64,000 bases of DNA. It comes from a virus. This document shows positions 1 to 64,000 of the stretch, one piece after another. The DNA lies in the IMG/VR virus record IMGVR_UViG_3300037092_000015, positions 1-64,000 of that record; one strand, given 5' to 3'. The number at the start of each line of letters is the position of its first letter. Position 1 is the first letter of the stretch. Below the pieces are notes generated by a model. The model saw only the letters and a list, made by a program, of their open reading frames with translations, had not been told where the DNA came from and ran no database searches. The position numbers and the translations under genes were made by a program.

Positions 1-293
1 AGCCTCACCACCGGGCAGCTTCCCCCCGCCGCAACCACCGCCGCCACGAACGCAGCCGCTTTCGCCGCATAGCCCGCGCTCGCCTTCCGCGACACCTTGG
101 ACTGCCGCCGCACCCGCTTCCTTTCCGACGGCTCCGCTACCGCAACCGCCCCGGCCACCGTCGTCCAGTTCGCTTTCTTTTGACGCTCAGCACCAGCCCG
201 TTGCCAGGGCCGCACCGCCGCCGATGCCTGCGACGGAAACGTGCGGAGCCAGAGCGCCGGCTTGCCTTTCTTGACGTAGTCTTTTAGACTCAC
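1..293 (-). CDS. Hypothetical protein, partial (runs off window start)
   Basis: GTG at 291-293 abuts the methylase stop; open frame VSLKDYVKKGKPALWLRTFP... Confidence 0.5.
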   Translation of the reverse strand, partial: MSLKDYVKKGKPALWLRTFPSQASAAVRPWQRAGAERQKKANWTTVAGAVAVAEPSERKRVRRQSKVSRKASAGYAAKAAAFVAAVVAAGGSCPVVR

Positions 294-1006
294 TTAGTCG
301 CGTCCTCGTGACAATGTTTGCCATGCAAGCCTAACCACTGCTGGAACTTGTCCGTTCCCAATGGCTTGCAATCTGTCCATCCAATAGGCCAACCCATCAG
401 CCTTTCTACCCATATCGGGTTCGGTAGAAATCCCTTCGGACATAGCTCGAATGGATTCTTTGCTTGGCTCATAAAAACTTCGCTCCGGCTCCTTTGTGTT
501 TTTATTGGTGTTCCTATCATAGGCAACAATCCACATTCTCTGACGCTCGTGTCGTGCTCCAACGTCGCCAGCCGAAAACACTCCCCATGTCGCATCATAC
601 CCCATCGTATCCATATCCCCAAAGACTCTTCCAATTCCTTGAACAGTGATAGCTGGCGAGTTTTCCACGACGATGTATCTCGGTCGTACTTCGCAAACCA
701 CTCGCGCCATTTCCGACCAGAGCCCACTTCGTGCACCATCCAATCCTTTTCTGTTTCTTCCTGCTGTGCTAATGTCTTGGCAGGGGAACCCGCCGCAGAC
801 AACGTCAACGAGTCCTCGCCACGGCTTTCCGTCAAAGGTTCGCACGTCATCCCAGATGGGGAACTTTGGCAAGATGCCGTCTCGCTGCCGTTGCAACAAG
901 ACTTCACGGCAGTAAGGCTCAATTTCGACAGCACAGACACAGGTATGTCCGAGAAGCATTCCGCCGAGGATACCACCCCCTGCTCCTGCAAATAGATGTA
1001 GCTCAT
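290..1006 (-). CDS. Overlapping alternative-frame ORF, putative beta polypeptide of the C5 methyltransferase
   Basis: 238-aa frame fully overlapping the alpha gene, carrying the motif IX-like PNPIWVERLMGWPIGWTD. Confidence 0.7.
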   Translation of the reverse strand: MSYIYLQEQGVVSSAECFSDIPVSVLSKLSLTAVKSCCNGSETASCQSSPSGMTCEPLTESRGEDSLTLSAAGSPAKTLAQQEETEKDWMVHEVGSGRKWREWFAKYDRDTSSWKTRQLSLFKELEESLGIWIRWGMMRHGECFRLATLEHDTSVRECGLLPMIGTPIKTQRSRSEVFMSQAKNPFELCPKGFLPNPIWVERLMGWPIGWTDCKPLGTDKFQQWLGLHGKHCHEDATK

Positions 1007-1010
1007 TCAA
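294..1010 (-). CDS. C5-cytosine DNA methyltransferase, alpha polypeptide
   Basis: Motif I LFAGAGG, IV GGFPCQD, VI ENS, VIII HERQRMWIVA, X LQAIGNGQVP; motif IX absent; TTG start. Confidence 0.9.
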   Translation of the reverse strand: MNELHLFAGAGGGILGGMLLGHTCVCAVEIEPYCREVLLQRQRDGILPKFPIWDDVRTFDGKPWRGLVDVVCGGFPCQDISTAGRNRKGLDGARSGLWSEMARVVCEVRPRYIVVENSPAITVQGIGRVFGDMDTMGYDATWGVFSAGDVGARHERQRMWIVAYDRNTNKNTKEPERSFYEPSKESIRAMSEGISTEPDMGRKADGLAYWMDRLQAIGNGQVPAVVRLAWQTLSRGRD

Positions 1011-1199
1011 TCAATTTCCTTTCGCTGTTATTACCATTGACACTGCTAGCTTCCCGCGCCTCCCTAGCTTCGGCCACTTCCTGACACACACCTTGCACAG
1101 CGGCGCCACGTATTCAATGCCGCACTTGTTTATCACCTCGGCTACGGCAAAATCGTCCTGTGCAACATCTTTGTAAATGTTGTCGTGGAATAAGTTCAC
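1011..1199 (-). CDS. Hypothetical protein
   Basis: Tightly packed with neighbours on the operon strand; CxxC. Confidence 0.45.
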   Translation of the reverse strand: MNLFHDNIYKDVAQDDFAVAEVINKCGIEYVAPLCKVCVRKWPKLGRRGKLAVSMVITAKGN

Positions 1200-1203
1200 T
1201 GCT

Positions 1204-1590
1204 TTACCGCTCCTCCGGCATCTTGCCTTTTATCCACTCGCAGATGCTACCCATCTTCATGGCGTAGTATAGGTCGAACGACTTAGCTTCTTCCGCCGTG
1301 CACTTGCTAGACTCCTTTTCGTACTTCCACAGCACGAACAGGCAGCTCCGCAACCGCTGCGACGGCGTCTTCTGCTCTAACTGCCCCTTTACCTCAAGTG
1401 GAGCGTCCACCGTCACGCCTTGCGGAGTCAGCGACATGGTTAGCGCCATCTGTTGAAGCCTGAACAAAACCACCTGCTCCGTCGCCTCCAGTTCGCACGT
1501 GCTGAACCGTAGCGTCACGCTCCGGTCTTTCCTTGTTGACGCGCCCTCAAGCACTGCATCCAATACTATCGGCTTTATTTTATCACTCAT
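1204..1590 (-). CDS. Hypothetical phage protein
   Basis: 128 aa with KTPSQRLRSCLFVLW, typical of phage replication regions. Confidence 0.7.
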   Translation of the reverse strand: MSDKIKPIVLDAVLEGASTRKDRSVTLRFSTCELEATEQVVLFRLQQMALTMSLTPQGVTVDAPLEVKGQLEQKTPSQRLRSCLFVLWKYEKESSKCTAEEAKSFDLYYAMKMGSICEWIKGKMPEER

Positions 1591-2034
1591 AGTTTTACGT
1601 AGTTAAATGCTTTCACTGCCGCACTCCGGACACTCGTCAACGGGCGTCACATCTTCCCTGCTCCCGTCGTCGCCATAGGTGTGCACGCAATCCCGCACCC
1701 GGCACACGTGACCACAGTCGTCGCACCGAACCGGATCTCCGCAGCACATCCGCCTCCGGCCACTTCGAGTTAGCCCGGTACGGCGCCCCGCGCTCGCACC
1801 GCCTATCCTCGCCGCCGTCCTGCACGTCCCGGTAGTGCATCCCTAGACCGCGCCAGCTAGCCGCCACCGTTAGCAGCAGCATCAGCGCGTGGTGCATCGC
1901 GCTCCGGCTCCCCACCATCCGACCTACGTCCTCCGGATGCGGACACGCCCGCAACGACAGCCGATTCCCTACCCGCTCCAACTCCACCAGAAGCTGCCTC
2001 ACTTCTTCCGCCGCCACTAACCCGCAGGGCTTTG

Positions 2035-2424
2035 TCACTTCCCCTCCTTTTGCTTTTTGATTGCTGCTTCCTTCGCTTCGCCCATGCAATACGCACCTAA
2101 CATCATTTGCAAGAACCACGCCGACGCCAACACAAAACACCCGGTTGCGGCCAGCATCGCAGTGATACCAACGTCCATCGCCCGATCTAAGAACACCGGC
2201 ACCGGAATACCCATTATGCGCTCCCTTAGCTCTCCTGCCTCTTTTACCTTTGTGCCAATGATGACCGCCATTCCAAGCGATAAAGCAACTGTTACCCACA
2301 GCCAGAACTGGAACAAGTTCCAGCACCACTGTTCTGGCTCGCTTTGCAGCTTGCCGAAGTAAAACAGCGCAAGGAACGATCCATTGCCTGCCACATACCA
2401 CACTAATCTTTTCAATTTCTTCAT
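2035..2424 (-). CDS. Membrane protein
   Basis: Several hydrophobic segments; GAAAGGAAA upstream. Confidence 0.7.
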   Translation of the reverse strand: MKKLKRLVWYVAGNGSFLALFYFGKLQSEPEQWCWNLFQFWLWVTVALSLGMAVIIGTKVKEAGELRERIMGIPVPVFLDRAMDVGITAMLAATGCFVLASAWFLQMMLGAYCMGEAKEAAIKKQKEGK

Positions 2425-2456
2425 ACTTTTGTTTTCCTTTCGTTTGGTTTGTTCAC

Positions 2457-4352
2457 TTAATCGTCACGCTGTTGCGGCACGTCTTGATTGTTTATCTTTG
2501 ACTCTGCCACCAGCCTGCAAAATTGAGCGTCAAATCTTAGTTTGTATTCACCTTTCGGAACACCACGTCCTTTCACTACCTTGACTGTCATGCTGGATTC
2601 TGCTTCGCCCATCTCTACCAGCATCACGATATTTGCGTTGTGCGCTATCACCCGCGACTCTCGCAACTTCCCTTCCTCGTTAAGCTGCGACAGTATCACC
2701 ATCGGCACCTTAGCTTCGCGTGATAGCGCCCTCAGACCGTGGCTCACTTGTGCCACCTGTTGCTCGCGGCTGTCACGTGATTGCCCGGGAGCCACAAACT
2801 GGATGTAGTCAACTATCACAAGCCTTATCCTGCCGTCGGCCTTCAACTGCATCACACGGTTTGAAATGTCTTCGACCGTCAGCAACGCAGAGTCGTCAAT
2901 GTAAAGCGGTAAAGAAACAATACTCGGCATGTGACACTTTATCTGCTCTATATCCTCGTTTGAGAACTTGCCAGTATTGAATTTGTTTCGGCTCACATCT
3001 GTCTTACGGCTCACCATCAAATCGAATATCTCTTCCTTGTCCATCTCAAGCGAGAACAGCCCTACCCCATACCCGGCGTCTAGCGCAACGCACGCAAGGT
3101 GCAACCCGAACGTGCTCTTGCCACCTCCTGTCTCGCCAGCCACTACGATGGTTTGCCCGTCCTTCAACCCGCCGGATATGTCGTCAAACTCTGGTATGCC
3201 GGTCGGCACGCCTAGCTTGCCGATGTTGTTCAACATGTAGTCGTATCTATCCAGCGACAACCGCGCCAGCGCCAGCAGTGGCTTCTCTTCAATCGCAGGA
3301 AACTTCAAGCTCCGCTCGAACTTCATCAAGTCGTCTTCTGCAAGTAATTGAGTGTTCGGGTTAAGCCACAGCAACTCTTGCAACCCACCGTTTGACGCTC
3401 CAATGATGCGCTTCGCCCCAGGCAGCCTGCTCAAGCGCGAGCAGTTCGTGTTAGCCTGGTCAATTCCGAACGGCTTCAATAGTTCTACTACCCGCTTTGC
3501 GGTTTTCTTGTAAACCTCAAGTGACGGGCTGTCTAGCTTGATCCACGCATGAACACTCTTGCCAGCCGACGACACCACCGCCGCCACTGGTAGCCTTAGT
3601 CGAGAGTAAAGCGCAAGCTGCGCATCCATTGGCAGTGAGTCAGATTCCACCAGCATGTAGCGCCAAGCCACAACATCCGCGTCTGTTACCGCGCCGTCCT
3701 TGCCTGAACCTTTTGGTGCGCACGGGTTTATTCTGAACCACGCCCCGGCATCAGAAGCTGGAACCCCTTGCGTCACGAACCACTCTATCCACTGCTCCCG
3801 TGTCTGCGTCTTTCCACCTCCGTATGGATTAGCTTTCTTGCTGTCTTTTGCGTCTAACAAGTATTTGCAGACGATATTTAGATGCTCGTTCTCTTGATAC
3901 AAAAGTCCGAGCGCAAGCCGCGCCCTATCCACATTCCCGTCCGGCAGCTTCACCGGCGACTTAGCTACCATCTTCGATTCAGTCAACCTTGCCCCTGTCA
4001 ACCACCAGTCCGCATGTTCAAGCGGTGTCTTCTCTGGCTTCTGTTCCTCCTCCATCGGCCTTGTCCCATATTCCCTACGCACTGCCTCGCGACGAGGTGA
4101 CGGGTTCCTATCGCCGCGCTTGGACGGCTCCGGCCTCTTGTTTACGGCCCACGCTATCACATCCCGCAACTCCTTGTCCGTCACGTCCGCAGCAAACTGA
4201 GACCGCAACGTGGCAAAAACAACTTCACTCGGCATCCCGTCTCCAATTAACGGAATAGCCAACTCCATAGCCGCCTTGTGACGCGTTCCTTCCGGGTGCC
4301 CACCTAGCAGCTTGCTGGCGGTCTTTGGCGGGATGTAGGCATCAGATGCCAC
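2457..4352 (-). CDS. Primase (AEP/RepA-like) fused to a DnaB-like SF4 helicase
   Basis: LVESD...SSAGKSVHAWI primase motifs; GVPTGIPEFD, Walker A GETGGGKST, FSLEM, IVDYIQ, ILSQLN. Confidence 0.88.
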   Translation of the reverse strand: MASDAYIPPKTASKLLGGHPEGTRHKAAMELAIPLIGDGMPSEVVFATLRSQFAADVTDKELRDVIAWAVNKRPEPSKRGDRNPSPRREAVRREYGTRPMEEEQKPEKTPLEHADWWLTGARLTESKMVAKSPVKLPDGNVDRARLALGLLYQENEHLNIVCKYLLDAKDSKKANPYGGGKTQTREQWIEWFVTQGVPASDAGAWFRINPCAPKGSGKDGAVTDADVVAWRYMLVESDSLPMDAQLALYSRLRLPVAAVVSSAGKSVHAWIKLDSPSLEVYKKTAKRVVELLKPFGIDQANTNCSRLSRLPGAKRIIGASNGGLQELLWLNPNTQLLAEDDLMKFERSLKFPAIEEKPLLALARLSLDRYDYMLNNIGKLGVPTGIPEFDDISGGLKDGQTIVVAGETGGGKSTFGLHLACVALDAGYGVGLFSLEMDKEEIFDLMVSRKTDVSRNKFNTGKFSNEDIEQIKCHMPSIVSLPLYIDDSALLTVEDISNRVMQLKADGRIRLVIVDYIQFVAPGQSRDSREQQVAQVSHGLRALSREAKVPMVILSQLNEEGKLRESRVIAHNANIVMLVEMGEAESSMTVKVVKGRGVPKGEYKLRFDAQFCRLVAESKINNQDVPQQRDD

Positions 4353-4356
4353 GACG

Positions 4357-5091
4357 TTACCAGAGCTTTATTGCCGCCTTCGTTGGGCCGTCGTATTTAC
4401 CCTCCATCACCTTATACACCGCATCCGGTCTTTCAACTATCCAGTCGAAAGTTGCCTTCCAACCCCTATCGTTCTTGCCAGTGAGAAAGTCGCTCGCCAG
4501 TATCCGCACTAGCGCAGCCCCGTAGTTCGCAACCCAAAATGGGTCCTCCCGCCGTGCCTTCAAATGAACCATCCTTGTTTTACCAACACCAAGGACCTTT
4601 GAAAGCTTCCCGTCACACGCGGCGTTCCACTGCTCTGCTTCCGCCGGGAATGCGGGAGTGACGGGTAGTGCGCTTGCGCCTATCCCTGGTTCTTGGTTTA
4701 CGGTTTCTGGTTTAAGGTTTGCTCCGGCTTTTTCGGGGTCTTTACCTGGTCTTTGCCGGGGCTTGCGCGGGGCTTTCACGTCTCCTTCGGTAAGGCTACG
4801 ATTTTCCGGGGTCTTCATTTTCCATGTTGCTTCCGGTAGCCGATACACCTTCACTTGTTGCGTAGCACCTACACGCTTGCCGGTATCTTTAATCACCTTC
4901 TCAGTTACAAGGTCTGCAAGCGCTTTTCTAACCGTTTCATCATGCTGCTGCGTTAGCTCGCAAATGGTGTGGACAGATGGGTAGGCAAGCCCAGTGTCCC
5001 CGGCGTAGTTAGCTAGTGCGATAAGCACAAACTTCTTGCCGGATGATATTTCTTTTTGGTCAAATGCCCATCCTAATGCTTGAATACTCAT
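4357..5091 (-). CDS. Replication initiator (lambda O-like, N-terminal HTH)
   Basis: MSIQALGWAFDQ...KFVLIALANYA...AYPSV HTH; C-terminal FLTGKNDRGWKATFDWI..KVMEGKY. Confidence 0.85.
   Translation of the reverse strand: MSIQALGWAFDQKEISSGKKFVLIALANYAGDTGLAYPSVHTICELTQQHDETVRKALADLVTEKVIKDTGKRVGATQQVKVYRLPEATWKMKTPENRSLTEGDVKAPRKPRQRPGKDPEKAGANLKPETVNQEPGIGASALPVTPAFPAEAEQWNAACDGKLSKVLGVGKTRMVHLKARREDPFWVANYGAALVRILASDFLTGKNDRGWKATFDWIVERPDAVYKVMEGKYDGPTKAAIKLW
4686..4813. repeat. Iteron-like repeats, putative replication origin inside the initiator gene
   Basis: 11-nt tandem TTTTCGGGGTC/TTTACCTGGTC/TTTGCCGGGGC/TTGCGCGGGGC (4730-4773), a copy at 4802-4813, and 7-nt NNGGTTT periodicity at 4686-4720. 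Confidence 0.55.
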
Positions 5092-5699
5092 ACGACTAGC
5101 TCCTTTTGAATAGCGGAAATGTCTTTTCTTGATAACTTGAACCACTCGCCACGCACCCGCTTGGTATGGTAGCGTTCGTGTAACTTTCCTTCCATCACTA
5201 ACGTCCATACAGGTTGAGAAGTAAATACCATTCGGAATGACGGGTCTTCTGCCTGTAAGGTGCTCTCGCGTATTGCGGGGGTTGTAGAAAATCCTATCTT
5301 AGTGCATCCATGTCCGTTCGCGGTAGCCAAGTAGATTGATCCAAGCGACTTTGCTTTTACTATTGGATGAACCACTTGCTGTTTCGGTTTCAGATGAAAC
5401 ACTTCTGCAATCGCTATTTTTTTTCCACGCTTCGCCCTAACGGCGTTCGGTATTGCCTCACACTCGATGACCTCTTTTAGACGTGTTATTTCCTGGTCAA
5501 AGTCTTCCCCTAGCATTCCCAAGTTTACAGACCAGTCAAACGCTACAGCTACCGTTTCTAGTTGTAGCCTATATTGTTCAAATAATTTGAAGCCGTTGCG
5601 TAATGCAGAAGGTCCGTGTTTGGATAATGCACAACTGTTGTAAACAGCATTGAAGCGTGCCAACTCTAATGCAATCATCCGTTCGGGTTCTGTGATCAT
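5088..5699 (-). CDS. GIY-YIG (T5orf172/MUG113-like) domain protein
   Basis: IYL...TKIGFS...RESTLQ...EGKLHERYHTKRVRGEWFKL. Confidence 0.8.
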   Translation of the reverse strand: MITEPERMIALELARFNAVYNSCALSKHGPSALRNGFKLFEQYRLQLETVAVAFDWSVNLGMLGEDFDQEITRLKEVIECEAIPNAVRAKRGKKIAIAEVFHLKPKQQVVHPIVKAKSLGSIYLATANGHGCTKIGFSTTPAIRESTLQAEDPSFRMVFTSQPVWTLVMEGKLHERYHTKRVRGEWFKLSRKDISAIQKELVV

Positions 5700-5703
5700 A
5701 AAC

Positions 5704-5819
5704 AAAAAGCCCCCGAACGAAGCCGGCCAGACCAAGACTCAAGAAGGGAAATGGGGCGCCAGCGCAGAAGCACTATTCGCCAAACCATTCTTGGTCCGGA
5801 TTCGGCCCCGTTCGGGGGC
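5704..5819 (-). terminator. Long leader hairpin with a U-tract (attenuator or terminator-like)
   Basis: GCCCCCGAACG (5709-5719) pairs with CGTTCGGGGGC (5809-5819), inner GACCAAGA/TCTTGGTC; TTTTTGTTT follows on the minus strand. Confidence 0.55.
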
Positions 5820-5908
5820 GTCTTACTTATTGTCAGCCCGTTCATTCTTTCCATTACCGTAGGCGTTCTTGACGCGCCTCGCCGCTCTTCGCAGCTCCAA
5901 CTACGCGC

Positions 5909-5937
5909 AACATAGCGCCTTCGTTCCCGTTTAGCAA
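5909..5937 (-). promoter_or_regulatory. Sigma70-like promoter TTGCTA-17-TATGTT
   Basis: Correct spacing; shares TTGCYAAACGGG...TATGTTGC with the site at 17836-17865. Confidence 0.6.
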
Positions 5938-5996
5938 GCGCATTTCGTAACTATTTTTCAAGCGGCTCGTTCAGCTACGGTGCTGTGCGGGGGCGG

Positions 5997-6191
5997 TCAC
6001 AGCGTCTCTTTTAACATCTCCACGGTCGCCGCGTCCACCGGCTTCGGGCGGTTGCTGGTCAGGTGCCAGGCGCGGCATTTCGGGCACCTGTAGGCGTGCA
6101 GGCGCTTCCAACGGCCAGACGCCAAGGCCGCCGCTTCGGTTGCGTGCCGGCGCTTCTTTCCGCAGTAGTGGTAGCGTGACGGAGGGTGCAT
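5997..6191 (-). CDS. Small Zn-ribbon protein
   Basis: CGKKRRH...AYRCPKCRAWHLTS. Confidence 0.7.
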   Translation of the reverse strand: MHPPSRYHYCGKKRRHATEAAALASGRWKRLHAYRCPKCRAWHLTSNRPKPVDAATVEMLKETL

Positions 6192-6199
6192 TGTTACGG

Positions 6200-6886
6200 C
6201 TATAGCAGCGCCCTTTGCGCGGCTTCACGCTGCCGTTTTGTCGGCTCCGGTGCCTGCTCACGGAATAAAGTGCCCTGTTGCAACTCGCGACGGATGCGGT
6301 CGCACGCGATTTGGAAGTAGGCCGGGTCAATCTCGCACCCGATGAACTTTCGGCCCGTGCGGATGCAGGCGACTGCGGTCGTCCCGGAGCCAAAATAAGG
6401 GTCACAAATAAGCCCGCCAGCCGGAGTCCATTCATTCAATAGCACCTGAAACAAGTCAACAGGTTTTTGCATTGGATGGAACGATGGTTCGCCTCGTATT
6501 GTGTGTGGTATCCAAACCCGTGTATATACCCTGCATTGGTCTGTTACATTTGACCAAGCAATTTCCGCGTCAGAACCAGGTAGTTTGCGGTCTGTTTCGT
6601 CCTGTTTATTCCATATCAACCACCCACCGCTAATTGGCAACCTGTCCGCATACCAGTTCCCCCCAAATAGAATACACTTACCAAACCGCAATAACGGAGT
6701 GGGGTCAAACCTATTGCTATCCCCATGAATCTTTGCACCATGCCATTTGAACTGCTTTGACGATTGGTAATCAATTCCATACGGTGGGTCCGTAACCACC
6801 GCGTCCACCCCTTGCAGCGTCGGCAGCACAGTCAAGCAGTCGGCGTTGTATAACACGCAAGGCCCGATAACGATTGGCTCCTTCAT
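6200..6886 (-). CDS. DNA N6-adenine/N4-cytosine methyltransferase (beta class)
   Basis: DPPYG, HPMQKP, DPYFGSGTT, FIGCEID. Confidence 0.9.
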   Translation of the reverse strand: MKEPIVIGPCVLYNADCLTVLPTLQGVDAVVTDPPYGIDYQSSKQFKWHGAKIHGDSNRFDPTPLLRFGKCILFGGNWYADRLPISGGWLIWNKQDETDRKLPGSDAEIAWSNVTDQCRVYTRVWIPHTIRGEPSFHPMQKPVDLFQVLLNEWTPAGGLICDPYFGSGTTAVACIRTGRKFIGCEIDPAYFQIACDRIRRELQQGTLFREQAPEPTKRQREAAQRALL

Positions 6887-6890
6887 ATCA

Positions 6891-7277
6891 CTACCACGTC
6901 TCCGCGCCACGGTCCCGCTGCACGATGGGAGGCGGTAGATCCACATTCACCCCATGCTTGCCGAGTTCCGAAACCCAGAACTGCCGTATGTCGGGTTCAC
7001 AGTGCGCCATTGCGTCTGCCCACGTCGGCCACCGTTGGTGCTTGCCGTGAAACCAGTATTGCCAGTAGAGGCTCTGTTGATTGTGCGGCTGCTCAGGCGA
7101 GTGCTTTACGGCGCACGCTTGGCACACGTCCGGCCTTGGAGGCAGCAAATACGCTCCTGAATTGATTGGGATTTCCGCGGCAGCATCTGCTACAGCCGCA
7201 CGCTTCGGCGCTTGGCGCTTGGTTTGCGGCGCTTTGACGCCCGGAGCGGGGCTTGGCAGCGGTTTAGCCGTGCTCAC
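6891..7277 (-). CDS. Hypothetical protein
   Basis: GTG start overlaps the upstream stop; CQACAVKH..QPHNQQSLYWQY..WPTWADAMAHC. Confidence 0.6.
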   Translation of the reverse strand: MSTAKPLPSPAPGVKAPQTKRQAPKRAAVADAAAEIPINSGAYLLPPRPDVCQACAVKHSPEQPHNQQSLYWQYWFHGKHQRWPTWADAMAHCEPDIRQFWVSELGKHGVNVDLPPPIVQRDRGAETW

Positions 7278-7708
7278 GCGCCAGCGCCCTCGGTAGCAGA
7301 CGCCTTGGCCGCCAATTCTCCGTAGGTCGCCCATAGGTCCGGGAACGCTGCCTTGATCCGCGCTAAGTTGCTGGCGTCCGCTCGGTATCCCGCTTCCGCT
7401 AGCATGGAAACGAATCCGCCGCCGTTTACCCGCATCTGCCACAGCACCGCCTGGTCGCTTACAAGCTGCGTGTGTGTTGGCGTCTTGACTACGTTCGGAT
7501 GCTCGCTACCGCTTACGCCCAGCAGCACCGCCAACCCTTCCTCAAGGTCCGCCACGTGCTTCGCCTGAGCCTCCGACGTGGCGTAGTCGTCTGGGTGCGC
7601 TCGTGCTAAGTTTAAGGCGAAGCGCAGACCGCTTTCAAAAAAACGCTTCATTCCGTGCTCGGTGTCTAGCACCACTTCGTTGCCGTCTTTAATCCACTTG
7701 CTTTGCAT
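7274..7708 (-). CDS. Hypothetical phage protein
   Basis: GGGFVSMLAEAGYRADASNLARIKAAFPDLW; GAAAGGAAA RBS. Confidence 0.7.
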   Translation of the reverse strand: MQSKWIKDGNEVVLDTEHGMKRFFESGLRFALNLARAHPDDYATSEAQAKHVADLEEGLAVLLGVSGSEHPNVVKTPTHTQLVSDQAVLWQMRVNGGGFVSMLAEAGYRADASNLARIKAAFPDLWATYGELAAKASATEGAGA

Positions 7709-7764
7709 AGTTTCCTTTCATTTGGTTGTTGTTCTTGCTGTCACCATCCTTGCGTGTTTGTGTC

Positions 7765-8215
7765 CTACTTGACTATCATATCTATCAACGTCGCGCCACT
7801 GTAGATAGTGTCCGCCGGCTTCTTGTCCGCTTCGTAGCTATAGCCTTTGAGCAGCGCCAGCACCGCCTCGCTTTCCTTGATAGATGTGCCGCACTGTTTT
7901 GCCCGCTGCTCCGACGCTAATGCTTCACCTTCAAACACTGCCGCTACCACGTTCGGCTGGCCATCCTTGCGCTTCATCCGGGATGCCGCTCGGCGCATCT
8001 TAACTGCCTTTGACTCTGCCTTCTGTTCCTCGCAGGCAAGCTCCTTCATGCTCTGCATTACTGTCTGCCGCGCCAAGTCCACCAAGTCCTCCTTGTCTGC
8101 GTCCCGCTGCCGCGCTAGTTCTACCATCAACGCGCACAGATTCTGCACCGCCGCATCCGGCTTGTTTCGATCTCCAGTGTCGCCAGTCCGGTCGTAGCAT
8201 TCTCGCCGCGCACGC
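7765..8215 (-). pseudogene. N-terminally truncated J-domain-like protein
   Basis: RARRECYDRTGD resembles the end of a J-domain, but the HPD portion and a plausible start are missing; overlaps the SNF2 3' end. Confidence 0.4.
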
Positions 8216-10013
8216 CTGCCCCGTCGGAGGTGCCCGACACTGGAAGAGCATCGCCGCACGCCGCCGCATCCGAATTGTCTAGCACGCTGCCCAGTTCCAC
8301 CGCCAGCACCGGCTCCGCGCCGACCACCATAGCAGCGCCCTTGTCTAGTACCCGGTCGGCTACGTCTTGCTTGCGCACGATAGTCTTCACCATCTTCGCG
8401 TCTAAGCTCCCTTCAAGAACTAGGTGCTGAACTAGCACTGCGTCTGCCTGCCCGATGCGGTGCGTCCGATCTTCTGCCTGGCTCACGATGCCGGGCCTCC
8501 AGTCCAGTTCAGCCATGACTACATGACTGGAAGCCGTCAGCGTGATGCCGACACCCGCCGCTGTGATGCTCCCGATAAACAGCGTGACTGTCGGATCTTC
8601 TTGGAATGCCCGCACTGCCGCATCTTTATCCGCTTCTGTCATGCCGCCGTAGAGGTGCACCGCCGCCGCTCCAAACTCCGCTTGCAGCGCGTCCACTACG
8701 TCCCGGTGGTGAGCAAAGCAGACAACTTTACCCTCGTCCATTGCAAGCCGCAAGTGCTCTATCACAGCCGGTATCTTTGCGACCGCAACCGCGTGCCGTT
8801 GCTTTGCAATTTCTTCGAAGGCAACCGAGTAGGCTTTCTTTAGCTGGTCCGCTAGCGCCGCGTATCCCGTCTGGTCGTCCGCCATCGCCGCTGCCGCAAC
8901 TTTAGCCTTGAGCGTGGTCAGCCGCGCCTCATGCGCCGCGAACGCTTCCGCTTCCTCACGCACCAGTCCGGCGCTACCGTTAGCTGCGATCTCAATTATC
9001 TGCCTGCGCTTCGGTGGCAGGTCTTTCAGCACGTCCTTTTTTAGCCTTCGCACCATCACAGTTGAACGGAGACGGTTGTGCAACTCATCCAAGTGCGACG
9101 CACCGCTAAAATCCCATCCCCACCCGTTTTGGAACCCCGCGCAATAACGTATCTGGTCTTTGAACCCCCACTTGCCGGGCTCTAGCGACCGCAGCAACGG
9201 GAACAGTTCGATAGGCCGGTTGATCAGCGGCGTGCCAGACATGAACACCCGGCGCCGCGCCTTCACCCCGTCATGCCCAGGTTCTTGCCCACGCGCCTTC
9301 TTGCCGAGCACGATCTTGGTTCTGGCTGCTTTTGGATTTTTCAGGTGGTGGCACTCATCGCAGATAAACAGGTCCCACACCGTCGCAGTTATCGCTTTCT
9401 CGAACTTGCCTGCAATATCGTAGTTCATCACCACCACGTCGCACACGTCTCCTATCCATGCCTCTTTTGCCAGTTGGACACCCACCCTAAGCGGTCTCAC
9501 GGCCCACTTCGCTATCTCCCTGCTCCAGTTGAGCTTGAGCGATGCGGGACACATAACCAGCACCCGCTTCACCGTCGGGTCCATGTTGATTATTCCGATA
9601 GCTTGGATCGTCTTCCCCAGCCCCATCTCGTCGCCTATCAGCGTCCCGGGACGACCGGCGGCGAACGATATTCCCGCCTTTTGGAACGGCATGTAAGCCA
9701 GACCGTCTGGCACTGGTATCGCCACGTCCGCGTCTATCGCCTTGCTGGCTTCAATAGCTTTGTTCTCTTGCGCCGCCTGACCCGCACTCACCGGCTGCCA
9801 CCAGCAACATTCCCAGTTCCCGGTTCGTTTGTCCTTGGACCAGCTCACGCCCGCCGATTTGAGCGGGTGGTCCGGCATGGCTTTGCTCGCCTTCCACGCT
9901 GCGCTGAACGCTTCCGTCGGCGATGCCTTACGGAGCAACCGCCGCCCGTTGCTCGTCAGCACTTCTTTTGAAGCAGACCATGCAGCCAGCTTCTCAATTT
10001 CAACGGTGTTCAC
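8127..10013 (-). CDS. SNF2-family (HARP/SMARCAL1-like) helicase
   Basis: GDEMGLGKT, DECHHLKN, SGTPLINRP, QAEDRTHRIGQ. Confidence 0.92.
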   Translation of the reverse strand: MNTVEIEKLAAWSASKEVLTSNGRRLLRKASPTEAFSAAWKASKAMPDHPLKSAGVSWSKDKRTGNWECCWWQPVSAGQAAQENKAIEASKAIDADVAIPVPDGLAYMPFQKAGISFAAGRPGTLIGDEMGLGKTIQAIGIINMDPTVKRVLVMCPASLKLNWSREIAKWAVRPLRVGVQLAKEAWIGDVCDVVVMNYDIAGKFEKAITATVWDLFICDECHHLKNPKAARTKIVLGKKARGQEPGHDGVKARRRVFMSGTPLINRPIELFPLLRSLEPGKWGFKDQIRYCAGFQNGWGWDFSGASHLDELHNRLRSTVMVRRLKKDVLKDLPPKRRQIIEIAANGSAGLVREEAEAFAAHEARLTTLKAKVAAAAMADDQTGYAALADQLKKAYSVAFEEIAKQRHAVAVAKIPAVIEHLRLAMDEGKVVCFAHHRDVVDALQAEFGAAAVHLYGGMTEADKDAAVRAFQEDPTVTLFIGSITAAGVGITLTASSHVVMAELDWRPGIVSQAEDRTHRIGQADAVLVQHLVLEGSLDAKMVKTIVRKQDVADRVLDKGAAMVVGAEPVLAVELGSVLDNSDAAACGDALPVSGTSDGAGVRGENATTGLATLEIETSRMRRCRICAR

Positions 10014-10426
10014 TTACCACCTCCCGCTGTCCGCGCCGACCACTTCACCAGCACCGCCCGCAGCGCATCCCGCTCCTCAGCAACCGCGATTGCCGCCCTC
10101 TGGGTGGCCAGGAGCAACTCCTTGGCCGCGTCCCGCTCCGCAAGCAGGGCGGCGTGCGCGTTTCCGGACTCCGCTTGAGTTGCTTTAGCGTCAGTAATAA
10201 TCCTTGCCAGAGCCTTTTCAAACCTATCCCGCATTGCATCGCATTTCGCGGAAGGGTTTGCAATGCTTCCAGTTAAAAACGCCGTCCCCAGGGCTTCCAA
10301 TACTTGCAGTGTTTTCGCATTCATGTCTTGCTTTCGTGCTTGGAACCGGGCTGCCACGGTCGCGGGCGCTTCCTGCCCCGCTTCGCTGCCGCCGCTCTTT
10401 GTTGTCTTTGTTGTTGTCCGATTCAC
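10010..10426 (-). CDS. Hypothetical coiled-coil protein
   Basis: Stop overlaps the SNF2 start (GTGA). Confidence 0.55.
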   Translation of the reverse strand: MNRTTTKTTKSGGSEAGQEAPATVAARFQARKQDMNAKTLQVLEALGTAFLTGSIANPSAKCDAMRDRFEKALARIITDAKATQAESGNAHAALLAERDAAKELLLATQRAAIAVAEERDALRAVLVKWSARTAGGGK

Positions 10427-10532
10427 ATGGCAAATATTTTGTTCACCGATTCCGTCCTTTAGAATCGAGCATTTGCTACGTTTCTAATAGTTCGGCAAGA
10501 TTGCTTAATGCCATTTTCATCGTTCTATCCGC

Positions 10533-10811
10533 CTATTTCTTTCCACCGCTCGGTTTACCGTATCGCCACGCCCGCAAGTCCTGCGGCAAGTCCGGCAGCT
10601 TGCCGGTCACTTTAGCGAACGCGACCCGCCTGTTCACGAACCGCACCCGCACCCTCGGGTAGTGCCCTAGCCACACCCGCCGCCTCACCTTGTAAGGCGA
10701 CACGTGCGTCCGCGCCGCCTCGCTGTGAATGAACTCCTGTAGCGGCACTTCACCGCGCATCGCTTTTGCTTTCTGTTTTGTCATTGTTTGCCTTTTATTT
10801 TTGTCAGCCAT
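10533..10811 (-). CDS. Small basic hypothetical protein
   Basis: Operon strand, Arg/Lys-rich. Confidence 0.5.
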   Translation of the reverse strand: MADKNKRQTMTKQKAKAMRGEVPLQEFIHSEAARTHVSPYKVRRRVWLGHYPRVRVRFVNRRVAFAKVTGKLPDLPQDLRAWRYGKPSGGKK

Positions 10812-11092
10812 GATTCCAGTCTCGCCCTGTAGTCAACCACCCGGTGCGCCGTGGCCACGCCGCCTAAGTGAACAATCCAACCGTCGCCAAGCTTCCCGGT
10901 TTCGCCGTCGCGCTCAAGCATGAGTCGGTAGTGAGACACCTGAATGCTGTAGCGGTGCAACTCGTCGTCTGGCACGTCGCGCACCACGTAAACTAAGCCC
11001 TTCTTCGGCAGCGCTGTGTAGAGCGAGGCTATGGTTGAATGAAACACCGCATCAATGCAAGCTACCTTGTCTCCTGTGCTGAACAGCTTCAC
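10781..11092 (-). CDS. Probable chimeric ORF (small beta-domain N-terminus plus nuclease-like C-terminus)
   Basis: GDKVACID..GLVYVVRDV joined to DDELHRYSIQVSHYRLMLE..GWIVHL. Confidence 0.45.
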   Translation of the reverse strand: MKLFSTGDKVACIDAVFHSTIASLYTALPKKGLVYVVRDVPDDELHRYSIQVSHYRLMLERDGETGKLGDGWIVHLGGVATAHRVVDYRARLESWLTKIKGKQ

Positions 11093-12891
11093 GGTCTTAA
11101 CCCGCTTTCCGTAATGAACCGGCTAGGCGACCGCGCCTCCATCGGCCCTGGCGGCATCGCGTCGCCCCTGTTTTGCGGACGCTCGCGGCAATAAGTCAGT
11201 AGCAAATTATCCTTCGCTCTGGTGCACGCGACAAAGAACAAACGTCGTTCCTCATCAATATCTGTGTCCTTGCGCCCACTTGGTAACACGCCTTCCTCGC
11301 AACCTACTACGATCACGGTTTGAAATTCACGTCCCTTAGCAGCGTGACAGGTGCAGACTGTGACACCTTCCCCGTTTTCTTCTTGCGCCTGTTCCGTCGC
11401 ATTCAAGTAGAGCAGCAAGTCCGGTATCGTCCACGGCCCGCCAGCCGACAGTTCCCGGCAAGCCGTGTGTATCCGCTCCCGGCTATCCGCGCTCAATCCG
11501 TGACGAAGCAAGTCAACGTCAGACACCGCACCGTCGCCCTTGCCGAACGGCCAGCCTAATGCCTCGCTCACGCTCATCATTTCAATTTCCGCCATCCGCT
11601 TTGCGTGAACCGCATCTTGTCCTGGCGTAGCCTTGAGTAGTTGAAGCACCAGCATATCATTAAACGGGTTGTCTATCACCGACAGGAGCAGCTTCGCCCG
11701 CCGCCAGTCACCCGGCTTCACGCGGGGCTTGCTCTGTTTGACCGGCACGCCGTTAGCCCGCAAGTGCTGCGCTACGGCATCGCAAAGACGGTTCGTGCGG
11801 GCGAGAATTGCAACCTCAGTTAATGGTGTTACAGGTTCGTTTTCCACCGGGGTTGGTGTATGCCCCTCGTGAGCAAATCCTTTGATTGGATCACCGCAGT
11901 GGCATACTAGCTCCGGTGCCTTTGTAACTGCTTGCACCTGCTCCAGAACGTAGCTTAACTCGTCCGCTGGCTTGTCACACTCGTGCACCGTGACGCTGCC
12001 GCCCGGACGCATGGCCTGCGTAACCTTTGGAATACGGTTGACGTTGTGCTCTATGAGCCTCTGTGCGGTGTCGCAGATAACGACTCCCGACCTGTAATTG
12101 TTTTCTAGTTTGAACACCGTCCATTGCTTTCCCGCTTTATGTAAAGCTACGTCAATGAACTGCTGAACCTTGGTATCGCGAAACGCGTAGATCGACTGGC
12201 AGTCATCCCCGACTATAAACTTGTTCCCGCACGGCATTGCTTCGTAAATAGCGAAGTCCTGCTCTGATGAGTCTTGCGCCTCGTCTATCCAAACGTGCGT
12301 GTATGGCCAAGGAACCTTACCATCCATCGCCATTTGCGCCGCTCGCAAACCGTGGTGCAGAAGCATGTCGAAGTCGCACATTCCCGATTCAAGAAGCAGC
12401 GCGTGGTAACGGCGCACGACTAGCTCCGCCCGACTCGGCAGCCGAGTCAACGGGTCGCCGCCCTTGCTCGCCGCCAGTGTCGCCAGCGCAACCTTCGTGC
12501 TGCTCTTTTCACCCATCAAATCCATGATGGACAGGAGCAGCGGTTCTACCTGCTCATCGTCCACCACCCCGATGCGCTCCGGCAACCCTAGCGCCACATG
12601 ATGCTCCCGGCACAAACGTAAGCAGAAGCTGTGAAGCGTCCCTACGAACCCGAGCTTGGACGTGACGCCGTGCTCCTTGGCCAGCCTATCCACAAGCTCC
12701 CTCGCTGCCGCGACCGTGTAAGTCACAACCAAGACGGACTCAGGCAGCACGCCCTGCGACACGGCGTAGGCCACGGCGGCTACTAGGGTGCGAGTCTTGC
12801 CGCTCCCCGGACCCGACACAACGAGTTTGTGTGTGGCTGGTGACTCCACGGCGGCCCGTTGCTCTTGGTTTAGCTTCTCAAGTATGTCCAT
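11089..12891 (-). CDS. uvrD: UvrD/PcrA/Rep SF1 helicase
   Basis: LNQEQ, GPGSGKT, IDEAQD, VGDDCQSIYAFR, NYRS, HAAKGREF, EERRLFFVACTRA. Confidence 0.93.
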   Translation of the reverse strand: MDILEKLNQEQRAAVESPATHKLVVSGPGSGKTRTLVAAVAYAVSQGVLPESVLVVTYTVAAARELVDRLAKEHGVTSKLGFVGTLHSFCLRLCREHHVALGLPERIGVVDDEQVEPLLLSIMDLMGEKSSTKVALATLAASKGGDPLTRLPSRAELVVRRYHALLLESGMCDFDMLLHHGLRAAQMAMDGKVPWPYTHVWIDEAQDSSEQDFAIYEAMPCGNKFIVGDDCQSIYAFRDTKVQQFIDVALHKAGKQWTVFKLENNYRSGVVICDTAQRLIEHNVNRIPKVTQAMRPGGSVTVHECDKPADELSYVLEQVQAVTKAPELVCHCGDPIKGFAHEGHTPTPVENEPVTPLTEVAILARTNRLCDAVAQHLRANGVPVKQSKPRVKPGDWRRAKLLLSVIDNPFNDMLVLQLLKATPGQDAVHAKRMAEIEMMSVSEALGWPFGKGDGAVSDVDLLRHGLSADSRERIHTACRELSAGGPWTIPDLLLYLNATEQAQEENGEGVTVCTCHAAKGREFQTVIVVGCEEGVLPSGRKDTDIDEERRLFFVACTRAKDNLLLTYCRERPQNRGDAMPPGPMEARSPSRFITESGLRP

Positions 12892-13081
12892 TCTGGTTTC
12901 CTTTCGTGCTATGCAAGTGAGCGAGACAGGGTTCACACCTGCTCTTGAGGCCCCACGCTGCCAGTTGCCCGGCAGCGGCTTTTGACATACCGGCTAGTCA
13001 TACGCAACCTCTGTGCTTGCTCCGGCTCTTACACCACTCGCTCATTGTTGTTGCTTGATTCACTGCGCCAACCTAACGCAA

Positions 13082-13603
13082 TTACTTGCCTTCCGCAAGC
13101 GCCTTCTTCGCCTCCTCAGCCTGCTCTGGCATCAGCGCCGGGTTTGGCAAAGGCTCCGTCCCCGTCACCACGCCTGTCGCCGTGCCGTCCGTCACCTTGT
13201 CGCCCGGCTTCGGCTCCGGCTGGTCCGGCAGCGGCAGCTTGTCGAACTCGTCTTCGTCCATCGCCGACTTGCGGATAACCTTGCCTTTGTCCGGGCCGTC
13301 AGCGAAGCGGTAGGTCTTCATCCCGTTCTTGCGGTCGAACTCCACGTCCGCCGGCACCTTGCGCGACTCCGCGCCGAGCCGCAACTGGTTTCCCAGTTCG
13401 CTGCACTGGCTCTCCAGTTCCTTGATGACCGCCTTGGCGCTGGCCGCCGACGCCTTGACCGCCTCCTTCTTGAGGCTCACATCAGCCATGAGTTGCGCCA
13501 GTTCCTCGCTTTTGGATTTATACTCCTGAAGCGTGAACTGGTGCTGGATTTCAACCGTCTCCCGTATCGTGTGCTTCTTTTCCTTTGTCTTCTTGCTGTC
13601 CAT
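13082..13603 (-). CDS. Hypothetical phage protein (coiled coil)
   Basis: MDSKK start after an AAGGAAAGG leader. Confidence 0.65.
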   Translation of the reverse strand: MDSKKTKEKKHTIRETVEIQHQFTLQEYKSKSEELAQLMADVSLKKEAVKASAASAKAVIKELESQCSELGNQLRLGAESRKVPADVEFDRKNGMKTYRFADGPDKGKVIRKSAMDEDEFDKLPLPDQPEPKPGDKVTDGTATGVVTGTEPLPNPALMPEQAEEAKKALAEGK

Positions 13604-13812
13604 GTATTGCCTTTCCTTTGTTGTTTTGTTGTGATGTTTACTTATCCCGATCTGCCCGGCGCTGCTTGATGACTTGGCGCCGTTCGCTCTTGCCGTGCCA
13701 AGGACGTTGCGGATCAATTCGCGTCCGAACCCCGCGACCGTCAACGAAGTAGGTGACGCCCGACCATGTTTTCAATGTTCCTGTTTTCATTCTTTCCTTT
13801 CGCTTGTTTCGT

Positions 13813-14194
13813 TTACTTACCAGCCAAGGCCGCAGCAACCGCCGCTGCCTCTGCCGGCTCCAAATTCCAAATGCCCTGTCGCCCGCGCACCGGCACGGGC
13901 TTCGACAGAACCCGAAGGTTCCGCGTCAGCCACGCGAACCTGCCTGGGGTGTAGTCGCCAAGGTCGCGCAACACAGTCGTAAAGTTCCACCACGCACAGC
14001 GCCGCGCCGTAGGGCATCGCCATAGCCGCTGCGTAGGTGGCAACGTCACCGCACTCTTCCAAAGACGGCTTGCGCTTGCTTGCGCATATCACTAAGTTAC
14101 CCCTGTAGGATGTTGGCCAGCTACGAGTTTCGTTCTGCTTCACGCCGCTAGCCATTGCAGATGCCCACGGCTGCCACAAACTAACAGCTTTCAC
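13813..14194 (-). pseudogene. ASCH-domain protein split by a frameshift
   Basis: N-half KAVSLWQPWAS...KQNETRSW; C-half GDYTPGRFAW..PVRGRQGIWNL lies in another frame; junction near 13970. Confidence 0.7.
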
Positions 14195-14697
14195 TTACGA
14201 CCTCCTGTTCGCCTTACGCGGCCAGCAGTAGGCGGCGTCACCCACACCCTAACCGGGAAGTGGCACCGCTCTCCGCCTAGCCCGTCGCGTCGCAGCATGT
14301 CGCACACTGCTTCCGCCTGCTCCTTGGTGGCATGGTAGTCGTGCGTGGTGTTAGGCGGTTCCGCGCCAATAATGTGGCCCGGTGGCCATTCCGCCCACGA
14401 CGCCCATCGCGCTTCGGTAGCCGGTGGCGCACCAGAAGCCTGATTCCCGGCACTAGGGCTTGATTTGCCGCACCTTTGCTCCGTAACCGTGCCGCCAAGG
14501 CTGTTTTGCGCCCCGCCGCGCCACGGGCCGGCCTCGGCAAGTAGCCAGAACACAACCGTCGCGGCAAATAGCAGCCCGAAGCCTGCCGCACATAGTTTTT
14601 GCCCGCCGTTGAAGTGCGCCAGCAAGACGCACAAAGCTGGCGTCGCTACCATCAGGAACAGGCAGACGCCGATTAGATGCTTGCGCGGGTTGCTCAC
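14191..14697 (-). CDS. Hypothetical membrane protein
   Basis: Two N-terminal TM segments; overlapping stop/start with both neighbours. Confidence 0.55.
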   Translation of the reverse strand: MSNPRKHLIGVCLFLMVATPALCVLLAHFNGGQKLCAAGFGLLFAATVVFWLLAEAGPWRGGAQNSLGGTVTEQRCGKSSPSAGNQASGAPPATEARWASWAEWPPGHIIGAEPPNTTHDYHATKEQAEAVCDMLRRDGLGGERCHFPVRVWVTPPTAGRVRRTGGRK

Positions 14698-16754
14698 GAC
14701 AGCACCTCGATTTCCACGTAACCCGGAACCGTTGGCGCGTCGGCGCCTAGCGGTCGCACATCGGTGAGAACCGCCTGGTCTAATTTATCGGTGCGGATTA
14801 ATTCCAGAAGCAATGCTACGAACGCGACCTTGTTATGGTCATCCAGGCGTCCTATCTCGTCCACCATAGCCAGCCGGAACGGCGCGTCCGCTGCCAGTGC
14901 AACAGACAGGGCACAGTAAGTCAACGCCTGCTCTGTCCCTGAGAACATCTTGTGAGTGATCAGCTTCCCGGCTGTCGCCATACCGATTTCACCGTCTTGC
15001 CATACCAACGGGCTTCGTAGAATCCCGCCGCACAACTCGTTAGCCCGCACCACCAACGGACCCACCGCCGCGTCCAGCAGCTTGGATTGCAGCGCCGCCA
15101 CCAATTTTGCGGTCTCTTTCCAGACCTCGCACTCCACCCGCGCCCGCGCTAGTTCCGCCGCCGCCCGGGCGCTGGCCGCCTTCTCCGCTCGCAGCGCCAA
15201 GAGTTGCTTGTAGGCTGTGTCCGCCGTGGCCACTTCGATGCGCTTTGTATCCGCTGCCAGTTTCGCTGCCGTGTAATCTGACCGCGCCTTGTCTAGCGCA
15301 ATCGTGAGAACCGGAACCTTGCCCGCCGCTTCTGCCGCCGCCGCGTTGTGCGCTACCTTCTCACGCAACTCCGCCACTTGGTTAGCCATCACCTTGAGCG
15401 CGTGCTGTGCGCCAATGTAGAGCGTGTTCTTGTGCGTCCAGTCGGCAACCGCGTTCTGGTAGCTGGTATGGGCTTCGGCTGTAGCTTTGTCCCATGATGC
15501 TTGTGCCTGATAAACCTCGCTCAAGGCCACCGACGCCGCCGTCGCCGTAGGGTTGAAGTCCAGTCGCGCCTGTGTGGCCGTCTTAACCGACTTGCTCGCT
15601 GCCTTGATTAAGGTTTCCAACCCCTTCACCACCTTGGATTGCAAGTCCACTATGCTCTGGCCGCACTTGCTGCACTTGACCGCACCCGCCGCGTCTTTCA
15701 GTTCCTTTTGAAGCCGCGTTATATCGGCTTCCGCTTGTCGCACGTCGCCGTCGAGCTTGTTCGCTACCTTGGCAGCGTTCGCAACAGCATCCCGCGCCGC
15801 CGTGTCATCCGGGCGATTGCCTGTCGCCGTCGGCCTCGCTGGCTCCGGACCAGCGGGTAGCATTTTGGAACTAGCTCCGATCTTGATCTCGTTCTCCAGT
15901 TTTGCGATGCGGTTCTGCGTAGCTTCCAAGTCAACCGCCGTAGCCGCTAACTCCTTGGCGTCGTTTAGCGCGTTCAGTGCGCCTTGCCCAACCTCCGTTA
16001 TACGCGACTGCTCCTGCACCGCCGTCTCTAGCAGCGCACGCGCACGCGCCAACCGTTGCTCCGCGTCAACCGGCGGTGGCGGCCCGGTCAGAGCGATCTG
16101 CGCCTGCCCTTGCCCAGTCTTCTGCATCCGCTGCACACACGCTGCGCTTGCCTTCTTTTTCTCCCCCACCATTTCCACCATGCTCTCAACCCACGCTTGC
16201 GGAGTCCGATCAGAGTCGGTGGTTAGCGTCGTGCCGTTCAATAGCTTCACCACTTCCTCCAACCCCGCCTCGCTCTCCGGCGTATTGTCTTCCAGCTTCA
16301 CGTTCTTGACGTTAGCTACAAGCGCCCGCACCATCGCCTCGATGGTCATGTCCTCTGGAAGCTTGCACCGTCCGAACAGGAACCGCGTCCGCGCCGGGCC
16401 GCTCAGCCCCAGGAACTCCCCTTGCACATCCAGCGCCACTGGCGGCATCTTCAAGTCTCCTTCTTGCGTAACCCTCACGCTGCCGCCAACCTCCTGCCAT
16501 GTCCGGCTCAGAACCGTGCCGTCGTCCATCGTCCCTGCGACGTGGAGAGGGTTGCCGCTCGCCACCGCGTCGAATACGTCTCGGGGCTTGGAACTCATGC
16601 CGGGCAAGCTGCCGCCTAGCAGTAGCGATATGGTGTTCTCTCTGGCCGTCTTGCCGGCAAAGTTGCGTCCGTATATCAACGTGACGGCGCCAAGCTTGTG
16701 CGTGAAGGTTTGCCCCTTTACGTTGCGGCCTGTCAAAGTGTCTATCTTTCTCAT
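14694..16754 (-). CDS. SbcC/Rad50-like ABC ATPase with coiled coil and zinc hook
   Basis: Walker A GRNFAGKT, central CSKCG, signature FSGTEQ, Walker B AMVDEIGRLD. Confidence 0.8.
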   Translation of the reverse strand: MRKIDTLTGRNVKGQTFTHKLGAVTLIYGRNFAGKTARENTISLLLGGSLPGMSSKPRDVFDAVASGNPLHVAGTMDDGTVLSRTWQEVGGSVRVTQEGDLKMPPVALDVQGEFLGLSGPARTRFLFGRCKLPEDMTIEAMVRALVANVKNVKLEDNTPESEAGLEEVVKLLNGTTLTTDSDRTPQAWVESMVEMVGEKKKASAACVQRMQKTGQGQAQIALTGPPPPVDAEQRLARARALLETAVQEQSRITEVGQGALNALNDAKELAATAVDLEATQNRIAKLENEIKIGASSKMLPAGPEPARPTATGNRPDDTAARDAVANAAKVANKLDGDVRQAEADITRLQKELKDAAGAVKCSKCGQSIVDLQSKVVKGLETLIKAASKSVKTATQARLDFNPTATAASVALSEVYQAQASWDKATAEAHTSYQNAVADWTHKNTLYIGAQHALKVMANQVAELREKVAHNAAAAEAAGKVPVLTIALDKARSDYTAAKLAADTKRIEVATADTAYKQLLALRAEKAASARAAAELARARVECEVWKETAKLVAALQSKLLDAAVGPLVVRANELCGGILRSPLVWQDGEIGMATAGKLITHKMFSGTEQALTYCALSVALAADAPFRLAMVDEIGRLDDHNKVAFVALLLELIRTDKLDQAVLTDVRPLGADAPTVPGYVEIEVLS

Positions 16755-16776
16755 GCTTTTCCTTTCGTTAGTTGAG

Positions 16777-16908
16777 TGGTGGGCGTGGCAGGATTTGAAC
16801 CTGCAAGTGCGACATAGCCATTAGAAATGTTGTTCGCTACTCAGCAAACGCTGGAAAGCCATGCAGCCCCGTTTCTCTCCGGTGCGTTTTACATTCCGCC
16901 ACGCGCTC
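16777..16908 (-). ncRNA. tRNA-like RNA with an extended central stem-loop
   Basis: Perfect T-arm GCAGG-TTCAAAT-CCTGC, encoded ACCA end, D-arm-like GCGGAATGTAAAACGC, imperfect acceptor stem, no canonical anticodon arm. Confidence 0.6.
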
Positions 16909-16922
16909 ACAAATTGCATCTA

Positions 16923-17717
16923 TCAAAAAGGAACATCCTCAGGCTCCGGCTCCGCCGCTTCGCCTTGCGGCTCACTCGGTGGAGGTTCGTTTTCTGGGGC
17001 TTCCGGTTGTGCCTGCCCGTCGTCAGTCGGCTGTGCGGCGGAGCTCTTGGTTTTGGCGAAGTAACCTTCCAAGAACACTGCCAGTTCGGCGTCGCATACC
17101 TTTGCCATTGCGTCCGTCTCTGGCTTGATGTCCACCATCGAGAATTTTGGTAGTATGTAAGTCACGTCGCCATTCACAATGGTATCGCCCTTTGCGATCA
17201 CCACTGCCCTTTCATACACTTCCCCTTGAGGGTGGCTTGATCCTCGCCGGTGAGCCTTCTTGAACTCAATCCACGCGTTGACACTTGAACCTTTGATGTG
17301 TAATCCTCCAATCTTCAGCACTGGCACCTTTGGGTCTGGGAAGAACCCGATGTAGATGCTGTTGTAGAAGTGCCCGCCAACGGCCTTGCTCGTAACGTGG
17401 TCTTTAATGTCCTTGTAGAACCCTGACGTGATTACGTCGCCTTTGTAAGACTTCACGACCATCACTTCGGAACGGCTGTCCCGCACTTCGTTGGAGTAGA
17501 TGCCGCCGATCTGCTTTGAGTATCCACGGACGCAGGACAACTCGTCCAGCACCAGGAACTTAAACCCGTCTCTGACGTTCACCCGCATTCCTTTCTTTTG
17601 CGTTTTCGGGTTGTCTAGGTCCTTGTCCCAGTATTGTAACTGGCCCGTCTTACCGCTCCATTCAAACCACCGGACTGCTGGATTTGGTCTCGTGTCAACT
17701 GGATTTGATCTGCTCAT
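16923..17717 (-). CDS. Putative single-stranded DNA-binding protein
   Basis: Aromatic beta-rich core and an acidic Pro-rich tail ending EDVPF. Confidence 0.65.
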   Translation of the reverse strand: MSRSNPVDTRPNPAVRWFEWSGKTGQLQYWDKDLDNPKTQKKGMRVNVRDGFKFLVLDELSCVRGYSKQIGGIYSNEVRDSRSEVMVVKSYKGDVITSGFYKDIKDHVTSKAVGGHFYNSIYIGFFPDPKVPVLKIGGLHIKGSSVNAWIEFKKAHRRGSSHPQGEVYERAVVIAKGDTIVNGDVTYILPKFSMVDIKPETDAMAKVCDAELAVFLEGYFAKTKSSAAQPTDDGQAQPEAPENEPPPSEPQGEAAEPEPEDVPF

Positions 17718-17835
17718 GTTTTTCCTTTCCTTGATAAACCGCACGCCCCGGGCAGGTGCATCAAACGTGAATTGGACGCACCGAAGTCCCGAGGCGGCGG
17801 TAAGTTGTTTGTCGATTGATTCACGTTATGCAGGC

Positions 17836-17865
17836 AACATAACGCAACTCCTGCCCGTTTGGCAA
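17836..17865 (-). promoter_or_regulatory. Sigma70-like promoter TTGCCA-18-TATGTT with an overlapping inverted repeat
   Basis: Heads the replication operon; CGTTATG-N7-CATAACG overlaps the -10 box. Confidence 0.55.
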
Positions 17866-17985
17866 CAACTATTTTGAGAAATCTTTTAAGCCGGTTTCAT
17901 CCACCGACACCGCGCACGGCAGACACTACGGATACGGCACCGGCGCCAGCAGCTTGATCTTCTGGACGCTCCGCGCCGTGCCGAC

Positions 17986-18270
17986 TCACTTCAACCCCAC
18001 CCTGACCATCCACACCACATTCGTGCCGCGCTGCTGCTGGACCACCGAAAAGCTCTGTAGCCCATTGGTCCGGGCGGATTGCAGCGCGGCGAGCACGGCG
18101 TCCATAGTGGTGAACGTCTGAGGGTCGGCCTGGCGCAGCGAGCTGGTATGGACTATCCAGCCGGTAAAGTTGGTGCGGACTCCCGACCAGGGATTCACCG
18201 GCGTATGATTGGTTTGTGCGCCAGCCGACACGGCCAGAGCGACGATTGCGATTGCGATTATGTGTTTCAT
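17986..18270 (-). CDS. Small secreted protein
   Basis: Signal peptide MKHIIAIAIVALAVSAGA. Confidence 0.7.
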   Translation of the reverse strand: MKHIIAIAIVALAVSAGAQTNHTPVNPWSGVRTNFTGWIVHTSSLRQADPQTFTTMDAVLAALQSARTNGLQSFSVVQQQRGTNVVWMVRVGLK

Positions 18271-18276
18271 AAAGCG

Positions 18277-19191
18277 TTAAGGGGACGTGGTCCAAGTGGC
18301 CACCCCGAGCGAGGTGACGTGCAGATACATCGGCACCCCATTGTCCGATGCTTGCAGCATAAGCGTGGTGCCGCCGTTGCCGCCGGAGTCCGGGCCGATT
18401 ACAGCAGTCGAATTGAGGGTCAGGATGTTAGCGGTGAGCGAGTCCCCAGCCGGGTCTGCAAACGACGCGGCCACGACGTTACCGCTGCTATCAATCGTCG
18501 CCGCGCCGCCGTAGAAATTCAGCGGGGCCGTGCTATCTTGAATTGTGTTTCCATTCAGGTTGGCCGGGCTTCCGAAGGTCACCGAGCCGCTGATTGTGTC
18601 CACCAATGTAGTCCCTTGAAAATCAATACCAACCCCCGTGTCTTTGGATGCTATGACGACCGGCCCATAGAAAGTTGGTTGAGCAAAGTTAAGGGATGGC
18701 GGGAACTCGATGTTGGCCGCCTGAAAAACGATGGTGTTTGGGTAGCCATAGACCCCCTCTCCAAAAGCCCCAAATCCCCAAGTGCCGTCGCCGCTCGCAT
18801 ACCACGGCGGCGTTCCCACTATCCCAAGCGTTGGGTCAAATGCGCCACCCGGCCCGCAAATGCCCGACAGGTTGGTTGCGAAGTGCGTCTGCCAGTCCAC
18901 ATCCTGCAACACCGGCGTCTGGCTGCCGCCGCCTCCCGTAACATTGGTCCCCATAAAGTTGGTCAGCGCCCAGTTCAACCCGGCGATGCTGTCGCTCTGG
19001 AATTGGAAGTTGTGGTTGATCTTGTTCCAAATCACGATGTATGAATCGCGCGCCGAGTCCGCCCCGTTTGTGCCGCAAAAGATGTTCGTGGTGAACGGCA
19101 GCGCGTAGTAGAGGTTGGTCGAGTAGGTGAAGTCCTGCCCTGGAGCCATAGAGGCCCAGAGCAATCCGATCAAGCAGAGTAGTCTTTTCAT
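18277..19191 (-). CDS. Signal-peptide, fibre-like beta-rich protein
   Basis: MKRLLCLIGLLWASMAPG; GTNGADSARDSYIVIWNKINHNF resembles fibre attachment segments. Confidence 0.7.
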   Translation of the reverse strand: MKRLLCLIGLLWASMAPGQDFTYSTNLYYALPFTTNIFCGTNGADSARDSYIVIWNKINHNFQFQSDSIAGLNWALTNFMGTNVTGGGGSQTPVLQDVDWQTHFATNLSGICGPGGAFDPTLGIVGTPPWYASGDGTWGFGAFGEGVYGYPNTIVFQAANIEFPPSLNFAQPTFYGPVVIASKDTGVGIDFQGTTLVDTISGSVTFGSPANLNGNTIQDSTAPLNFYGGAATIDSSGNVVAASFADPAGDSLTANILTLNSTAVIGPDSGGNGGTTLMLQASDNGVPMYLHVTSLGVATWTTSP

Positions 19192-19371
19192 AAGTCAATT
19201 AAGGCCCGCACCCAGCGCAAGGCCGTTGGTTTGTGACGCGGAAAATCTCATTGGCCAGCGCGTCCTCGATGTCGCCAGCCGCCGCTCGGCTAGGCACTGT
19301 TGGCGCTTGGCGATTCCTCTTGGCCTTTGGCTTCGCCGGCCGCATCTGGAATACCTTGGTGACGTTGGCTT

Positions 19372-22300
19372 TCAGCATGACGTGAATTTCTTGTAAGCAT
19401 CGGCAAACACTGGAGTATTGGCCGCAATGGTTCGGCACGCAGCCAAGTAGAACCCGTAGATCGTCGCCACGTCCCCGTAACTGCCGTCCCCGTTCGGTGG
19501 GGTGGGGATTCCGGTTGGCAATCCGTCCGCAAAGTCCGCTGTGACAACATTCGTCGTCGGGTCATAGGGCAGCGTGATGCCAGTCGGCAGTATCGGTGCG
19601 GTTTCGTTTTTAAGCCATCCGAGATTGGCCGGGTAAGTGGCGCGGGCCTCGACCAAAGGAGGCGCGGGGTAATACTTAACCATCGGAATGGGCGGGTCGG
19701 AATCCGGGTCTCCGGCTATGTCCGCCAGGCCGCTCCCGTCATCCGACGACCATTGGAATTGCGGACTGGACGCAGCGGTTTCCGGCGCGAACGGAGGCTG
19801 CCAAAACGGGTCCACCATCGCCGTCGGCGCAGCCCCCATCCAAAACGCCCCAAACGCATCATCAAAAAGAAACGTGCCCGGGAAGTCGAACAGCTTCTGG
19901 TTGCGGAAAGATTCCAACGGCACGGGCGGCGGCGGGAGCGAGCCGCCGGTGTGTGCTGGCCCGCTGCCTGTGTCCGCTGGCGGCGAGTAGAACGGCACAA
20001 ACCCTACCACCGCCGGGCAGCACGGACTCATTCGGATATTCGCATCCAACACTTGAGCCGGCATCACTCCCGGCTGCGGGGCACTCAGGCCGGCCCCATT
20101 CCATGCCACCGCCGGGCCGGTATAGCCTGGAGCCGGTGTTGTCTGTACCGCCCGAATGTTGAACCCCCACTGCACCTGCACGAAGTCGCCTTTGGGCCGA
20201 TTGTCATCATACTCTGGCTTGAACACGTTGTCTGTCGTGCGCAGCTGGGTTCCAACCGAATAGAGCAGGTGCGGGCAAAGGAATGCCGCCGTGGTGAAGT
20301 TCCCAACGGCGTAGGCCACTGCGCCAACCGGCACTGTGCCGCCCGTCGTCCACGTCACCTCGTCGTCCGAGGTAGTGCCGCCGACCGTCGGGTTCCAGGT
20401 CGGCGCTATGCCGTTGCTGGTGCCTCCGGTGGTAGCCGTCTGGATTGTCTGCCCGACGAGAATCTTCTGGCCGGTGACGTAATCCGTCGATGCTTCCCAT
20501 GCGCCGTATTTTGTGAGGGTCGCGGTGCTGCCAACTTGCGCGTGCGGGTTCCTGTTGCTCGCGTCCGGAGCGTAGCAATCCACCAACAGGGTCGGGTTGC
20601 CGCTGGCCGCAAGCCAGTAGGGGGTTGCCGGCATCACGAAGTTGGTGTTCGCCGTGCCGTCCCACCAAGCCGCGCAATCCAGCACCCCAAACGGCGGCGC
20701 GGTCCAGAAGCGCATCATACCGACGTAGCCCTCGCCAATGTCTGCCCCGGTTGGAATGTCGCCCAGTCTTGTTCCTACGCTCAAAGTGAAAGAGCCGTCT
20801 CCGTTGTCTGTGCAACCTGTCACTGAATACACCCCGTCGCCGCCGATCATCACGTTACCGCTTGCGACCAAACCTCCCAGAAGCGGCGTAGCAGCGTTAT
20901 TGGTTTTCGTCACGTTCAAACTTCCGCTAGAGCCAGAGCCGGAATTGACGGCGCATACTGTCGTCTGGTCCACCGCAAACTTGTCCAGCCCGTAAGGCCG
21001 GGCGAAGTTCACTGACTGCCAAATCTCCTTCGCCTCGACATACTTCCCGCCGACCATGATCGCGTCCTTCTCCCGGAGCCAGGAGTTCGGCAGGTTCCCG
21101 TATTGCGCTCCTGAGTCGTATTGGGACTCGAATCGGTTCATCCAGCGCATCGCCGTCGCTGGCAGGCTCCCGTCGAATGTTCCGCCGTGCGAGATGCAAG
21201 ACCACACCCATCCTCCATCATCGGATACGGTGTCATTCCAGCGCAACCAGTTCTGCGCGGCGAACCAGAAGTGCTCGTCGCTCCCGGCGGCGTTATGGCT
21301 GACAATCGCCCCCGAGTATAGCGGCCCGGCAAGGTGACTGCCTGCCACGTTGCTGTTGTTCACACTACCGTCTAGCCCGACCCACATGAAGCCCGTCGGG
21401 TCGAAGTATGTCCGCTGCGGCCAGGTGGAGTCCTCATTCTGTGCCTGGGTATAATCGTTCACCGTCGCCATCGTCGGCTGCGGCTCCGTCGGCCCCACCT
21501 CCACCTCGTCAAAAACGACCAGCGGCGCGTTGGCTAGCTCCTCATCCATTCGATACGGATAGATGGTGTCACTCGTCATGTTCCACGCATCTGCAAGCGC
21601 CAGCCAGTCCGCGTAGCAGTCCGCCGAAGTGTAGGGGTCGGTCAGCGCCAGCGTCGCTGCATTGGTCTGCGTATAGATGGTACCCTCCGAGGATGCAGCT
21701 GCTTCTGAATAGCCGTAGGATAGCAAAGTATTTCCCCACGTAGCCGACTCGGTGGTATCATACGCCTCCACCGTCTTCACCACCGTCTCCACCACCGAGG
21801 TTTGCAAGTAGTGCGTCGTTAGCGAGCAACTGCCGGAAGAAATAACCACCACTGCCGTCGCGTTGGTGACATTCCCCTCACCGTCGTCCGTGCCAAACGT
21901 CCACGTCCATGAAGTGCCACCGCCCGTCACGACCCCACTAACTCCGCCGTCAGAAACTAGAAGCGGATAGTTCTGAAACTGCGCTATGAAATAGAGAATA
22001 ATTGCGTCGTGGTCCCACCCCACAATTTGCGCGAATAGCCCGCCAGCATCCACCCAGGGATTAACGTCCCCCACCGGAGTATATGCCGGGTCGGGTGTAT
22101 AGCTCAGCACGTTTCCGAGCGAGTATGTCTGGATTCCCGTGTAACGCCCCACCGTAGAAGCCCCGCTAACAGTTCGTATGCTGGTCCCAGGTCTGCCGTT
22201 CTGCTCTGGGTCGGTCGGGTCCCATATTGAAACGACCCGCTCCATCGTTAGGCTTGTGATTGCCGCCGTCCGGTAGCGCACCTGCGGAGCCACATTGTTG

Positions 22301-22866
22301 AACCCCGTAACCGTGGACCACATTCCGGCGGGCGGGTTTTGAACGTTACCATCCGTCGAACCCGTCGTGCAACTCACCGAGACAATCGGAGTCGGGTCGT
22401 TCCGGTCGTTTATGCCCAGTATGCCCTGCCAGTATTTGCGGGCGTTGACCCATTTCGCGCCGACCTTGTGGCATTTCTTGAAGCTGACCTTCGTTCTGTC
22501 GGGTGAGTAGCAGTTGTGGTCAATGGCCTGGACCGGCAGACCTCCGCAAGCCATGATGTCGTTCACCGTGTCCTGAATTTGCTGGGCGCTGATGCCGTTC
22601 AGGTCCCCGAACAGCCATGCACCGCACAGTCCAGTGCTTAGGACGCACGGCACTGGCGGGTCCAGTAATCCATCGTAAGCCTGATCCGTCCTGGGAACCG
22701 GAGACCCTGTGCTATAAGTCGGCGGCGATGCCCCGTCCGACTTCCGAACCGCCGTCACGTTCGCCAGCCGAGGAACCACGTCGCATCCGCTAAGGTGATT
22801 CGGATGCGTGTAGATGATCGAGCCGAGAGGCGGCAGCCTATACGGGAGTGCGAAATTGCCAGGCAC
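19372..22866 (-). CDS. Large tail-tip or receptor-binding structural protein
   Basis: 1164 aa, Thr/Gly/Pro/Trp-rich; carbohydrate-binding-like AWEASTDYVTGQ...APTW...DDEVTW. Confidence 0.7.
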   Translation of the reverse strand: MPGNFALPYRLPPLGSIIYTHPNHLSGCDVVPRLANVTAVRKSDGASPPTYSTGSPVPRTDQAYDGLLDPPVPCVLSTGLCGAWLFGDLNGISAQQIQDTVNDIMACGGLPVQAIDHNCYSPDRTKVSFKKCHKVGAKWVNARKYWQGILGINDRNDPTPIVSVSCTTGSTDGNVQNPPAGMWSTVTGFNNVAPQVRYRTAAITSLTMERVVSIWDPTDPEQNGRPGTSIRTVSGASTVGRYTGIQTYSLGNVLSYTPDPAYTPVGDVNPWVDAGGLFAQIVGWDHDAIILYFIAQFQNYPLLVSDGGVSGVVTGGGTSWTWTFGTDDGEGNVTNATAVVVISSGSCSLTTHYLQTSVVETVVKTVEAYDTTESATWGNTLLSYGYSEAAASSEGTIYTQTNAATLALTDPYTSADCYADWLALADAWNMTSDTIYPYRMDEELANAPLVVFDEVEVGPTEPQPTMATVNDYTQAQNEDSTWPQRTYFDPTGFMWVGLDGSVNNSNVAGSHLAGPLYSGAIVSHNAAGSDEHFWFAAQNWLRWNDTVSDDGGWVWSCISHGGTFDGSLPATAMRWMNRFESQYDSGAQYGNLPNSWLREKDAIMVGGKYVEAKEIWQSVNFARPYGLDKFAVDQTTVCAVNSGSGSSGSLNVTKTNNAATPLLGGLVASGNVMIGGDGVYSVTGCTDNGDGSFTLSVGTRLGDIPTGADIGEGYVGMMRFWTAPPFGVLDCAAWWDGTANTNFVMPATPYWLAASGNPTLLVDCYAPDASNRNPHAQVGSTATLTKYGAWEASTDYVTGQKILVGQTIQTATTGGTSNGIAPTWNPTVGGTTSDDEVTWTTGGTVPVGAVAYAVGNFTTAAFLCPHLLYSVGTQLRTTDNVFKPEYDDNRPKGDFVQVQWGFNIRAVQTTPAPGYTGPAVAWNGAGLSAPQPGVMPAQVLDANIRMSPCCPAVVGFVPFYSPPADTGSGPAHTGGSLPPPPVPLESFRNQKLFDFPGTFLFDDAFGAFWMGAAPTAMVDPFWQPPFAPETAASSPQFQWSSDDGSGLADIAGDPDSDPPIPMVKYYPAPPLVEARATYPANLGWLKNETAPILPTGITLPYDPTTNVVTADFADGLPTGIPTPPNGDGSYGDVATIYGFYLAACRTIAANTPVFADAYKKFTSC

Positions 22867-22869
22867 AAC

Positions 22870-23430
22870 TCAACAGGTTGATTTCCAGAGCAGCCAATAC
22901 ACCTTGTATGGGTCTGCCGTTCCATCCAAGTCTCCCTTCAGCGGAGATCCGCTCGTGGCTGCCACCCCACTCGTAGGCACCGGGTCTTGCGGCATGTTGT
23001 AAGCCCCGCCAGAAGTCTTTTTGGGAACGTCGCAAAGCGCCTGCCAGATTCCCGGAGTGGCGAGGAGGGTTTGTGATCCTGGCAGTACCAAATCAATCAA
23101 ACCCACCGTCGCAATCGGATTCTGCGGCGAGATGCAAACGAACGTGTTCTTTTTAACCGCCACGGATGGGTCAAGTTCCTTGTAAGGCGTCTGCCACGGA
23201 AACTCGCTTGACGGCGAGTCCTGGCTCCCGCCCCGGCGTCGCAAGTTGTTGATCGCTTCTTGGTGTGACCGCACAGCATTAGTCAACGACCCTAACTGCG
23301 AAGCGGTCTGCTGGTTCTTGATCCACTGCCTGCTAGTGTCTCCCGACTCTCTATGAGAAGACAAAGCTGAGTTTTCACGCAGACGCGGAGACGGAGGCGT
23401 TGTAATGCGGCTGAGTCGTGTCGGGTTCAT
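22870..23430 (-). CDS. Hypothetical virion protein
   Basis: Coupled to neighbours; short coiled coil followed by a beta region. Confidence 0.6.
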   Translation of the reverse strand: MNPTRLSRITTPPSPRLRENSALSSHRESGDTSRQWIKNQQTASQLGSLTNAVRSHQEAINNLRRRGGSQDSPSSEFPWQTPYKELDPSVAVKKNTFVCISPQNPIATVGLIDLVLPGSQTLLATPGIWQALCDVPKKTSGGAYNMPQDPVPTSGVAATSGSPLKGDLDGTADPYKVYWLLWKSTC

Positions 23431-23849
23431 GGTTTCACATATTCCGCCCTATCCTTGTCAAATGCCGCCTGCCCGCCCACTCGTAGAGCGTTGTAAATCG
23501 TGTAGGCATGAATGTAGTCCTCACCGAGCCACAGCATGATTTCAAGCAGGAGGTTGTCGCACTCTAGCCGGGTCCAGTCCAGGCCCAGAAGTCCCTTGTA
23601 GCCCGCGTCGTGGTAAACGTATCCCGGCCACACCAGCCCGAATGGCGCAAAGCCGGGGATGGACCAACAAATACCAGGGATAGAACCCCCGTCCGTCGCG
23701 TAGCCTTCTGGCAGTTCTAATACCTCAAGCGTGGAGGTGTCGCCGGGGACGTTGCGAACCTGCGTGGCGTAGCGCGGCAACGGCGGAACGCCGACCATGT
23801 TGCGGCCATCCCGAGTCCGCACCGTGAAGTCTGGAATTATGAATGGCAC
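23427..23849 (-). CDS. DUF1353-like protein
   Basis: PEGYATDGGSIP...YVYHDAGY...RLECDNLLLEIM...ALRVGG. Confidence 0.8.
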   Translation of the reverse strand: MPFIIPDFTVRTRDGRNMVGVPPLPRYATQVRNVPGDTSTLEVLELPEGYATDGGSIPGICWSIPGFAPFGLVWPGYVYHDAGYKGLLGLDWTRLECDNLLLEIMLWLGEDYIHAYTIYNALRVGGQAAFDKDRAEYVKP

Positions 23850-23996
23850 ATCACTTCACCCGCGTCAGAACGCTATACCACCGCCCGGTCTTGCGGTCCC
23901 GCTTGCAGCGCTCGGTGTATTCGCTGCCGTTCAAGAACCGCAGTCGGGGCTGCGGCGTGCGCCGAAACAGCCCTACGATGAATGACCAAAGGTGAT

Positions 23997-24749
23997 TCAT
24001 GTCACGCGCTGGCAGAGCCAGAAGTCACTAGCAAGGTCCGGATCGGTAAAGTAGGTGTATGGAATTGTGAAGTAGCCTTTGAGGCCCCAAGTCGTGCCCC
24101 ACGAGTTTCTCACGATGAACGCCTGCTTGCTGTCATCGTATCCGACCAGCAGAACGGCATGGCCGCCTTGAACAGACTCTTTGGACAGGTCCGGCATCGG
24201 CACCACCCCGGAAGCGGATACAGAATCGCTCTCGAAGCTATCGTAAACGGTGAACCCACCAACGACGGTCCCCTGCACCAGAGCAGCCTTGAGGTCTTCC
24301 AGAACGGTGTTGTCCACGGCCCGGTATTGAAGCAGGAGTTCCTTGGCTGCGTCCGCGTAGCAGTTGGCTAGCGGCGACGCGGCGAACTGCAATTCGTCAT
24401 AAGGCCACTCGCTCTCAGGACAGCATCCTTGAGAATTGATGCTCTTGATTCCGTCCCGGATTTCCGCTCCCGAGTCGCTGTCAACACTGTCCTCGATCAC
24501 GCGTTCGTTGAAGTAGATGAACAGGCGCGACGGCATCACCAACGGCTCGTTCTGAGCGGCTTGCAGGAATTGCAGCGCACCGGCCAGCGCATTGGCTGTG
24601 CATGAACCTAGCTGGCCCTGGTCGTAGCACGGCGGCAGCTTGTCCGTCCAGTCCACTGAGGCGGGTAGCGCGACGGGAGCACGAAGAAAGCGCCGGTCTC
24701 GCTTGTCCGGCCCGGAAGGATGCCAACCGTAACAGTGGTTCGTTCTCAT
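23997..24749 (-). CDS. Papain-family (C1A) cysteine peptidase
   Basis: DQGQLGSCTANA, GGHAVLLVGYDD, VRNSWGTTWGLKGYF. Confidence 0.93.
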   Translation of the reverse strand: MRTNHCYGWHPSGPDKRDRRFLRAPVALPASVDWTDKLPPCYDQGQLGSCTANALAGALQFLQAAQNEPLVMPSRLFIYFNERVIEDSVDSDSGAEIRDGIKSINSQGCCPESEWPYDELQFAASPLANCYADAAKELLLQYRAVDNTVLEDLKAALVQGTVVGGFTVYDSFESDSVSASGVVPMPDLSKESVQGGHAVLLVGYDDSKQAFIVRNSWGTTWGLKGYFTIPYTYFTDPDLASDFWLCQRVT

Positions 24750-24954
24750 TTTACGGCGTCAAAAACGAACCCCTCTCGAAATGCTGCTTCGCTGCCGAAC
24801 CAAGACAGTATCGGGTCCATAGAAAACGAAGTGACGGTCGCCACTTCAACCTCATGGGTGTCCGCGTCCTCGATCACCCCAATTACCTTGTGCCGCAGGA
24901 ACTTCACCGGCCCCGCAGGTTGCTTCCACCAATGGCCTTGTTTAATCTCCATTT

Positions 24955-25413
24955 TCATAGTCTCCACACCAGCCCAGCCACCAGCCACGGGCTTCGTTCC
25001 GTCGTTGCCTTAACCACCCCGAGCGTCAGGTCCAGCGTCTTGACCGGCGTGTCCACCGAGATTCCACCATAGGCCAGCCCGACTGCCGACCCACTGCCAG
25101 AGCCATAAAGCCCCGTAGCCGCCCCAGTGCCCATCCAGGGTGTAATCGTCACCGGCCCGAGCGTCAGCGGGTACTTCAGTTGGAAGTTGGCCGACGGCAT
25201 CGCCACGGTAACCGGGCGCGGGAAGTAGTAGAACCCCACCCCGGCCCCGACGTAGGGCGTGGCGTTGTAGATCGCCAGAACGCCCGCGCCAATCTGCCGG
25301 GTGCCCGCGTCGTAGAGGCCGAACGCCGCCACATCGAAGCCGTTAGTCTGCGCCCGCGCTGCCGGGCACAGCAGCGCGGCGGCAAGGGCGATGAATGCCG
25401 CAAGGCGCTTCAT
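24955..25413 (-). CDS. Secreted outer-membrane beta-barrel-like protein
   Basis: Signal peptide, alternating hydrophobic beta pattern, ends VAGLVWRL. Confidence 0.6.
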   Translation of the reverse strand: MKRLAAFIALAAALLCPAARAQTNGFDVAAFGLYDAGTRQIGAGVLAIYNATPYVGAGVGFYYFPRPVTVAMPSANFQLKYPLTLGPVTITPWMGTGAATGLYGSGSGSAVGLAYGGISVDTPVKTLDLTLGVVKATTERSPWLVAGLVWRL

Positions 25414-25414
25414 A

Positions 25415-25873
25415 CTAACGCAAATGTGGCGGGAGCAACTGGGCGGAGACGCGGCGCACGGCGGCGGGTGCGGCGACGGGCGGTAGCCCGGCGGTCAGCC
25501 CGGCGCACGTCGCTTGCAGGTAAGGCTCCATCGCGGTAGTCGCGTTGGTGCCAATGAGCGACCAGACGCCTTCATAGGCCAAGAGGGCACCGTCCACGAT
25601 CAGCTTGGAGTTGCTGTTCGTGATTCCAGCAGCCGACAGGTCGTTGACGATGGTGGCCGGGTTGACGTTGGTGCTGGATGCTTCGGCGCAGATTACGTCA
25701 CGCGCCAGGGCCACATCGGGAGCCGCTTGCGGATAAACATCCAGGCCGACTTGAACCCCAGTGGAGACGGCGGTTTGCAGCGCGGCGGGCGTCATGACTG
25801 AGGTGGTGGAGCATCCGGTCAGCGCGAGGCCGGCCAGGAGCGTGAGGGTGAGTAGTGCTGTTTTGAACTTCAT
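25415..25873 (-). CDS. Lipoprotein (possible spanin-like)
   Basis: Lipobox LALTG-C. Confidence 0.7.
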   Translation of the reverse strand: MKFKTALLTLTLLAGLALTGCSTTSVMTPAALQTAVSTGVQVGLDVYPQAAPDVALARDVICAEASSTNVNPATIVNDLSAAGITNSNSKLIVDGALLAYEGVWSLIGTNATTAMEPYLQATCAGLTAGLPPVAAPAAVRRVSAQLLPPHLR

Positions 25874-26217
25874 AGTTTGTCTTTCTTTGGTTGTGCCTTG
25901 CGGCGGTTTAACTGTTCTTGAATCGCTTTAATTGAGTCTTGACAGGCGGCGATGTAGGAGAGGTCTTGTTTCTCCGGCGCTGCCTCAATCTTGGCCTTCT
26001 CTACGGCTTTGACAAGCTCTATGGCGAGTTCCAATCCGCCGGCCAGAGACTCGTTCGCCAGGTCAACGGAATGGTGCCCTATCCAGTCCGCGATGGCGAT
26101 GTCCTCGTTCGCGGCCCCGGATCGGTAATGGCCTTGCTCCGTGTCGAGTCCCCATTCGCGCGCGCCGTCGCCATTCACGGCAGCCTGCGCTTTAAGCCAT
26201 TCCAGAAGTAGGCCCAC
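25870..26217 (-). CDS. Hypothetical protein
   Basis: ATGA coupling to the lipoprotein gene. Confidence 0.55.
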   Translation of the reverse strand: MGLLLEWLKAQAAVNGDGAREWGLDTEQGHYRSGAANEDIAIADWIGHHSVDLANESLAGGLELAIELVKAVEKAKIEAAPEKQDLSYIAACQDSIKAIQEQLNRRKAQPKKDKL

Positions 26218-26259
26218 GGTAATGAAATTGGTGCCCGTGACACCGCACGGGCGACGGGG

Positions 26260-26574
26260 TTAGGCAGCCGGAGCCGCCGGAGTGTTCGCCACGACCGCAG
26301 CAGCCATAGCCGCCTTGTCGGTGTCGATCTTGGCCTTCAACGCGGCCAACTTGACCGGGTCGGTGCCCGCCGCCGCCAAAGCGGCAGAGAGGTTAGTCAG
26401 CAAGGTCGTCATGCTGGCTTCGACCGTTTCTTCATCTTCAACATCAGCGATGATGTCATCCAATAATGCCATGATACGTTTCTCCATGTTTGCCAGGTCT
26501 TTGCGTGTTGCCAGTGGCGACTCGGGCCTGCGAGAGTCGTCAGGGACATCTTTTGGGCTGTGGATTGGGTCCAC
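26260..26574 (-). CDS. Small helical protein
   Basis: MALLDDIIADV...AAAVVANTPAA. Confidence 0.6.
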   Translation of the reverse strand: MDPIHSPKDVPDDSRRPESPLATRKDLANMEKRIMALLDDIIADVEDEETVEASMTTLLTNLSAALAAAGTDPVKLAALKAKIDTDKAAMAAAVVANTPAAPAA

Positions 26575-26578
26575 AGGC

Positions 26579-26836
26579 TTACCAGTGGATGAACCCGTGT
26601 CCGGTGATACTGAACAGCAGGTTGATCGCCCAGATCAGCCCGAGCAGGACAAAGAGAATGTCCCACGCCTTACCGACAATCGGTGGAGCGCCAAGCTGTC
26701 CGAATATCCACTTGCCCACCCACCAGATGAGCAGAAAGGCCACGCCCATGATGAGAATGAAGATGAGGGTCTGGGCCATTCCGCCACCCCCGCCGGTGTT
26801 CAAGCTGAAATCTGCGAGTATCGGGACTAAGTTCAT
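26579..26836 (-). CDS. Two-TM membrane protein (holin-like)
   Basis: Two hydrophobic helices. Confidence 0.6.
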   Translation of the reverse strand: MNLVPILADFSLNTGGGGGMAQTLIFILIMGVAFLLIWWVGKWIFGQLGAPPIVGKAWDILFVLLGLIWAINLLFSITGHGFIHW

Positions 26837-27147
26837 AATGTTCTCTCTTGGCCTACCGTGGTTAGTTTCGGCTCCGGTGGCGAGGCCGCGCCCCCAGTTC
26901 CGGTTGACTGCTTCAAATCTTTCACCACGATGCTGTCCGTGCTCTGAAGGTGAGCATCAATTTGCTCTATCTTCTTTGAGTCCGGAGAGCCGTAAATGAT
27001 CTTGCGCCAGAGACCTACCAGGCCATTGTTCTTGGCCAGAATTTGAACCACATGGTCAAGCATCCAGTAAACGGCGACGGCAGCGTTGATGTAAACCAGC
27101 CACTTTGACGGGATGGAGTTGATTATACCGGGTGGCAATTGGTCCAT
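26833..27147 (-). CDS. Membrane protein (holin-like)
   Basis: One TM segment; coupled to neighbours. Confidence 0.55.
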   Translation of the reverse strand: MDQLPPGIINSIPSKWLVYINAAVAVYWMLDHVVQILAKNNGLVGLWRKIIYGSPDSKKIEQIDAHLQSTDSIVVKDLKQSTGTGGAASPPEPKLTTVGQERTL

Positions 27148-27148
27148 A

Positions 27149-27418
27149 TTATATGTGCTTTACGATGTATTGGACTCCAATGGCCAGCACAGCCCCAGCC
27201 CCGGCAGACATGGTGGCGATTAGCCAACTCTTTAGCTTGGTTAATGCCACGACTTGCTGTGCGATTCCACCTACAGAATCACGACCGTAAATCACACGCT
27301 CCAATGCGGAGACCCTGGCCAGGATTCCCGGTGCTGCTTCGCCTTCCCCTTCAAGCAGTTGAAGGACTCGGTTCAGCTTGTTGATAAGGTCTTGACGACT
27401 TGGTTCTTCTGTTCCCAT
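27149..27418 (-). CDS. Coiled coil plus C-terminal TM protein (holin-like)
   Basis: GILARVSALE, C-terminal hydrophobic helix. Confidence 0.6.
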   Translation of the reverse strand: MGTEEPSRQDLINKLNRVLQLLEGEGEAAPGILARVSALERVIYGRDSVGGIAQQVVALTKLKSWLIATMSAGAGAVLAIGVQYIVKHI

Positions 27419-27421
27419 AAA

Positions 27422-29134
27422 TCAATGTCCAACATGCACAGTGCCCGCATAGATTGTCAATCCGCTGGCCGCTGGCGGGTTCGTTGCTGGCGCACCGGCA
27501 GGCGGGTCCATTCCAAACGCGGCCCGGTAGCCAGCCGGAAGGTTCGTCGCGTCCATCTGCGCGGCGCTGCTCCGGCTCGGGTCGAACGGCGGCCATGTCA
27601 GGTTGCCGAACCATGACGGCGCGTTGGCGTAGAGGTAGCTGTTGGCGATTACTTGGCCATTGGTCAGCGCCTCGCCGGAAGCCACCCCAGGCCCTCCTTC
27701 CGTGGTAACAGCGCACCAGTTTCCAGCCCGGATAAGCCCGGTTTGACCTTCAAGGCTGTAGCAGGTCTGCCAGTCACCGCCAACAGCATCGGCTGGCTTG
27801 TCGTAATACTGGGTGAAACCCACTTTGCCAATCAAACATCCCACAATGGAGTTGCTATAGCCTGGGTTCAGGATAGTGATTCCGTAGGTCTGGTAGAGCT
27901 TGCCGCCGTCTGATCCATCATCTGTTACAACGCGATCTCGCACTTCCGTAAGTCCCCATGTGATAGTCGGGTCGTTCGAGTTGTTGGTAAGGCCGTCGTG
28001 ATAGTAGCACGGTATGGAGTTGCCTTCAAAAAGGGGATAGCCATTAAACCCGCCGTGGCAATAAACAAGCTGCGAAATCGTTTTCGGGCTTTGAGAATAC
28101 GGGCAGTTGGTGATGAAATTGTAGGCGAACACAGAATGCCAACTGCACATCATCGGGTAGAAGTTCGGGGCGTTGTGCAGATAGCAATTCTCAACCTTGA
28201 TGCCGGTTCCGTCTTGGTTGAATAGCGCGTAGTCGTTCGCCCCGCCCGCGCTGATGCCGCCCACGTCGCTGTGCTGAACCTCGCAGCGGTTGCAGGTGAA
28301 GAAGTAAATCTGGCGCGTCTGCGTTGACGAGCCGGTGATGGTGCAGTTCTTAACCCAGCACTCGTCGCAGCCCGAGAACGAAATGTAGGTGTTCTCGGTG
28401 CCCGTCATGGCGATGTTCTCAACTCCCATCCTGTGATAGACGGTGCCCTTCGACACGCTGGCCTTGAGCGTGGCCGGGTAGGCCGAATCGAGTGGCGGGT
28501 AGAACGAGACTGAGTTGCCCGAGATCGCTGTCACCTTGACGATCATCACGCATGGGTCAGTCCCCAGGAACAAGCTGAACGTGTCTCCGGACCAGCCGCA
28601 GTCTGCCGGGGCAGCGGAGAACCACAAGAGGTTGCTGACCGCGCACCCTGCCGGTATGGACGCCAGCGTGACGTTGCTGGAGCCGCGGGCGATGCCCGCC
28701 GTGACGGCGACGGTATTCCAATCTCCCGATACGCCGGTCAGGAAGTGGTTGCCGTCGCCAAGGTAGATCGTGTAACCAGCGTTGAAGAAGGTGGCGGGCA
28801 GCCCGTTCGCGTTTGTCGCCCCGCGCAGCGTCAGGCCGTCTTTGGCCATGAACAAGTCTCCGTCCATCGTGTTGGTTCCCGCCGCGATGGTGACAACCGA
28901 GTTGGACGGGCACGCCGCGAGCCAGGCGTTAATCGTCGCTGCGTTTGCGGTGATGGGCAGGTTGGTAAAGATGCTGGTCCGCGCCGGGATGCCGCCCGAC
29001 ACGCCGGCCAGCCCCGCCCAGGAGCCGCCGTAGGGCAGCCGGGCCGAGGGCACCGGGTCTGAGGCGTGGCAGCACAGCGCAAACGCCATTAGTATGAGCA
29101 AGGCCGCCAGTATTATGAACAGCGTGCGCTTCAT
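27422..29134 (-). CDS. Secreted pectate-lyase-like right-handed beta-helix protein
   Basis: Signal peptide MKRTLFIILAALL; WAGLAGVSGGIPART, INAWLAACP, GVENI, CWVKNC, VENC repeats. Confidence 0.75.
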   Translation of the reverse strand: MKRTLFIILAALLILMAFALCCHASDPVPSARLPYGGSWAGLAGVSGGIPARTSIFTNLPITANAATINAWLAACPSNSVVTIAAGTNTMDGDLFMAKDGLTLRGATNANGLPATFFNAGYTIYLGDGNHFLTGVSGDWNTVAVTAGIARGSSNVTLASIPAGCAVSNLLWFSAAPADCGWSGDTFSLFLGTDPCVMIVKVTAISGNSVSFYPPLDSAYPATLKASVSKGTVYHRMGVENIAMTGTENTYISFSGCDECWVKNCTITGSSTQTRQIYFFTCNRCEVQHSDVGGISAGGANDYALFNQDGTGIKVENCYLHNAPNFYPMMCSWHSVFAYNFITNCPYSQSPKTISQLVYCHGGFNGYPLFEGNSIPCYYHDGLTNNSNDPTITWGLTEVRDRVVTDDGSDGGKLYQTYGITILNPGYSNSIVGCLIGKVGFTQYYDKPADAVGGDWQTCYSLEGQTGLIRAGNWCAVTTEGGPGVASGEALTNGQVIANSYLYANAPSWFGNLTWPPFDPSRSSAAQMDATNLPAGYRAAFGMDPPAGAPATNPPAASGLTIYAGTVHVGH

Positions 29135-29562
29135 TTCGTCGCAAACCCGCTTGGCAATCGGCGCACAGTGTTGCTGGCTATCACTGAGAATACCGGCATA
29201 CCACTCGCAGCTTGATTGATCGTGTTTGTCCATCGCTGAACATGGGTGACGCCGACAGGCATCCAAGGCAGTGATGCCAATGAGCAACCGTTGGTTATCC
29301 CGTGCGCCAGAGTCGTGCTTCTCACTATGAACACCACGTTGCTGGATGGGTTGTTTGTGTCAGCCAACCAATTCCACGCAAACACGAACACCGGCGCGGG
29401 CGGCACGACAGCCTTTGGAGCTACCAGCATTTCGGCTCCGCGCTTCTCCACCGCCGCCGCCTTGTGGTGCCGGTGCATCGGCACGTTAGGCGGCATCGGC
29501 GGCAGTTCGGCCCCGAGCGCAGAGACGCACAGGGCCGCGAGGATGACGGGGCGGAGGTTCAC
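29131..29562 (-). CDS. Secreted hypothetical protein
   Basis: Signal peptide MNLRPVILAALCVSALGA. Confidence 0.6.
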   Translation of the reverse strand: MNLRPVILAALCVSALGAELPPMPPNVPMHRHHKAAAVEKRGAEMLVAPKAVVPPAPVFVFAWNWLADTNNPSSNVVFIVRSTTLAHGITNGCSLASLPWMPVGVTHVQRWTNTINQAASGMPVFSVIASNTVRRLPSGFATK

Positions 29563-29862
29563 TCAGCCGAAGCAATCGCTGGTGGCAAACTCTTGGCCGG
29601 CGTTCGGAAGGAAGTTTGGCAGCGGAGAGCCTTGGATGTTCGTCGAGTTGATGTTGTGCAACCAAGCGTTGCACGTTTTCCCGGGTACCGTCGGGTCCAC
29701 CAGGAACTTGAGGGCCAGACCAGCACCGCTAGGGAACAACCCTAGGCAGAACCGTGGCGCGAATTTGAATGTGATGGGCTGTGCCACGTCGTATTTTATG
29801 GCCAGCGCGTGTGTTTCAACTATCATAGTTTGTTCTTTTGTTGTTTGTTTGCTGTAGATCAA
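29563..29862 (-). CDS. Hypothetical protein
   Basis: Abuts the next gene; CAA-rich leader. Confidence 0.5.
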   Translation of the reverse strand: MIYSKQTTKEQTMIVETHALAIKYDVAQPITFKFAPRFCLGLFPSGAGLALKFLVDPTVPGKTCNAWLHNINSTNIQGSPLPNFLPNAGQEFATSDCFG

Positions 29863-30037
29863 GGTGCAATCTTCACTGCCGCGTTGCTGGTTGTCCCGTC
29901 GTCGGTCCAGCTATAATACAGAAAATGGTTGCTGGTTTGGGTTTCATCGTCTGTTTCCGATTCTTGATGTGGATGGTTCATAAATCAATGTCCAACATGC
30001 ATATTTGCTTTGTTCTTTCTTGTTGTTCTGTGATTGT

Positions 30038-32881
30038 TTACTGCACCTTCATTATTATCCCATTGGTGATGCAAAGTTGGTTTGGAGTCGTTCCCACCAC
30101 CCCCGTAAAGATGCTTGGACCGATATTCCGAAAACTCGCTATAGTAATTCCCACCGTTGAGGCAGCGGTTAGCGTATATGTTGAGTTGTCTGTGTCCAAT
30201 CCGGGGCCAGAAATTAACCACTGATCTGGATTCTCCGCACTGCCGGGTGTCCAAAAGTACGTCGCCGTCTCTGGGTAAACCAGCGACAACCCTACAGACC
30301 CAGGAACGTCCGTTGCGAACATCTTTATGTTCGCTTCCAAGTCGGTATGCTCCAACATTGAACAACCCATTTCTGGGTCGTCGCTAATTACTTGTCTCCC
30401 AAACGTGGCAAGGCACAAAGCACACTGGTAAATATGGCCCCCGAAGAACGTAGTGTTTAAGCCCAAGTGATCTACGACCGCCGCCCCGAGTGAATAAACA
30501 CTTGTAGATGGCCATGTAGGCTGGGCGCTGAGAACGTCGCCAACCACCTTAACGCCAATGCTGTCAAACTTAGCAGAGTAAAATTGTTTGTGATCTGAAC
30601 TGCAATCCAGTCCAGTGGCCAACCAGCAGAAGAACGGACTTTGCATCACAAAAATATCATCCCCGCCAGTTCCGCCCACCAACCCTACCAAAGCCGGGGC
30701 AACGGAAATATCCGGCAATCCCCACTCATCTGGGCCAACGTCTTTATGGCCCGTGAAGTGGCACCCGTTGATGTGAGTGGTTGTTTCATTCACAATTCTT
30801 AACAGCACGTTGTTGGTGTTGGCAACGGCGGTAAAGCGGATATTGTTTAACTCCACGTTGAACGGCCAAAAAACGGAGTCCGAACCGGCCAACGTGATGC
30901 AGTTCGTTCCAACTAAGTTGCCAGCGTAGATAAACTTCGTCGAGTAGCCCGACATTCCATCCATCCTGATTGATGCTTGCTTGTTGTAGTTTGAAAACCA
31001 AAGCACGTTGGTAAAGTAGAAGTCCCCCAGTCCGGCCTGAATCGCTACCTGCACCACGAAGTTAGAAGTAGATGCCGTGTTTATTGCTTCTTGGAGTCCG
31101 CACGTTGATGTGCCAGGCGTGTCCGGCCCAAACTTCAAACCGTCGTTGATGTTTGTGGACAGTCCGTTAGCGATGCCTTTCGACGAAACCGTAACAAAAG
31201 GACTTGCTCCACTCGTCACGCCCCCGCCACTATTCCCACCACCGCCCGAAAGATTGGTGGCGTTGACCCACGTGCTGCCGTTCCAGAAATATCCGTTAGT
31301 GGAGTAGCTGTTCGCCACCGCCAGCGTCCCCGTCCCCAGGTCCACCGAGCCGTGAAAGGTTCCGCCTTGAGTGACCATGCTTGACAGCGTGTTGGTTGGC
31401 ACTTGAGCCCAGTCCACTACAGGTTGCGGTAGCCGTGGTATGGCGACGGAGCCCATAATCTGAGCATAGAACGTAGTATTCATCATGTTGGATGTCACCG
31501 TCCCGTCGTTAATTGCGGCAATGTTTGCCATTAGTTCGATGGAGCTTGAGTTCAGGTTGGTGGGGTCAACCGTGTAGGCTTGTAGCATTCCGATTGCCAG
31601 CGCGTTCTTTTGGTTGTTCGTCACCACCGCCGATGGTATCGCTGCCAGTGGCACCTTGCCGCTAGTCAAGTTGTTCGCGTTCAAGCTGGTGATAGCCGCC
31701 GCCGCTGCAAGCTGCCATGCGTTCGTCACAGCAGGACTTACCCCTGACGCGTTAGTAGCTGTTCCGTAGAGAGGTCCGTAGAAAGCGCCAGTGATGACCG
31801 CTGCCGTAGGCGGGTTCGCAGCCCACGCGGTCGTGACCGGGTTTGTAGCTGGTGGCGTGAAGCCAAGGATGCCGACCAGTTCCGCCGCCGTCTGGTTCAC
31901 TACCCCCGCGTGCCCGTTGATAGACACCACCCCGGCAGTGTTGCTGGCTACCAGACCCGCCAGCGTGTTGGACATGCCTACCGTATAGACAACGTTGTTC
32001 GATACCAGCCCTGCAACCGCGTTGCTCACCGCCATGCTGTGCGTAGCCGCGCTCGCGTCTGCGTATCCATTCACGCTGGCAGTCGTCAGATCGTCCAGCC
32101 CTTTGGCTATGTCAGCGAACGTCGCGGTGCCTATCAGGCTTCCGTTAAACTGATTCGCCATCACGCCATCAACAGATAAGTCCGCCGGTGCTCCACTGTT
32201 GTCTGTCAACGTGAGCAATCCGTTGGTTGCGCTAAGCACCACATAAACGCCGGAGCTTGGCGCACTTTCGACGGTAAAATCCCCTGCGTTTATGAGCCTT
32301 GACAGCGTCGCGTTAGTTTGCCCGTTCACTAGCGCGTTCGTGCTGACGCCAGCCACCGCCGCCGCCAGCGCCCCGGTAGTCGCTAACGACGTGGGCGGCA
32401 GCGTCGCATACTGCGTCAAGTAAGGCGCCGCCGGTTGCGGCAAAAAGCTCAATCCGCCGCTCCCTTGCAGCGCGTAGCGTGCGTCGCTTGCCGTGCTTGA
32501 GTAAGGGTAGTCCTGCGGACGCACGATGTTCTGCGGTATCGCCGTCTCGTTAGCCTCCACCCTAACCCAGTCACCCACTCCGCTGACGTGGTTTGTCGGC
32601 ACAAGGAACCCCTGCGTCGTGGTCTCCGGCGGCCACTGTGCCGTCCATGAGTAGAGACCGACGCTCATGTTGGTCCAGTAGATTTGCCCGTTGGTGTCCG
32701 TAGTGTAGCTGCCTTGGTCGTAAGCCTTAGACTGCGCATTCGGATAGACCTTGAGAGGCGTCAGCACTACGCTCCTGCCTGGCGAACCAAGAGACAGCAC
32801 CATGTCAGTTCCGGCAATAGCAGCCACCGGCGACCAAAGGAGCGTCGCCGCTGTCAATGCTGCCAGCACCATGTTGCGCAT
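30038..32881 (-). CDS. Signal-peptide tail fibre/spike-like protein with a C-terminal beta-helix
   Basis: MRNMVLAALTAATLL; GVVSINGHAGVV fibre motif; GPDTPGTSTCGLQEAINTA start of a tailspike-like domain. Confidence 0.72.
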   Translation of the reverse strand: MRNMVLAALTAATLLWSPVAAIAGTDMVLSLGSPGRSVVLTPLKVYPNAQSKAYDQGSYTTDTNGQIYWTNMSVGLYSWTAQWPPETTTQGFLVPTNHVSGVGDWVRVEANETAIPQNIVRPQDYPYSSTASDARYALQGSGGLSFLPQPAAPYLTQYATLPPTSLATTGALAAAVAGVSTNALVNGQTNATLSRLINAGDFTVESAPSSGVYVVLSATNGLLTLTDNSGAPADLSVDGVMANQFNGSLIGTATFADIAKGLDDLTTASVNGYADASAATHSMAVSNAVAGLVSNNVVYTVGMSNTLAGLVASNTAGVVSINGHAGVVNQTAAELVGILGFTPPATNPVTTAWAANPPTAAVITGAFYGPLYGTATNASGVSPAVTNAWQLAAAAAITSLNANNLTSGKVPLAAIPSAVVTNNQKNALAIGMLQAYTVDPTNLNSSSIELMANIAAINDGTVTSNMMNTTFYAQIMGSVAIPRLPQPVVDWAQVPTNTLSSMVTQGGTFHGSVDLGTGTLAVANSYSTNGYFWNGSTWVNATNLSGGGGNSGGGVTSGASPFVTVSSKGIANGLSTNINDGLKFGPDTPGTSTCGLQEAINTASTSNFVVQVAIQAGLGDFYFTNVLWFSNYNKQASIRMDGMSGYSTKFIYAGNLVGTNCITLAGSDSVFWPFNVELNNIRFTAVANTNNVLLRIVNETTTHINGCHFTGHKDVGPDEWGLPDISVAPALVGLVGGTGGDDIFVMQSPFFCWLATGLDCSSDHKQFYSAKFDSIGVKVVGDVLSAQPTWPSTSVYSLGAAVVDHLGLNTTFFGGHIYQCALCLATFGRQVISDDPEMGCSMLEHTDLEANIKMFATDVPGSVGLSLVYPETATYFWTPGSAENPDQWLISGPGLDTDNSTYTLTAASTVGITIASFRNIGPSIFTGVVGTTPNQLCITNGIIMKVQ

Positions 32882-32955
32882 AAACCTAACGTAACATTTC
32901 CCGCTCTTCAAATGCAAGCCTTTAGGCACGTTCATACGTTTTTATTTCTGATCTT

Positions 32956-34188
32956 TCAAGCCGCCATGTTGTAGTCGCTCGGATTCGTCGGCCTGTCTTT
33001 CTGAGTGAACAAGTCCGGGTCCCAGTAGCCGTTGAACACAATGACCCACTTGTGCTGGGTAGCCCAGAACGTCCTATCCCGCATTGGCTGGTCTGGCTCC
33101 CGCCGGCAGCTCATTGACACCATGCCGCCAGAAGTCCCGTCGCTTGAATAGCACTGCGGGTTTATCCTTGCCATGTTGGCGAACATGCCGTCCACCATAG
33201 GAGTGTCTGAGTCGCTGGGCGGAAAGTGCGTGTCCCAGAAGTAGTCCGGAAGCGGGTTGTAAGGGTCGCTCTCCGGCCCTGCCCACCCGGACGAGTCTGG
33301 AAGTATGACGTAGCCGCCAGGATTGATCGGAATCGGCGTCCATGAGAACTCGGTCATCACGACTTGGAACCCGTAAACCGGAGGCTGCTCTAACCCGCGC
33401 CAATACTTAGTGACGATCTCAAGCGCCGCCGCTAGCGCTAGCGCCGTTCCACTGACAAGCGCCTGCGTCCCGTCCGGTGGGTTGCCCCAGTTCTGCCACG
33501 ATACATTCCCGTTAGAGTCTGGCGGCAGAGCCGTTGGAGGTTGCGGACCTACCCCGGAAGACGAGCCTGCTAAAGCAGCGTCCAAAGATGCCTTAAACAT
33601 CGCGTGTATAGCATCCCTGAACGGCGCCGTCGTGTTCTCAAAGTAGTTTTGCAAAAGCCGAATCACCATCTGGTTCTGCTTCTCAGTGTCGCTGCCTAAG
33701 CCGTCCCCGAGGAAAGAGTAGAAATAGCGCGGGTGCTTGATTATCGAAAGCGCCAAGTCAACTGGAATTATTTCTATCGTGTCCGGCGCTGTGTCGCCGC
33801 TCATCACTTCGTCCACTGTCTCAAGCGTGGCCTGGTGCGCGTCCTTGTAGCTGGCCACCGCCGAAAGCAGCTTGTGAAAGTAGCCTTGGCTGTCTGTGCG
33901 GATGATACCACGGTGCAGATTGTCTAGCTCCGTCAGGATAGTGTTCGCCCCGCCGTTGAACCTGTGCTTGATGGTTTGCTGCTCCGCGTTCTCGCACACG
34001 GGAGAATCTGGCTCCTCCTCTATTGGTCGGTTGGCTCCGTTGTCAACTGCCAGGCCCTGAGCCGACACCAGCACTTGTCCGTCTTCTGCCGCCGTCCCCC
34101 TGTTCACGTCCACGCCTTCTGCGCGGTCGTATCCGCACGGCAGCGCGTTCTCGTCGAACAGTATCGGTATGCCTGTTTCTGAACTCAT
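32956..34188 (-). CDS. Tail (distal or baseplate-like) structural protein
   Basis: Position after the tape measure; 410 aa. Confidence 0.6.
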   Translation of the reverse strand: MSSETGIPILFDENALPCGYDRAEGVDVNRGTAAEDGQVLVSAQGLAVDNGANRPIEEEPDSPVCENAEQQTIKHRFNGGANTILTELDNLHRGIIRTDSQGYFHKLLSAVASYKDAHQATLETVDEVMSGDTAPDTIEIIPVDLALSIIKHPRYFYSFLGDGLGSDTEKQNQMVIRLLQNYFENTTAPFRDAIHAMFKASLDAALAGSSSGVGPQPPTALPPDSNGNVSWQNWGNPPDGTQALVSGTALALAAALEIVTKYWRGLEQPPVYGFQVVMTEFSWTPIPINPGGYVILPDSSGWAGPESDPYNPLPDYFWDTHFPPSDSDTPMVDGMFANMARINPQCYSSDGTSGGMVSMSCRREPDQPMRDRTFWATQHKWVIVFNGYWDPDLFTQKDRPTNPSDYNMAA

Positions 34189-34195
34189 GCCATTG

Positions 34196-35227
34196 TCACG
34201 TCACGGTCAGCGTAGCGGCCCCGGTCGTTCTTGCACCCGCCGCCGCGTCCGTCGCCGTGCAACGGTAGAGGTTTCCACTTAGACCGATGTTCGCGCTCCT
34301 GTCCGTGATTCCTGAGCTGGTGTTGGCCGGCGTCACTGTCAGCGTGCTTATCAGCCCGGTAGAGTCCGTGGCCAGCCCGTAAACGCCGCCTGCCGACACG
34401 TTGCTCCATGTGCTGCCGCCGTCCGCGCTCACTTGCCACTGAAATGCTAACGCAAGCTCGCTGCCGAACGAAGCCGCGAACGGAAGCCCAGCCGCCGCCG
34501 CTCCGCCTGCCAAAGTAGCGCCGCCCCATGCCATGACTGCCCCGGTGGACGACACCGTAGTTCCGTAAGCGTTGGCGGTTGCCCCGCTGGCCTTGGCAGT
34601 CACTTGAACCGTCGTGCCGGTCGCTACCGCCGTCACCGACGCGTTAGGCGACGTAGCTGTGGCTACATACTTGGAGCCAGCGCCAGTCCCCCCGTTGATG
34701 CAGGCCGCAAGGTTGGACAGCGTGAGCGCCAGCGTCGTGTCTATCAGCACGTTGCCAGCCGTCACTCCAATGGCGGATACGAAGTGGTAAACCACGCTAT
34801 TGATCGTCACCGTGTCGCCCGCCGTCGGCTGCGCCGTGGCTGTGAGCAGCCCTTGAGCGTAGAACGCGCCCGCTTGGCTTGCAGGGTTGGCCAACACCAC
34901 CGGAGGCGTCCATGTAAGCGTGTTCTCTAGCATCACAGAAATCTGGTTCAGCACCGCCGTCAACCACGCGACGCCCTTAGCACCTACCCTGACGATGGAC
35001 ACTGCCGAGCTTCCTGCCCGCACGTTCTTCGGCCAGTTCGGGTTGAGTGCCGAACGGTAGCCTACCGTGGTCTGCTGCGAGTTCATCACCGGCGCTTGGT
35101 CTGCCACGCTGAACACCGCTATCACATCCCCGGCGGCCAGCGTCACCAGCGACGTGCCGCCAACGTCCTTAATGGTCTCCGTCCCTATCGCCACCCGCGC
35201 CAACTTGATTCCTGTTATCGTTGTCAT
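34196..35227 (-). CDS. Structural protein with a C-terminal Ig-like domain
   Basis: AQPTAGDTVTINSVVY; FQWQVSADGGSTWSNV...LYRCTAT..AATLTVT. Confidence 0.75.
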   Translation of the reverse strand: MTTITGIKLARVAIGTETIKDVGGTSLVTLAAGDVIAVFSVADQAPVMNSQQTTVGYRSALNPNWPKNVRAGSSAVSIVRVGAKGVAWLTAVLNQISVMLENTLTWTPPVVLANPASQAGAFYAQGLLTATAQPTAGDTVTINSVVYHFVSAIGVTAGNVLIDTTLALTLSNLAACINGGTGAGSKYVATATSPNASVTAVATGTTVQVTAKASGATANAYGTTVSSTGAVMAWGGATLAGGAAAAGLPFAASFGSELALAFQWQVSADGGSTWSNVSAGGVYGLATDSTGLISTLTVTPANTSSGITDRSANIGLSGNLYRCTATDAAAGARTTGAATLTVT

Positions 35228-35237
35228 AGTTTCATGT

Positions 35238-36635
35238 TTACGGGGATGCCGCGCCGACTGGCTTCCAGTAAGGGTTAGGCTGGTTAGCGTTTACCCTTTG
35301 CAACATCTTTTCCAACACCGTCACGGTCTTGGCCGTGTTCTTAGCTGTCTGCGCTGCATGGCTGCCGCCACCCATGTTGCCTAGCACTAGACCTTGACGC
35401 TCCCACTGCGATACCTCCAATCGCTTTGCAGACACAGCCGGCGGAGGTATGTTGGGCATCACGGACTTGAGTATGTTCTGAACCCACTTGGGTATTCCAA
35501 TCAATGACAGAAGGTTTAGATGGTGGGCTAACTTTGCAATATTCTCCGATCCGAATCGTAAATACTGGATAAAGATGTTCATCACTGGTGCAAATTGAGA
35601 CGCAATTTCCATTTCTGCCGCGTGTAGGTTTAGTTTCATCACCTTCCACTCCCACGACATCGCGGTTAGACTTGGAATTGACTCTGTTATACCACGCGTC
35701 GCCGTCTTTATTTGTGAGTTGAGAAACCTTACAGCTTCACCATACTGGATTACGTCATGCTCACTCACACCAATAATGTCTGCTAGGTTCCCCATTTTCG
35801 TCACGTAACCCACCGGCATACCACCGGTCTGTAATGACTTGGCGTATATCCTACTTGCTGCATCTGCGGCTTCAAGGAATGCCCGCACCATCATTTGTAT
35901 CGGTTTTATCGCTAGCGTGATCGCATATCTCCATAATCCTATAGCTACACGAACACCGGCCACTGCTGCCGTCAACCCGGCGAACGCGGCTTGCGGCTTT
36001 GACAGAGTCTTGTTAAAGAAGTTAGTCACCATTGACGCGAGGGTAGTGCCTGCCTGACCTTGCTGCTGTGGCTGCGACTTCGGCAGCATCGGCGGCACAG
36101 CGGATGCCCACCAAGACGCATAGCCTGGGGCCTGCCCGCCAGATCCGATTCCTAACTGCCGATTAATCGTAGAGCCAAGATTAGGAACAACGGCGGCACG
36201 ACCGCTACCAGCTTTCACCGCCGCCGCCTTCCTCGCTCTTTCAGCGTCCAGCGCCTCGCGTCGGGAACGTCTCTCCGCTTCTTGCGCTATGCGTGCCGAT
36301 GGAGGTTCTACTTCATTCCTTCTGCGTCTAGCTTCCCGCTCATTATTATATTCTGCTTCAGCGTAGTCCCCCTCTGTTCTTACAGAAAAACCTCTATTTT
36401 GAAGGTCCCTAAACTTCCGCATCGCCGCCGTCAGCTTCACCACGCTCGCTGTCGTTTTGTCCACCCCGGTAGCCCCAGCCGCACCTTGCGCCGCCAAGTT
36501 TGGAAGGCTGATGCCACCCGTAGCTCCCGCCGTGCTGAGCTGCTTCTGGATATTGCGCCCCATCTGCGCCACCAGTTTTTTGTTCGCCGCCGCTTCGACT
36601 AGCATCAACTCTACAACTATGCGTCCATCAGGCAT
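35238..36635 (-). CDS. Tape measure protein (short)
   Basis: Follows the chaperone pair; Ala-rich helical; ends AAQTAKNTAKTV. Confidence 0.7.
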   Translation of the reverse strand: MPDGRIVVELMLVEAAANKKLVAQMGRNIQKQLSTAGATGGISLPNLAAQGAAGATGVDKTTASVVKLTAAMRKFRDLQNRGFSVRTEGDYAEAEYNNEREARRRRNEVEPPSARIAQEAERRSRREALDAERARKAAAVKAGSGRAAVVPNLGSTINRQLGIGSGGQAPGYASWWASAVPPMLPKSQPQQQGQAGTTLASMVTNFFNKTLSKPQAAFAGLTAAVAGVRVAIGLWRYAITLAIKPIQMMVRAFLEAADAASRIYAKSLQTGGMPVGYVTKMGNLADIIGVSEHDVIQYGEAVRFLNSQIKTATRGITESIPSLTAMSWEWKVMKLNLHAAEMEIASQFAPVMNIFIQYLRFGSENIAKLAHHLNLLSLIGIPKWVQNILKSVMPNIPPPAVSAKRLEVSQWERQGLVLGNMGGGSHAAQTAKNTAKTVTVLEKMLQRVNANQPNPYWKPVGAASP

Positions 36636-36638
36636 TTC

Positions 36639-36893
36639 TTATATCTCGTTGCCGTGCATTATCTGCCGAATTTCACTCTTAACATAGCCGGGCGATGTAC
36701 GCCGCAAGTTTCCACCCCACATTCGAGCCTCGTTCTCGACCGCCCACACGTAGAGCATCCACCCTTGCGCTCCTGTTATTTCTTCGGCTATGTGCTGCTC
36801 TGTCATCTGCGGAAATGTCGCCATTATTCTAAACCGTTTTTCAAAAAGCCAACCCAGACCGTCTGTGGCCGAGCCGACTATGTGCTGAAAGGG
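36639..36893 (-). CDS. Tail assembly chaperone, -1 frameshift extension (gpT-like)
   Basis: The -1 frame from slippery C CCT TTC (36887-36893) is open into MATFPQM... Confidence 0.7.
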   Translation of the reverse strand, partial: PFQHIVGSATDGLGWLFEKRFRIMATFPQMTEQHIAEEITGAQGWMLYVWAVENEARMWGGNLRRTSPGYVKSEIRQIMHGNEI

Positions 36894-37639
36894 TTTGCCG
36901 GGGCGTCCGCCGCCGCGCTCCCCTCTTTGCCGACTGGAACTTCTTCATGACTGACCGTGGTGCTCCAATACACTTTCATTTGCTTGTCAATCGCTAAGTA
37001 TAGTTCTAGCAGTTCTTGCGCAGTGCAGTCTCCGAACTCTGCTTCCGCCGCGTCTTTGAACAGTTCTAACCCGTTTTGCTGCTTTAGCAGCGTCCGCACC
37101 TCGCTCGGCTTGCGCGTTACCAGCATCGCCAGTTGCCACAATGACGCGCCGCGTGGAATGTAAGTGTCGTCCACGCTCGGCTCAGCCCTCTTTCCTCCAA
37201 GCTTTCCATACGCTTCCGCTACGTCAATCCAGAACTGGTCCCAGTCCACTCCCTTTTTATCCGTCTTCTTAGCGGCCAGTGTCTGCGCGACTTGCCCCTT
37301 GGCCTTCTCCCACAGCAAGTCGTCCACTACCCACACCGGCTTGCCCGTGACGTTGGCGATTAGCTCCTTGGTTTGTATGCGCTCGATAGGGTGCTTCAAC
37401 AAGCCAAGCCACTCGTAATGACGGTCACGGAACGGCCCGACAGTCCACTTGCCAACCTGAATGTCTTGGCATGGGTTCACCGCCGCCGCCGTTGGACCCG
37501 GCAGCGGTGCCACCAGTGCTACCCGCGCCGCATTGTCCACCTCTCCGTCCTTGGCCTCCTGCGCCGCTACAGCTTGCTGTATCGCCGCCGTCATTCCTTT
37601 GTTTGCTTCCATAGACTGCGCGTTACTGGCCTGCGTCAA
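36878..37639 (-). CDS. Tail assembly chaperone (gpG-like)
   Basis: Between tube and tape measure; ends ANPFST at the slippery heptamer. Confidence 0.72.
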   Translation of the reverse strand: MTQASNAQSMEANKGMTAAIQQAVAAQEAKDGEVDNAARVALVAPLPGPTAAAVNPCQDIQVGKWTVGPFRDRHYEWLGLLKHPIERIQTKELIANVTGKPVWVVDDLLWEKAKGQVAQTLAAKKTDKKGVDWDQFWIDVAEAYGKLGGKRAEPSVDDTYIPRGASLWQLAMLVTRKPSEVRTLLKQQNGLELFKDAAEAEFGDCTAQELLELYLAIDKQMKVYWSTTVSHEEVPVGKEGSAAADAPANPFST

Positions 37640-38081
37640 CGAGGATGATCTTTTCCAGCTTCAAGTCCCGCTCTCCAGGGACTCCGGACGACGCCTTGTA
37701 AGGTGACTCCACGACAAATGCCGTTACTTGCGCTCCGATGCCGTAGCCGAAGTGGTTTGCCATGTCAACGATGGTTATCGTGTCGCCGACCTGCGGGAAT
37801 GTTACGTCCGTTCTGTCCCTGACAGTCAAGTCCCACATGCCGCCGTGTTTGATTATTGACCGGCCAACCTTGGCCCCGCTGCCCTGCTTGTAGTGCTCCA
37901 AGCTCGTGTCCTGAGATTGGTTGCAGGTGAGAATCGACAGCAAAGTCAACCCGTCCACGTCGCCTGCTTGCGCGTCGAGCGTCGGGAGCAGCCCGTCCGT
38001 CCCCCACCGAGACTTTGACACGTCGCCTTGCAGAATGATCTGCGAGCTTGTCCCGCCTGTTACTGGCCATGCAAAACCCAT
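37623..38081 (-). CDS. Putative tail tube protein
   Basis: 152-aa beta-rich protein directly upstream of the chaperone. Confidence 0.55.
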   Translation of the reverse strand: MGFAWPVTGGTSSQIILQGDVSKSRWGTDGLLPTLDAQAGDVDGLTLLSILTCNQSQDTSLEHYKQGSGAKVGRSIIKHGGMWDLTVRDRTDVTFPQVGDTITIVDMANHFGYGIGAQVTAFVVESPYKASSGVPGERDLKLEKIILVDAGQ

Positions 38082-38135
38082 ATTGTTCTCTCTTTCTGTT
38101 CTTGTGTTGTCTGTTTCTGGTTACGAACGTGCCTG

Positions 38136-38396
38136 CTAGCTGCTAGCAGGTTTCACGGGCTGCGACGCCTGCCGCTGTGCGCTCGGCGCGAACTGCTTGG
38201 ACGCCTGCTCGATGTAGCGCCGCTCCGCCACAAAGAACTGCTTCCACAATTGATAGTCGATTGGGTCCTCGCCTGACTCCTCAAACTTAGCCAGCGCCAG
38301 CTTGTCCTGCTCCAACGGCGTCGCCGCCTTGATTTCCACGGACGCGGCTGCCGCCGAACGTGCGCTTTTGATTAGATCGAGATGTGTCTTCTTCAT
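38136..38396 (-). CDS. Hypothetical protein
   Basis: AAGGAACAGAAACA leader. Confidence 0.55.
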   Translation of the reverse strand: MKKTHLDLIKSARSAAAASVEIKAATPLEQDKLALAKFEESGEDPIDYQLWKQFFVAERRYIEQASKQFAPSAQRQASQPVKPASS

Positions 38397-38408
38397 TGTT
38401 TCTGTTCC

Positions 38409-38807
38409 TTAGTTTGGCCACGCGCTGACCGTGACCGTGTTTGTTTGGACTGACATGCCCCTGGCATACAGCGTCAAGTTGGTCGCACTCGCATACCAGA
38501 TGTAGGCGCCAGCCGCGTTGCTTGAAGGGTTCCACTGGGCCGTAACCGTCACCCAGTTGTTAGTGCTGCCGAGCGACACTTGGCCCCACACCGGCAAGTC
38601 GTTCGTGCTGGCCAGCGCCCCGGTTTGGACCGTGTAGGACTTGCTCGGAATGTTCACCGTCGTGAGCGCGAACGCCGCGGAATAGTTGGTCCCTGTCGTC
38701 AGCGTCGTTCCGCTGCCCCATATCAAGGATGCCTTCATCGAAAGCATCCCGGCTGCGAACGCCACCGCTAGCGCCACCACCACCACTATCTTGCTTCTGT
38801 CTTTCAT
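38409..38807 (-). CDS. Signal-peptide Thr/Asn-rich protein inside the neck/tail module
   Basis: MKDRSKIVVVVALAVAFAAG. Confidence 0.65.
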   Translation of the reverse strand: MKDRSKIVVVVALAVAFAAGMLSMKASLIWGSGTTLTTGTNYSAAFALTTVNIPSKSYTVQTGALASTNDLPVWGQVSLGSTNNWVTVTAQWNPSSNAAGAYIWYASATNLTLYARGMSVQTNTVTVSAWPN

Positions 38808-38839
38808 TTTGATTTTGTCTTTCTGTGTTGCCGTCATTT

Positions 38840-39400
38840 TCACCAAGTTCCAACTTCCCCGATGTCGTTTGCCGTGGAAAATGTAAGCTCAGCCCCAGAC
38901 AAGAACACGTTCGCCATGCCGGGCCTTGCCACCGGACGCAGCGGCATCCAGCCGTCGTAATGCAGCGGGAACTCTTCGCTCATGTTCGACATGCTCCGCA
39001 CAGTGTCGCGCAGCGCCGCTATGCTCTGCGTCAAAGACTCCTTGCCGGGTGGCTGACCGTCAGCTTGCGGCAGCCGGTTCCTGAACCCGTGCCCTTGGAG
39101 CAGCACCACGAGCCAGCGCCGGTCGGCCCGGTGCGTCCGGTCCGCGTCCTGCAAGCTGACCCCAGGCCGCTGCTTTTCTCCGTTCAAGCACACCAGCACC
39201 GTCGGCTCGTCGTTGGCGACGGTGTAAACGTATTCCCAAAGGTGCGACTCGCCTTCCATGCTCTTGGTGTTAGGCTCAGCACTTGGCGCAACGCGGGGCT
39301 GAGTGAACATCTTGTCTATCCAAGAGCACAAGGCGTTCAACTGCCAGTCTTCCGTCACTGGCGGCTTTGGCATGTTCGGCCTGCGTTCACCCCAAGCCAT
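38840..39400 (-). CDS. Putative tail terminator/completion protein
   Basis: Synteny with Mu-like neck genes. Confidence 0.55.
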   Translation of the reverse strand: MAWGERRPNMPKPPVTEDWQLNALCSWIDKMFTQPRVAPSAEPNTKSMEGESHLWEYVYTVANDEPTVLVCLNGEKQRPGVSLQDADRTHRADRRWLVVLLQGHGFRNRLPQADGQPPGKESLTQSIAALRDTVRSMSNMSEEFPLHYDGWMPLRPVARPGMANVFLSGAELTFSTANDIGEVGTW

Positions 39401-39897
39401 TATGAAAGCACCCCCTTCACCGCTAGCTTAGCCGCCTGCTCCACCAACCGCTTGGTCCTGTCGTTCACTTCGTCGTTGAACGGGTTCAACGGGAACACGC
39501 GCCGCGCCGGCAAGTCGCCAGAGCCAGGCTGCGTCCACCCGAAGTTGCCGGGGCTGCCGTGGTGGTGCGCCAGCGCGTAGGGCACCTGCCCGGTGTTGCC
39601 CATGCTCACTGTCGCCGCCCCTTCGCCGTTGGATTCCTTCTGTAGCGTAGCCTTGAGAGCGCCAGTGACGAACAGTGTGGCGAACGTCCGGCCAACCTTC
39701 TTCGCGTAGCGCGGAGACAGCGCCTGCCACTCGTTGCCACGGTCCCAGCCCGTGCTGCCAAAGTTGCTCTCCACCACGCCAAAGAAAGTGTCCGCCATAG
39801 CCGCCTGAACCGGCTGCCGAACCTCTCCTAGCTTACGCGCAATAGCCGCGTGCAAGTCGCGCAAGGAGGAAGCGTTGATTTGAAAGGTAGCGTTCAT
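39400..39897 (-). CDS. Phage virion morphogenesis protein (Mu gpG/tail completion S-like)
   Basis: WQALSPRY, LFVTGAL, VPYALAHHHG, LPARRVFP. Confidence 0.85.
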   Translation of the reverse strand: MNATFQINASSLRDLHAAIARKLGEVRQPVQAAMADTFFGVVESNFGSTGWDRGNEWQALSPRYAKKVGRTFATLFVTGALKATLQKESNGEGAATVSMGNTGQVPYALAHHHGSPGNFGWTQPGSGDLPARRVFPLNPFNDEVNDRTKRLVEQAAKLAVKGVLS

Positions 39898-40028
39898 GGC
39901 TTGACTACAAACCTTTCCGTTTTCACCACCTTGCCGTTGTGGTCCAGCGTCAACCGCACTGCATTGACAGCCTTTTCTGGTGGCTGCTCTTTGCCCTCTC
40001 GGTCGTAAAACTTGATAACAGTCTTCAT
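39894..40028 (-). CDS. 44-aa ORF coupled to the MuF stop (possible immunity or partner protein)
   Basis: ATGA overlaps at both ends; MKTVIKFYDREGKE...; not in the provided ORF track. Confidence 0.6.
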   Translation of the reverse strand: MKTVIKFYDREGKEQPPEKAVNAVRLTLDHNGKVVKTERFVVKP

Positions 40029-43000
40029 GTTGCTGCCGTGTTGCAGGAACTATTATACTTAGCCTTCACGGCTGCGTCAATAGCCTTTTTGAGAGCTAGG
40101 AACGCGTCACGCCCATCCTTACCATCCATCTTAGCAAACGGCTCCTTGTAAACTTCATTTCGGTTCACCAATCCGTCATTGACTAATTTGTCAATTACAC
40201 GCCCAGCAGAGAACTCCGCATAGGCTTCGTGCAGGCTTCGCATGGTCCAAAGTTCTGTTGCAATATCTTGTTCATGCCCTTTGCTGTCTGCGACATACAC
40301 AGGCCACTCCGTCTTATCTACGATAGGTTCTTTAGCCCAGCTTTTAGCGTAATCAGTAGGAAGCCGGCTTATGTCGTGACCAATGGTGCTACGGAATTTC
40401 AGCAGCGCATTGTAAAGCTCCTGATCCGCTGTCTTTGGTTCTGCAATGCTAGCATCCGGGTGAAGTAAACCACCGTCAGCCCATTGGTCTCGCCACACTC
40501 TAAACTTGTCCCCATGAGCTAACATTGCTACATCCCGAGCTTCTCTTATTCCAATCACCGCCCGATCTTTAGCGAAATCAAACTCAGCGTGCCCTAGCTC
40601 GTGCGCTAAAACATCCGGCACTGGCGTGGACACCGCCGTCTTAGTTTTGTTGTTCCACTCGCCCGCCTTGCTCCACGTCTTGCCACCTGCCTCAAAGCTA
40701 CCAAGCGCATCCGGTTCCACCAGCCGCACCACGCCGCAAATCTCGTCGGCTGCGAAGTAGTCGCACACCGTCCGCACCATCATCTTTTCAGGCAGCGACG
40801 GCGCATGGCCGATTCCTACCGTAACCACAGGCGCAGCCATGTGCGCCATGCTTGGCACCGGCAACCTTGCCGCCTCCCGCGAGTCCCGGTGCGGCGCCAC
40901 CTGCACCAGCCGCCCCGTCCGCGTGTCCTGACGCATGTAGCCGGATACCTCCACCGCCGCCACCGTCCCCGTGCGCACGCTGCCCGCTGCCGCGCTTCCT
41001 TTGACTGGCCTGTATGCCTGCATGTCCTTTGGGACTGTATGCTCTTCTGTCCATCCGCCCGGTGGCGCGTTCTTGTCGTTGACCTTATCAATGACGCTTC
41101 GCAGGCTGACTTTCTTTGCCTGCTCCGGCGCGGGGGGTTCCGGGGCTTTATACACCATTCCGAAATCGTGGCGCCGTTGGCTACCTTTCAGACGCACGTT
41201 CCGGTTAACGTGCGATATGTGCGCGATGCGACCGTGCGTATGTGTGCTACTATTCAACGACACCCTAACCCACTCACCAATGCGATAAGTCTGGTCGTGA
41301 AATTCACCAGTCTCTTGGTTCATGCGCCCGACCGTGAACTGGTTATGCCCTTCTGGATTGTGAACTTGTCCCAGATCACTGGCCACCAGTAACCCGGTGC
41401 GAACGGTTGCCTCGCTTCCCTGCAAGTGCCCGGTGCCAGCCTTGCGCTTGCCCGGTATAAGTGTGCAACAGCAATTTGCGTTTTCCGCCGCTCCACCTAC
41501 GGAGTCGCCGGGGCATTGCTGCCCGTTGCTGAATACGTGCCCCACCGGCACTTCGCCTTCAAGCACGTTCTCCGCGTGAGTGGCCCTTTTTGTTTCGCGC
41601 TCCAACTGGTCCCACATGCACGTCGCGAACCCCGCACGCTGCAAAACGTGGAGTTGCGCCATGCCGAGCGTAGCCGTCGCTTCGGTCTCCGCCACCACGC
41701 GCCCGCTGCCCGCCTCTACCTCTGCCGCCTTGCGCTTCACCCGCCGCGCCAACTCTTCCACGCTCTCACCAGCCGCCCGGCCTTCCGCAAGCTCCTTGTC
41801 CAGCCGGTCTGCCGTCTCCACCGGAAAATTGAGCAGCAGAGGTGCCCTGCTAGTGGCAAAGTCGGTTGCCTCCTCAGGTTCTGCCGCCACAGGTCCGCCG
41901 CCGCCCATTCGCCATGATTCCGGCTGTGCCGGATACGCGACGGGCTGACCACTGGCCGGTTGCCCGGCGCTAGGCGTGCCCTGTGGCGCATTGGTTGGCT
42001 GCGGGGCGGTGAGCGGACCTGAAATTGATTGCGGCGCTACCAAAGCCGCTAGGGAGTGGCTGGCGGCCATGTAAATCTCTTTGTGCGCCAGGAACAGGAG
42101 CAAGGCAACCGCCTCAAGCTCCTCTTCGCGCTTCTTCCGCCGCTTGGCTCCGTCCGCACGCTTGGCATCGGCTACCGCTGCCGCCTCTATCACGGCGACA
42201 GCACGGTCAACCGCCCGCTGGTAGCCAGCCTGAGCCTCACTACGGATGCGACGGTGCGCCGCCAGCGTCCGCTCGCGCTCGGTAGGTTCGGACGCTGTCA
42301 CCGTATCTGATTTGCGGGGTGCGCTAGCGGCCAGCGAGTGCCGTTCTGGGTGCCACACGTATGACGGATGCTCTGCGTCGTCCGTCTTCTTGAACCCGTG
42401 CCGCTCGTAGAAAGCATTCAACCTTCCTTGCAACTCGGGCGTGTCCGCGCCTGCCGTCAGTTCCAGCCGCCGCCCCGACTTGGTAGCGAAGTCTTTCAGC
42501 CGCCCCATAGCCTTGCTGCCAGCCCCCTTGCCTTGCTCCACTGCGTCAAGCCGCGTGATGAACACTGCGTCCGGGTGTATCTGTGCGCTCAACCTTACAG
42601 ACGGGTCGCTTGACCCGTGGTATCCCATGCGGCCTAGCGAGCCTTTCATGCGGGCCATGCCGAAGTCCTCCGGCCTGACGTGCTGGTTGCCGTGGAACGG
42701 GTGCCCGGGTGCAAACGCGCCTTGAGCAGCATTGACTACGGTGCCAGTCCTGACCGCCGTTGCCGCTACCTTTGGCTCCCACCCTAATTCCACCAGATGC
42801 CGACCCTTGCGCTCTGGTAGGCTGTAGAGCAAGTCCACCGCCGTCACCTTGCGGCCGGCGAAAGCGTCACTGCCGTCCAGTTCTTTCAACTTACCTTTTT
42901 TGAGATACGCGATGGTCAGGTGCAGATGGTAGCTGTGCTCGCTCGGCTCCTTGTTCGCAAAGAACTCTTCCACCAGTTCCGCGTGCAGCCGCTCCAGTTC

Positions 43001-43738
43001 CGGGCTATCAATATCCACCTTGAGCACGTCGTAGTCCGAGCACTCGAACCGGGATACCTTGCCGAGCGTGAATTTGACAGGCCCATAACCAGCCAAGAGC
43101 ACTTGCAGCCTGTTCGCGTCGAAGTCAAAGTTGAAGCCGTATAAGACAGTGACGTGCGTCTCACTCTCACGCCCATTCTCTGGGTCCAGCGCCGCGTCCG
43201 GCACGTTGGCCTTGCCCCACGCTAGCAACTCGTCCTCTAGCGCCCCGTGCACCATAGCCATGAGGCAACCGCGCTCCGGGGTGCTGGCCTGCACCGCGTC
43301 TTGCGTGTAGAGGGAACCGTCAACGGCTCCTAACTTCAAGTCTCTAGAGGTCGCTCGGTCTCCGAGGCTGTAATTTGACGGAACATACAGAGCAGCCTGC
43401 TCTCGATCTAAAAAATGTCCGCTCTCGGTTTCAAACCCTTCGTGCTGAACATTACTCCAGCCGCCCGAATTATCTTTCGATCTTGGATTGACTGCTGAAT
43501 ATTCTCCGAACGCTTGCCAATGGCTCGGCCCCTTGTAACGCTTCCCGCCAATGACTAGAACCGCGTGCCGTATCTTGCCGCTAGGCTCCCCTACAGGATC
43601 GTTCGCCGCGTCCTGCGCGTGCTTGCTCCATTGGTTGCCCCAGAACTTGTGACCCGCCGCGAATGCACCTTCTGCCGCCCGCACCGCCGCCAGCGCCTCT
43701 ATGCCCCGTGCCAGTTTCTCTATGCGCACCGCCTTCAT
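40025..43738 (-). CDS. MuF (SPP1 gp7-like) polyvalent head protein with 2H phosphoesterase, GNAT, MuF and zincin domains
   Basis: HVT/HLT 2H motifs; QGKGAGS..FYERHGF GNAT; AETEAT..FSNGQQCPGD..NCCC MuF; HELGH..HEAYAE zincin; likely start MKAVRIEK. Confidence 0.85.
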   Translation of the reverse strand: MKAVRIEKLARGIEALAAVRAAEGAFAAGHKFWGNQWSKHAQDAANDPVGEPSGKIRHAVLVIGGKRYKGPSHWQAFGEYSAVNPRSKDNSGGWSNVQHEGFETESGHFLDREQAALYVPSNYSLGDRATSRDLKLGAVDGSLYTQDAVQASTPERGCLMAMVHGALEDELLAWGKANVPDAALDPENGRESETHVTVLYGFNFDFDANRLQVLLAGYGPVKFTLGKVSRFECSDYDVLKVDIDSPELERLHAELVEEFFANKEPSEHSYHLHLTIAYLKKGKLKELDGSDAFAGRKVTAVDLLYSLPERKGRHLVELGWEPKVAATAVRTGTVVNAAQGAFAPGHPFHGNQHVRPEDFGMARMKGSLGRMGYHGSSDPSVRLSAQIHPDAVFITRLDAVEQGKGAGSKAMGRLKDFATKSGRRLELTAGADTPELQGRLNAFYERHGFKKTDDAEHPSYVWHPERHSLAASAPRKSDTVTASEPTERERTLAAHRRIRSEAQAGYQRAVDRAVAVIEAAAVADAKRADGAKRRKKREEELEAVALLLFLAHKEIYMAASHSLAALVAPQSISGPLTAPQPTNAPQGTPSAGQPASGQPVAYPAQPESWRMGGGGPVAAEPEEATDFATSRAPLLLNFPVETADRLDKELAEGRAAGESVEELARRVKRKAAEVEAGSGRVVAETEATATLGMAQLHVLQRAGFATCMWDQLERETKRATHAENVLEGEVPVGHVFSNGQQCPGDSVGGAAENANCCCTLIPGKRKAGTGHLQGSEATVRTGLLVASDLGQVHNPEGHNQFTVGRMNQETGEFHDQTYRIGEWVRVSLNSSTHTHGRIAHISHVNRNVRLKGSQRRHDFGMVYKAPEPPAPEQAKKVSLRSVIDKVNDKNAPPGGWTEEHTVPKDMQAYRPVKGSAAAGSVRTGTVAAVEVSGYMRQDTRTGRLVQVAPHRDSREAARLPVPSMAHMAAPVVTVGIGHAPSLPEKMMVRTVCDYFAADEICGVVRLVEPDALGSFEAGGKTWSKAGEWNNKTKTAVSTPVPDVLAHELGHAEFDFAKDRAVIGIREARDVAMLAHGDKFRVWRDQWADGGLLHPDASIAEPKTADQELYNALLKFRSTIGHDISRLPTDYAKSWAKEPIVDKTEWPVYVADSKGHEQDIATELWTMRSLHEAYAEFSAGRVIDKLVNDGLVNRNEVYKEPFAKMDGKDGRDAFLALKKAIDAAVKAKYNSSCNTAAT

Positions 43739-44011
43739 CACTCCACCAAGTCCAGCCGCACCTTCACCGGCACTGCCGCCCGACCGCAACAGCCCAGCGC
43801 CCGCACGTATAGCCGCCGCTCCGGAGCCGGAAACCCCGCCGCCTTGAACATGGCGTCCAACTTCCGGCGCTCCTGCGCCTTCCGCCGCCGCTCGCTGCAT
43901 GGTTTCACTGGCTGTCATTGCTCCGTCACGTAACATGCCGGGAGAGAGGGAGGAAAAGGGACCTCTGGCTCCCGGCCCGGCCTGAGCCGGCAAATTGAAG
44001 TCGCTTGCTCA

Positions 44012-44641
44012 TCACGGCGACCCTAGCTTGTCTTGTGCCCACTTTGGGAACATTTGCGGCGACCCAGTCCGCAAGTCAACCGGCGCCTCCAAGCTGCCTT
44101 GCCGAACCGTTCCCTTGATCGGCGGATTGAACGTCAAATAGTCAAACGCTCCGCCGCCTTTCACCGGCACGCACACCGGGTTGACCCAGTCGCGCCCGCA
44201 CGGGTCTGTTGGCGGTGTTATGGCGTGCGTTGCGATACCGCCGATGCGCCGTCCGCCTTCTACCCTGCCGTCCATCCACTCCTCTGCTGCTTTGTTGAAC
44301 GTCGCCAACGGAGCGTAAGCCCCGTTCTCTGTCAGCACCACCATCTGCAATCCTGCCTTGCTGTTTACCAGCCGCCAAGCGGCCATATAGACAACGTGGT
44401 CAAACGCCTCAGGAGGCACCGATCCGGGCGTCACGCTCAAAGGAGTGTGACCAGCATTCTGTATGGCCGCACGAACCTTCCGCACCATCTGCTCAAGCAG
44501 CATCGTGCTGCGCAATGGCGGTGTAGCCACCGGCGACCCGCTGCCGTCAGCCTTCGTCACCTGCTCGTAGTCGAGCGCCATGAACAGGTCCTTCTGCTCT
44601 GGCACCACCCAATTGGTGTTGATTTGCGGGGCTTGAATCAC
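44012..44641 (-). CDS. Head-tail adaptor (Mu gp36-like)
   Basis: VRAAIQ..GSVPPEAFDHVVYMAAWRL; synteny. Confidence 0.65.
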   Translation of the reverse strand: MIQAPQINTNWVVPEQKDLFMALDYEQVTKADGSGSPVATPPLRSTMLLEQMVRKVRAAIQNAGHTPLSVTPGSVPPEAFDHVVYMAAWRLVNSKAGLQMVVLTENGAYAPLATFNKAAEEWMDGRVEGGRRIGGIATHAITPPTDPCGRDWVNPVCVPVKGGGAFDYLTFNPPIKGTVRQGSLEAPVDLRTGSPQMFPKWAQDKLGSP

Positions 44642-44703
44642 GCGGTTGAAATTGAAGCCCGCCGCCGCGCCTGGCTGGCAACGGCGGCGAGCGTGTCAGT
44701 CCG

Positions 44704-45324
44704 TTACTGGCTGTTCGCCCACACGCTGTAGTTCGTGAGCGTCGCACCGGACGCGCCGATGCTGTAGATGTAGATGTAGGGGATCGCACCCTTGCCTGGC
44801 GTTGTGCTGACGCTATACACCTTGTTTGTCACTGTGATTGTGCCTGGCACACCGCTCAGCGCAAGCGTCACCGTGTCAAACAGTTGCATCCCGTTCGCGT
44901 TGTAGCAAGCACCGTTAGTCCCTCCAGTGCTCAAGGAAGGCGGCTGAACGGAAGCATACAGCACGTATGTCGCCGTGTAGGCTCCGCCTCCATTAGTGGC
45001 CGTAGCTGCCCCGTTGAACTGCAAGGCTAGCGAGTTCCCCGACAGCACGCCGTTAGGGCTTCCGCCTCCTCCGAATACCGTCGCAGGCGCAGCGCAATTC
45101 ACCAGCACTAGGTTGTTCGTGGTGACGCCCGAAGAGATTGACTGCGGATACAGACCGTTGGTGCAAACCAGCGGAGCGCCCGGCCCGTTGATGTTGCCAG
45201 ATACCAGCACTTGCGACGGCAATCCTAACCCGAATGGGTTAGCCGAAGCCGCTTGGCTGGTGAACGATAAGGCGACCACTGCAAAGGCCAGCGCCGCGAT
45301 GAATGTAATTTTCTTGATGCTCAT
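44704..45324 (-). CDS. Signal-peptide Thr/Asn-rich protein after the capsid gene (decoration-like)
   Basis: MSIKKITFIAALAFAVVALSFTSQA. Confidence 0.7.
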   Translation of the reverse strand: MSIKKITFIAALAFAVVALSFTSQAASANPFGLGLPSQVLVSGNINGPGAPLVCTNGLYPQSISSGVTTNNLVLVNCAAPATVFGGGGSPNGVLSGNSLALQFNGAATATNGGGAYTATYVLYASVQPPSLSTGGTNGACYNANGMQLFDTVTLALSGVPGTITVTNKVYSVSTTPGKGAIPYIYIYSIGASGATLTNYSVWANSQ

Positions 45325-45409
45325 ATTGGTCTTGTTTCTTTTTTTTGTGTTGTTTGGTCCGGCCAAAGCCGCCCGGCCCGTCGCCGGGCAGGCTCAAGCC
45401 GTCGGTTCG

Positions 45410-47188
45410 CTATTTCACCACGCACTGGATGCCTTGGCGCTCGTCGCCAACGCCGACGCCGAACATGGCCCGCAGGTGCATGTTCGCCATTTCGTAGTTG
45501 TGGTCGAGGAACTTAACGCTCAGGAACGGAATCCGGAGCTTCGGGCTCATCACGATCTCCAGCGCAGCCGTGCTCGGAATCTCCGGCATGATCTTGGTGT
45601 AGTCCAGCGGTGCGCGGCTGACGAACAGCAGCGCGTTGCGCGTGCCGGCAAAGCCAAGGACCGACGCGGTGGTCGGATCCCCGGTGGACACCGAGTAGTT
45701 CGGTGGGGTGGCGCCGTCGGAAACTTCCGTCAGCGTGTCCGTCATCAACTGCGACTCGCTATACTTCACGTTCCCTACGCGGTGGTAGTTGCCAGTCTTG
45801 ATGAGGTCGTTGCCAGTCTTGCCGGCAATCGCGTCCTTGATTGCCCGCAAGGTTTGGTTCAACACAAACCCAGAGTCGGCAGGCAACAGCGAATAAATGT
45901 CTGGATGCAACCAAGCAAACCGCTCCACATCGGGGGAGTCTTCGGGCTCCTGGCCGCCGGGGAACTTGGCCATGTTCATCACGCGAGGCAGTTCCGCCAG
46001 GAACGTGCTAACAGTAGCGCCCTTGACGTTGAACACTGCGCGGTTCAACACCGGGTCAGTGTATGCCGGGGCGAACTTCTTGCCAGCCGTGACCGTGCCG
46101 TCGTTCTCGATGCGCTGCGTCCCATTGACGATTGCGTTGACCAGTTGGAACACAATGCCTTCGCACAGCCCATAGATTTGCACCGTCTTCTGCTCGTTGA
46201 AGAGCTGCCGGTAGGTGCTCGCCAAGAGCGTGTTCATGATGCTAATCGGGATGCCGATGTAGTTGTTCATTTGCACGTTGGCATTCCGAGCGTTGCCGAC
46301 GTTGCCGCCCCATGCGCTGTTAGTCAGGTTCGTCCGCTTCTGGTAGCCCGGAACGATGATGTAGCGGGTGACCGCCTCCTGCATGAACAACACCGGCTGG
46401 TTTTCAACGTCCGTGCTGATGTCGTTCAACTGCGGCAGCATGTTCTCGATGTGCCCCAGGTTCCACGTCATAATCAGGTCGCTGTTCAAGGCGCCCTGCC
46501 CGGTCGTCGGACTCGTGCTGCCCGGATCGTTGTAGTCCGCAGCGCGAATAAGGTCCAAGATCGGGGCGTCGCCGCCGAGCGCCTTGACCTTGTTTTCGAT
46601 CATGCCGATAAACGTCGCCCGCGCATTGGCCGCCTCAGTAGCCGCCATAATCGCCCGGGTGGCCGTGCCGCCGGTTCCGCAGGTGCGGATCAAACCGCCT
46701 TGGCGCCACGTCTTCAGGAAAGGCTCGCTGGCCTTGACGTAGCCTTGCACCATCTCGCCAAGCGACTGCTCGCAGCCGTGCAGCGTGCCGGTCTTCAGTT
46801 CGCCGGCCTGTATCTTCCGGTCGGACAGATCGTCTTGCTTCACCTTCACCGGCAGGTTGGCGATGTAGGCAACGCCGCGTCCCGGCTTGAGCATCTCAAT
46901 GTCGAGCGCCTCAGCCCGGATGGTGTCTTTCACCTCTTCCTTGAGCGCGATGGCCCCGCGAACACGCGCCTGCACAATGGCAGTGTCGATGCTCACTTCG
47001 GCCCGCACCCGCTCCCGAGCTTCGGCAGCCTTGATCTTCTCCGCGTTGTCGTAGTCGGTGGCGCGAACAGCCCAGCCGTCGTCCATCAGCAGGTCGACCT
47101 GCTCCTTCTCAACTTTCAGTCGTGTGCCCACTTCCCAATTCTTCTCGGGGCAGGCTTTCACCACGACGATTTCGTGTTTGTCGTTCAT
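45410..47188 (-). CDS. Major capsid protein with an N-terminal scaffold-like extension
   Basis: Follows the protease; strong codon bias; capsid-like C-terminal LLFVSRAP..MFGVGVGD. Confidence 0.8.
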   Translation of the reverse strand: MNDKHEIVVVKACPEKNWEVGTRLKVEKEQVDLLMDDGWAVRATDYDNAEKIKAAEARERVRAEVSIDTAIVQARVRGAIALKEEVKDTIRAEALDIEMLKPGRGVAYIANLPVKVKQDDLSDRKIQAGELKTGTLHGCEQSLGEMVQGYVKASEPFLKTWRQGGLIRTCGTGGTATRAIMAATEAANARATFIGMIENKVKALGGDAPILDLIRAADYNDPGSTSPTTGQGALNSDLIMTWNLGHIENMLPQLNDISTDVENQPVLFMQEAVTRYIIVPGYQKRTNLTNSAWGGNVGNARNANVQMNNYIGIPISIMNTLLASTYRQLFNEQKTVQIYGLCEGIVFQLVNAIVNGTQRIENDGTVTAGKKFAPAYTDPVLNRAVFNVKGATVSTFLAELPRVMNMAKFPGGQEPEDSPDVERFAWLHPDIYSLLPADSGFVLNQTLRAIKDAIAGKTGNDLIKTGNYHRVGNVKYSESQLMTDTLTEVSDGATPPNYSVSTGDPTTASVLGFAGTRNALLFVSRAPLDYTKIMPEIPSTAALEIVMSPKLRIPFLSVKFLDHNYEMANMHLRAMFGVGVGDERQGIQCVVK

Positions 47189-47254
47189 TTGTGTCTGCTT
47201 TCTTTTCTGTTGTTGTCTGCTTTGCCCTTGTTCTGTGTTTCGGGGGGCACCCGC

Positions 47255-50200
47255 TCACCGCGTCAGCGGTAAATTCTTCTTCGCCGGGTGGTCGCGCTCG
47301 TAGGCGAGCACCTCAAGCACCTCAAGCCCAGTGGCCGGCTTTTTCGGCGGCAGCTTAACCTTCACAGGCATGACCGAAGCCATAACCTGCTCAGCTTTCT
47401 GGCGCCGCGCCGATAGCGACTCAATAACTCCCTTGGACGCCGCGCCTACTGACGCCAGCGACGGCGGCAGCGCCGGGGTGGCCGAGTGCACCGTGGCCGG
47501 GGACGCGACAGCGGATGCCTGTGCCATGCTACCTGCCGAACCTTTTTCTGTGACGGTCGTATGATAATGCTCGTGCGCCGCTTTCATTGCTTGCCGGTGG
47601 GTGTTGAATACGCCGTGGTCTTTCCACAGACCAGCGCTGTCAGGATGACCGGCAGAACTAAGAGCGAAACCTTTGCGCCGTGACAAAGGGTTGATATTGT
47701 ATTGCACAGTGTCACCGCGCAGATGGCCGCCCGGAACTTCCTTCTGGAAACTATTAGCCTCTTGATCGTAGGCACCCGTCCCTGGCCCAAACGTATTCCA
47801 ACTATCTTCGTCAGCCAAATTGTGCGTCTTGCGTGCGTCTGCGCTGGCCTTCCTTGCGGCCTCGCTCCAAGTGGCCCGCACGGTCTCCGCCGCGTCCAGT
47901 TCCACCGCCTTGACCTCTCCGCCTTGCTCCACCCAGCTTGCCACCACCTTGCCGGCATCAAAGCCGCCCTCGCTCGCGTAGGCCAGCGCAACCTTCTCCC
48001 CACCGCCCACGACCGGAACGTAACTCGTCTTCCGCTCCACTAGCACAGCCGGGGCGCCCAGCGTCACCGAACCGCCGTCCGCTGCGACCGTGAACTGCAC
48101 CCGCAAGCTCTTGCCGTCCTTGCCGCAGACAACCGCTCCCCAGTCGCCGTCGTTGTCGTAGTCGCAAAGAATATCCTGCACCCAGATGCCGCCGCAAGGA
48201 CCGCACGCGTTGGCACCCACCTCTGGCTCCTTCTGGAACCGTGGGTCGTTCTTGGCCGCCTCGCGCACCAAGTCAGCTAAGTCGCTGTAGAGCATTGCAC
48301 TGGCGCGGACGGTAGCCTCGCTCCGCTGCTCTTGCGCCTCGGCGGCATGAACCGATCTGGATGAAGTAGCGTCGGTGGCTTGGACGCGACTGCGTAACAC
48401 GCCCGCTTTGTCCAGTTCCTTGCCGTGCTTTTCGGCATGGGATTCATGCTCCTTTGCCACAGATTCCCATTGGCTTGCAGTGTTGAGATGCCACTTCCGC
48501 AAGTTGGGTTTGTCTTTGTTGAAATCCGAACCGGCAAGTTCTCGCATCTGCGCGGACTTACCTTGCAATTCTTCCGCCGCGTCTAAGTGCGCTGAATAGG
48601 CTTTCATGTGCCCTGCCGTATTGCTTGCTTCATCCGTAAGCCTGTGCGCCCTTGCACTTCTGGATTCGGCCGCCGCCTTCCGCGCTGCATCGGACCAAGT
48701 AGCCTGCACCACATTGCCAGTAGCCCGCACGACCTCGCGCCCGCCCGCCATTAACTCCGTAGCCCGCACCGGCGGCATCGCACTGAACGCCGGCCTGTTC
48801 GTCAACGTGCCAAGGACAAAGGCTACCCCGGTGATCCGCGCCGGGTTGCTCACGCTCCCCCGCACCCCGTCCGGGAACGCCAGAGCAGGCTTCGCGCAGT
48901 CGCAAGCCGCCACACCGTTCTGGCACGTCCCGCAAACGCACTTCGCGTAGTCCGCGTCCGTGCCGAATGAAGGAGACCACCGACGCCAGTCGCGGTCGTT
49001 AACCGCCTTGGCACCGCTGCCGCTCGGCCTGCCTTCCAACAGCACCGAAGGTCGACCGTAAACCGGGTCGTTGCCAGCGCTGAACTCTGTAGCCCACACG
49101 CTCGCCTGCTTCTCGTCATGCTCGAAGCAACCGTATGGCTCCTGGTCCGGCTTCGCAGCCTTGATCGCGTCCATGCTCTCCTGGCATACCTTGGCGTCGC
49201 GCTCGGGCACAACGTCCACCGTCAAAGTCAACGCGCAGTCGCGGCCCTTGGTCACCGGGCCGGAGAACCCCGCCGTGATGGTGTGGACGCCGCCTGGCGC
49301 CCAGCAGAAACGGACGGGAGCATTCACGCTCCAAGGTTCACTCTTGATTGAAATCTCTTCCGCCACTGCCGAGTAGCAGCGCACGATGTTGCTGTTGTCT
49401 TTGCTCATAGATTGGTTGGTTGCTTTGTTCTTGCCGTAAGCTGCCGCCTCTTTTGCTTTCCAAGTTGCCTTGTGCTTTTCCGCCAGTTTTGAATGCTCAA
49501 ATTCAGCGTTGCCGTGATATTCCTGCATCACTCTGTCGTTTTGGGCAACAGCCTCGCATTTCAGTTTCTTATGCGCCTTTGCGGCATCCTTGTGCGCTTC
49601 TGCCGCCTTTGCGTGGCCCGGCATGTTGTGCATTTCAAGCGCCGTTTGCGTCCACTTCTGAGCGTCGTGTGAAAACTGTTCGGCGGACCAGTCGCGCCGC
49701 ACATCCTCTTTATCCAACACCCCTGCTAATGGACTTTTTGAATACTGGTTCCCGTGAAACTCGTGCCCCGCCGCATACGCGCCAACCGCCGCCGTTACCG
49801 TGCCGAGACGGGAGCCGGATTCTGTGGCGTTCATGCGCTCCATTTCTTGCAGTTCCATCGCCCTGTTGTGCGTTGTCACTCCGCGCTGGTGGTGTATCGC
49901 CATACCTCTGTGATACTCAGCTTCCTCGCCCGACAGTTCTATTTTCCTGCTGCAAGCCAAATGAGCATCATGCGCCTTTTCGTGCGCCGCGTGCGCCGCT
50001 TGATGTTGCCCAAAGTTCCTTGTCCCGGCAGCTTGCATTGTCAAGTTGTCTGCAATATCGCTATCCTTTGCTGCCTGCCGCCTCGCCTCCAGCGCCGCGT
50101 CCCGGGCCGCCTGGCTCCACGTCGCCCGCACCGTGCCCGTGCGAACGGTGCAGGATGCTTTTGCAGTGCCCGCTTTGCTGTGGTGAGTTGTAGCCGCTGA

Positions 50201-50488
50201 CTTGTGGTAGGCAATCTGCATCTGATGATATTGGCTATCGCCACCGTTTTCGATAGCCGTCTGGTGCCGTTCTGCCGCGATTGCGTGGAATTGAACCGCG
50301 CCATTATGGGCAACCTTGTCTCCTAGCATGTTGGCTGCACTGCTCTCCTTGTCTGCCATGTCTGAATATAGTGCCGCCAGTTTAATGCTAGGGTTTTCGC
50401 TATTCTTGGCAGCACGATGCCCCGCCGCGTTCCGGTTGCCGACCGGGGCGCCCGCCAGCACTGCGTTCCGTTGTGTCGTGTCACTCAT
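47255..50488 (-). CDS. Mu-like prohead protease embedded in a modular polyprotein
   Basis: CFEHDEKQAS, RRWSPSF, LGTLTNRPAFSAMPPV core (about 48765-49408) flanked by His/Ala-rich modules. Confidence 0.8.
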   Translation of the reverse strand: MSDTTQRNAVLAGAPVGNRNAAGHRAAKNSENPSIKLAALYSDMADKESSAANMLGDKVAHNGAVQFHAIAAERHQTAIENGGDSQYHQMQIAYHKSAATTHHSKAGTAKASCTVRTGTVRATWSQAARDAALEARRQAAKDSDIADNLTMQAAGTRNFGQHQAAHAAHEKAHDAHLACSRKIELSGEEAEYHRGMAIHHQRGVTTHNRAMELQEMERMNATESGSRLGTVTAAVGAYAAGHEFHGNQYSKSPLAGVLDKEDVRRDWSAEQFSHDAQKWTQTALEMHNMPGHAKAAEAHKDAAKAHKKLKCEAVAQNDRVMQEYHGNAEFEHSKLAEKHKATWKAKEAAAYGKNKATNQSMSKDNSNIVRCYSAVAEEISIKSEPWSVNAPVRFCWAPGGVHTITAGFSGPVTKGRDCALTLTVDVVPERDAKVCQESMDAIKAAKPDQEPYGCFEHDEKQASVWATEFSAGNDPVYGRPSVLLEGRPSGSGAKAVNDRDWRRWSPSFGTDADYAKCVCGTCQNGVAACDCAKPALAFPDGVRGSVSNPARITGVAFVLGTLTNRPAFSAMPPVRATELMAGGREVVRATGNVVQATWSDAARKAAAESRSARAHRLTDEASNTAGHMKAYSAHLDAAEELQGKSAQMRELAGSDFNKDKPNLRKWHLNTASQWESVAKEHESHAEKHGKELDKAGVLRSRVQATDATSSRSVHAAEAQEQRSEATVRASAMLYSDLADLVREAAKNDPRFQKEPEVGANACGPCGGIWVQDILCDYDNDGDWGAVVCGKDGKSLRVQFTVAADGGSVTLGAPAVLVERKTSYVPVVGGGEKVALAYASEGGFDAGKVVASWVEQGGEVKAVELDAAETVRATWSEAARKASADARKTHNLADEDSWNTFGPGTGAYDQEANSFQKEVPGGHLRGDTVQYNINPLSRRKGFALSSAGHPDSAGLWKDHGVFNTHRQAMKAAHEHYHTTVTEKGSAGSMAQASAVASPATVHSATPALPPSLASVGAASKGVIESLSARRQKAEQVMASVMPVKVKLPPKKPATGLEVLEVLAYERDHPAKKNLPLTR

Positions 50489-50643
50489 GTCACTTGAGCA
50501 GTTGCACCCGGTTAACCGACGCTGCGTAATCCGTTTCGTGTCTGCTTCGCGGGCTATGCTCATTGAACACGCCCGCCACTGCCGTTGTAAGCCGTTCGCT
50601 CACGTCCGTTTATGTTTACCGACTCTATTCAATCTTCTTTGTT

Positions 50644-52530
50644 TCAATCCGCGCCCAGCCCGCGAGGGCGGGGCGACATTCGGTTCGTCTTTGAAATTTC
50701 GTCCACGGTTGCCACGACATTTTTCCACTCGCCGTTTCCGGTTCCCGCAACCTTGCACTTCACAACGGCCTGCTCGACCTTTGCCAACTGCTCCGCCGTA
50801 GCCTTGGACAGCGCCGCTCGCAGCCGGTAGCTGCTAGCCGCCGCCCGCGCCTCAACCTGCTCCGGCTCCTGTTCGCCGCCGACTGGTGCCCCGCCTTGCG
50901 CCTCTGATTGCAAAGCCATCGACGCCTTTGCTTGCTGGACTTGACGTTCTAGTTGCTGTTCAAACTTTTCCTCTTCGGTCAGCGCCTCTCCTTGGACCTG
51001 TATCACGCCGTTCACAAGCACTTGGTCACCAGGTTGCGGCTGCTTCAACCCGACCACCTTGTAGGCTTCTTCCGCAACCACCGGCATCTTGCACGTCGTA
51101 GTGATCGTGCCCATGCGTACCGCCGCTTCCTGCGGAGACTCAATGTGCGTAAAGTCAGCCGTCACCCTCGGGCGCTCCTTGGCGTCACCGTAATTCACAG
51201 TCAGTAGCGTCGTGGCGAACTGGTACTCCAAAACTTCTGCCACCCAGTCCGTTACCGCTTCAAGCTTCTCCTGCTTAACTTCACCGTGCACCTTGCCTAG
51301 ACCGTAGCTGCCGCCGCCTTTGCCTTGGTCTCCCGTGTCGCTAGTTAGCGTTTGGCCTAGGAACAACTGCTCGCACCACTTCTCTGCAAGGGAAATCATC
51401 ACCCTTATCGGGTTGTCCGCCGTGATGCTCTGCGGTGCTATCACAGTCGGCTTCATGCTATCGCTCTGCGCTGCATAGACGATGAAACCTTGCGCCGCGC
51501 ACCGGGCCGCCGCCGCCTCGAACTGGTCAATCTCTGACTGAGAAATGCCTGGCATGTATGGGATGGCCATGAACGGGTTGCCGAACTTTTGCCCGAAGTT
51601 GCGCATCCAGTCCATCGCAAACACGATGTTCAGCCACGCCGTAGCAATGCACCGCATCTCGCCCGCCATGAGAAAGCTGCCGCTCTTGCTCTTGTGCTTC
51701 GCCACCATGAACTTGCGCGGGTCGTTCAGCAGCTTGCGCGGCACAACAGAACCCGGAAACGAAAGGTTGTCCTCTCCGCGCCCGTCGTCCGCAACCCCCA
51801 CACTTCCGTCCGCCTGCACCGCTATGTAGCGCGGGTTGACCCACCCGGACGCACGCACTGTTCGCTCTAGCTTGCCGCCGCCTACCGATGCAGGGTTTGA
51901 CCAGAGCAGTTCCGTGATGCTGATACCGTTCGGTATGGCGTCCGTAAGGTCGTAAACCATCCCCTTGAAGTTGTCCTCTTCCTTGAACCTGTCCGGCTCG
52001 AAACTACCGAAACTGCGCCGCACGAAGTCCGCCTTCTCAACCGCGCTCTTAGTCGGCGGTGTGCTTTCGTCAACCGTGAACGGAGTTACCTTGTAGTTCA
52101 CCATCTTTGCCGCCGTCCGCAACGTGTTCAAGCAGCGCCGATACGTCGGCCACGTGTCTGCGATTTTCACTCCCAAAGCTGCTTGCTGCCAAAGCGACCC
52201 CGCCGCCGCGCCACGAAGCAACGCGGAAATTTGCGGGATGGAGAGCACGTCTGGCAATCCCAACCACCAATCACTGAGCGCGTTTGCTGGCACCTGCCGC
52301 CCCGCCAAGTCCCCCGCCGCCGCCTTCGCCGGCACTTGCTTGCCGCGCCGTATCGAAGCAGGCAGTTCACCAACGGCCCTAACCAAGTTTGACACCGCGC
52401 CGCCAAATGGAAACGACACGGCCTTGACCGGCTTCCGGTTCACCGTGTAGAGGAGGTAATTAACTACTCCGGCGAGATACGCTACCACTTTGCACCTCCA
52501 CAAAGGAAAAGGCCGGCGGCTTCGGGACAC
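50644..52530 (-). CDS. Portal protein (DUF935/Mu gp29-like); start uncertain
   Basis: DAIPNGISITELLW, WMRNFGQKFGNP, FLGQTLTSD..GGSYGLGKVHGEV. Confidence 0.88.
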   Translation of the reverse strand: MSRSRRPFPLWRCKVVAYLAGVVNYLLYTVNRKPVKAVSFPFGGAVSNLVRAVGELPASIRRGKQVPAKAAAGDLAGRQVPANALSDWWLGLPDVLSIPQISALLRGAAAGSLWQQAALGVKIADTWPTYRRCLNTLRTAAKMVNYKVTPFTVDESTPPTKSAVEKADFVRRSFGSFEPDRFKEEDNFKGMVYDLTDAIPNGISITELLWSNPASVGGGKLERTVRASGWVNPRYIAVQADGSVGVADDGRGEDNLSFPGSVVPRKLLNDPRKFMVAKHKSKSGSFLMAGEMRCIATAWLNIVFAMDWMRNFGQKFGNPFMAIPYMPGISQSEIDQFEAAAARCAAQGFIVYAAQSDSMKPTVIAPQSITADNPIRVMISLAEKWCEQLFLGQTLTSDTGDQGKGGGSYGLGKVHGEVKQEKLEAVTDWVAEVLEYQFATTLLTVNYGDAKERPRVTADFTHIESPQEAAVRMGTITTTCKMPVVAEEAYKVVGLKQPQPGDQVLVNGVIQVQGEALTEEEKFEQQLERQVQQAKASMALQSEAQGGAPVGGEQEPEQVEARAAASSYRLRAALSKATAEQLAKVEQAVVKCKVAGTGNGEWKNVVATVDEISKTNRMSPRPRGLGAD

Positions 52531-52643
52531 CTGTATCCCGGAGCCGCCTGGCCCCCCATACCCACAACCGTCACTGTGTTGCCGAATCTCACCAAGGTTC
52601 TTCGCGTTCTGCTAAACTTTCGGACCGCAACTGTTACAATGCG

Positions 52644-52672
52644 AAAATAGCGACCGCCTCCGTTTCTGGCAA
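52644..52672 (-). promoter_or_regulatory. Sigma70-like promoter TTGCCA-17-TATTTT for the head operon
   Basis: Correct spacing; just downstream of a terminator. Confidence 0.5.
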
Positions 52673-52711
52673 TAGAGGTTGCGCATTTTGTTTATTTTGT
52701 TTGCGGGCAGC

Positions 52712-52737
52712 AAAAAGCCCCGGCTTGCACCGAGGCT
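52712..52737 (-). terminator. Rho-independent terminator
   Basis: AGCCTCGG-TGCAAG-CCGGGGCT then TTTT on the minus strand. Confidence 0.65.
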
Positions 52738-52768
52738 GACACCGATAAGATTGAAGATGTGAACTTCC

Positions 52769-52993
52769 CTACTTGCCTCTAGCTCCGTGGAACAGCGCGT
52801 CAAACATTGCGTCGCCAGTCTTGCATTCAGCCTTGCCCGCCGCGTAGCCGTCGTTGAACGCTACCCGTATCAGCCGCTCAAGACTGTCCACCGTCATCGT
52901 GACGCGCTTAGCCGCAAACAGCTTCGCGTTGCACTGCCGCACCCGAGCCATGTAGCTATCGGCTGATGCGCTCACGCCGCCTGCTCCCGCCAC
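52769..52993 (-). CDS. Hypothetical protein
   Basis: Operon packing. Confidence 0.5.
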   Translation of the reverse strand: MAGAGGVSASADSYMARVRQCNAKLFAAKRVTMTVDSLERLIRVAFNDGYAAGKAECKTGDAMFDALFHGARGK

Positions 52994-53193
52994 TCGTCAA
53001 CGCCCATCTCACGCTCCACGTCCGCCTTCACCTTGGCCGCCGATTCCGCCCGCGTCTCGCCTGAGTTGAACCAAAGCTCCCGATCCACCGGCTCTCCCGT
53101 GGCGCTGGTCCCGTCCGTAAGCGGCTCCACCGACGCCCACGCCACCCACCCCGGACCCACCGCGCCGCGCCGGCACTTGAAGTAGCCTGTCAC
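52972..53193 (-). CDS. Hypothetical protein
   Basis: Operon packing. Confidence 0.55.
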   Translation of the reverse strand: MTGYFKCRRGAVGPGWVAWASVEPLTDGTSATGEPVDRELWFNSGETRAESAAKVKADVEREMGVDEWREQAA

Positions 53194-53510
53194 CGGCCAG
53201 CGCCTTTCTTACCGCTGCGCGGCGGCCTGACCTCTACAGCTACAGGAACCGGCACTGTCAACACCCCGTTCTTCCGCGCAAGCATCGCCGTCGCCGCCAT
53301 TTCTGACACTGTTAGGTTCTCTGGGTTCGGGCGCCGCTTGAACACCGCGCACATCGGCCTGCCAGACGGCACGAGCCGTTCTACAATCATAAACCCGCGA
53401 CTGTCCACTTGTGGGGGTGCCCCCATGCAGTCTCCCTTGTCCATGCTCGGCTTGCGGTGAAAGTAGAAGCACTGGCCGCACGTATCCATGCCGTTGATTG
53501 TGTTGCTCAT
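53190..53510 (-). CDS. Cys-containing hypothetical protein
   Basis: CGQCFYF..GDCMGAPP..C. Confidence 0.6.
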   Translation of the reverse strand: MSNTINGMDTCGQCFYFHRKPSMDKGDCMGAPPQVDSRGFMIVERLVPSGRPMCAVFKRRPNPENLTVSEMAATAMLARKNGVLTVPVPVAVEVRPPRSGKKGAGR

Positions 53511-53512
53511 AG

Positions 53513-53767
53513 TTAAGTTTGCTTGCTGCCGCTGTTCGCTGCCGCCTCTAACGCCCTGTCGTATTCTGCCTCGTCAAACTCTATCCTGCCGTTGAACCTG
53601 TGCACCGGCCCGATACCTACCGCCGCCCGCCACTCATCATGCAACCGCTCACACCGTAGCCGCCTCTGCGTCTTGCTGTTCGGGTTCGGCAAGCTGCACA
53701 GCAACTGCCGAGCTGCCGCGTGTTTGAGGTTCGCTACCTTGCACTCGCGTCTCTGCTTCGGAGTCAT
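53513..53767 (-). CDS. Hypothetical protein
   Basis: ATGA-coupled to TerL. Confidence 0.55.
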   Translation of the reverse strand: MTPKQRRECKVANLKHAAARQLLCSLPNPNSKTQRRLRCERLHDEWRAAVGIGPVHRFNGRIEFDEAEYDRALEAAANSGSKQT

Positions 53768-55155
53768 AGCCTTCCTATCATCCTTTCCTCACCTGGACGT
53801 CCTGCCGACTGGCTCTTCCATGCGCCACTCCCAAACACCGAGGCGGAACTGAATCCGCCAGACACCCCGAGCGCCACTGCCAGATAGCGCAAGGCATCAA
53901 GCGCATGATCGTTCTCCTTCACCGGCTGGTCCTTCGGTTTGTCCGGCGCCCAGACGTAGCTCTCGAACTCGTTTATCAAATTAACGCACGATGGGTCTAC
54001 CGTCAGCCGTGGCCGCCCGTCACCTGCCACCTTGAGCAAGTTCTGTATCTTGTTGATGCCATCAATCACCCTTCCCTTTTCCCCGCGTGCGAACACCTGC
54101 ATGGAGTTCATGTCCGCTATCAGCCCAGCCGCCGCCTCGTCCACCGCTGCGAACTCGTGCCGTCGCCCTTCGGCCTTGAACCACTTGCACGCCTGCCCGA
54201 CTACAACGTTCTGTAGCTGGCCGCGCTCATACCACTCTTGAAACACATGCCAACGACCATCGCTGTCCAAACCTACGTCCAGAATCACAGCCGGGTTCGT
54301 GTAGCCCTCGTCGCACGCTAGCAGCCACCGCTTCATGTCGCCAGGCTGCCGAACCAGCACATGCACCGCTGCGCTGAACCCGTCATACACCGCACCCTCT
54401 GCCGACGCCCACGCGCCCTCGAACAGCCGCTTTCGACGCATTCCAGTCAGGTCGTTCAGCACCGCCATGCGCCGGCTACCGTCCTCTGTCAATATATAGG
54501 TGCATCCATTGCGTATAACGGAACCTTGCGGGTTGCCTTGAGGAAACTCTTTAGCCGCTTGTTCCGGTGTCAGGTTTCGGTAGATAGTAGGGTTGTCGGT
54601 GTGCACTGACGACAGCAACCGAATCTTTCCATCCTTAGCCCGCTTTCGTATCCAGTGCTGACTCCCGCCAGGGTTCGCGTCACCGTAGAGTTGCGGCCAC
54701 TTCACAACCGCCCCGCGACCGCTGCACCGTGTTGCTAAATACTCCCAGTCGTTAAGGGAAAGCTCCTCTGTCTGGCATGTGTAAATAAAATCACGCTCGC
54801 TGCTAAGGATGCGGTCTGGATTGTCCATTCCACCGCACCATATCGTTGACCCGTTCGGGTAGATGAAACGCGACGGGGTTTCCCCTCCGAACGCCTCTAC
54901 TCCGCCGTTGCCATGTGTCACCTTGGCAAACGTCTTTAGCACAGACCCCGCTAGACTAGCCGCAGTCTTGCGCACAATAGCCCCCTGGCAGCCCGGGTAG
55001 GTCATGCACAATATGTGCGCCTTCATACAGCACGGCCACGTCTTGCCAGTGTCCGAAGGACCACAAATAATAACCTCGTGCTCCCTCGACGCCACCAAGT
55101 CGTAAGCGGCCCCGCGTAGTGGCTCCTTCTTTGACTTGACGATGCGCCGCGCCAT
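53764..55155 (-). CDS. terL: Terminase large subunit (PBSX-like)
   Basis: GPSDTGKT, QTEEL, DANPG, DEGYTNP, PVKENDHALDALRY. Confidence 0.93.
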   Translation of the reverse strand: MARRIVKSKKEPLRGAAYDLVASREHEVIICGPSDTGKTWPCCMKAHILCMTYPGCQGAIVRKTAASLAGSVLKTFAKVTHGNGGVEAFGGETPSRFIYPNGSTIWCGGMDNPDRILSSERDFIYTCQTEELSLNDWEYLATRCSGRGAVVKWPQLYGDANPGGSQHWIRKRAKDGKIRLLSSVHTDNPTIYRNLTPEQAAKEFPQGNPQGSVIRNGCTYILTEDGSRRMAVLNDLTGMRRKRLFEGAWASAEGAVYDGFSAAVHVLVRQPGDMKRWLLACDEGYTNPAVILDVGLDSDGRWHVFQEWYERGQLQNVVVGQACKWFKAEGRRHEFAAVDEAAAGLIADMNSMQVFARGEKGRVIDGINKIQNLLKVAGDGRPRLTVDPSCVNLINEFESYVWAPDKPKDQPVKENDHALDALRYLAVALGVSGGFSSASVFGSGAWKSQSAGRPGEERMIGRL

Positions 55156-55739
55156 TACGGAAGGTCCTTCTCCGCCACGCCGCAATCCCACACTGCCGTC
55201 GCCTCAGTGCCATCCGGTGCCTTGACCGACAATGTGCCACCCTCCCGTGGCGGCTCCCGGTATGTCTTTGGGTCATGCGACTTGAGTAAGAATATGGTCA
55301 GGGTGTCGCTAAACTCCCTCACCTTGTCCACGCATACGGGCTTGCCAGCGGCATTCTTCATCCAGATGCGCTTCTCTACCCCGTCTCTTGCCCGTTTAAT
55401 CGCCGCATTTGTTAGCCTGCCGACTGCTAACTTTAAGGCTTGGTCCCATTGCTTAGCGAACAGTTGGCTTTTCTTTCGAGCATTGTAGGCGGTCGGTGGC
55501 GTGATTCCAGCCTCCTCGCACGACGCTGCTACGTTAGGCACGTTAGCTAATGCCGTAAGGAACTTACTTCGCCAATTACCTTTGCCGGCAGCCGTACTTC
55601 GCCGCCTTCCTTTTTTAATTCCTTTAGGCGTAACTTTCGTAAATGCTTCCTTGTCACCCTGCCCCGGCCTTATCGTAGTGCCTACGGGCTTGCCTTTCGC
55701 ATTTAACTTAACCCCATGTTGGCTGCCGTTGCCGTTCAT
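55155..55739 (-). CDS. terS: Terminase small subunit
   Basis: WRSKFLTALANVPNVAASCEEAGI..AYNARK..FAKQWDQA..FSDTLTIFLLK; directly upstream of TerL. Confidence 0.8.
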   Translation of the reverse strand: MNGNGSQHGVKLNAKGKPVGTTIRPGQGDKEAFTKVTPKGIKKGRRRSTAAGKGNWRSKFLTALANVPNVAASCEEAGITPPTAYNARKKSQLFAKQWDQALKLAVGRLTNAAIKRARDGVEKRIWMKNAAGKPVCVDKVREFSDTLTIFLLKSHDPKTYREPPREGGTLSVKAPDGTEATAVWDCGVAEKDLP

Positions 55740-56030
55740 GCGTCGAACACCTTTCCTGCGCTAGCCACGATGCGGCCACGCTTGTCGGTCAGCCTTTTGT
55801 TGTTTGCATTTGTTGTCAGCCCCATATTGCTCCCGTTATCTTTTCCTCCTTACTACCCCAAAACCCCATCGCCCGGTTCCTGGGGCGTGGCCTGCTCGTC
55901 TTGAACTCCTTGGCTATCTGCCGCGTCTGAGCCTCGACGAACACGTCGCCAGACTCCCACCTTATCGGCTCCCCGTTGCGACCGATGTCGGTCTCGCAGC
56001 CTGAAACTTCTAATGTCCTATGCATTGCGC

Positions 56031-56057
56031 TGTTATGTAACTTTGGTTAGGGGTCAT
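56031..56057 (+). other. Left boundary of the cassette array; attI/attG-like simple site
   Basis: ATGTAAC-TTTG-G|TTAGGGGTCAT; GTTAGGGGTCAT (56046-56057) is the exact reverse complement of ATGACCCCTAAC (56624-56635). Confidence 0.55.
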
Positions 56058-56710
56058 AGCAGCACGCCTTGGTTTGCCTCGCGTTCCAGACGGGAGCAGG
56101 CGGTTGCGTAGTGTGTCGGATTCTTCTCGATGCCCACGAAGTTGCGGCGAGTTTTCAGACAGGCCAGCCCTGTGCTTCCGCTGCCCATCCACGGGTCTAG
56201 CACGGTGTCGCCTTCCTTCGTTACGTCGAGGATGATTTGTTGCATCAGTCGCACCGGCTTCTGTGACGGATGCCCTGTCCATTCGTCGCCAGTGTATGAC
56301 GCCGCGACGGTCGAGTTGATCAGGTATTGCCGATAGACTTTGTAGTTCGCCTGACCGTTGCGCTCGTAGATGCGTTCGTATTGGCTTCCGCAGCCTGTCT
56401 TTTTATCCCAGATGTGGATTGCCGTGTAGTCGAGCGGGAAGTCCGCCTTCGCAGACCAGAAGATGAGTTGCCGACATTCTATCAGGCGCAGAGATTCGAG
56501 CAGCCCGTCCTCGTATCCGTAGGCTTCCGCGTGGTAGTCAGGATATGGCGGGTCACAGATTATCACGTCGCACTTCATCGGGAGCATCGTCTGGCAGTCG
56601 CCGAGTATGAGAGTCGCCACGACATGACCCCTAACAAATCGCTTCAGCGAACCGCCGTTGGGCGTCGCAGGCGAGTTCGGGAGCGTTAGCTCGGCGGTCG
56701 CTGAGCTCAT
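56054..56710 (-). CDS. DNA N6/N4 methyltransferase (cassette 1)
   Basis: DPPY, HPSQKP, DPWMGSGST; ATG lies inside attC1. Confidence 0.88.
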   Translation of the reverse strand: MSSATAELTLPNSPATPNGGSLKRFVRGHVVATLILGDCQTMLPMKCDVIICDPPYPDYHAEAYGYEDGLLESLRLIECRQLIFWSAKADFPLDYTAIHIWDKKTGCGSQYERIYERNGQANYKVYRQYLINSTVAASYTGDEWTGHPSQKPVRLMQQIILDVTKEGDTVLDPWMGSGSTGLACLKTRRNFVGIEKNPTHYATACSRLEREANQGVLL

Positions 56711-56719
56711 ACGTTAGAC
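56629..56719 (+). repeat. attC site 1
   Basis: CCCTAAC-AAATC-GCTTCAG...CTGAGC-TCATAC-GTTAGAC. Confidence 0.85.
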
Positions 56720-56867
56720 AGCCGGGCCGCACGTTGGGTTTGCGTTTGGTTTTCGACCAGCGGGCGGCGACCGCAGCGCGGGCTTGCTCGCTGGTGCGGG
56801 CTTTTGCCGCGCCAGTCCCAGCAGACCCTCCGAGTTTTCCGAGCGCGACCGCGGCGGGATTTTTCAT
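56631..56867 (-). CDS. Small basic protein (cassette 2)
   Basis: MKNPAAVALGKLGG..ARAAVAARW. Confidence 0.7.
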   Translation of the reverse strand: MKNPAAVALGKLGGSAGTGAAKARTSEQARAAVAARWSKTKRKPNVRPGCLTYELSDRRANAPELACDAQRRFAEAIC

Positions 56868-57133
56868 TGAACTAAACATTTTGCCGCGCCGAGCGCGTCT
56901 GCCGTGATTCCAATCCGAAGCATATCTTCCGCCGCCCTGCGGGATTTTGGCCCGTAGTAATTTTCCCCCAGGAAGCTGCCAGCCTTGCAGTCAATCCATT
57001 CGATTTGGTCGGGCGCGATTTGCACCCCATCGCGGTCGCAGATTTGTTCGCCTCGAATTTCGACACCCTCACTCACAACCAACATTTTCGTTACCGGATC
57101 AATCCGGTTTTTTATTCTGGCACAGGTATTCAT
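56864..57133 (-). CDS. Hypothetical protein (cassette 2)
   Basis: ATGA-coupled to the next gene. Confidence 0.6.
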   Translation of the reverse strand: MNTCARIKNRIDPVTKMLVVSEGVEIRGEQICDRDGVQIAPDQIEWIDCKAGSFLGENYYGPKSRRAAEDMLRIGITADALGAAKCLVQ

Positions 57134-57172
57134 ATTTTTAAGCAGGGATTAGTTTCCTCTCCCTTTGATTTT

Positions 57173-57496
57173 TTAATAGCGTTCGCCGGGAAGGTCTGGG
57201 GTTGCCCGGAGTTTGGGGCGCGCAAGGAAGGCTTTGTTGCTCGCTTCGCGAGCCGCTTTGCCAGCCTCACGTTGAGCCGCCGCCGCCGATTCTTCTTGCT
57301 GATAGGCGGCCAATTGTGCGGTATGCACACGAGCGCCAACCACTTTACCTTCGGGTGAATATTTGCTTCCGACCAGATGAAACGGAATGGCTTCACCTTT
57401 TGCGGTTTTGAAGCCGCCTTCCGGTTGAAGGATTGCATCTGTCCACTGTCCGCCGCCGGTTTGTCCGGCTGGCACTCTTGGTTCGTCTTCGTTCAT
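57173..57496 (-). CDS. Small protein with an N-terminal EPRVPAGQTGGGQW tag (cassette 2)
   Basis: Tag shared with 57761-58075. Confidence 0.7.
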   Translation of the reverse strand: MNEDEPRVPAGQTGGGQWTDAILQPEGGFKTAKGEAIPFHLVGSKYSPEGKVVGARVHTAQLAAYQQEESAAAAQREAGKAAREASNKAFLARPKLRATPDLPGERY

Positions 57497-57544
57497 TTTT
57501 TCTTTCGTTGGCTTGGCTTACTGGGCCTCGCCCTTTATGCCTGC

Positions 57545-57573
57545 AATATACGCAAGCGATTGCGTATATGCAA
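57545..57573 (-). promoter_or_regulatory. Cassette-internal promoter TTGCAT-17-TATATT with a palindromic operator
   Basis: ATATACGCAA-GCGA-TTGCGTATAT spans the spacer. Confidence 0.7.
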
Positions 57574-57635
57574 ACAAAATCTTCATTTATTTACACACTC
57601 ACAAAACCATTGATTCTATTGACTCAAACCGGCCT

Positions 57636-57735
57636 GCCCAACAAATCGCTGCACGCAATGACCGCCGCATTGGGCGTCATTGGCGAGTTCGGGCATCGTG
57701 GGCGCGGCGTTCATGCGTGAGCTTGGTCGTTGGGC
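57636..57735 (+). repeat. attC site 2
   Basis: GCCCAAC-AAATC-GCTGCAC...GTGAGC-TTGGTC-GTTGGGC. Confidence 0.85.
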
Positions 57736-57760
57736 GCTTAGTCACTCCGCGCCCGATGCG

Positions 57761-58075
57761 TTACGGGTTTTTCGTGTAGTCCTTTTCCCCCGCCTTTTGG
57801 ATATCCTCGAAAAATCCAGGCCGATGCACTCGCGCCACCGGCGAGTTGAACCACGGATTGTTGCGTTGCGCCCAGTCCACGGCCTTCTCCCCAGCGCGCG
57901 GCAGTGCGGCCTGCGCCTCTTTGATGGCTTGCGGAATATGCGTTTGCTCGATGTTTGTCCGCTGAGGCAGGCTTTGGAGTCTGCCGATTTCGGAGCTGAT
58001 GACCGCTCCCGTCTCGGGCATGAATTGCCCGCCTTCCGGCGATCCCGCCGGGACTCTTGGTTGATCTGGATTCAT
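57761..58075 (-). CDS. Small protein with an N-terminal NPDQPRVPAGSPEGGQF tag (cassette 3)
   Basis: CAA-rich leader, tag motif. Confidence 0.72.
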   Translation of the reverse strand: MNPDQPRVPAGSPEGGQFMPETGAVISSEIGRLQSLPQRTNIEQTHIPQAIKEAQAALPRAGEKAVDWAQRNNPWFNSPVARVHRPGFFEDIQKAGEKDYTKNP

Positions 58076-58098
58076 TGTGTGTTTTTGTTGTTCGACGC

Positions 58099-58193
58099 GC
58101 CCAACCAATCACTGGAGCGAATGCAGGCGGGCGCTGCCTGTTCGCAAATTCGGATGTCAGTGGCCGCCTGCATCGCTCAGTTCTGCGTTCGGC
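58099..58193 (+). repeat. attC site 3
   Basis: GCCCAAC-CAATC-ACTGGAG...CTCAGT-TCTGC-GTTCGGC. Confidence 0.85.
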
Positions 58194-58465
58194 ATCTGAA
58201 ATTCCAATTGCCTCTGGACCGGCTTGTCGAACGTTTTCCACGCTGGGTCAGTACAGAAGGGATGCAGGTCCACGAAGGCATTGTAGTAGATCCCCCAGGA
58301 GTGTGTGATGCAGATTCTGAGATTCAGTCGGAAGTTGTATTCTTCCGTAGTCAGGTATCGGTCATCATCGGCCTCCGAATGCCGAACCAGACGCTCCACA
58401 CGAACCGCCGCCAGCCTCTCGGACTCCGGGAGGCTGTTTCGTTTTCGGGCGGCAGTGGTGTTCAT
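58157..58465 (-). CDS. Hypothetical protein (cassette 4)
   Basis: Starts in attC4 and ends in attC3 (PNAELSDAGGH). Confidence 0.65.
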   Translation of the reverse strand: MNTTAARKRNSLPESERLAAVRVERLVRHSEADDDRYLTTEEYNFRLNLRICITHSWGIYYNAFVDLHPFCTDPAWKTFDKPVQRQLEFQMPNAELSDAGGH

Positions 58466-58494
58466 GGCGGCGGTCGGTGAGCTACTTGTTCGGC
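58381..58494 (+). repeat. attC site 4
   Basis: GCCGAAC-CAGAC-GCTCCAC...GTGAGC-TACTT-GTTCGGC. Confidence 0.85.
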
Positions 58495-58799
58495 GCGCGC
58501 AGGCATTCCTCCCACGTCATGCCGCAGACTTTCTTGTAATGCTTTGCCGAGGCCACCAGTTCCCGCGCGGTCTTTCCCGACGCGACGACCTGCTCTCGCG
58601 TGTAGTCGAAGTTCACCGGCTTTCCGTCTTGGTCCTGCCATTGGCCTTCGCTGCGCTCGTTCCAGCCCAGGACCAGGAAGTGGGTTCCGTAGGGAGAAGT
58701 GATGCGCGCCGCGTCGCACTTGAACATGCGGACGAATCGCCGAACCAAGCGCTCCAGACAACCGCCGACGGGCGTCTCTTTTGAAGTCGTAGCGTTCAT
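58482..58799 (-). CDS. Hypothetical protein (cassette 5)
   Basis: Starts in attC5 and ends in attC4 (PNK). Confidence 0.7.
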   Translation of the reverse strand: MNATTSKETPVGGCLERLVRRFVRMFKCDAARITSPYGTHFLVLGWNERSEGQWQDQDGKPVNFDYTREQVVASGKTARELVASAKHYKKVCGMTWEECLRAPNK

Positions 58800-58829
58800 G
58801 TCGGCGGTGTCTGAGCTTGGTCGTTCGGA
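58739..58829 (+). repeat. attC site 5
   Basis: GCCGAAC-CAAGC-GCTCCAG...CTGAGC-TTGGTC-GTTCGGA. Confidence 0.85.
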
Positions 58830-59176
58830 GATGCATTAATGCGCTTGATAATACAGCTTGTGCAGAGCGTTCTCCCTCGTGTGGTCGTTGGCAGACTCCC
58901 CATCCGGCCTGTGTTCTGCGGAAATGCTGCGATGATATTCCTGGCATTGCTCCGCGCTTTGGATAGCTGCTCACGCTTGTTCCCCCCCAGCCTAGGGGCG
59001 ACCAGTGCAGATAGCGCGTCCAGCAGGATTCGCTCTCGCGCTCGGACAGCCGTTCCCAGTCCTGAGACTGATGTTGGTCCGCGGACGATACCATTGCATA
59101 GGTCGGTGATCTGGCTCTCAATCGCAGAACCAAGCGGGTCGAGCGAACTGCCCGATTGCGTCTCAGGTTTATTCAT
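58796..59176 (-). CDS. Hypothetical protein (cassette 6)
   Basis: ATGA couplings inside attC6 and attC5. Confidence 0.6.
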   Translation of the reverse strand: MNKPETQSGSSLDPLGSAIESQITDLCNGIVRGPTSVSGLGTAVRARERILLDALSALVAPRLGGNKREQLSKARSNARNIIAAFPQNTGRMGSLPTTTRGRTLCTSCIIKRINASPNDQAQTPPT

Positions 59177-59215
59177 AGCGTTTTGGCGGGCAGTCGCTCA
59201 CCCGCGGCGTTCGGT
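59124..59215 (+). repeat. attC site 6
   Basis: GCAGAAC-CAAGC-GGGTCGAG...CTCACCC-GCGGC-GTTCGGT. Confidence 0.8.
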
Positions 59216-59472
59216 GGAAGCGGTTGACCGCATTCCTTGCAACAGCTTGGGGCCTTCTGCTTCTCTGCCAGTTCTGCGTCGTGGACCAGCATCGCCGCTG
59301 CCAACCTTCGGCTGGCCATCGTGAAACGGCGCCACAAATATTCTTCGTGCGTTTGCAGGCACGGCCTTGGTCTGTTCGTATGCGCCAGCGCCCATGCATC
59401 CCTCCACCAAACGCACCGAACCAATCGCGGCAGCGAACCGCCGACTGGCGTTGTTGCAATAGGGGTGTTCAT
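59173..59472 (-). CDS. Hypothetical protein (cassette 7)
   Basis: Starts in attC7 and ends in attC6; CKECG. Confidence 0.65.
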   Translation of the reverse strand: MNTPIATTPVGGSLPRLVRCVWWRDAWALAHTNRPRPCLQTHEEYLWRRFTMASRRLAAAMLVHDAELAEKQKAPSCCKECGQPLPPNAAGERLPAKTL

Positions 59473-59508
59473 TGGTGGTTATCGCCGCCGCTCAGCTTGT
59501 CGTTGGGG
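59415..59508 (+). repeat. attC site 7 (degenerate)
   Basis: ACCGAAC-CAATC-GCGGCAG...CTCAGC-TTGTC-GTTGGGG. Confidence 0.7.
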
Positions 59509-59535
59509 CGCTTAGTCACTCCACGCCCAGTTACG

Positions 59536-59811
59536 CTATTGCGCGGTGTTTTCACACGCCGGTAGTGCCGATGTGTCGGCGACTTTCTTGATGTCCCCAA
59601 GCTTGGCTCGTACGTCGTCAATGTGCAGGCATTCCGCCAGGTTGCATCCAGCTTGGTCTGCTACCGGCACGGCTAGGTTGCCGTTGCAGGCGTCGTTTCC
59701 AGGAGTCGCATCGTGGAGTATTCCGACGATGGACTTCACGTAGTATCCGGGCGGCACGATGCGGAGCACGCGGTCCCCGTTCTTTGCTTCTCTTCCGTTT
59801 GCGTAGTGCAT
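59536..59811 (-). CDS. Small SH3-like hypothetical protein (cassette 8)
   Basis: MHYANGREAKNGD..GILHDATPGNDACNG..ECLHIDD. Confidence 0.75.
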   Translation of the reverse strand: MHYANGREAKNGDRVLRIVPPGYYVKSIVGILHDATPGNDACNGNLAVPVADQAGCNLAECLHIDDVRAKLGDIKKVADTSALPACENTAQ

Positions 59812-59837
59812 ACTTATGTTCTGTGTTTACCGTCGCG

Positions 59838-59932
59838 CCCTAACCAATCACTAGAGCGAATGCAGGCGGGCGCTGCCTGTTCGCAAATGGGTTTGTCAGT
59901 GGCCGCCTGCATCGCTCAGTTCTGTGTTCGGT
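59838..59932 (+). repeat. attC site 8 (near-identical to attC3)
   Basis: CCCTAAC-CAATC-ACTAGAG...CTCAGT-TCTGT-GTTCGGT. Confidence 0.85.
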
Positions 59933-60123
59933 GATGTGTTTTCCACGGTCACATACCCAAGGAATGCCATCGTTTTCCCGCAACAGCGAGGCATGGGAGC
60001 ATCTGCCCCGAGATAGGCAGGCACATATTCCTCTCGCCCACACTGTCGGCAGTAGTGCTTGAAGCATCTCACCGAACGAGCCGCGTCAGCCAACGGCGGG
60101 GTTACGCTTTTAGTGTTCTTCAT
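59896..60123 (-). CDS. Small Zn-ribbon protein (cassette 9)
   Basis: CRQCG..PRCCGKTM; ends PNTELSDAGGH in attC8. Confidence 0.7.
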   Translation of the reverse strand: MKNTKSVTPPLADAARSVRCFKHYCRQCGREEYVPAYLGADAPMPRCCGKTMAFLGYVTVENTSPNTELSDAGGH

Positions 60124-60162
60124 ACGTCCTTTGGCCCGCCGTGGCTGCGCTCTGTGTTATGC
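60071..60162 (+). repeat. attC site 9
   Basis: ACCGAAC-GAGCC-GCGTCAG...CTGCGC-TCTGT-GTTATGC. Confidence 0.82.
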
Positions 60163-60246
60163 CCTACCATCGGAAGGTTCCCGTATCGTCGATTTTGCGG
60201 GTGAGCCACCAGACCACGATCATCAGTATTATCAGTTCCATATGGT

Positions 60247-60441
60247 TTATTTATTCCCTCTGAGCAGGCGGTAGGCGCGGATCGCTACAGCGTCCCACAC
60301 GGCTACTGATTCGCTTGGCAGGTCTCTGAATTTACAGAGGGGGCGCCCCCAGATTGATTTTGGCTGGCTCAGCATTTCTTTCCGGCTAGCGTTGTAGAGT
60401 TTGATAGCCAGTGTTCGGGCTTCATCTAGTTTTTGTTTCAT
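60247..60441 (-). CDS. Hypothetical protein (cassette 10)
   Basis: ATGA coupling. Confidence 0.6.
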   Translation of the reverse strand: MKQKLDEARTLAIKLYNASRKEMLSQPKSIWGRPLCKFRDLPSESVAVWDAVAIRAYRLLRGNK

Positions 60442-60671
60442 GGCAGTAGGTCGTTGAGGCGCTTCTGGAGCGCGGTTGCCAGCACGCTAACCTTTGTCTG
60501 TTGCTCTGAGGCTGGCAGGTTTTCGATTTCGTAGCACAGGTTCAGCGCGGCGCTTCTGGCGTCCCCGATTCCCCGGTGCAGTTTGATTTCTTTCGCAGTC
60601 GTAGCCGTGGCCACCTGCGAGAGTTCCAGATACAGGCTGTTGATAGTGTCGAGTTCCATAGGCATAACCAA
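60438..60671 (-). CDS. Hypothetical protein (cassette 10)
   Basis: SLYLELSQVATATTAKE..CYEIENLPASEQQTKVSV. Confidence 0.65.
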   Translation of the reverse strand: MVMPMELDTINSLYLELSQVATATTAKEIKLHRGIGDARSAALNLCYEIENLPASEQQTKVSVLATALQKRLNDLLP

Positions 60672-60720
60672 TCACGCCACCGAACCGGCTCCGCGCCGGT
60701 CGGTGAGTTCCTTGTTATGC
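60662..60720 (+). repeat. attC site 10 (59 bp)
   Basis: GCATAAC-CAATC-ACGCCAC...GTGAGT-TCCTT-GTTATGC. Confidence 0.85.
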
Positions 60721-60950
60721 CTGCACCCCAGGACGTGAGTGATGGTGCCGCCATTCGGGCCGGGGTCGTTGAGGCACTCGGGGCACTGCACGGCCATTTT
60801 GTCCGCGCAGGTTTTTCCCGGCGCATATGTCGCGCAGTTCGAGCATTCACCGAGCAGATACCATCCGCACCAGCACTTTGCTGCCGCTGGCAGGTTGCTC
60901 AGCATGTCCATGTATTCTTGTTGGTCAGAGTTAAACATCGCAGCGCTCAC
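60672..60950 (-). CDS. Cys-rich hypothetical protein (cassette 11)
   Basis: CWCGWY..CSNC..CPEC; ends in attC10. Confidence 0.65.
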   Translation of the reverse strand: MSAAMFNSDQQEYMDMLSNLPAAAKCWCGWYLLGECSNCATYAPGKTCADKMAVQCPECLNDPGPNGGTITHVLGCRHNKELTDRRGAGSVA

Positions 60951-61630
60951 AATTCATCCGGTTCGCAGGCGTTGTCGAAGTGCCGCTTGTCCTTCTCGAC
61001 GCCGATAAATTTACGACCAGTCCGCAGGCAGGCGATTCCCGTGCTGCCGCTGCCCATGTATGGGTCTAGCACCGTTGCCCCGACCGGCACGCCAACTTGT
61101 TCCAGACACCACGCCATCAGCGCGACCGGCTTTTGGTTGCTGTGGATTCGCGGCTCGTCCTTTTCCTTCGCTTGCGCACCGTTCCAATAGCGCGTTTTCA
61201 GCCGCAGAACGCCGTCCTGGTTTGTCCACGCCGTCTCGCCGTCGGCCTGGTCGTTGCTTGGGATGCCTTCGCGCTTGTCCCATATCAGCCACCGTGAGGA
61301 GTTCGGCAGGCGGTTCGCGTAGTGATTCGCGCCCCACAGCACCACAATTGGATAGCCGAGCCACGGGCGCGGGTCGAACGGCTTGTCATCGCCCATGATT
61401 GCCTCGCCATCAGTGCCGAGTTTCACGCCGCCTTTACGCGCTCCGTGGCAGTAGGCGATTCCATACGGCGGGTCGCTGATTAGCGCGTCCGCGTCTATCC
61501 ACGGAAGCTCCAGACAGTCGGCATTGATTAGTCGGCAGTCTCCGATTGTGACCCCTAACAAGTCGCTGCACGCAATGCCCACCGCGTTCACGGTTTGCTT
61601 GCAATCGGGTGCTGTTGGCGCGGTGGTCAT
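60947..61630 (-). CDS. DNA N6/N4 methyltransferase, C-terminus apparently truncated
   Basis: DPPYG, HSNQKP, DPYMGSGST; ends abruptly FDNACEPDEL; ATG in attC11. Confidence 0.85.
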   Translation of the reverse strand: MTTAPTAPDCKQTVNAVGIACSDLLGVTIGDCRLINADCLELPWIDADALISDPPYGIAYCHGARKGGVKLGTDGEAIMGDDKPFDPRPWLGYPIVVLWGANHYANRLPNSSRWLIWDKREGIPSNDQADGETAWTNQDGVLRLKTRYWNGAQAKEKDEPRIHSNQKPVALMAWCLEQVGVPVGATVLDPYMGSGSTGIACLRTGRKFIGVEKDKRHFDNACEPDEL

Positions 61631-61650
61631 GCGTGAGCTAGTCGTTATCC
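61553..61650 (+). repeat. attC site 11
   Basis: CCCTAAC-AAGTC-GCTGCAC...GTGAGC-TAGTC-GTTATCC. Confidence 0.85.
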
Positions 61651-61965
61651 TTCATGCTGTGTAGGTATTCCGTGGTCAGGGTGCTGGTATTCTGGATACT
61701 TGCGGCCCTTGACAGGCTCTCCGCGCAGCGGAGCTCCGCACTGCTCCATACATGCCACTCCAGTTGCTGTGATCTGTCGGATTTCATGCAGCGCCTTGTC
61801 GTCGCCGTGCCCTGTTACCCACGCATGGCGGGCATCGTTGCACAGTTTTTCGATGATGAGCAGCCACTCGGCTACACAGTGTTGATGATCGGGCCACTTC
61901 TGTTCTTGGTAGGCGCGTTCGCCTTCGATTGCATGTCTTACGTCTGCATCTATATGTCGATTCAT
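61645..61965 (-). CDS. MazG-like (all-alpha NTP pyrophosphohydrolase-like) protein, last cassette
   Basis: ERAYQEQKW..EWLLIIE..ALHEIRQITATGVACME. Confidence 0.65.
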   Translation of the reverse strand: MNRHIDADVRHAIEGERAYQEQKWPDHQHCVAEWLLIIEKLCNDARHAWVTGHGDDKALHEIRQITATGVACMEQCGAPLRGEPVKGRKYPEYQHPDHGIPTQHEG

Positions 61966-61966
61966 A

Positions 61967-62057
61967 GGATAACGAGTCGGTTCAGCGACTGCCGGGTTCG
62001 CGTTTGGGTTTCAGTTCGGGAGTCAGCGGCCCGGCATCGCTGACCTCTTTGTTCCGG
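61967..62057 (+). repeat. attC site 12
   Basis: GGATAAC-GAGTC-GGTTCAG...CTGACC-TCTTT-GTTCCGG. Confidence 0.82.
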
Positions 62058-62368
62058 GCTGCCGATCCGGAACCTTTGCATGTGGGGCATTTCCGCCCTG
62101 GCTCAGCTTGTTTGTTCGTCGCGCCGGAATGAGCGCCGCCAGCCTCTTCCTTGGCTGCCGCAAGTTCACCCTGCCTCAGCCGAACGCTAGCCGTGATTGA
62201 CTGCCGCATGGTCCAGCCGTCCTCGTCGCGGCCTCGCGCCTTCCAAAATCGCCGCGCACCGGCCCTCACCGAAGCAGCCATCTGACGCAGCGGCTCACCG
62301 GTCGGATGCTCAAGCACCGTCTCCCAGTCTCCCTGCTGAATCGTTGCTAGATTTAGACCGTCGTTCAT
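61982..62368 (-). CDS. Hypothetical protein reading into attC12
   Basis: CPTCKGSG then ARNKEVSDAG from the attC. Confidence 0.55.
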   Translation of the reverse strand: MNDGLNLATIQQGDWETVLEHPTGEPLRQMAASVRAGARRFWKARGRDEDGWTMRQSITASVRLRQGELAAAKEEAGGAHSGATNKQAEPGRKCPTCKGSGSAARNKEVSDAGPLTPELKPKREPGSR

Positions 62369-62617
62369 CGCGTCACTCCATCCACGCTATTATCCCACTG
62401 TCGTATTGCACCACAGTCACAAGACTCACTTGGCCGCATATCCTACAAACCACCTTTGCCTTACCGCCGCCGGCCCCGATCTTGAAATACCGATCTACCA
62501 CCACAGCGTCATTGTGTCCGCACCGTCTGTTTCTTCTTGGCCAGTAGTAGCTACACAATACGAAGAACGATACAACGCAAGCCGACGGCAGTAACAGTAT
62601 CACCCAGTCAAGAATCG

Positions 62618-62809
62618 TCACTTGGCACCTCGCGATTCCTTTTCCGCCTTGTGCTCGACCGGCTTCCGTATCCCAGCTTTCGGTTCCGTGAACGCCGTGC
62701 ACTGGCTTCCGTGGTTGCTGACCGCCGGCTTGTTAAAGACGCAGCACCAACCCGCAATGCCAGTGTCCAGCGCATCCCAGTAGTAGCAGGTAGCACAGGT
62801 TGCGCTCAT
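62618..62809 (-). CDS. Small Cys-rich protein
   Basis: CATCYYW..GWCC..QCTAF. Confidence 0.6.
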   Translation of the reverse strand: MSATCATCYYWDALDTGIAGWCCVFNKPAVSNHGSQCTAFTEPKAGIRKPVEHKAEKESRGAK

Positions 62810-62897
62810 GCTGGTGTGTTATTTTTCATGCTTACACTTTTATGAAACGCCTAGTCACTACTTGGTTTGGAAACCATGTCATTCCATCCGGCCGGGT

Positions 62898-63149
62898 CTA
62901 GCAAGCCTGCCTATATTTCTCTTCATTTTCTTGCCTCGCTAGTAAAGTAGCTGCGACCACCTGTAATCTTGAAACATCCTGCTCTACCATCATCCGCAGC
63001 GCGTCCTTGGCCGCAGTTCGCGCCTTGCCAGCCCCGCGCCCCGGCAGCCGCGTCACCGCTTGCAGCGCCAGCTTCGCCAGTTCCAAGTGCAACTCCTGAC
63101 GGCGGATACGGTCCTTGCTGGCGCGGGGCGTCTGCATGTCAGTCAACAC
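62898..63149 (-). CDS. Hypothetical protein
   Basis: Operon packing. Confidence 0.5.
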   Translation of the reverse strand: MLTDMQTPRASKDRIRRQELHLELAKLALQAVTRLPGRGAGKARTAAKDALRMMVEQDVSRLQVVAATLLARQENEEKYRQAC

Positions 63150-63948
63150 TCTCGACCAAGTGCTTGAAGAAGCTTCGGTTCAGAACCCGGAACGTCGCCA
63201 AATGGCCTGTGCCTAGCTTCTCGACATATTGTTTGGAAGCCCAGTAGGCCAGATTGTGCACAGCCGTGTCCGGTTTCACCTTGTCAATCAATGCACTGTG
63301 ACCGTTAGCAACCACCGCCTGCATTAACTCGTCGCATGTGAAAGGTTTTTCAAACTTGAGCACCGCCCGCTTCATTGCGGCCCCAAGCGTGCTAGGAGCG
63401 TCCAACAAGTCCTCAGTGCTTCGCACAGCAGCTTGAATCTTTACCGCGTCAGGCTTCGGCGTCCATTTCTGCACGACAGTCACCGCGCCTTCTGCTACAA
63501 GTAGCGGCTTTGTTTTCGACCAGTAACCGTAACCAGCCGACCACAACTTACCGTCCCGCTTCTGCCGATTGGCCCAGCAACTCACTAGGCTCTTGCTGAA
63601 CCCGGAAGCCTTTCGTATGGCCCGCAACTTCATAGGGTCCGGCATAGATTTGACTATGCCCCACAGAACGCCGTCCGTACTACCGGGCGCTGGCACTGGC
63701 TTCCTGTTGCCGTTTCCGCCGTTCCTTGAAGCAGGCTTTGACAACCGCGCACCGTGCACGGTTGAAGTTCTTTTAGGCGCAACCGGCATGGTTGGCTGGT
63801 CTGGCATATTGCATCCTGACTCCCCTTCCCGGAACGCCTCCAGTTCCTTGATTAGTGCCGTGAACCGTTCAACCCTCGCCCGTAGCGCCGCGATGGTGTT
63901 GTTAATTGCCGTCATCATGTCTTGTGCCCTTTCGGATTGGTTGGCCAT
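63139..63948 (-). CDS. Putative DNA-binding protein (two winged-helix-like segments)
   Basis: N-terminal coiled coil; LRAIRKASGFSKSLVSCW; FTCDELMQAV..NLAYWASKQYVEK. Confidence 0.55.
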   Translation of the reverse strand: MANQSERAQDMMTAINNTIAALRARVERFTALIKELEAFREGESGCNMPDQPTMPVAPKRTSTVHGARLSKPASRNGGNGNRKPVPAPGSTDGVLWGIVKSMPDPMKLRAIRKASGFSKSLVSCWANRQKRDGKLWSAGYGYWSKTKPLLVAEGAVTVVQKWTPKPDAVKIQAAVRSTEDLLDAPSTLGAAMKRAVLKFEKPFTCDELMQAVVANGHSALIDKVKPDTAVHNLAYWASKQYVEKLGTGHLATFRVLNRSFFKHLVESVD

Positions 63949-64000
63949 GCTTCCGCCATTGTAGCCAACGGCTGCCCTGGCGCAACATAATTCTGCTTTG

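Follow-up and report, generated by a model that had tools for sequence, protein, structure and literature searches.

Highly similar attC sites across the cassettes of one array are an established feature of chromosomal integrons (PMC8352920). In sedentary chromosomal integrons, the Vibrio cholerae repeats being an example, unrelated ORFs carry highly similar attCs, which has long been a hint that one attC type is re-used per lineage when cassettes are made. The sites of these integrons have R'' and R' boxes, L stems with bulged bases, and a crossover point between the G and the TT of the R' box (written G/TT below). In class 1 integrons the attC follows the ORF, which is encoded on the attC top strand. 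Integrons and CALINs (at least two attC sites close together, with intI absent nearby) have been described in phage genomes, and some phages encode an integron integrase (Qi et al. 2023, PMC9892861). As far as the accessible portion of that paper goes, phage attCs are substrates of IntI1, the phage arrays include attC clusters without an integrase as well as DNA methyltransferase cargo, and two virulent-phage arrays have the orientation typical of bacterial arrays (PMC9892861).

The phage-borne array described here shares with chromosomal integrons the similar attCs on unrelated ORFs, the two boxes, the bulged L stems and the G/TT crossover. Unlike in those integrons, most of its attCs are diverse (median identity 60%) and only one pair, attC C and attC H, is near-identical; the shared module runs past R' to include an R stem of about 10 bp and a 17-nt tail, and the cargo is antisense. 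It resembles the phage arrays of Qi et al. in the absence of an integrase and in its methyltransferase cargo, but it has 12 sites and all of its cargo is inverted, and a modularity of chassis and cargo with a conserved tail is not described in the accessible portion of that report (PMC9892861). Similar attCs on unrelated cargo are not new in kind as a clue to cassette origin (PMC8352920). One attC module on unrelated genes is long known from bacterial integrons; here its boundaries are unusually sharp and recurrent. As far as checked, the new elements are the extension of the conserved module beyond R' (the long R stem and the tail), the precise and recurrent junctions between cargo and chassis, a cargo family with close relatives outside cassettes, and cassette gaps at the population level.

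The stretch of DNA analysed (the window, 64,000 nucleotides) belongs to an IMG/VR record of 75,477 bases, linear and estimated to be 81% complete, from a peat phage. The minus strand of the record encodes TerL, TerS and two N6/N4 DNA methyltransferases; the TerL is only 30-34% identical to the terminases of actinobacterial phages. The array was delimited by a structural scan, alignment, covariation, covariance model R1 and the junction of the first cassette:

56046 to 62057, plus strand: whole cassette array, 12 cassettes

Every cassette ended in an attC, and for each of these the attC top strand was the plus strand of the window. The first cassette begins G/TTAGGGGTC at 56046, and no attC precedes it. 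The 12 sites lie within 5.4 kb, in one orientation throughout, and, with intI absent nearby, form a CALIN in a record that is possibly incomplete. Stop-free frame length was uninformative about the coding strand, and strand calls were taken from homology because both strands are open in this GC-rich DNA. In a typical cassette the gene reads along the attC top strand and the attC lies on its 3' side. Here the methyltransferase (a Pfam match), the ORF of the MHY family, to which the cassette 8 cargo belongs, and the other ORFs lay on the strand opposite the attC model; in contrast to class 1 cassettes, these ORFs run on the bottom strand and have their 5' ends beside R''. Scans of the array for promoters and terminators returned nothing exceeding background. 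Upstream ORFs terminate within the attC loop, and several ORFs begin within it.

Each repeat has the same layout: the AAC box leads through a 5-nt spacer into a stem, and from a variable loop the return stem leads through a 5-6-nt spacer to the GTT box. The AAC and GTT boxes were invariant in all 12 sites and conformed to the R'' and R' consensus (RYYYAAC and GTTRRRY). The stem has two bulged bases, at columns 16 and 24, on the 5' arm of the plus strand. In the 12-site alignment 13 of the 15 stem pairs covaried, with both sides changed and pairing kept; in other words, structure rather than sequence is conserved and the extrahelical bases lie on one arm, as in the L'' and L' arms of attC sites. 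The structural scan placed 11 of the 12 sites in a single block and gave one weak match elsewhere in the 75-kb record, and covariance model R1, which was trained solely on the 12 phage sites, recovered all 12 and none beyond them in the record, with strand-specific matches. The same phage-trained model detected the attC of aadA5 (31.5 bits, E=1.8e-7) and that of dfrA17 (19.3 bits, E=3e-4) in the class 1 integron of the E. coli plasmid pKSE-D08_1, in both cases directly downstream of the gene and on its coding strand. From the covariation and this cross-detection, the repeats are therefore attC sites by structure, and since the class 1 matches are on the coding strand, the plus strand of the window is the canonical top strand.

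Analysis of the individual cassettes focused on the third and eighth, which the first-pass annotation had singled out as one chassis carrying two unrelated genes. Their features are:

57730 to 58187 (458 nt): cassette 3, bounded by crossover points
57729 to 57737, plus strand: R' box closing attC B and start of cassette 3, crossover G/TT at 57729/57730 (from complementarity and a circular-permutation fold)
57738 to 57754, plus strand: 17-nt tail of cassette 3, TTAGTCACTCCGCGCCC; a contig of run X3 diverges exactly after 57755
57761 to 58075, minus strand: cargo ORF of cassette 3, 104 aa, starting MNPDQPRVPAG
58076 to 58095, minus strand: A/C-rich leader of this ORF, without a Shine-Dalgarno sequence (sequence reading)
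58096 to 58193, plus strand: attC C with extended R'' CGCGCCCAAC; attC 58099-58193, AAC 58103-58105, R' GTT 58187-58189
59503 to 59926 (424 nt): cassette 8, bounded by crossover points
59502 to 59511, plus strand: R' box closing attC G and start of cassette 8, crossover G/TT at 59502/59503
59512 to 59528, plus strand: 17-nt tail of cassette 8, TTAGTCACTCCACGCCC; a contig of run X4 diverges exactly after 59528
59536 to 59811, minus strand: cargo ORF of cassette 8, 91 aa, starting MHYANGREAKNGD; a phage family found mostly outside cassettes
59812 to 59834, minus strand: A/C-rich leader of this ORF, without a Shine-Dalgarno sequence (sequence reading)
59835 to 59932, plus strand: attC H with extended R'' GCGCCCTAAC; attC 59838-59932, AAC 59842-59844, R' GTT 59926-59928

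Cassettes 3 and 8 are integron-type cassettes of a phage-borne array and share one common recombination module. Repeat search and pairwise alignment showed 92% identity between 58100-58192 and 59839-59931. Over the full sites attC C and attC H had an identity of 0.91, against 0.73 for the runner-up pair in the array and an array median of 0.60, and because they are 91% identical they are taken to share a recent chassis ancestor. In attC C two bases bulge from the L stems, and the loop is conserved. The differences between C and H fall on the variable R'' base, one bulged base, the loop, a spacer and flanking bases, and every predicted L-stem pair is free of them, in keeping with continued selection for structure. 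Both cassettes open G/TTGGG(G)CGC, and TTAGTCACTCCRCGCCC comes next. In the 64 kb the 21-nt start motif GCGCTTAGTCACTCCRCGCCC has exactly two copies (57734-57754 and 59508-59528); the count stays at two when 3 mismatches are allowed, and 0.03 copies are expected by chance. A mosaic relationship of attCs A, B and K was also considered, but the relation was too weak to use.

No alignment was obtained for the DNA between the shared ends of the two cassettes, so that the alignment suggested earlier for defining breakpoints separates common ends from a differing interior. This differing part is a leader-plus-ORF module antisense to the attC top strand. BLASTP of the two ORF proteins gave no alignment at E<=100, and the objection that they might be distant homologues was not borne out. 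Pfam and PHROGs searches assigned no family to the cassette 3 ORF, the cassette 8 ORF or seven other cassette ORFs. The placement of each ORF inside its own cassette and behind its own A/C-rich leader, read from the sequence, agrees with the first description, as do the near-identical attCs and the common start.

L008, an independent metagenome contig, holds a second copy of cassette 3 at 98.5% identity, preceded there by a different attC and followed by different DNA; the attC of that copy is identical to attC C, and the identity ends at the R' of attC C. Population-level evidence came from contigs of other peat metagenome runs, and four runs cover the pieces. A chance similarity, or a misassembly across repeats, can practically be dismissed: the general risk that 95-nt repeats bring to short-read assemblies is all that speaks for it, and against it stand the two copies of the motif where 0.03 were expected, the L008 copy and the contigs of the four runs.

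The sequence at the cassette start was compared with the attC sites in 50 cassettes, from the window and seven related loci. The 7 nt following the GTT at the start of a cassette were complementary to the 7 nt preceding the AAC at 5.92 of 7 positions on average for the cassette's own attC, versus 2.92 of 7 for that of the next cassette; therefore the R stem is about 10 bp long and is split by integration. The first 9 or so bases of each cassette are the other half of the R stem of its own attC, and the 17-nt tail alone is extra. In cassette 3 the 3' half of the R stem belonging to that cassette is TTGGGCGC, which is complementary to 58097-58105 (6/7 with its own attC versus 3/7 with the adjacent one), and in cassette 8 the same holds for TTGGGGCGC (6/7 versus 2/7). 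The crossover thus lies at G/TT of R', with the first bases belonging to the cassette's own attC. The earlier picture of a cassette with two independent shared ends is not supported by this arrangement, in which the start is the split-off half of the R stem plus the tail. In the circular cassette the chassis is predicted to be one contiguous hairpin with the 17-nt tail attached. The end of the cassette 3 tail, GCGCCC, can also pair with GGGCGC of R' to form a local hairpin. The tail was considered as a mini-cassette bounded by a second GTT, and this was rejected: the R' extension before the tail pairs with the R'' beyond the cargo.

Two contigs of the other peat runs have whole cassettes missing. 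A contig of run X5 joins 57728 to 58488, without cassettes 3 and 4, and one of run X3 joins 58186 to 58488, without cassette 4. Both joints fall within the GTT of R' boxes, and comparison of these sequences indicates that whole cassettes probably move by integrase-type crossover at G/TT of R'.

The 75-kb record of the window contained no tyrosine recombinase in searches with TIGR02249 and PF00589, and so is not a complete integron; activity in this phage would need an integrase acting in trans or encoded in the unsampled ~19% of the genome. In the related phage record L001 (43.5 kb, estimated complete), a 330-aa protein scored 347 bits on the integron-integrase model TIGR02249, whose cut-off is 265 bits, and its gene adjoins the array, divergently oriented and on the strand opposite the attC top strand, as in class 1 integrons. 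Over its full length the L001 integrase shares 44% identity with IntI1. A similar gene in record L005 scored 245 bits, below the cut-off. The integrase gene that marks a complete integron is present in the L001 record, and the L005 record comes close. In the related phages the cargo genes run against the attC top strand and parallel to intI, the reverse of the class 1 arrangement. Bacterial loci with relatives of the L001 integrase (41-47% identical, from Anaerolineales and others) gave no match to the phage attC model, a result that does not cover the attCs of these loci themselves.

Five other viral contigs and 11 metagenome contigs carry the 21-nt motif immediately behind an attC R'. The tail was present on at least 14 cassettes among the matches listed, as well as in L014 and L023, and the cargo on these tail-type chassis comprised about five unrelated families, so the wider search with the chassis motif that had been recommended did yield further cargo variants. 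Cassettes with the tail start mostly have the same attC subtype, with the R'' extension GCGCCCNAAC and the loop motifs TTCGCAAATTC and GTCAC; in L023 the tail is paired with an attC outside this subtype. Other pairs repeat the pattern of cassettes 3 and 8; in L001_1 and L004_7, for example, the chassis were 84% identical and the cargo unrelated. The tail itself was near-invariant across cargo families, at 20 of 21 positions, while the attC stems drift, which argues that it is under selection. As read from the printed flanks, every context examined has a stop codon 5-8 nt beyond the tail. A contig of run X3 and one of run X4 match the window through the tail and then diverge, at 57755 and 59528, respectively, and among the contigs of other peat runs breaks recur at the tail end. 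A search of viral contigs with a 24-nt piece of the C/H attC arm matched nothing outside the record itself, and a scan of genome contigs with the tail found nothing. A 15-nt tail pattern gave mostly chance matches, with L023 as the sole real array.

The reverse pattern, similar cargo on different chassis, also occurred. L004, L010 and L023 have MHY ORFs with about 90% nucleotide identity on chassis only 64-72% identical, and the similarity drops just after the AAC of R''. In a contig of run X5 the match to attC C begins only at the AAC of R'' (58103), the preceding DNA being different. The identity of attC H to attC C (0.91) exceeded its identity to the attCs that other MHY cassettes carry (0.62-0.73). 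The finding of near-identical cargo with different cores indicates that attC cores, too, have been exchanged among cargo modules. Chassis, attC core and cargo thus have separate histories and are separable modules.

The two cargo genes differ in how they occur elsewhere. The cassette 3 ORF is a near-orphan with no relative in viral contigs; its sole other relative, P0002, is partial and 85% identical. The cassette 8 ORF had 27 homologues in phage contigs without an attC within 1.5 kb. Its closest non-cassette relatives have 78-79% amino acid identity, and their match is confined to the ORF, plus a possible resemblance over ~20 nt of the leader. In a maximum-likelihood tree the cassette 8 protein grouped with non-cassette genes (79% amino acid identity), and the other cassette-borne MHY copies, about 50% identical to the cassette 8 ORF, formed a separate clade with 100/100 support. 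No bootstrap tree united all of the cassette-borne MHY copies in one group. Within the cassette clade, one cassette-borne copy had as its sister a non-cassette gene with a Shine-Dalgarno leader (L046), and the homology did not extend beyond the ORF. From the tree positions of the cassette 8 ORF and the L046 gene, this family has moved at least twice between cassette and non-cassette settings. Where the cargo is homologous, such a switch could take place by recombination within the conserved ends of the ORF.

Several routes could produce one chassis with unrelated genes. The first-pass annotation had proposed that new cassettes arise by swapping an ORF into an existing frame, and what stands of this is that chassis and cargo are separable, that about five cargo families occur on one type of chassis, that the tail end is a recurrent breakpoint and that one cargo family changed context at least twice. 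As the origin of the cassettes the swap is less secure, since the data also fit an exchange of attC cores or a templated attachment. A replacement of the leader-plus-ORF module in an existing cassette is tentatively favoured as the source of new tail-type cassettes, at slightly short of an even chance. Tail-type chassis would then be re-used for new cargo: during co-infection, the leader-plus-ORF module of an existing cassette would be replaced by another phage gene through illegitimate recombination or, if the incoming gene were a homologue, through homologous recombination within the ORF, giving a new cassette that the integrase would then spread. In the group IIC-attC intron model of Leon and Roy (2009), an existing attC is reportedly joined to a new ORF, and by analogy the replacement view may resemble it. 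No intermediate, donor junction or microhomology at the breakpoints came to light for such a replacement. The sharp boundaries at the level of the ORF could also come from selection on compact cassettes rather than from a mechanism. Exchange of attC cores or gene conversion between cassettes that were already of the tail type but had diverged attCs, by homologous recombination or by integrase crossovers at both R'' and R', would need no ORF swap and, by itself, could be the source of the likeness of C and H. This is rather unlikely, although the 90%-identical MHY ORFs whose similarity is lost after the AAC of R'', the X5 match from 58103 only and the position of H nearer to C than to other MHY attCs are what it predicts. 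It leaves unexplained why unrelated ORFs have the tail and R extensions in common, both of them outside the core, and attC C is identical in L008 despite the different array context there. C and H also differ at several unpaired positions and at no L-stem pair, so their likeness is not that of a very fresh conversion.

Doubtful to a somewhat greater degree is a lineage-specific process that attaches the same attC-plus-tail template to different genes, with no older cassette involved. The near-invariance of the tail (20/21) beside attC stems that drift with compensating changes would suit such a template, as would the constant tail-to-stop distance of 5-8 nt and the non-cassette homologues that match in the ORF only, apart from the possible ~20-nt leader resemblance; however, neither an enzyme nor a template has been identified, the cores found on the same tail vary widely, the L023 attC lies outside the subtype, and a functional tail under strong selection would produce the same pattern. 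That the repeats are expression signals of the phage, such as coupling or terminator hairpins, rather than recombination sites is very improbable. ORFs do end and start within the attC loop and all of the cargo would be transcribed through the sites, but as a sole account it is contradicted by the gaps of whole cassettes with GTT joints, the split R stem, the integrase adjoining the array in relatives and the cross-detection of class 1 attCs. The attC sites may have an additional role in expression.

The cassette 3 and 8 pair is one case of a wider shuffling of modules in phage-borne integrons and nothing special in itself. The point where module and cargo meet is resolved to a few bases, 5-8 nt past the stop codon on one side and at the leader beside R'' on the other, which turns a general clue on cassette origin into specific junctions that can be tested. 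More speculatively, and with a low probability, the tail-type chassis may serve a phage integron lineage as a dedicated adaptor, with the extended R stem and the tail marking the gene-joining site of a cassette-forming activity. If so, peat phages would show cassette genesis under way with the donor genes still identifiable outside cassettes, and the unit joined would be an ordinary phage gene, leader plus ORF, in inverted orientation.

All cargo ORFs in the window array (56046-62057) and in the similar arrays of two related phage records, L001 (34-6874) and L005 (1-2354), ran antisense to the top strand of the attC sites. In both L001 and L005 the integron integrase gene (intI) was adjacent to the array and the cargo ORFs shared its direction; in L001, 23 nt lay between the end of the first cassette and the intI start codon. 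This arrangement is the opposite of that in class 1 integrons, in which the cargo and the attC model are on one strand.

The minus-strand ORFs upstream of the attC sites ran through the attC arm to a TGA stop in the loop (window 56629-62057), a stop that corresponded to a conserved GTCA on the plus strand. Example positions for overlaps between ORFs and attC sites were:

58157-58193, ORF overlapping attC
58797-58829, ORF overlapping attC
59470-59510, ORF overlapping attC

Several window ORFs had their ATG start inside the attC loop and read out via the opposite arm, which gave them N-terminal peptides in common, such as TPVGGSL.RLVR. The cassette ORFs at 57173-57496 and 57761-58075 were alike solely in an N-terminal motif, MN.D.PRVPAG...GGQ(W/F), and were otherwise unrelated.

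Two cassettes of the window array encoded N6/N4 DNA methyltransferases:

56054-56710, methyltransferase cassette, first in the array
60947-61630, methyltransferase cassette

They were 71% identical across 111 nt and had the R'' extension GACCCCTAAC in common, with different attC cores. The first (start region 56020-56056) began at G|TTAGGGGTC, a perfect complement to the R'' extension of the same cassette (56626-56635). It was preceded by non-attC DNA, with a 69-aa ORF and terS adjoining. A homologous methyltransferase cassette was also first in the L005 array, yet had intI as its neighbor, and homology to L005 ended at the cassette boundary (56044).

In peat metagenome run X5, one contig kept the basal stems of the attC site ending cassette 3, with a 15-nt insert in place of the 51-nt apical part (window 58121-58173); this form is a shortened variant of that site. 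In run X1, from the probable source sample, a second contig had AT-rich, non-attC DNA (..GTGTAACCTAAGAATG|GTT) ahead of the cassette 3 start (57729). This cassette may also occupy a secondary or attI-like site in a different element.

The cargo ORF of cassette 8 (59536-59811) belonged to the MHY(A/R)NGREAKNGD protein family, to which neither Pfam nor PHROG assigned a family. Its members, including the homologs at loci L026-L052, were about 80-100 aa long with conserved Cys and His residues, and were spread widely across uncultured phages of 42-72% GC.

Follow-up and report, generated by a model that had tools for sequence, protein, structure and literature searches.

A run of 12 attC sites lying between minus-strand genes of a peat phage, at 56627-62059 of the window (the whole 64,000-nt stretch of DNA analysed here), is an integron-type cassette array whose contig carries no integrase, i.e. 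a CALIN, and forms part of a phage accessory-gene operon. Its cassettes have an inverted, 'attC-first' format. The best explanation, which we regard as probable, is a phage CALIN with attC-first cassettes and frame-locked junctions, in which termination and re-initiation of translation inside attC are inferred. The host of the phage is probably a Verrucomicrobiota bacterium. The record (75.5 kb, 81% complete) gave no match to PF00589 (integrase), and because neither intI nor attI lies beside the array it is filed as a CALIN and not as a complete integron.

The sites are listed below; letters a-l correspond to attC1-12 of the earlier note, whose interval (58099-62057) left a and b outside. R1 is a covariance model built from the coding strand of the window sites, frame 0 is the frame that reads the AAC of the R' box as Asn, and protein tails are given up to their stop codon.

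attC a, 56627..56721, minus strand: R1 score 83.6 bits; the ATG of methyltransferase ORF 56054-56710 (Pfam PF01555) lies in the spacer in the context GTATGA, giving a latent frame-0 TGA; crossed in frame 1 by an 82-aa ORF (56631-56879) that is open through the entire attC
attC b, 57634..57737, minus strand: R1 score 72.7 bits; no ORF in or out; a frame-0 stop at +18 would yield the tail PNDQAHA; then comes an A/T-rich spacer, with the next gene beginning at 57496
attC c, 58097..58195, minus strand: ORF 58157-58465 crosses with AAC=Asn and stops at +30 (PNAELSDAGGH); the plus-strand box GTTCGGC (58187-58193) is one end of a cassette-precise joint
attC d, 58379..58496, minus strand: ORF 58482-58799 crosses, tail PNK; ORF 58157-58465 has its ATG in the loop, 16 nt past the stop; box 58488-58494 is the second end of the joint; RNA fold -56.7 kcal/mol, z -4.7
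Complete attC-first cassette, 58187..58487, minus strand: body of attC d plus ORF 58157-58465
attC e, 58737..58831, minus strand: ORF 58796-59176 ends PNDQAQTPPT; its TGA and the ATG of ORF 58482-58799 overlap as ATGA
attC f, 59122..59217, minus strand: ORF 59173-59472 ends PNAAGERLPAKTL and overlaps, as ATGA, ORF 58796-59176, which starts in this site and has conserved homologues
attC g, 59413..59510, minus strand: upstream ORF stops ahead of the box; ORF 59173-59472 has its ATG in the loop, overlapping a latent frame-0 TGA
attC h, 59836..59934, minus strand: 92% identical to c; tail of ORF 59896-60123, PNTELSDAGGH; start of the next gene outside attC, at 59811
attC i, 60069..60164, minus strand: a 25-aa ORF stops directly ahead of the box; ORF 59896-60123 has its ATG in the loop, overlapping a latent frame-0 TGA
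attC j, 60660..60722, minus strand: short, 63 nt; tail of ORF 60672-60950, HNKELTDRRGAGSVA; ORF 60438-60671 has its ATG within the R'' box (GTTATGC), 6 nt past that stop
attC k, 61551..61652, minus strand: the TAA of ORF 61645-61965 forms the last 3 bases ahead of the crossover (GGATAA/C); methyltransferase ORF 60947-61630 has its ATG within the 5' arm, with an alternative TTG at the R'' box
attC l, 61966..62059, minus strand: ORF 61982-62368 crosses as RNKEVSDAG..., stop at +69; the next ORF starts at 61965, 1 nt beyond the R'' box

Identity and orientation of the attC sites

AAC and GTT were invariant in 12/12 sites, and the RYYYAAC and GTTRRRY box pairs were kept. The sites fold as an imperfect hairpin with an unpaired spacer of 6 nt versus 5 nt, 14 covarying pairs and two 1-nt bulges in the 3' arm of the coding strand, while the loops bring site length to 61-118 nt. 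When applied to the aadA1 attC of plasmid R100, R1 recognized the strand opposite aadA1 with 42.2 bits (E = 2e-11) but the aadA1 strand with only 5.7 bits. We also examined a chromosomal integron of Verrucomicrobiota (MAG G002), where intI (371 bits, TIGR02249) adjoins 12 attCs; R1 scored these at 42-63 bits on the intI strand, the ORFs there lying mostly on the opposite strand. Spacer lengths and bulge positions of the phage sites equal those of attCs beside intI in the likely host phylum. Across the phage arrays, 40/40 inter-attC intervals code on the strand that R1 recognizes. As R1 matches the strand opposite aadA1 and the intI-side strand, the phage genes are carried by the bottom strand of attC, which bears out the earlier note's inference that the recombinogenic bottom strand is also the mRNA-like strand.

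In described sites the AAC of R' is on the bottom strand, with extrahelical bases near L'' (Nivina 2016, PMC5027507), and the folds of the window sites agree with both placements. Judged indirectly, from the cassette-precise joint and the divergence of protein tails described below and with no enzyme assay, the crossover sits in the R' box that the ORFs cross (AA/C on the bottom strand, G/TT on the top strand). On the mRNA-like strand, a cassette begins at the C of the R' box (RYYYAA/C), continues through its own attC and the ORF body and ends at the next RYYYAA. This departs from the canonical layout, in which the ORF is on the attC top strand and attC comes after it: every window gene is on the bottom strand, and attC therefore precedes its own ORF. 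No terminator-like sites were found on the minus strand inside the array, which favours co-transcription.

Incoming frame, borrowed stops and natural reshuffling

At c, d, e, f, h, j and l, seven ORFs without a stop of their own cross the R' box with AAC=Asn and end in the neighbour's attC; their shared frame and all seven tails listed above had been described before and were reproduced. A frame-0 stop was present in 12/12 window sites, +6 to +69 past AAC. We then took a census that covered 11 phage or metagenome arrays with 51 sites, calling the crossing frame as the longest open frame reaching AAC. Frames 0, 1 and 2 were used in a ratio of 25 : 2 : 4 in the 31 crossing cases (binomial p = 9e-8), and in a ratio of 20 : 1 : 2 with the window excluded (p = 1.6e-7). 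The incoming frame is thus not random in other arrays (a random one would have refuted the earlier claim), and as far as genomic comparison goes the pattern is confirmed beyond the window. The additional arrays were located with window-derived patterns and the model, and they therefore represent one attC family.

A frame-0 stop lay inside attC in 50/51 sites, compared to 34 and 33 for the other two frames. In bacterial MAG attCs of the same family, such a stop was present in only 10/27 sites, and in 2/12 of those beside intI (Fisher p = 2e-9). Essentially every phage-type attC carries a frame-0 stop ahead of or at its own ATG. One site (L002 327-435) is an exception, having no stop in frame 0 over 312 nt, and an exception to the frame rule is site a, which is crossed in frame 1 and lies outside 58099-62057. 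At some 40% of sites no ORF crosses, the ORF there having its own stop or a TAA in the box, and the borrowed stop is therefore an option and not a rule. The proposal that any reshuffling would still terminate translation holds for 50 of the 51 sites and fails at the one that lacks the stop.

Natural variants supported the idea that C-terminal tails depend on the neighbouring cassette. Copies of the protein of ORF 58482-58799 that were 99-100% identical carried four tails, PNK, PNDQAHA, PNAELSDAGGH and PNDRSEQ..., two of which are the exact frame-0 reading of the window's b-type and c/h-type attCs; the b-type tail DQAHA was found on variants P0001, P0026 and P0027. In the alignment of this protein family (e family; three clusters, each at least 90% identical within), 18/18 full-length sequences diverged directly past the box Asn (PN, or SN in P0031). 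Furthermore, a contig from a peat run (X4) joined 58186 to 58488, skipping 301 nt, such that exactly one cassette (58187-58487) was absent; seven ambiguous bases at the joint (GTTCGGC) fit either side, and the joined form encodes the tail of P0025. By the testimony of these variants, reshuffling is real and site-specific.

The leader at site e, MNATTSKETPVGGCLERLVRR, was invariant among 99-100% identical copies. Among e-family copies at least 90% identical, the attC-encoded leader varied too, always joining at RLVRR, and contigs also broke at the R'' box of site b. Leader variation and R'' breaks together imply that attC body and ORF are not permanently linked, and a simple R'-only model does not explain this exchange of attC body versus ORF.

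That the hairpins are not integron sites at all, and instead are RNA processing or regulatory stem-loops whose modularity stems from homologous recombination between conserved repeats, is a reading to which we give hardly any credence. The contig has no integrase, the hairpins lie on the mRNA-like strand and are highly stable as RNA, and breakpoints also occur at the R'' box and within loops, all of which would suit such elements; they would not account for the R1 match to the bona fide aadA1 attC (E = 2e-11) and to attCs beside intI, the 14 covarying pairs, a cassette missing exactly from box to box, or divergence of 18/18 e-family sequences past the box Asn.

Starts within attC and stop-start geometry

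Start codons had been placed inside eight attCs, and we recovered in-frame ATGs in a, d, e, f, g, i, j (in the R'' box) and k. Starts lay outside attC at b, c (ATG +30), h and l (+8); the gene downstream of c most likely starts at ATG 58075 (+30), and its paralogue 57173-57496 has the same beginning. The ATGA overlap of stop and start noted at attC5 and attC6 was found at e and f, and latent frame-0 TGAs overlap the ATG in the same way at a, g and i. In the census, 33/51 sites had an attC-internal ATG whose ORF extends at least 40 codons beyond attC. The distance from the frame-0 stop to this ATG was -4 (ATGA) in 14/33 and 0 to +16 in another 14/33, so that 28/33 fell between -4 and +16, inside the limit of roughly 20 nt taken for termination-reinitiation coupling. 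At the GTT box these ATGs were distributed 14, 6 and 13 over frames 0, 1 and 2; as the GTT-box frames vary, the ATG tracks its own ORF. By crude frame calls, an attC-internal in-frame ATG was present in 24/41 ORF frames versus 17/82 control frames.

Alternative starts exist for several cassettes (a, GTG +15; k, TTG -2; e, ATG +18; d, GTG -12; i, GTG +5), and the true start of the a, d, e, g, i and k cassettes could be a GTG, TTG or ATG at or directly past the R'' box; for the methyltransferase ORFs (a, k) a GTG or TTG start at the R'' box cannot be excluded. Taken to its limit, this would mean that attC-internal starts are an annotation artefact and the open attC frames a by-product of high G+C and shared ancestry. 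Apart from the alternative starts at a, k, e, d and i, this could draw on methyltransferase homology that begins only past the R'' box, on gene calls that start some e-family members at MFKCD, and on the open frame through a half-attC in L001, which is probably spurious because a promoter-like TTGACA-17-TATGGT lies between the half-attC frame and a later ATG. However, ORF 58796-59176 has no alternative start, the loop ATG of site f being its only in-frame start codon. In the e family, conservation continues upstream of the internal Met25 and through the R'' box, Met25 is Leu in two homologues (P0010 and P0017), and an attC-less homologue (L024) still begins 13 codons upstream of LVRR. The excess of in-frame ATGs over control frames, and an ATG frame that follows the ORF frame despite differing GTT frames, likewise speak against an artefact, which we regard as quite improbable. 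To the extent that reading frames and homologues can decide, an attC-internal start is required for at least two cassettes, those of site f and of the e family. If true, attC-internal starts would give N-terminal peptides such as MNATTSKETPVGG... or MNKPETQSG....

The loop ATGs have neither a Shine-Dalgarno (SD) sequence nor the A-rich leader typical of independently initiated genes, SD use being low phage-wide, and they lie at the edge of hairpins of -34 to -57 kcal/mol, the ATG itself in the loop and its 5' flank in the GC-rich stem. Translational coupling is inferred from the stop-start geometry, the lack of SD and A-rich leader and the hairpin context, in the absence of translation data; RNA contigs (run X19) touch parts of the region and cannot show expression. 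It is possible, if unlikely, that the frame rule and the frame-0 stop merely safeguard termination by preventing read-through fusions, with attC ATGs initiating independently and without re-initiation. The near-universal frame-0 stop even at uncrossed sites, the position of the ATG in a single-stranded apical loop and the general rarity of SD sequences in the phage are compatible with this. However, the spacing of stop and ATG is tighter than termination needs (ATGA in 14/33, at most 16 nt in 28/33), the 5' flank of the ATG is locked in a GC-rich stem, and ATGA and GTGA overlaps also occur at attC-less junctions of the operon (60438-60441 and 60947-60950).

Under the preferred reading of coupled, frame-locked junctions, a ribosome completing cassette n would melt the 5' arm of the hairpin that attC forms in the mRNA and terminate at the frame-0 stop, which adjoins or overlaps (ATGA) the loop ATG. 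The same ribosome would re-initiate at this ATG, and the 3' arm would then be translated as the N-terminal leader (...GGSLERLVR) of cassette n+1. Since the sole inter-cassette junction is frame-locked, any cassette order would yield terminated, closely packed and probably coupled genes.

Implications and relation to known systems

We lean, though only slightly, towards the view that peat Verrucomicrobiota phages have in common a private pool of cassettes in the inverted attC-first format, shuffled by host integron integrases, in which attC has four roles. If true, one element of ~100 nt would serve as recombination site, universal terminator, re-initiation site and N-terminal leader; the recombination site would have co-evolved with the reading frame, and promoterless genes without ribosome-binding sites would be plug-and-play in any order. 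Cassettes could then reshuffle without breaking translation of the operon, the coupling itself being inferred.

Termination-reinitiation coupling is familiar from ATGA overlaps and from hairpin opening as in the MS2 coat-replicase pair. As in these classical cases, stop and start here overlap or adjoin, and by inference the start region would lie in a structure unfolded by the upstream ribosome; unlike them, the element doubles as a mobile recombination site, and coupling would therefore be portable between unrelated genes.

Phage CALINs with 2-3 sites, for which the usual cassette orientation was described, have been reported by Qi et al. 2023 (PMC9892861). The present array shares with them RYYYAAC...GTTRRRY hairpins between small promoterless phage genes, DNA methyltransferase cassettes and the lack of an integrase nearby, but it has 12 sites, all genes are on the attC bottom strand, ORFs start in attC and a frame-locked junction supplies their stops.

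Two further systems are reviewed in PMC8876359. According to this review, ORF-11/ORF-18 of attI1 (Hanau-Bercot et al. 2002) spans the crossover and takes an in-phase stop from the inserted cassette, and its termination beside the cassette start leads to translational coupling. This is a single short leader ORF with its own SD in canonical orientation, whereas here every attC x attC junction is involved, with full-length cassette proteins, the opposite attC strand and the next start codon within attC. The same review describes the attC stem-loop as a translational barrier that short ORFs inside attC relieve (Jacquier et al. 2009). Common to that system and, by inference, to the phage array is an mRNA attC hairpin that hinders ribosomes and that is opened by translation entering attC, aiding the next cassette; the Jacquier system concerns a top-strand transcript and small dedicated ORFs in attC, whereas in the phage the ribosome would be both delivered and taken up by the ORFs of the cassettes, in a pattern that other arrays conserve.

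In fused cassettes of class 1 integrons (PMC8876359, PMC4670013), frames likewise run across boundaries and hybrid ends depend on the neighbour. These fusions are fixed and have lost attC, whereas here the attCs are intact and the boundaries still recombinogenic. Phage CALINs and attI1 ORF-11 coupling were thus already known, and it is the inverted, frame-locked attC format that appears to be new.

An inverted array of attC sites

Between 56627 and 62059 we found twelve imperfect palindromes of 61-118 nt, the attC sites a to l, in a window whose minus strand carries all of its genes. Every site starts with a RYYYAAC box (R′) and ends with a GTTRRRY box (R′′), and alignment of the coding strands revealed one common fold: a paired box followed by an unpaired spacer of 6 nt against 5 nt, and then a stem whose 3′ arm carries two one-nucleotide bulges, and a variable loop. 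Compensatory changes were present at 14 of the 20 pairs of this fold. Two of the cassette genes encode N6/N4 DNA methyltransferases and the rest are small ORFs without a Pfam family. No tyrosine recombinase was detected in the 75.5-kb IMG/VR virus record containing the window and no integrase on the phage contig, and megablast of 53764-64000 against deposited phages gave no match. One flanking feature orients the array region in the direction of transcription:

53764-55191, minus strand: terminase gene, just downstream of the array region

No terminator-like sites were observed on the minus strand inside the array, and promoter-like sites in the window were not more frequent than in shuffled sequence. 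Two sigma-70-like matches, themselves no commoner than in shuffles, lie at 57545-57640 (minus strand) in an A/T-rich spacer just downstream of attC b and ahead of gene 57173-57496, and may act as an internal promoter.

We then analyzed the polarity of the sites with a covariance model built from the coding strand of the window attCs. The model scored 65-85 bits on the coding strand of the window and at most 18 bits on the other strand. At the aadA1 attC of plasmid R100, the strand opposite aadA1 matched with 42.2 bits (E = 2e-11), compared to 5.7 bits on the aadA1 strand itself. Furthermore, in a Verrucomicrobiota MAG contig (G002:C60) where a bona fide integron integrase (371 bits, cut-off 265) adjoins 12 attCs, the matches fell on the strand of the integrase gene, the bottom strand in a canonical array, and the ORFs lay mostly on the opposite strand according to codon usage. 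The layout of the phage attCs also agrees with the published definition of a bottom-strand AAC in R′ and extrahelical bases near L′′ (PMC5027507). The genes of the phage are thus carried by the bottom strand of attC, as the earlier note had claimed. The codon-usage score placed coding on the model-matching strand in 40 of 40 inter-attC intervals from seven phage or metagenome arrays; this score replaced a comparison of the longest ORFs of both strands, which was uninformative at this G+C.

Arrays of the same attC family were also present in Verrucomicrobiota MAGs (L052, at G002:C60:28000-44655, L037, L038 and L034), including Pedosphaera sp., and one of them adjoins a full integron integrase. 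They offer a clue to the phage host and to the enzyme that shuffles the cassettes.

A fixed incoming frame with neighbour-supplied stops

The earlier note had proposed that upstream ORFs cross the crossover in the frame that reads the AAC of R′ as Asn (frame 0, the others being frames 1 and 2) and end within the neighbour's attC, and every one of its sequence statements was reproduced. ORFs crossed c, d, e, f, h, j and l with AAC as Asn and stopped 6-69 nt further on, still within the attC of the neighbour; the stop and the next start overlapped as ATGA at e and f. A frame-0 TGA overlapping an ATG is likewise present, unused, at a, g and i. At k, the TAA of the upstream ORF forms the last three bases before the crossover (GGATAA/C, with the slash at the crossover), and at b, g and i the upstream stop precedes the box.

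The same small hairpin, GGGCGCGGAGTGACTAAGCGCCC, follows both ORFs that stop before b and g (57738-57760 and 59511-59535); the copies are 83% identical, abut the R′ box and supply stops (TGA and TAA) in two frames. A hydrophobic ORF of 25 codons that is missing from the annotation, MELIILMIVVWWLTRK... (60168-60245, minus strand), has its TAG immediately before the R′ box of i.

An exception was found outside the interval 58099-62057 that the claim covered: ORF 56631-56879 crosses site a in frame 1 and stays open over the full length of the attC. A second box-like sequence, CCCAAC, precedes the R′ box of a by 20 nt (56700-56745) and encodes Pro-Asn in this ORF. The use of frame 1 follows from this 20-nt offset, which suggests a secondary 20-nt insertion. 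The ORF overlaps the methyltransferase start by 75 nt.

Further arrays were collected from IMG/VR contigs and one metagenome contig by two pattern scans and the covariance model, all from one attC family, and 51 sites were analyzed. These arrays had almost no sequence in common besides attC, either mutually or with the window, and tblastn of the window cassette proteins against them found almost nothing shared; shuffling can therefore not be read from those loci. The incoming frame was non-random. True small ORFs at e, f and h were misclassified when incoming ORFs were called with a codon-score threshold, and we therefore also counted, free of annotation, the longest open frame reaching AAC. 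Frames 0, 1 and 2 were used in a ratio of 25 : 2 : 4 (binomial p = 9e-8), with another 6 using the TAA of the box, and of 20 : 1 : 2 without the window (p = 1.6e-7). A stop between the boxes was present in frame 0 at 50 of the 51 sites, compared to 34 and 33 in the other frames, at a median offset of +33 nt. As a control, bacterial MAG attCs of the same family had a frame-0 stop in only 10 of 27 cases (2 of 12 beside the integrase), a significant difference (98% vs 37%, Fisher p = 2e-9). Thus, the frame-0 stop is a property of the phage format rather than of attC itself, and it separates phage-type from bacterial attCs of one family. The difference in ATGA was only borderline (17/51 vs 3/27, p = 0.054).

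On a second phage contig (L001), an attC with 94.6% identity to site a is split into halves that lie at opposite ends of the contig's array, the 3′ half (loop-L′′-R′′) upstream and the 5′ half (R′-L′-loop) downstream (7777-7824 and 2775-2836). The arrangement resembles a circle cut open in the loop, and the ATGA module is kept in the 5′ half.

Starts inside attC and inferred translational coupling

In-frame ATGs inside attC, also claimed in the earlier note, were confirmed ahead of the ORFs at a, d, e, f, g, i, j and k. The starts at c, h and l lie outside attC, behind A-rich leaders like those of other independently initiated phage genes. Among the 51 sites, 33 had an internal ATG opening an ORF of at least 40 codons past attC; defining the downstream gene as the longest open frame had produced spurious frames at e and f, and the analysis was redone. 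The internal ATG was positioned at -4 relative to the frame-0 stop (ATGA) in 14 of these 33 and at 0 to +16 in another 14. Their ORFs occupied all three phases at the GTT box (14, 6 and 13), showing that each ATG is matched to its own ORF and that only the AAC junction is frame-locked.

ORF 58796-59176 has no other in-frame start codon, and its protein is conserved. Among relatives of the 58482-58799 protein (the e family), conservation continues across the R′′ box; two homologues have Leu in place of the internal Met, and a homologue without attC (L024) starts 13 codons ahead of LVRR, with an AGGA motif in front of its start. A start at the R′′ box is still possible for the methyltransferases and for some other cassettes. 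Initiation at the loop ATGs would yield the N-termini MNATTSKETPVGG... and MNKPETQSG..., and neighbour-supplied stops would yield C-termini such as ...PNK or ...PNDQAQTPPT.

Neither a Shine-Dalgarno sequence nor an A-rich leader precedes the loop ATGs, which occupy the apex of RNA hairpins with folding energies of -34 to -57 kcal/mol. In each hairpin, the tail of the preceding ORF is encoded by the 5′ arm and the leader of the following ORF by the 3′ arm, so that a terminating ribosome would have opened the stem exactly at the next ORF start. Such a ribosome would unfold the stem and then re-initiate at the loop ATG. Together, the data show an inverted, "attC-first" format with a frame-locked junction and stops supplied by the neighbour; termination-reinitiation between cassette ORFs is inferred from the features of the loop ATGs and their hairpins. 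Operon junctions without attC overlap too (ATGA at 60438-60441, GTGA at 60947-60950), and coupling thus appears to be a general habit of this operon. Both of these are gene pairs within single cassettes, the first of a 77-aa and a 64-aa ORF, the second of a methyltransferase and a 92-aa Cys-rich ORF. Contigs from a metatranscriptome run (X19) covered parts of the array; as contigs cannot show transcription, strand or translation, they were not taken as evidence.

Natural reshuffling and relation to known integron systems

Evidence for tail variation came from protein sequences and one contig. The 58482-58799 protein has 22 relatives, with a conserved core from RLVRRFVRMFKCD to ...LR(S/A)PN and unrelated sequences past the Asn. 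Within a cluster of 99-100% identical copies the leader MNATTSKETPVGGCLERLVRR was invariant, whereas the tails varied with the neighbour, as predicted, and ended after K, DQAHA, AELSDAGGH or DRSEQTARAAAADDQSISEPR. Read in frame 0, the window's b-type attC gives DQAHA and the c/h type gives AELSDAGGH. A contig from peat run X4 joins 58186 to 58488, creating the AELSDAGGH form, and the joint removes exactly the unit delimited by the GTTCGGC boxes of c and d; 7 bases at the joint can be assigned to either side. The crossover thus maps to the very box that is crossed by the ORFs, and the tails are shown to depend on the neighbour. Leaders also differed among e-family copies at least 90% identical, and some contigs break at the R′′ box, indicating some exchange on this side too; this could occur by top-strand recombination or by homologous exchange, neither of which was resolved. 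A viral scan with the e-family profile recovered only a distant homologue (L023), with no attC match there.

Other junctions were also seen in peat contigs. In run X3, 37 foreign bases replace 58467-58766 (mosaic junctions, 58466-58767 region), and in runs X3, X5 and X19 contigs break within 57596-57644, both at the R′′ box of b and at 57596-57604 in the A/T-rich spacer that follows it. One homologue (P0040) matches ORF 58796-59176 with 100% identity over 88 residues, and the similarity ends immediately behind ...FPQN (CAGAAC, ~58926-58932), again an in-frame Asn. The 95 nt between this box-like sequence and attC e (58832-58932) may be a remnant or a unit without an ORF.

Integron cassettes are usually viewed as ORF-then-attC units whose expression declines the further they lie from the Pc promoter, an effect due in part to the blocking of ribosomes by attC hairpins. 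In the phage array this recombination site is used in reverse, with its sequence tuned to the genetic code. A fixed junction frame, a near-universal stop and an adjacent start would make gene expression robust to shuffling, and would explain how the phage keeps a long promoterless accessory array functional despite gene exchange. Its accessory genes, including the two DNA methyltransferases, may serve anti-defence. Gene callers will place both ends of these cassette genes wrongly, the C-terminal tails of cassette proteins are context-dependent, and the design could be copied for synthetic shufflable operons.

In the literature, of which our coverage was incomplete, so that a prior description is not excluded, we found no account of inverted, frame-locked phage cassettes, nor of all-bottom-strand genes combined with attC-internal starts and a conserved incoming frame. 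Phage CALINs (attC clusters lacking an integrase) and ORF-11 coupling are already known; it is the inverted, frame-locked format that seems to be without a precedent we could find. Published phage CALINs include methyltransferase cassettes and have 2-3 sites in the usual orientation (PMC9892861), whereas the array described here has 12 sites and its genes on the bottom strand. attC hairpins hinder ribosomes unless short attC-internal ORFs are translated, and translational coupling is known for ORF-11 of attI1, which spans the crossover and is terminated by an in-phase stop that the inserted cassette provides (PMC8876359). Like ORF-11, seven of the window ORFs span the crossover and have their stop supplied by the neighbouring cassette.
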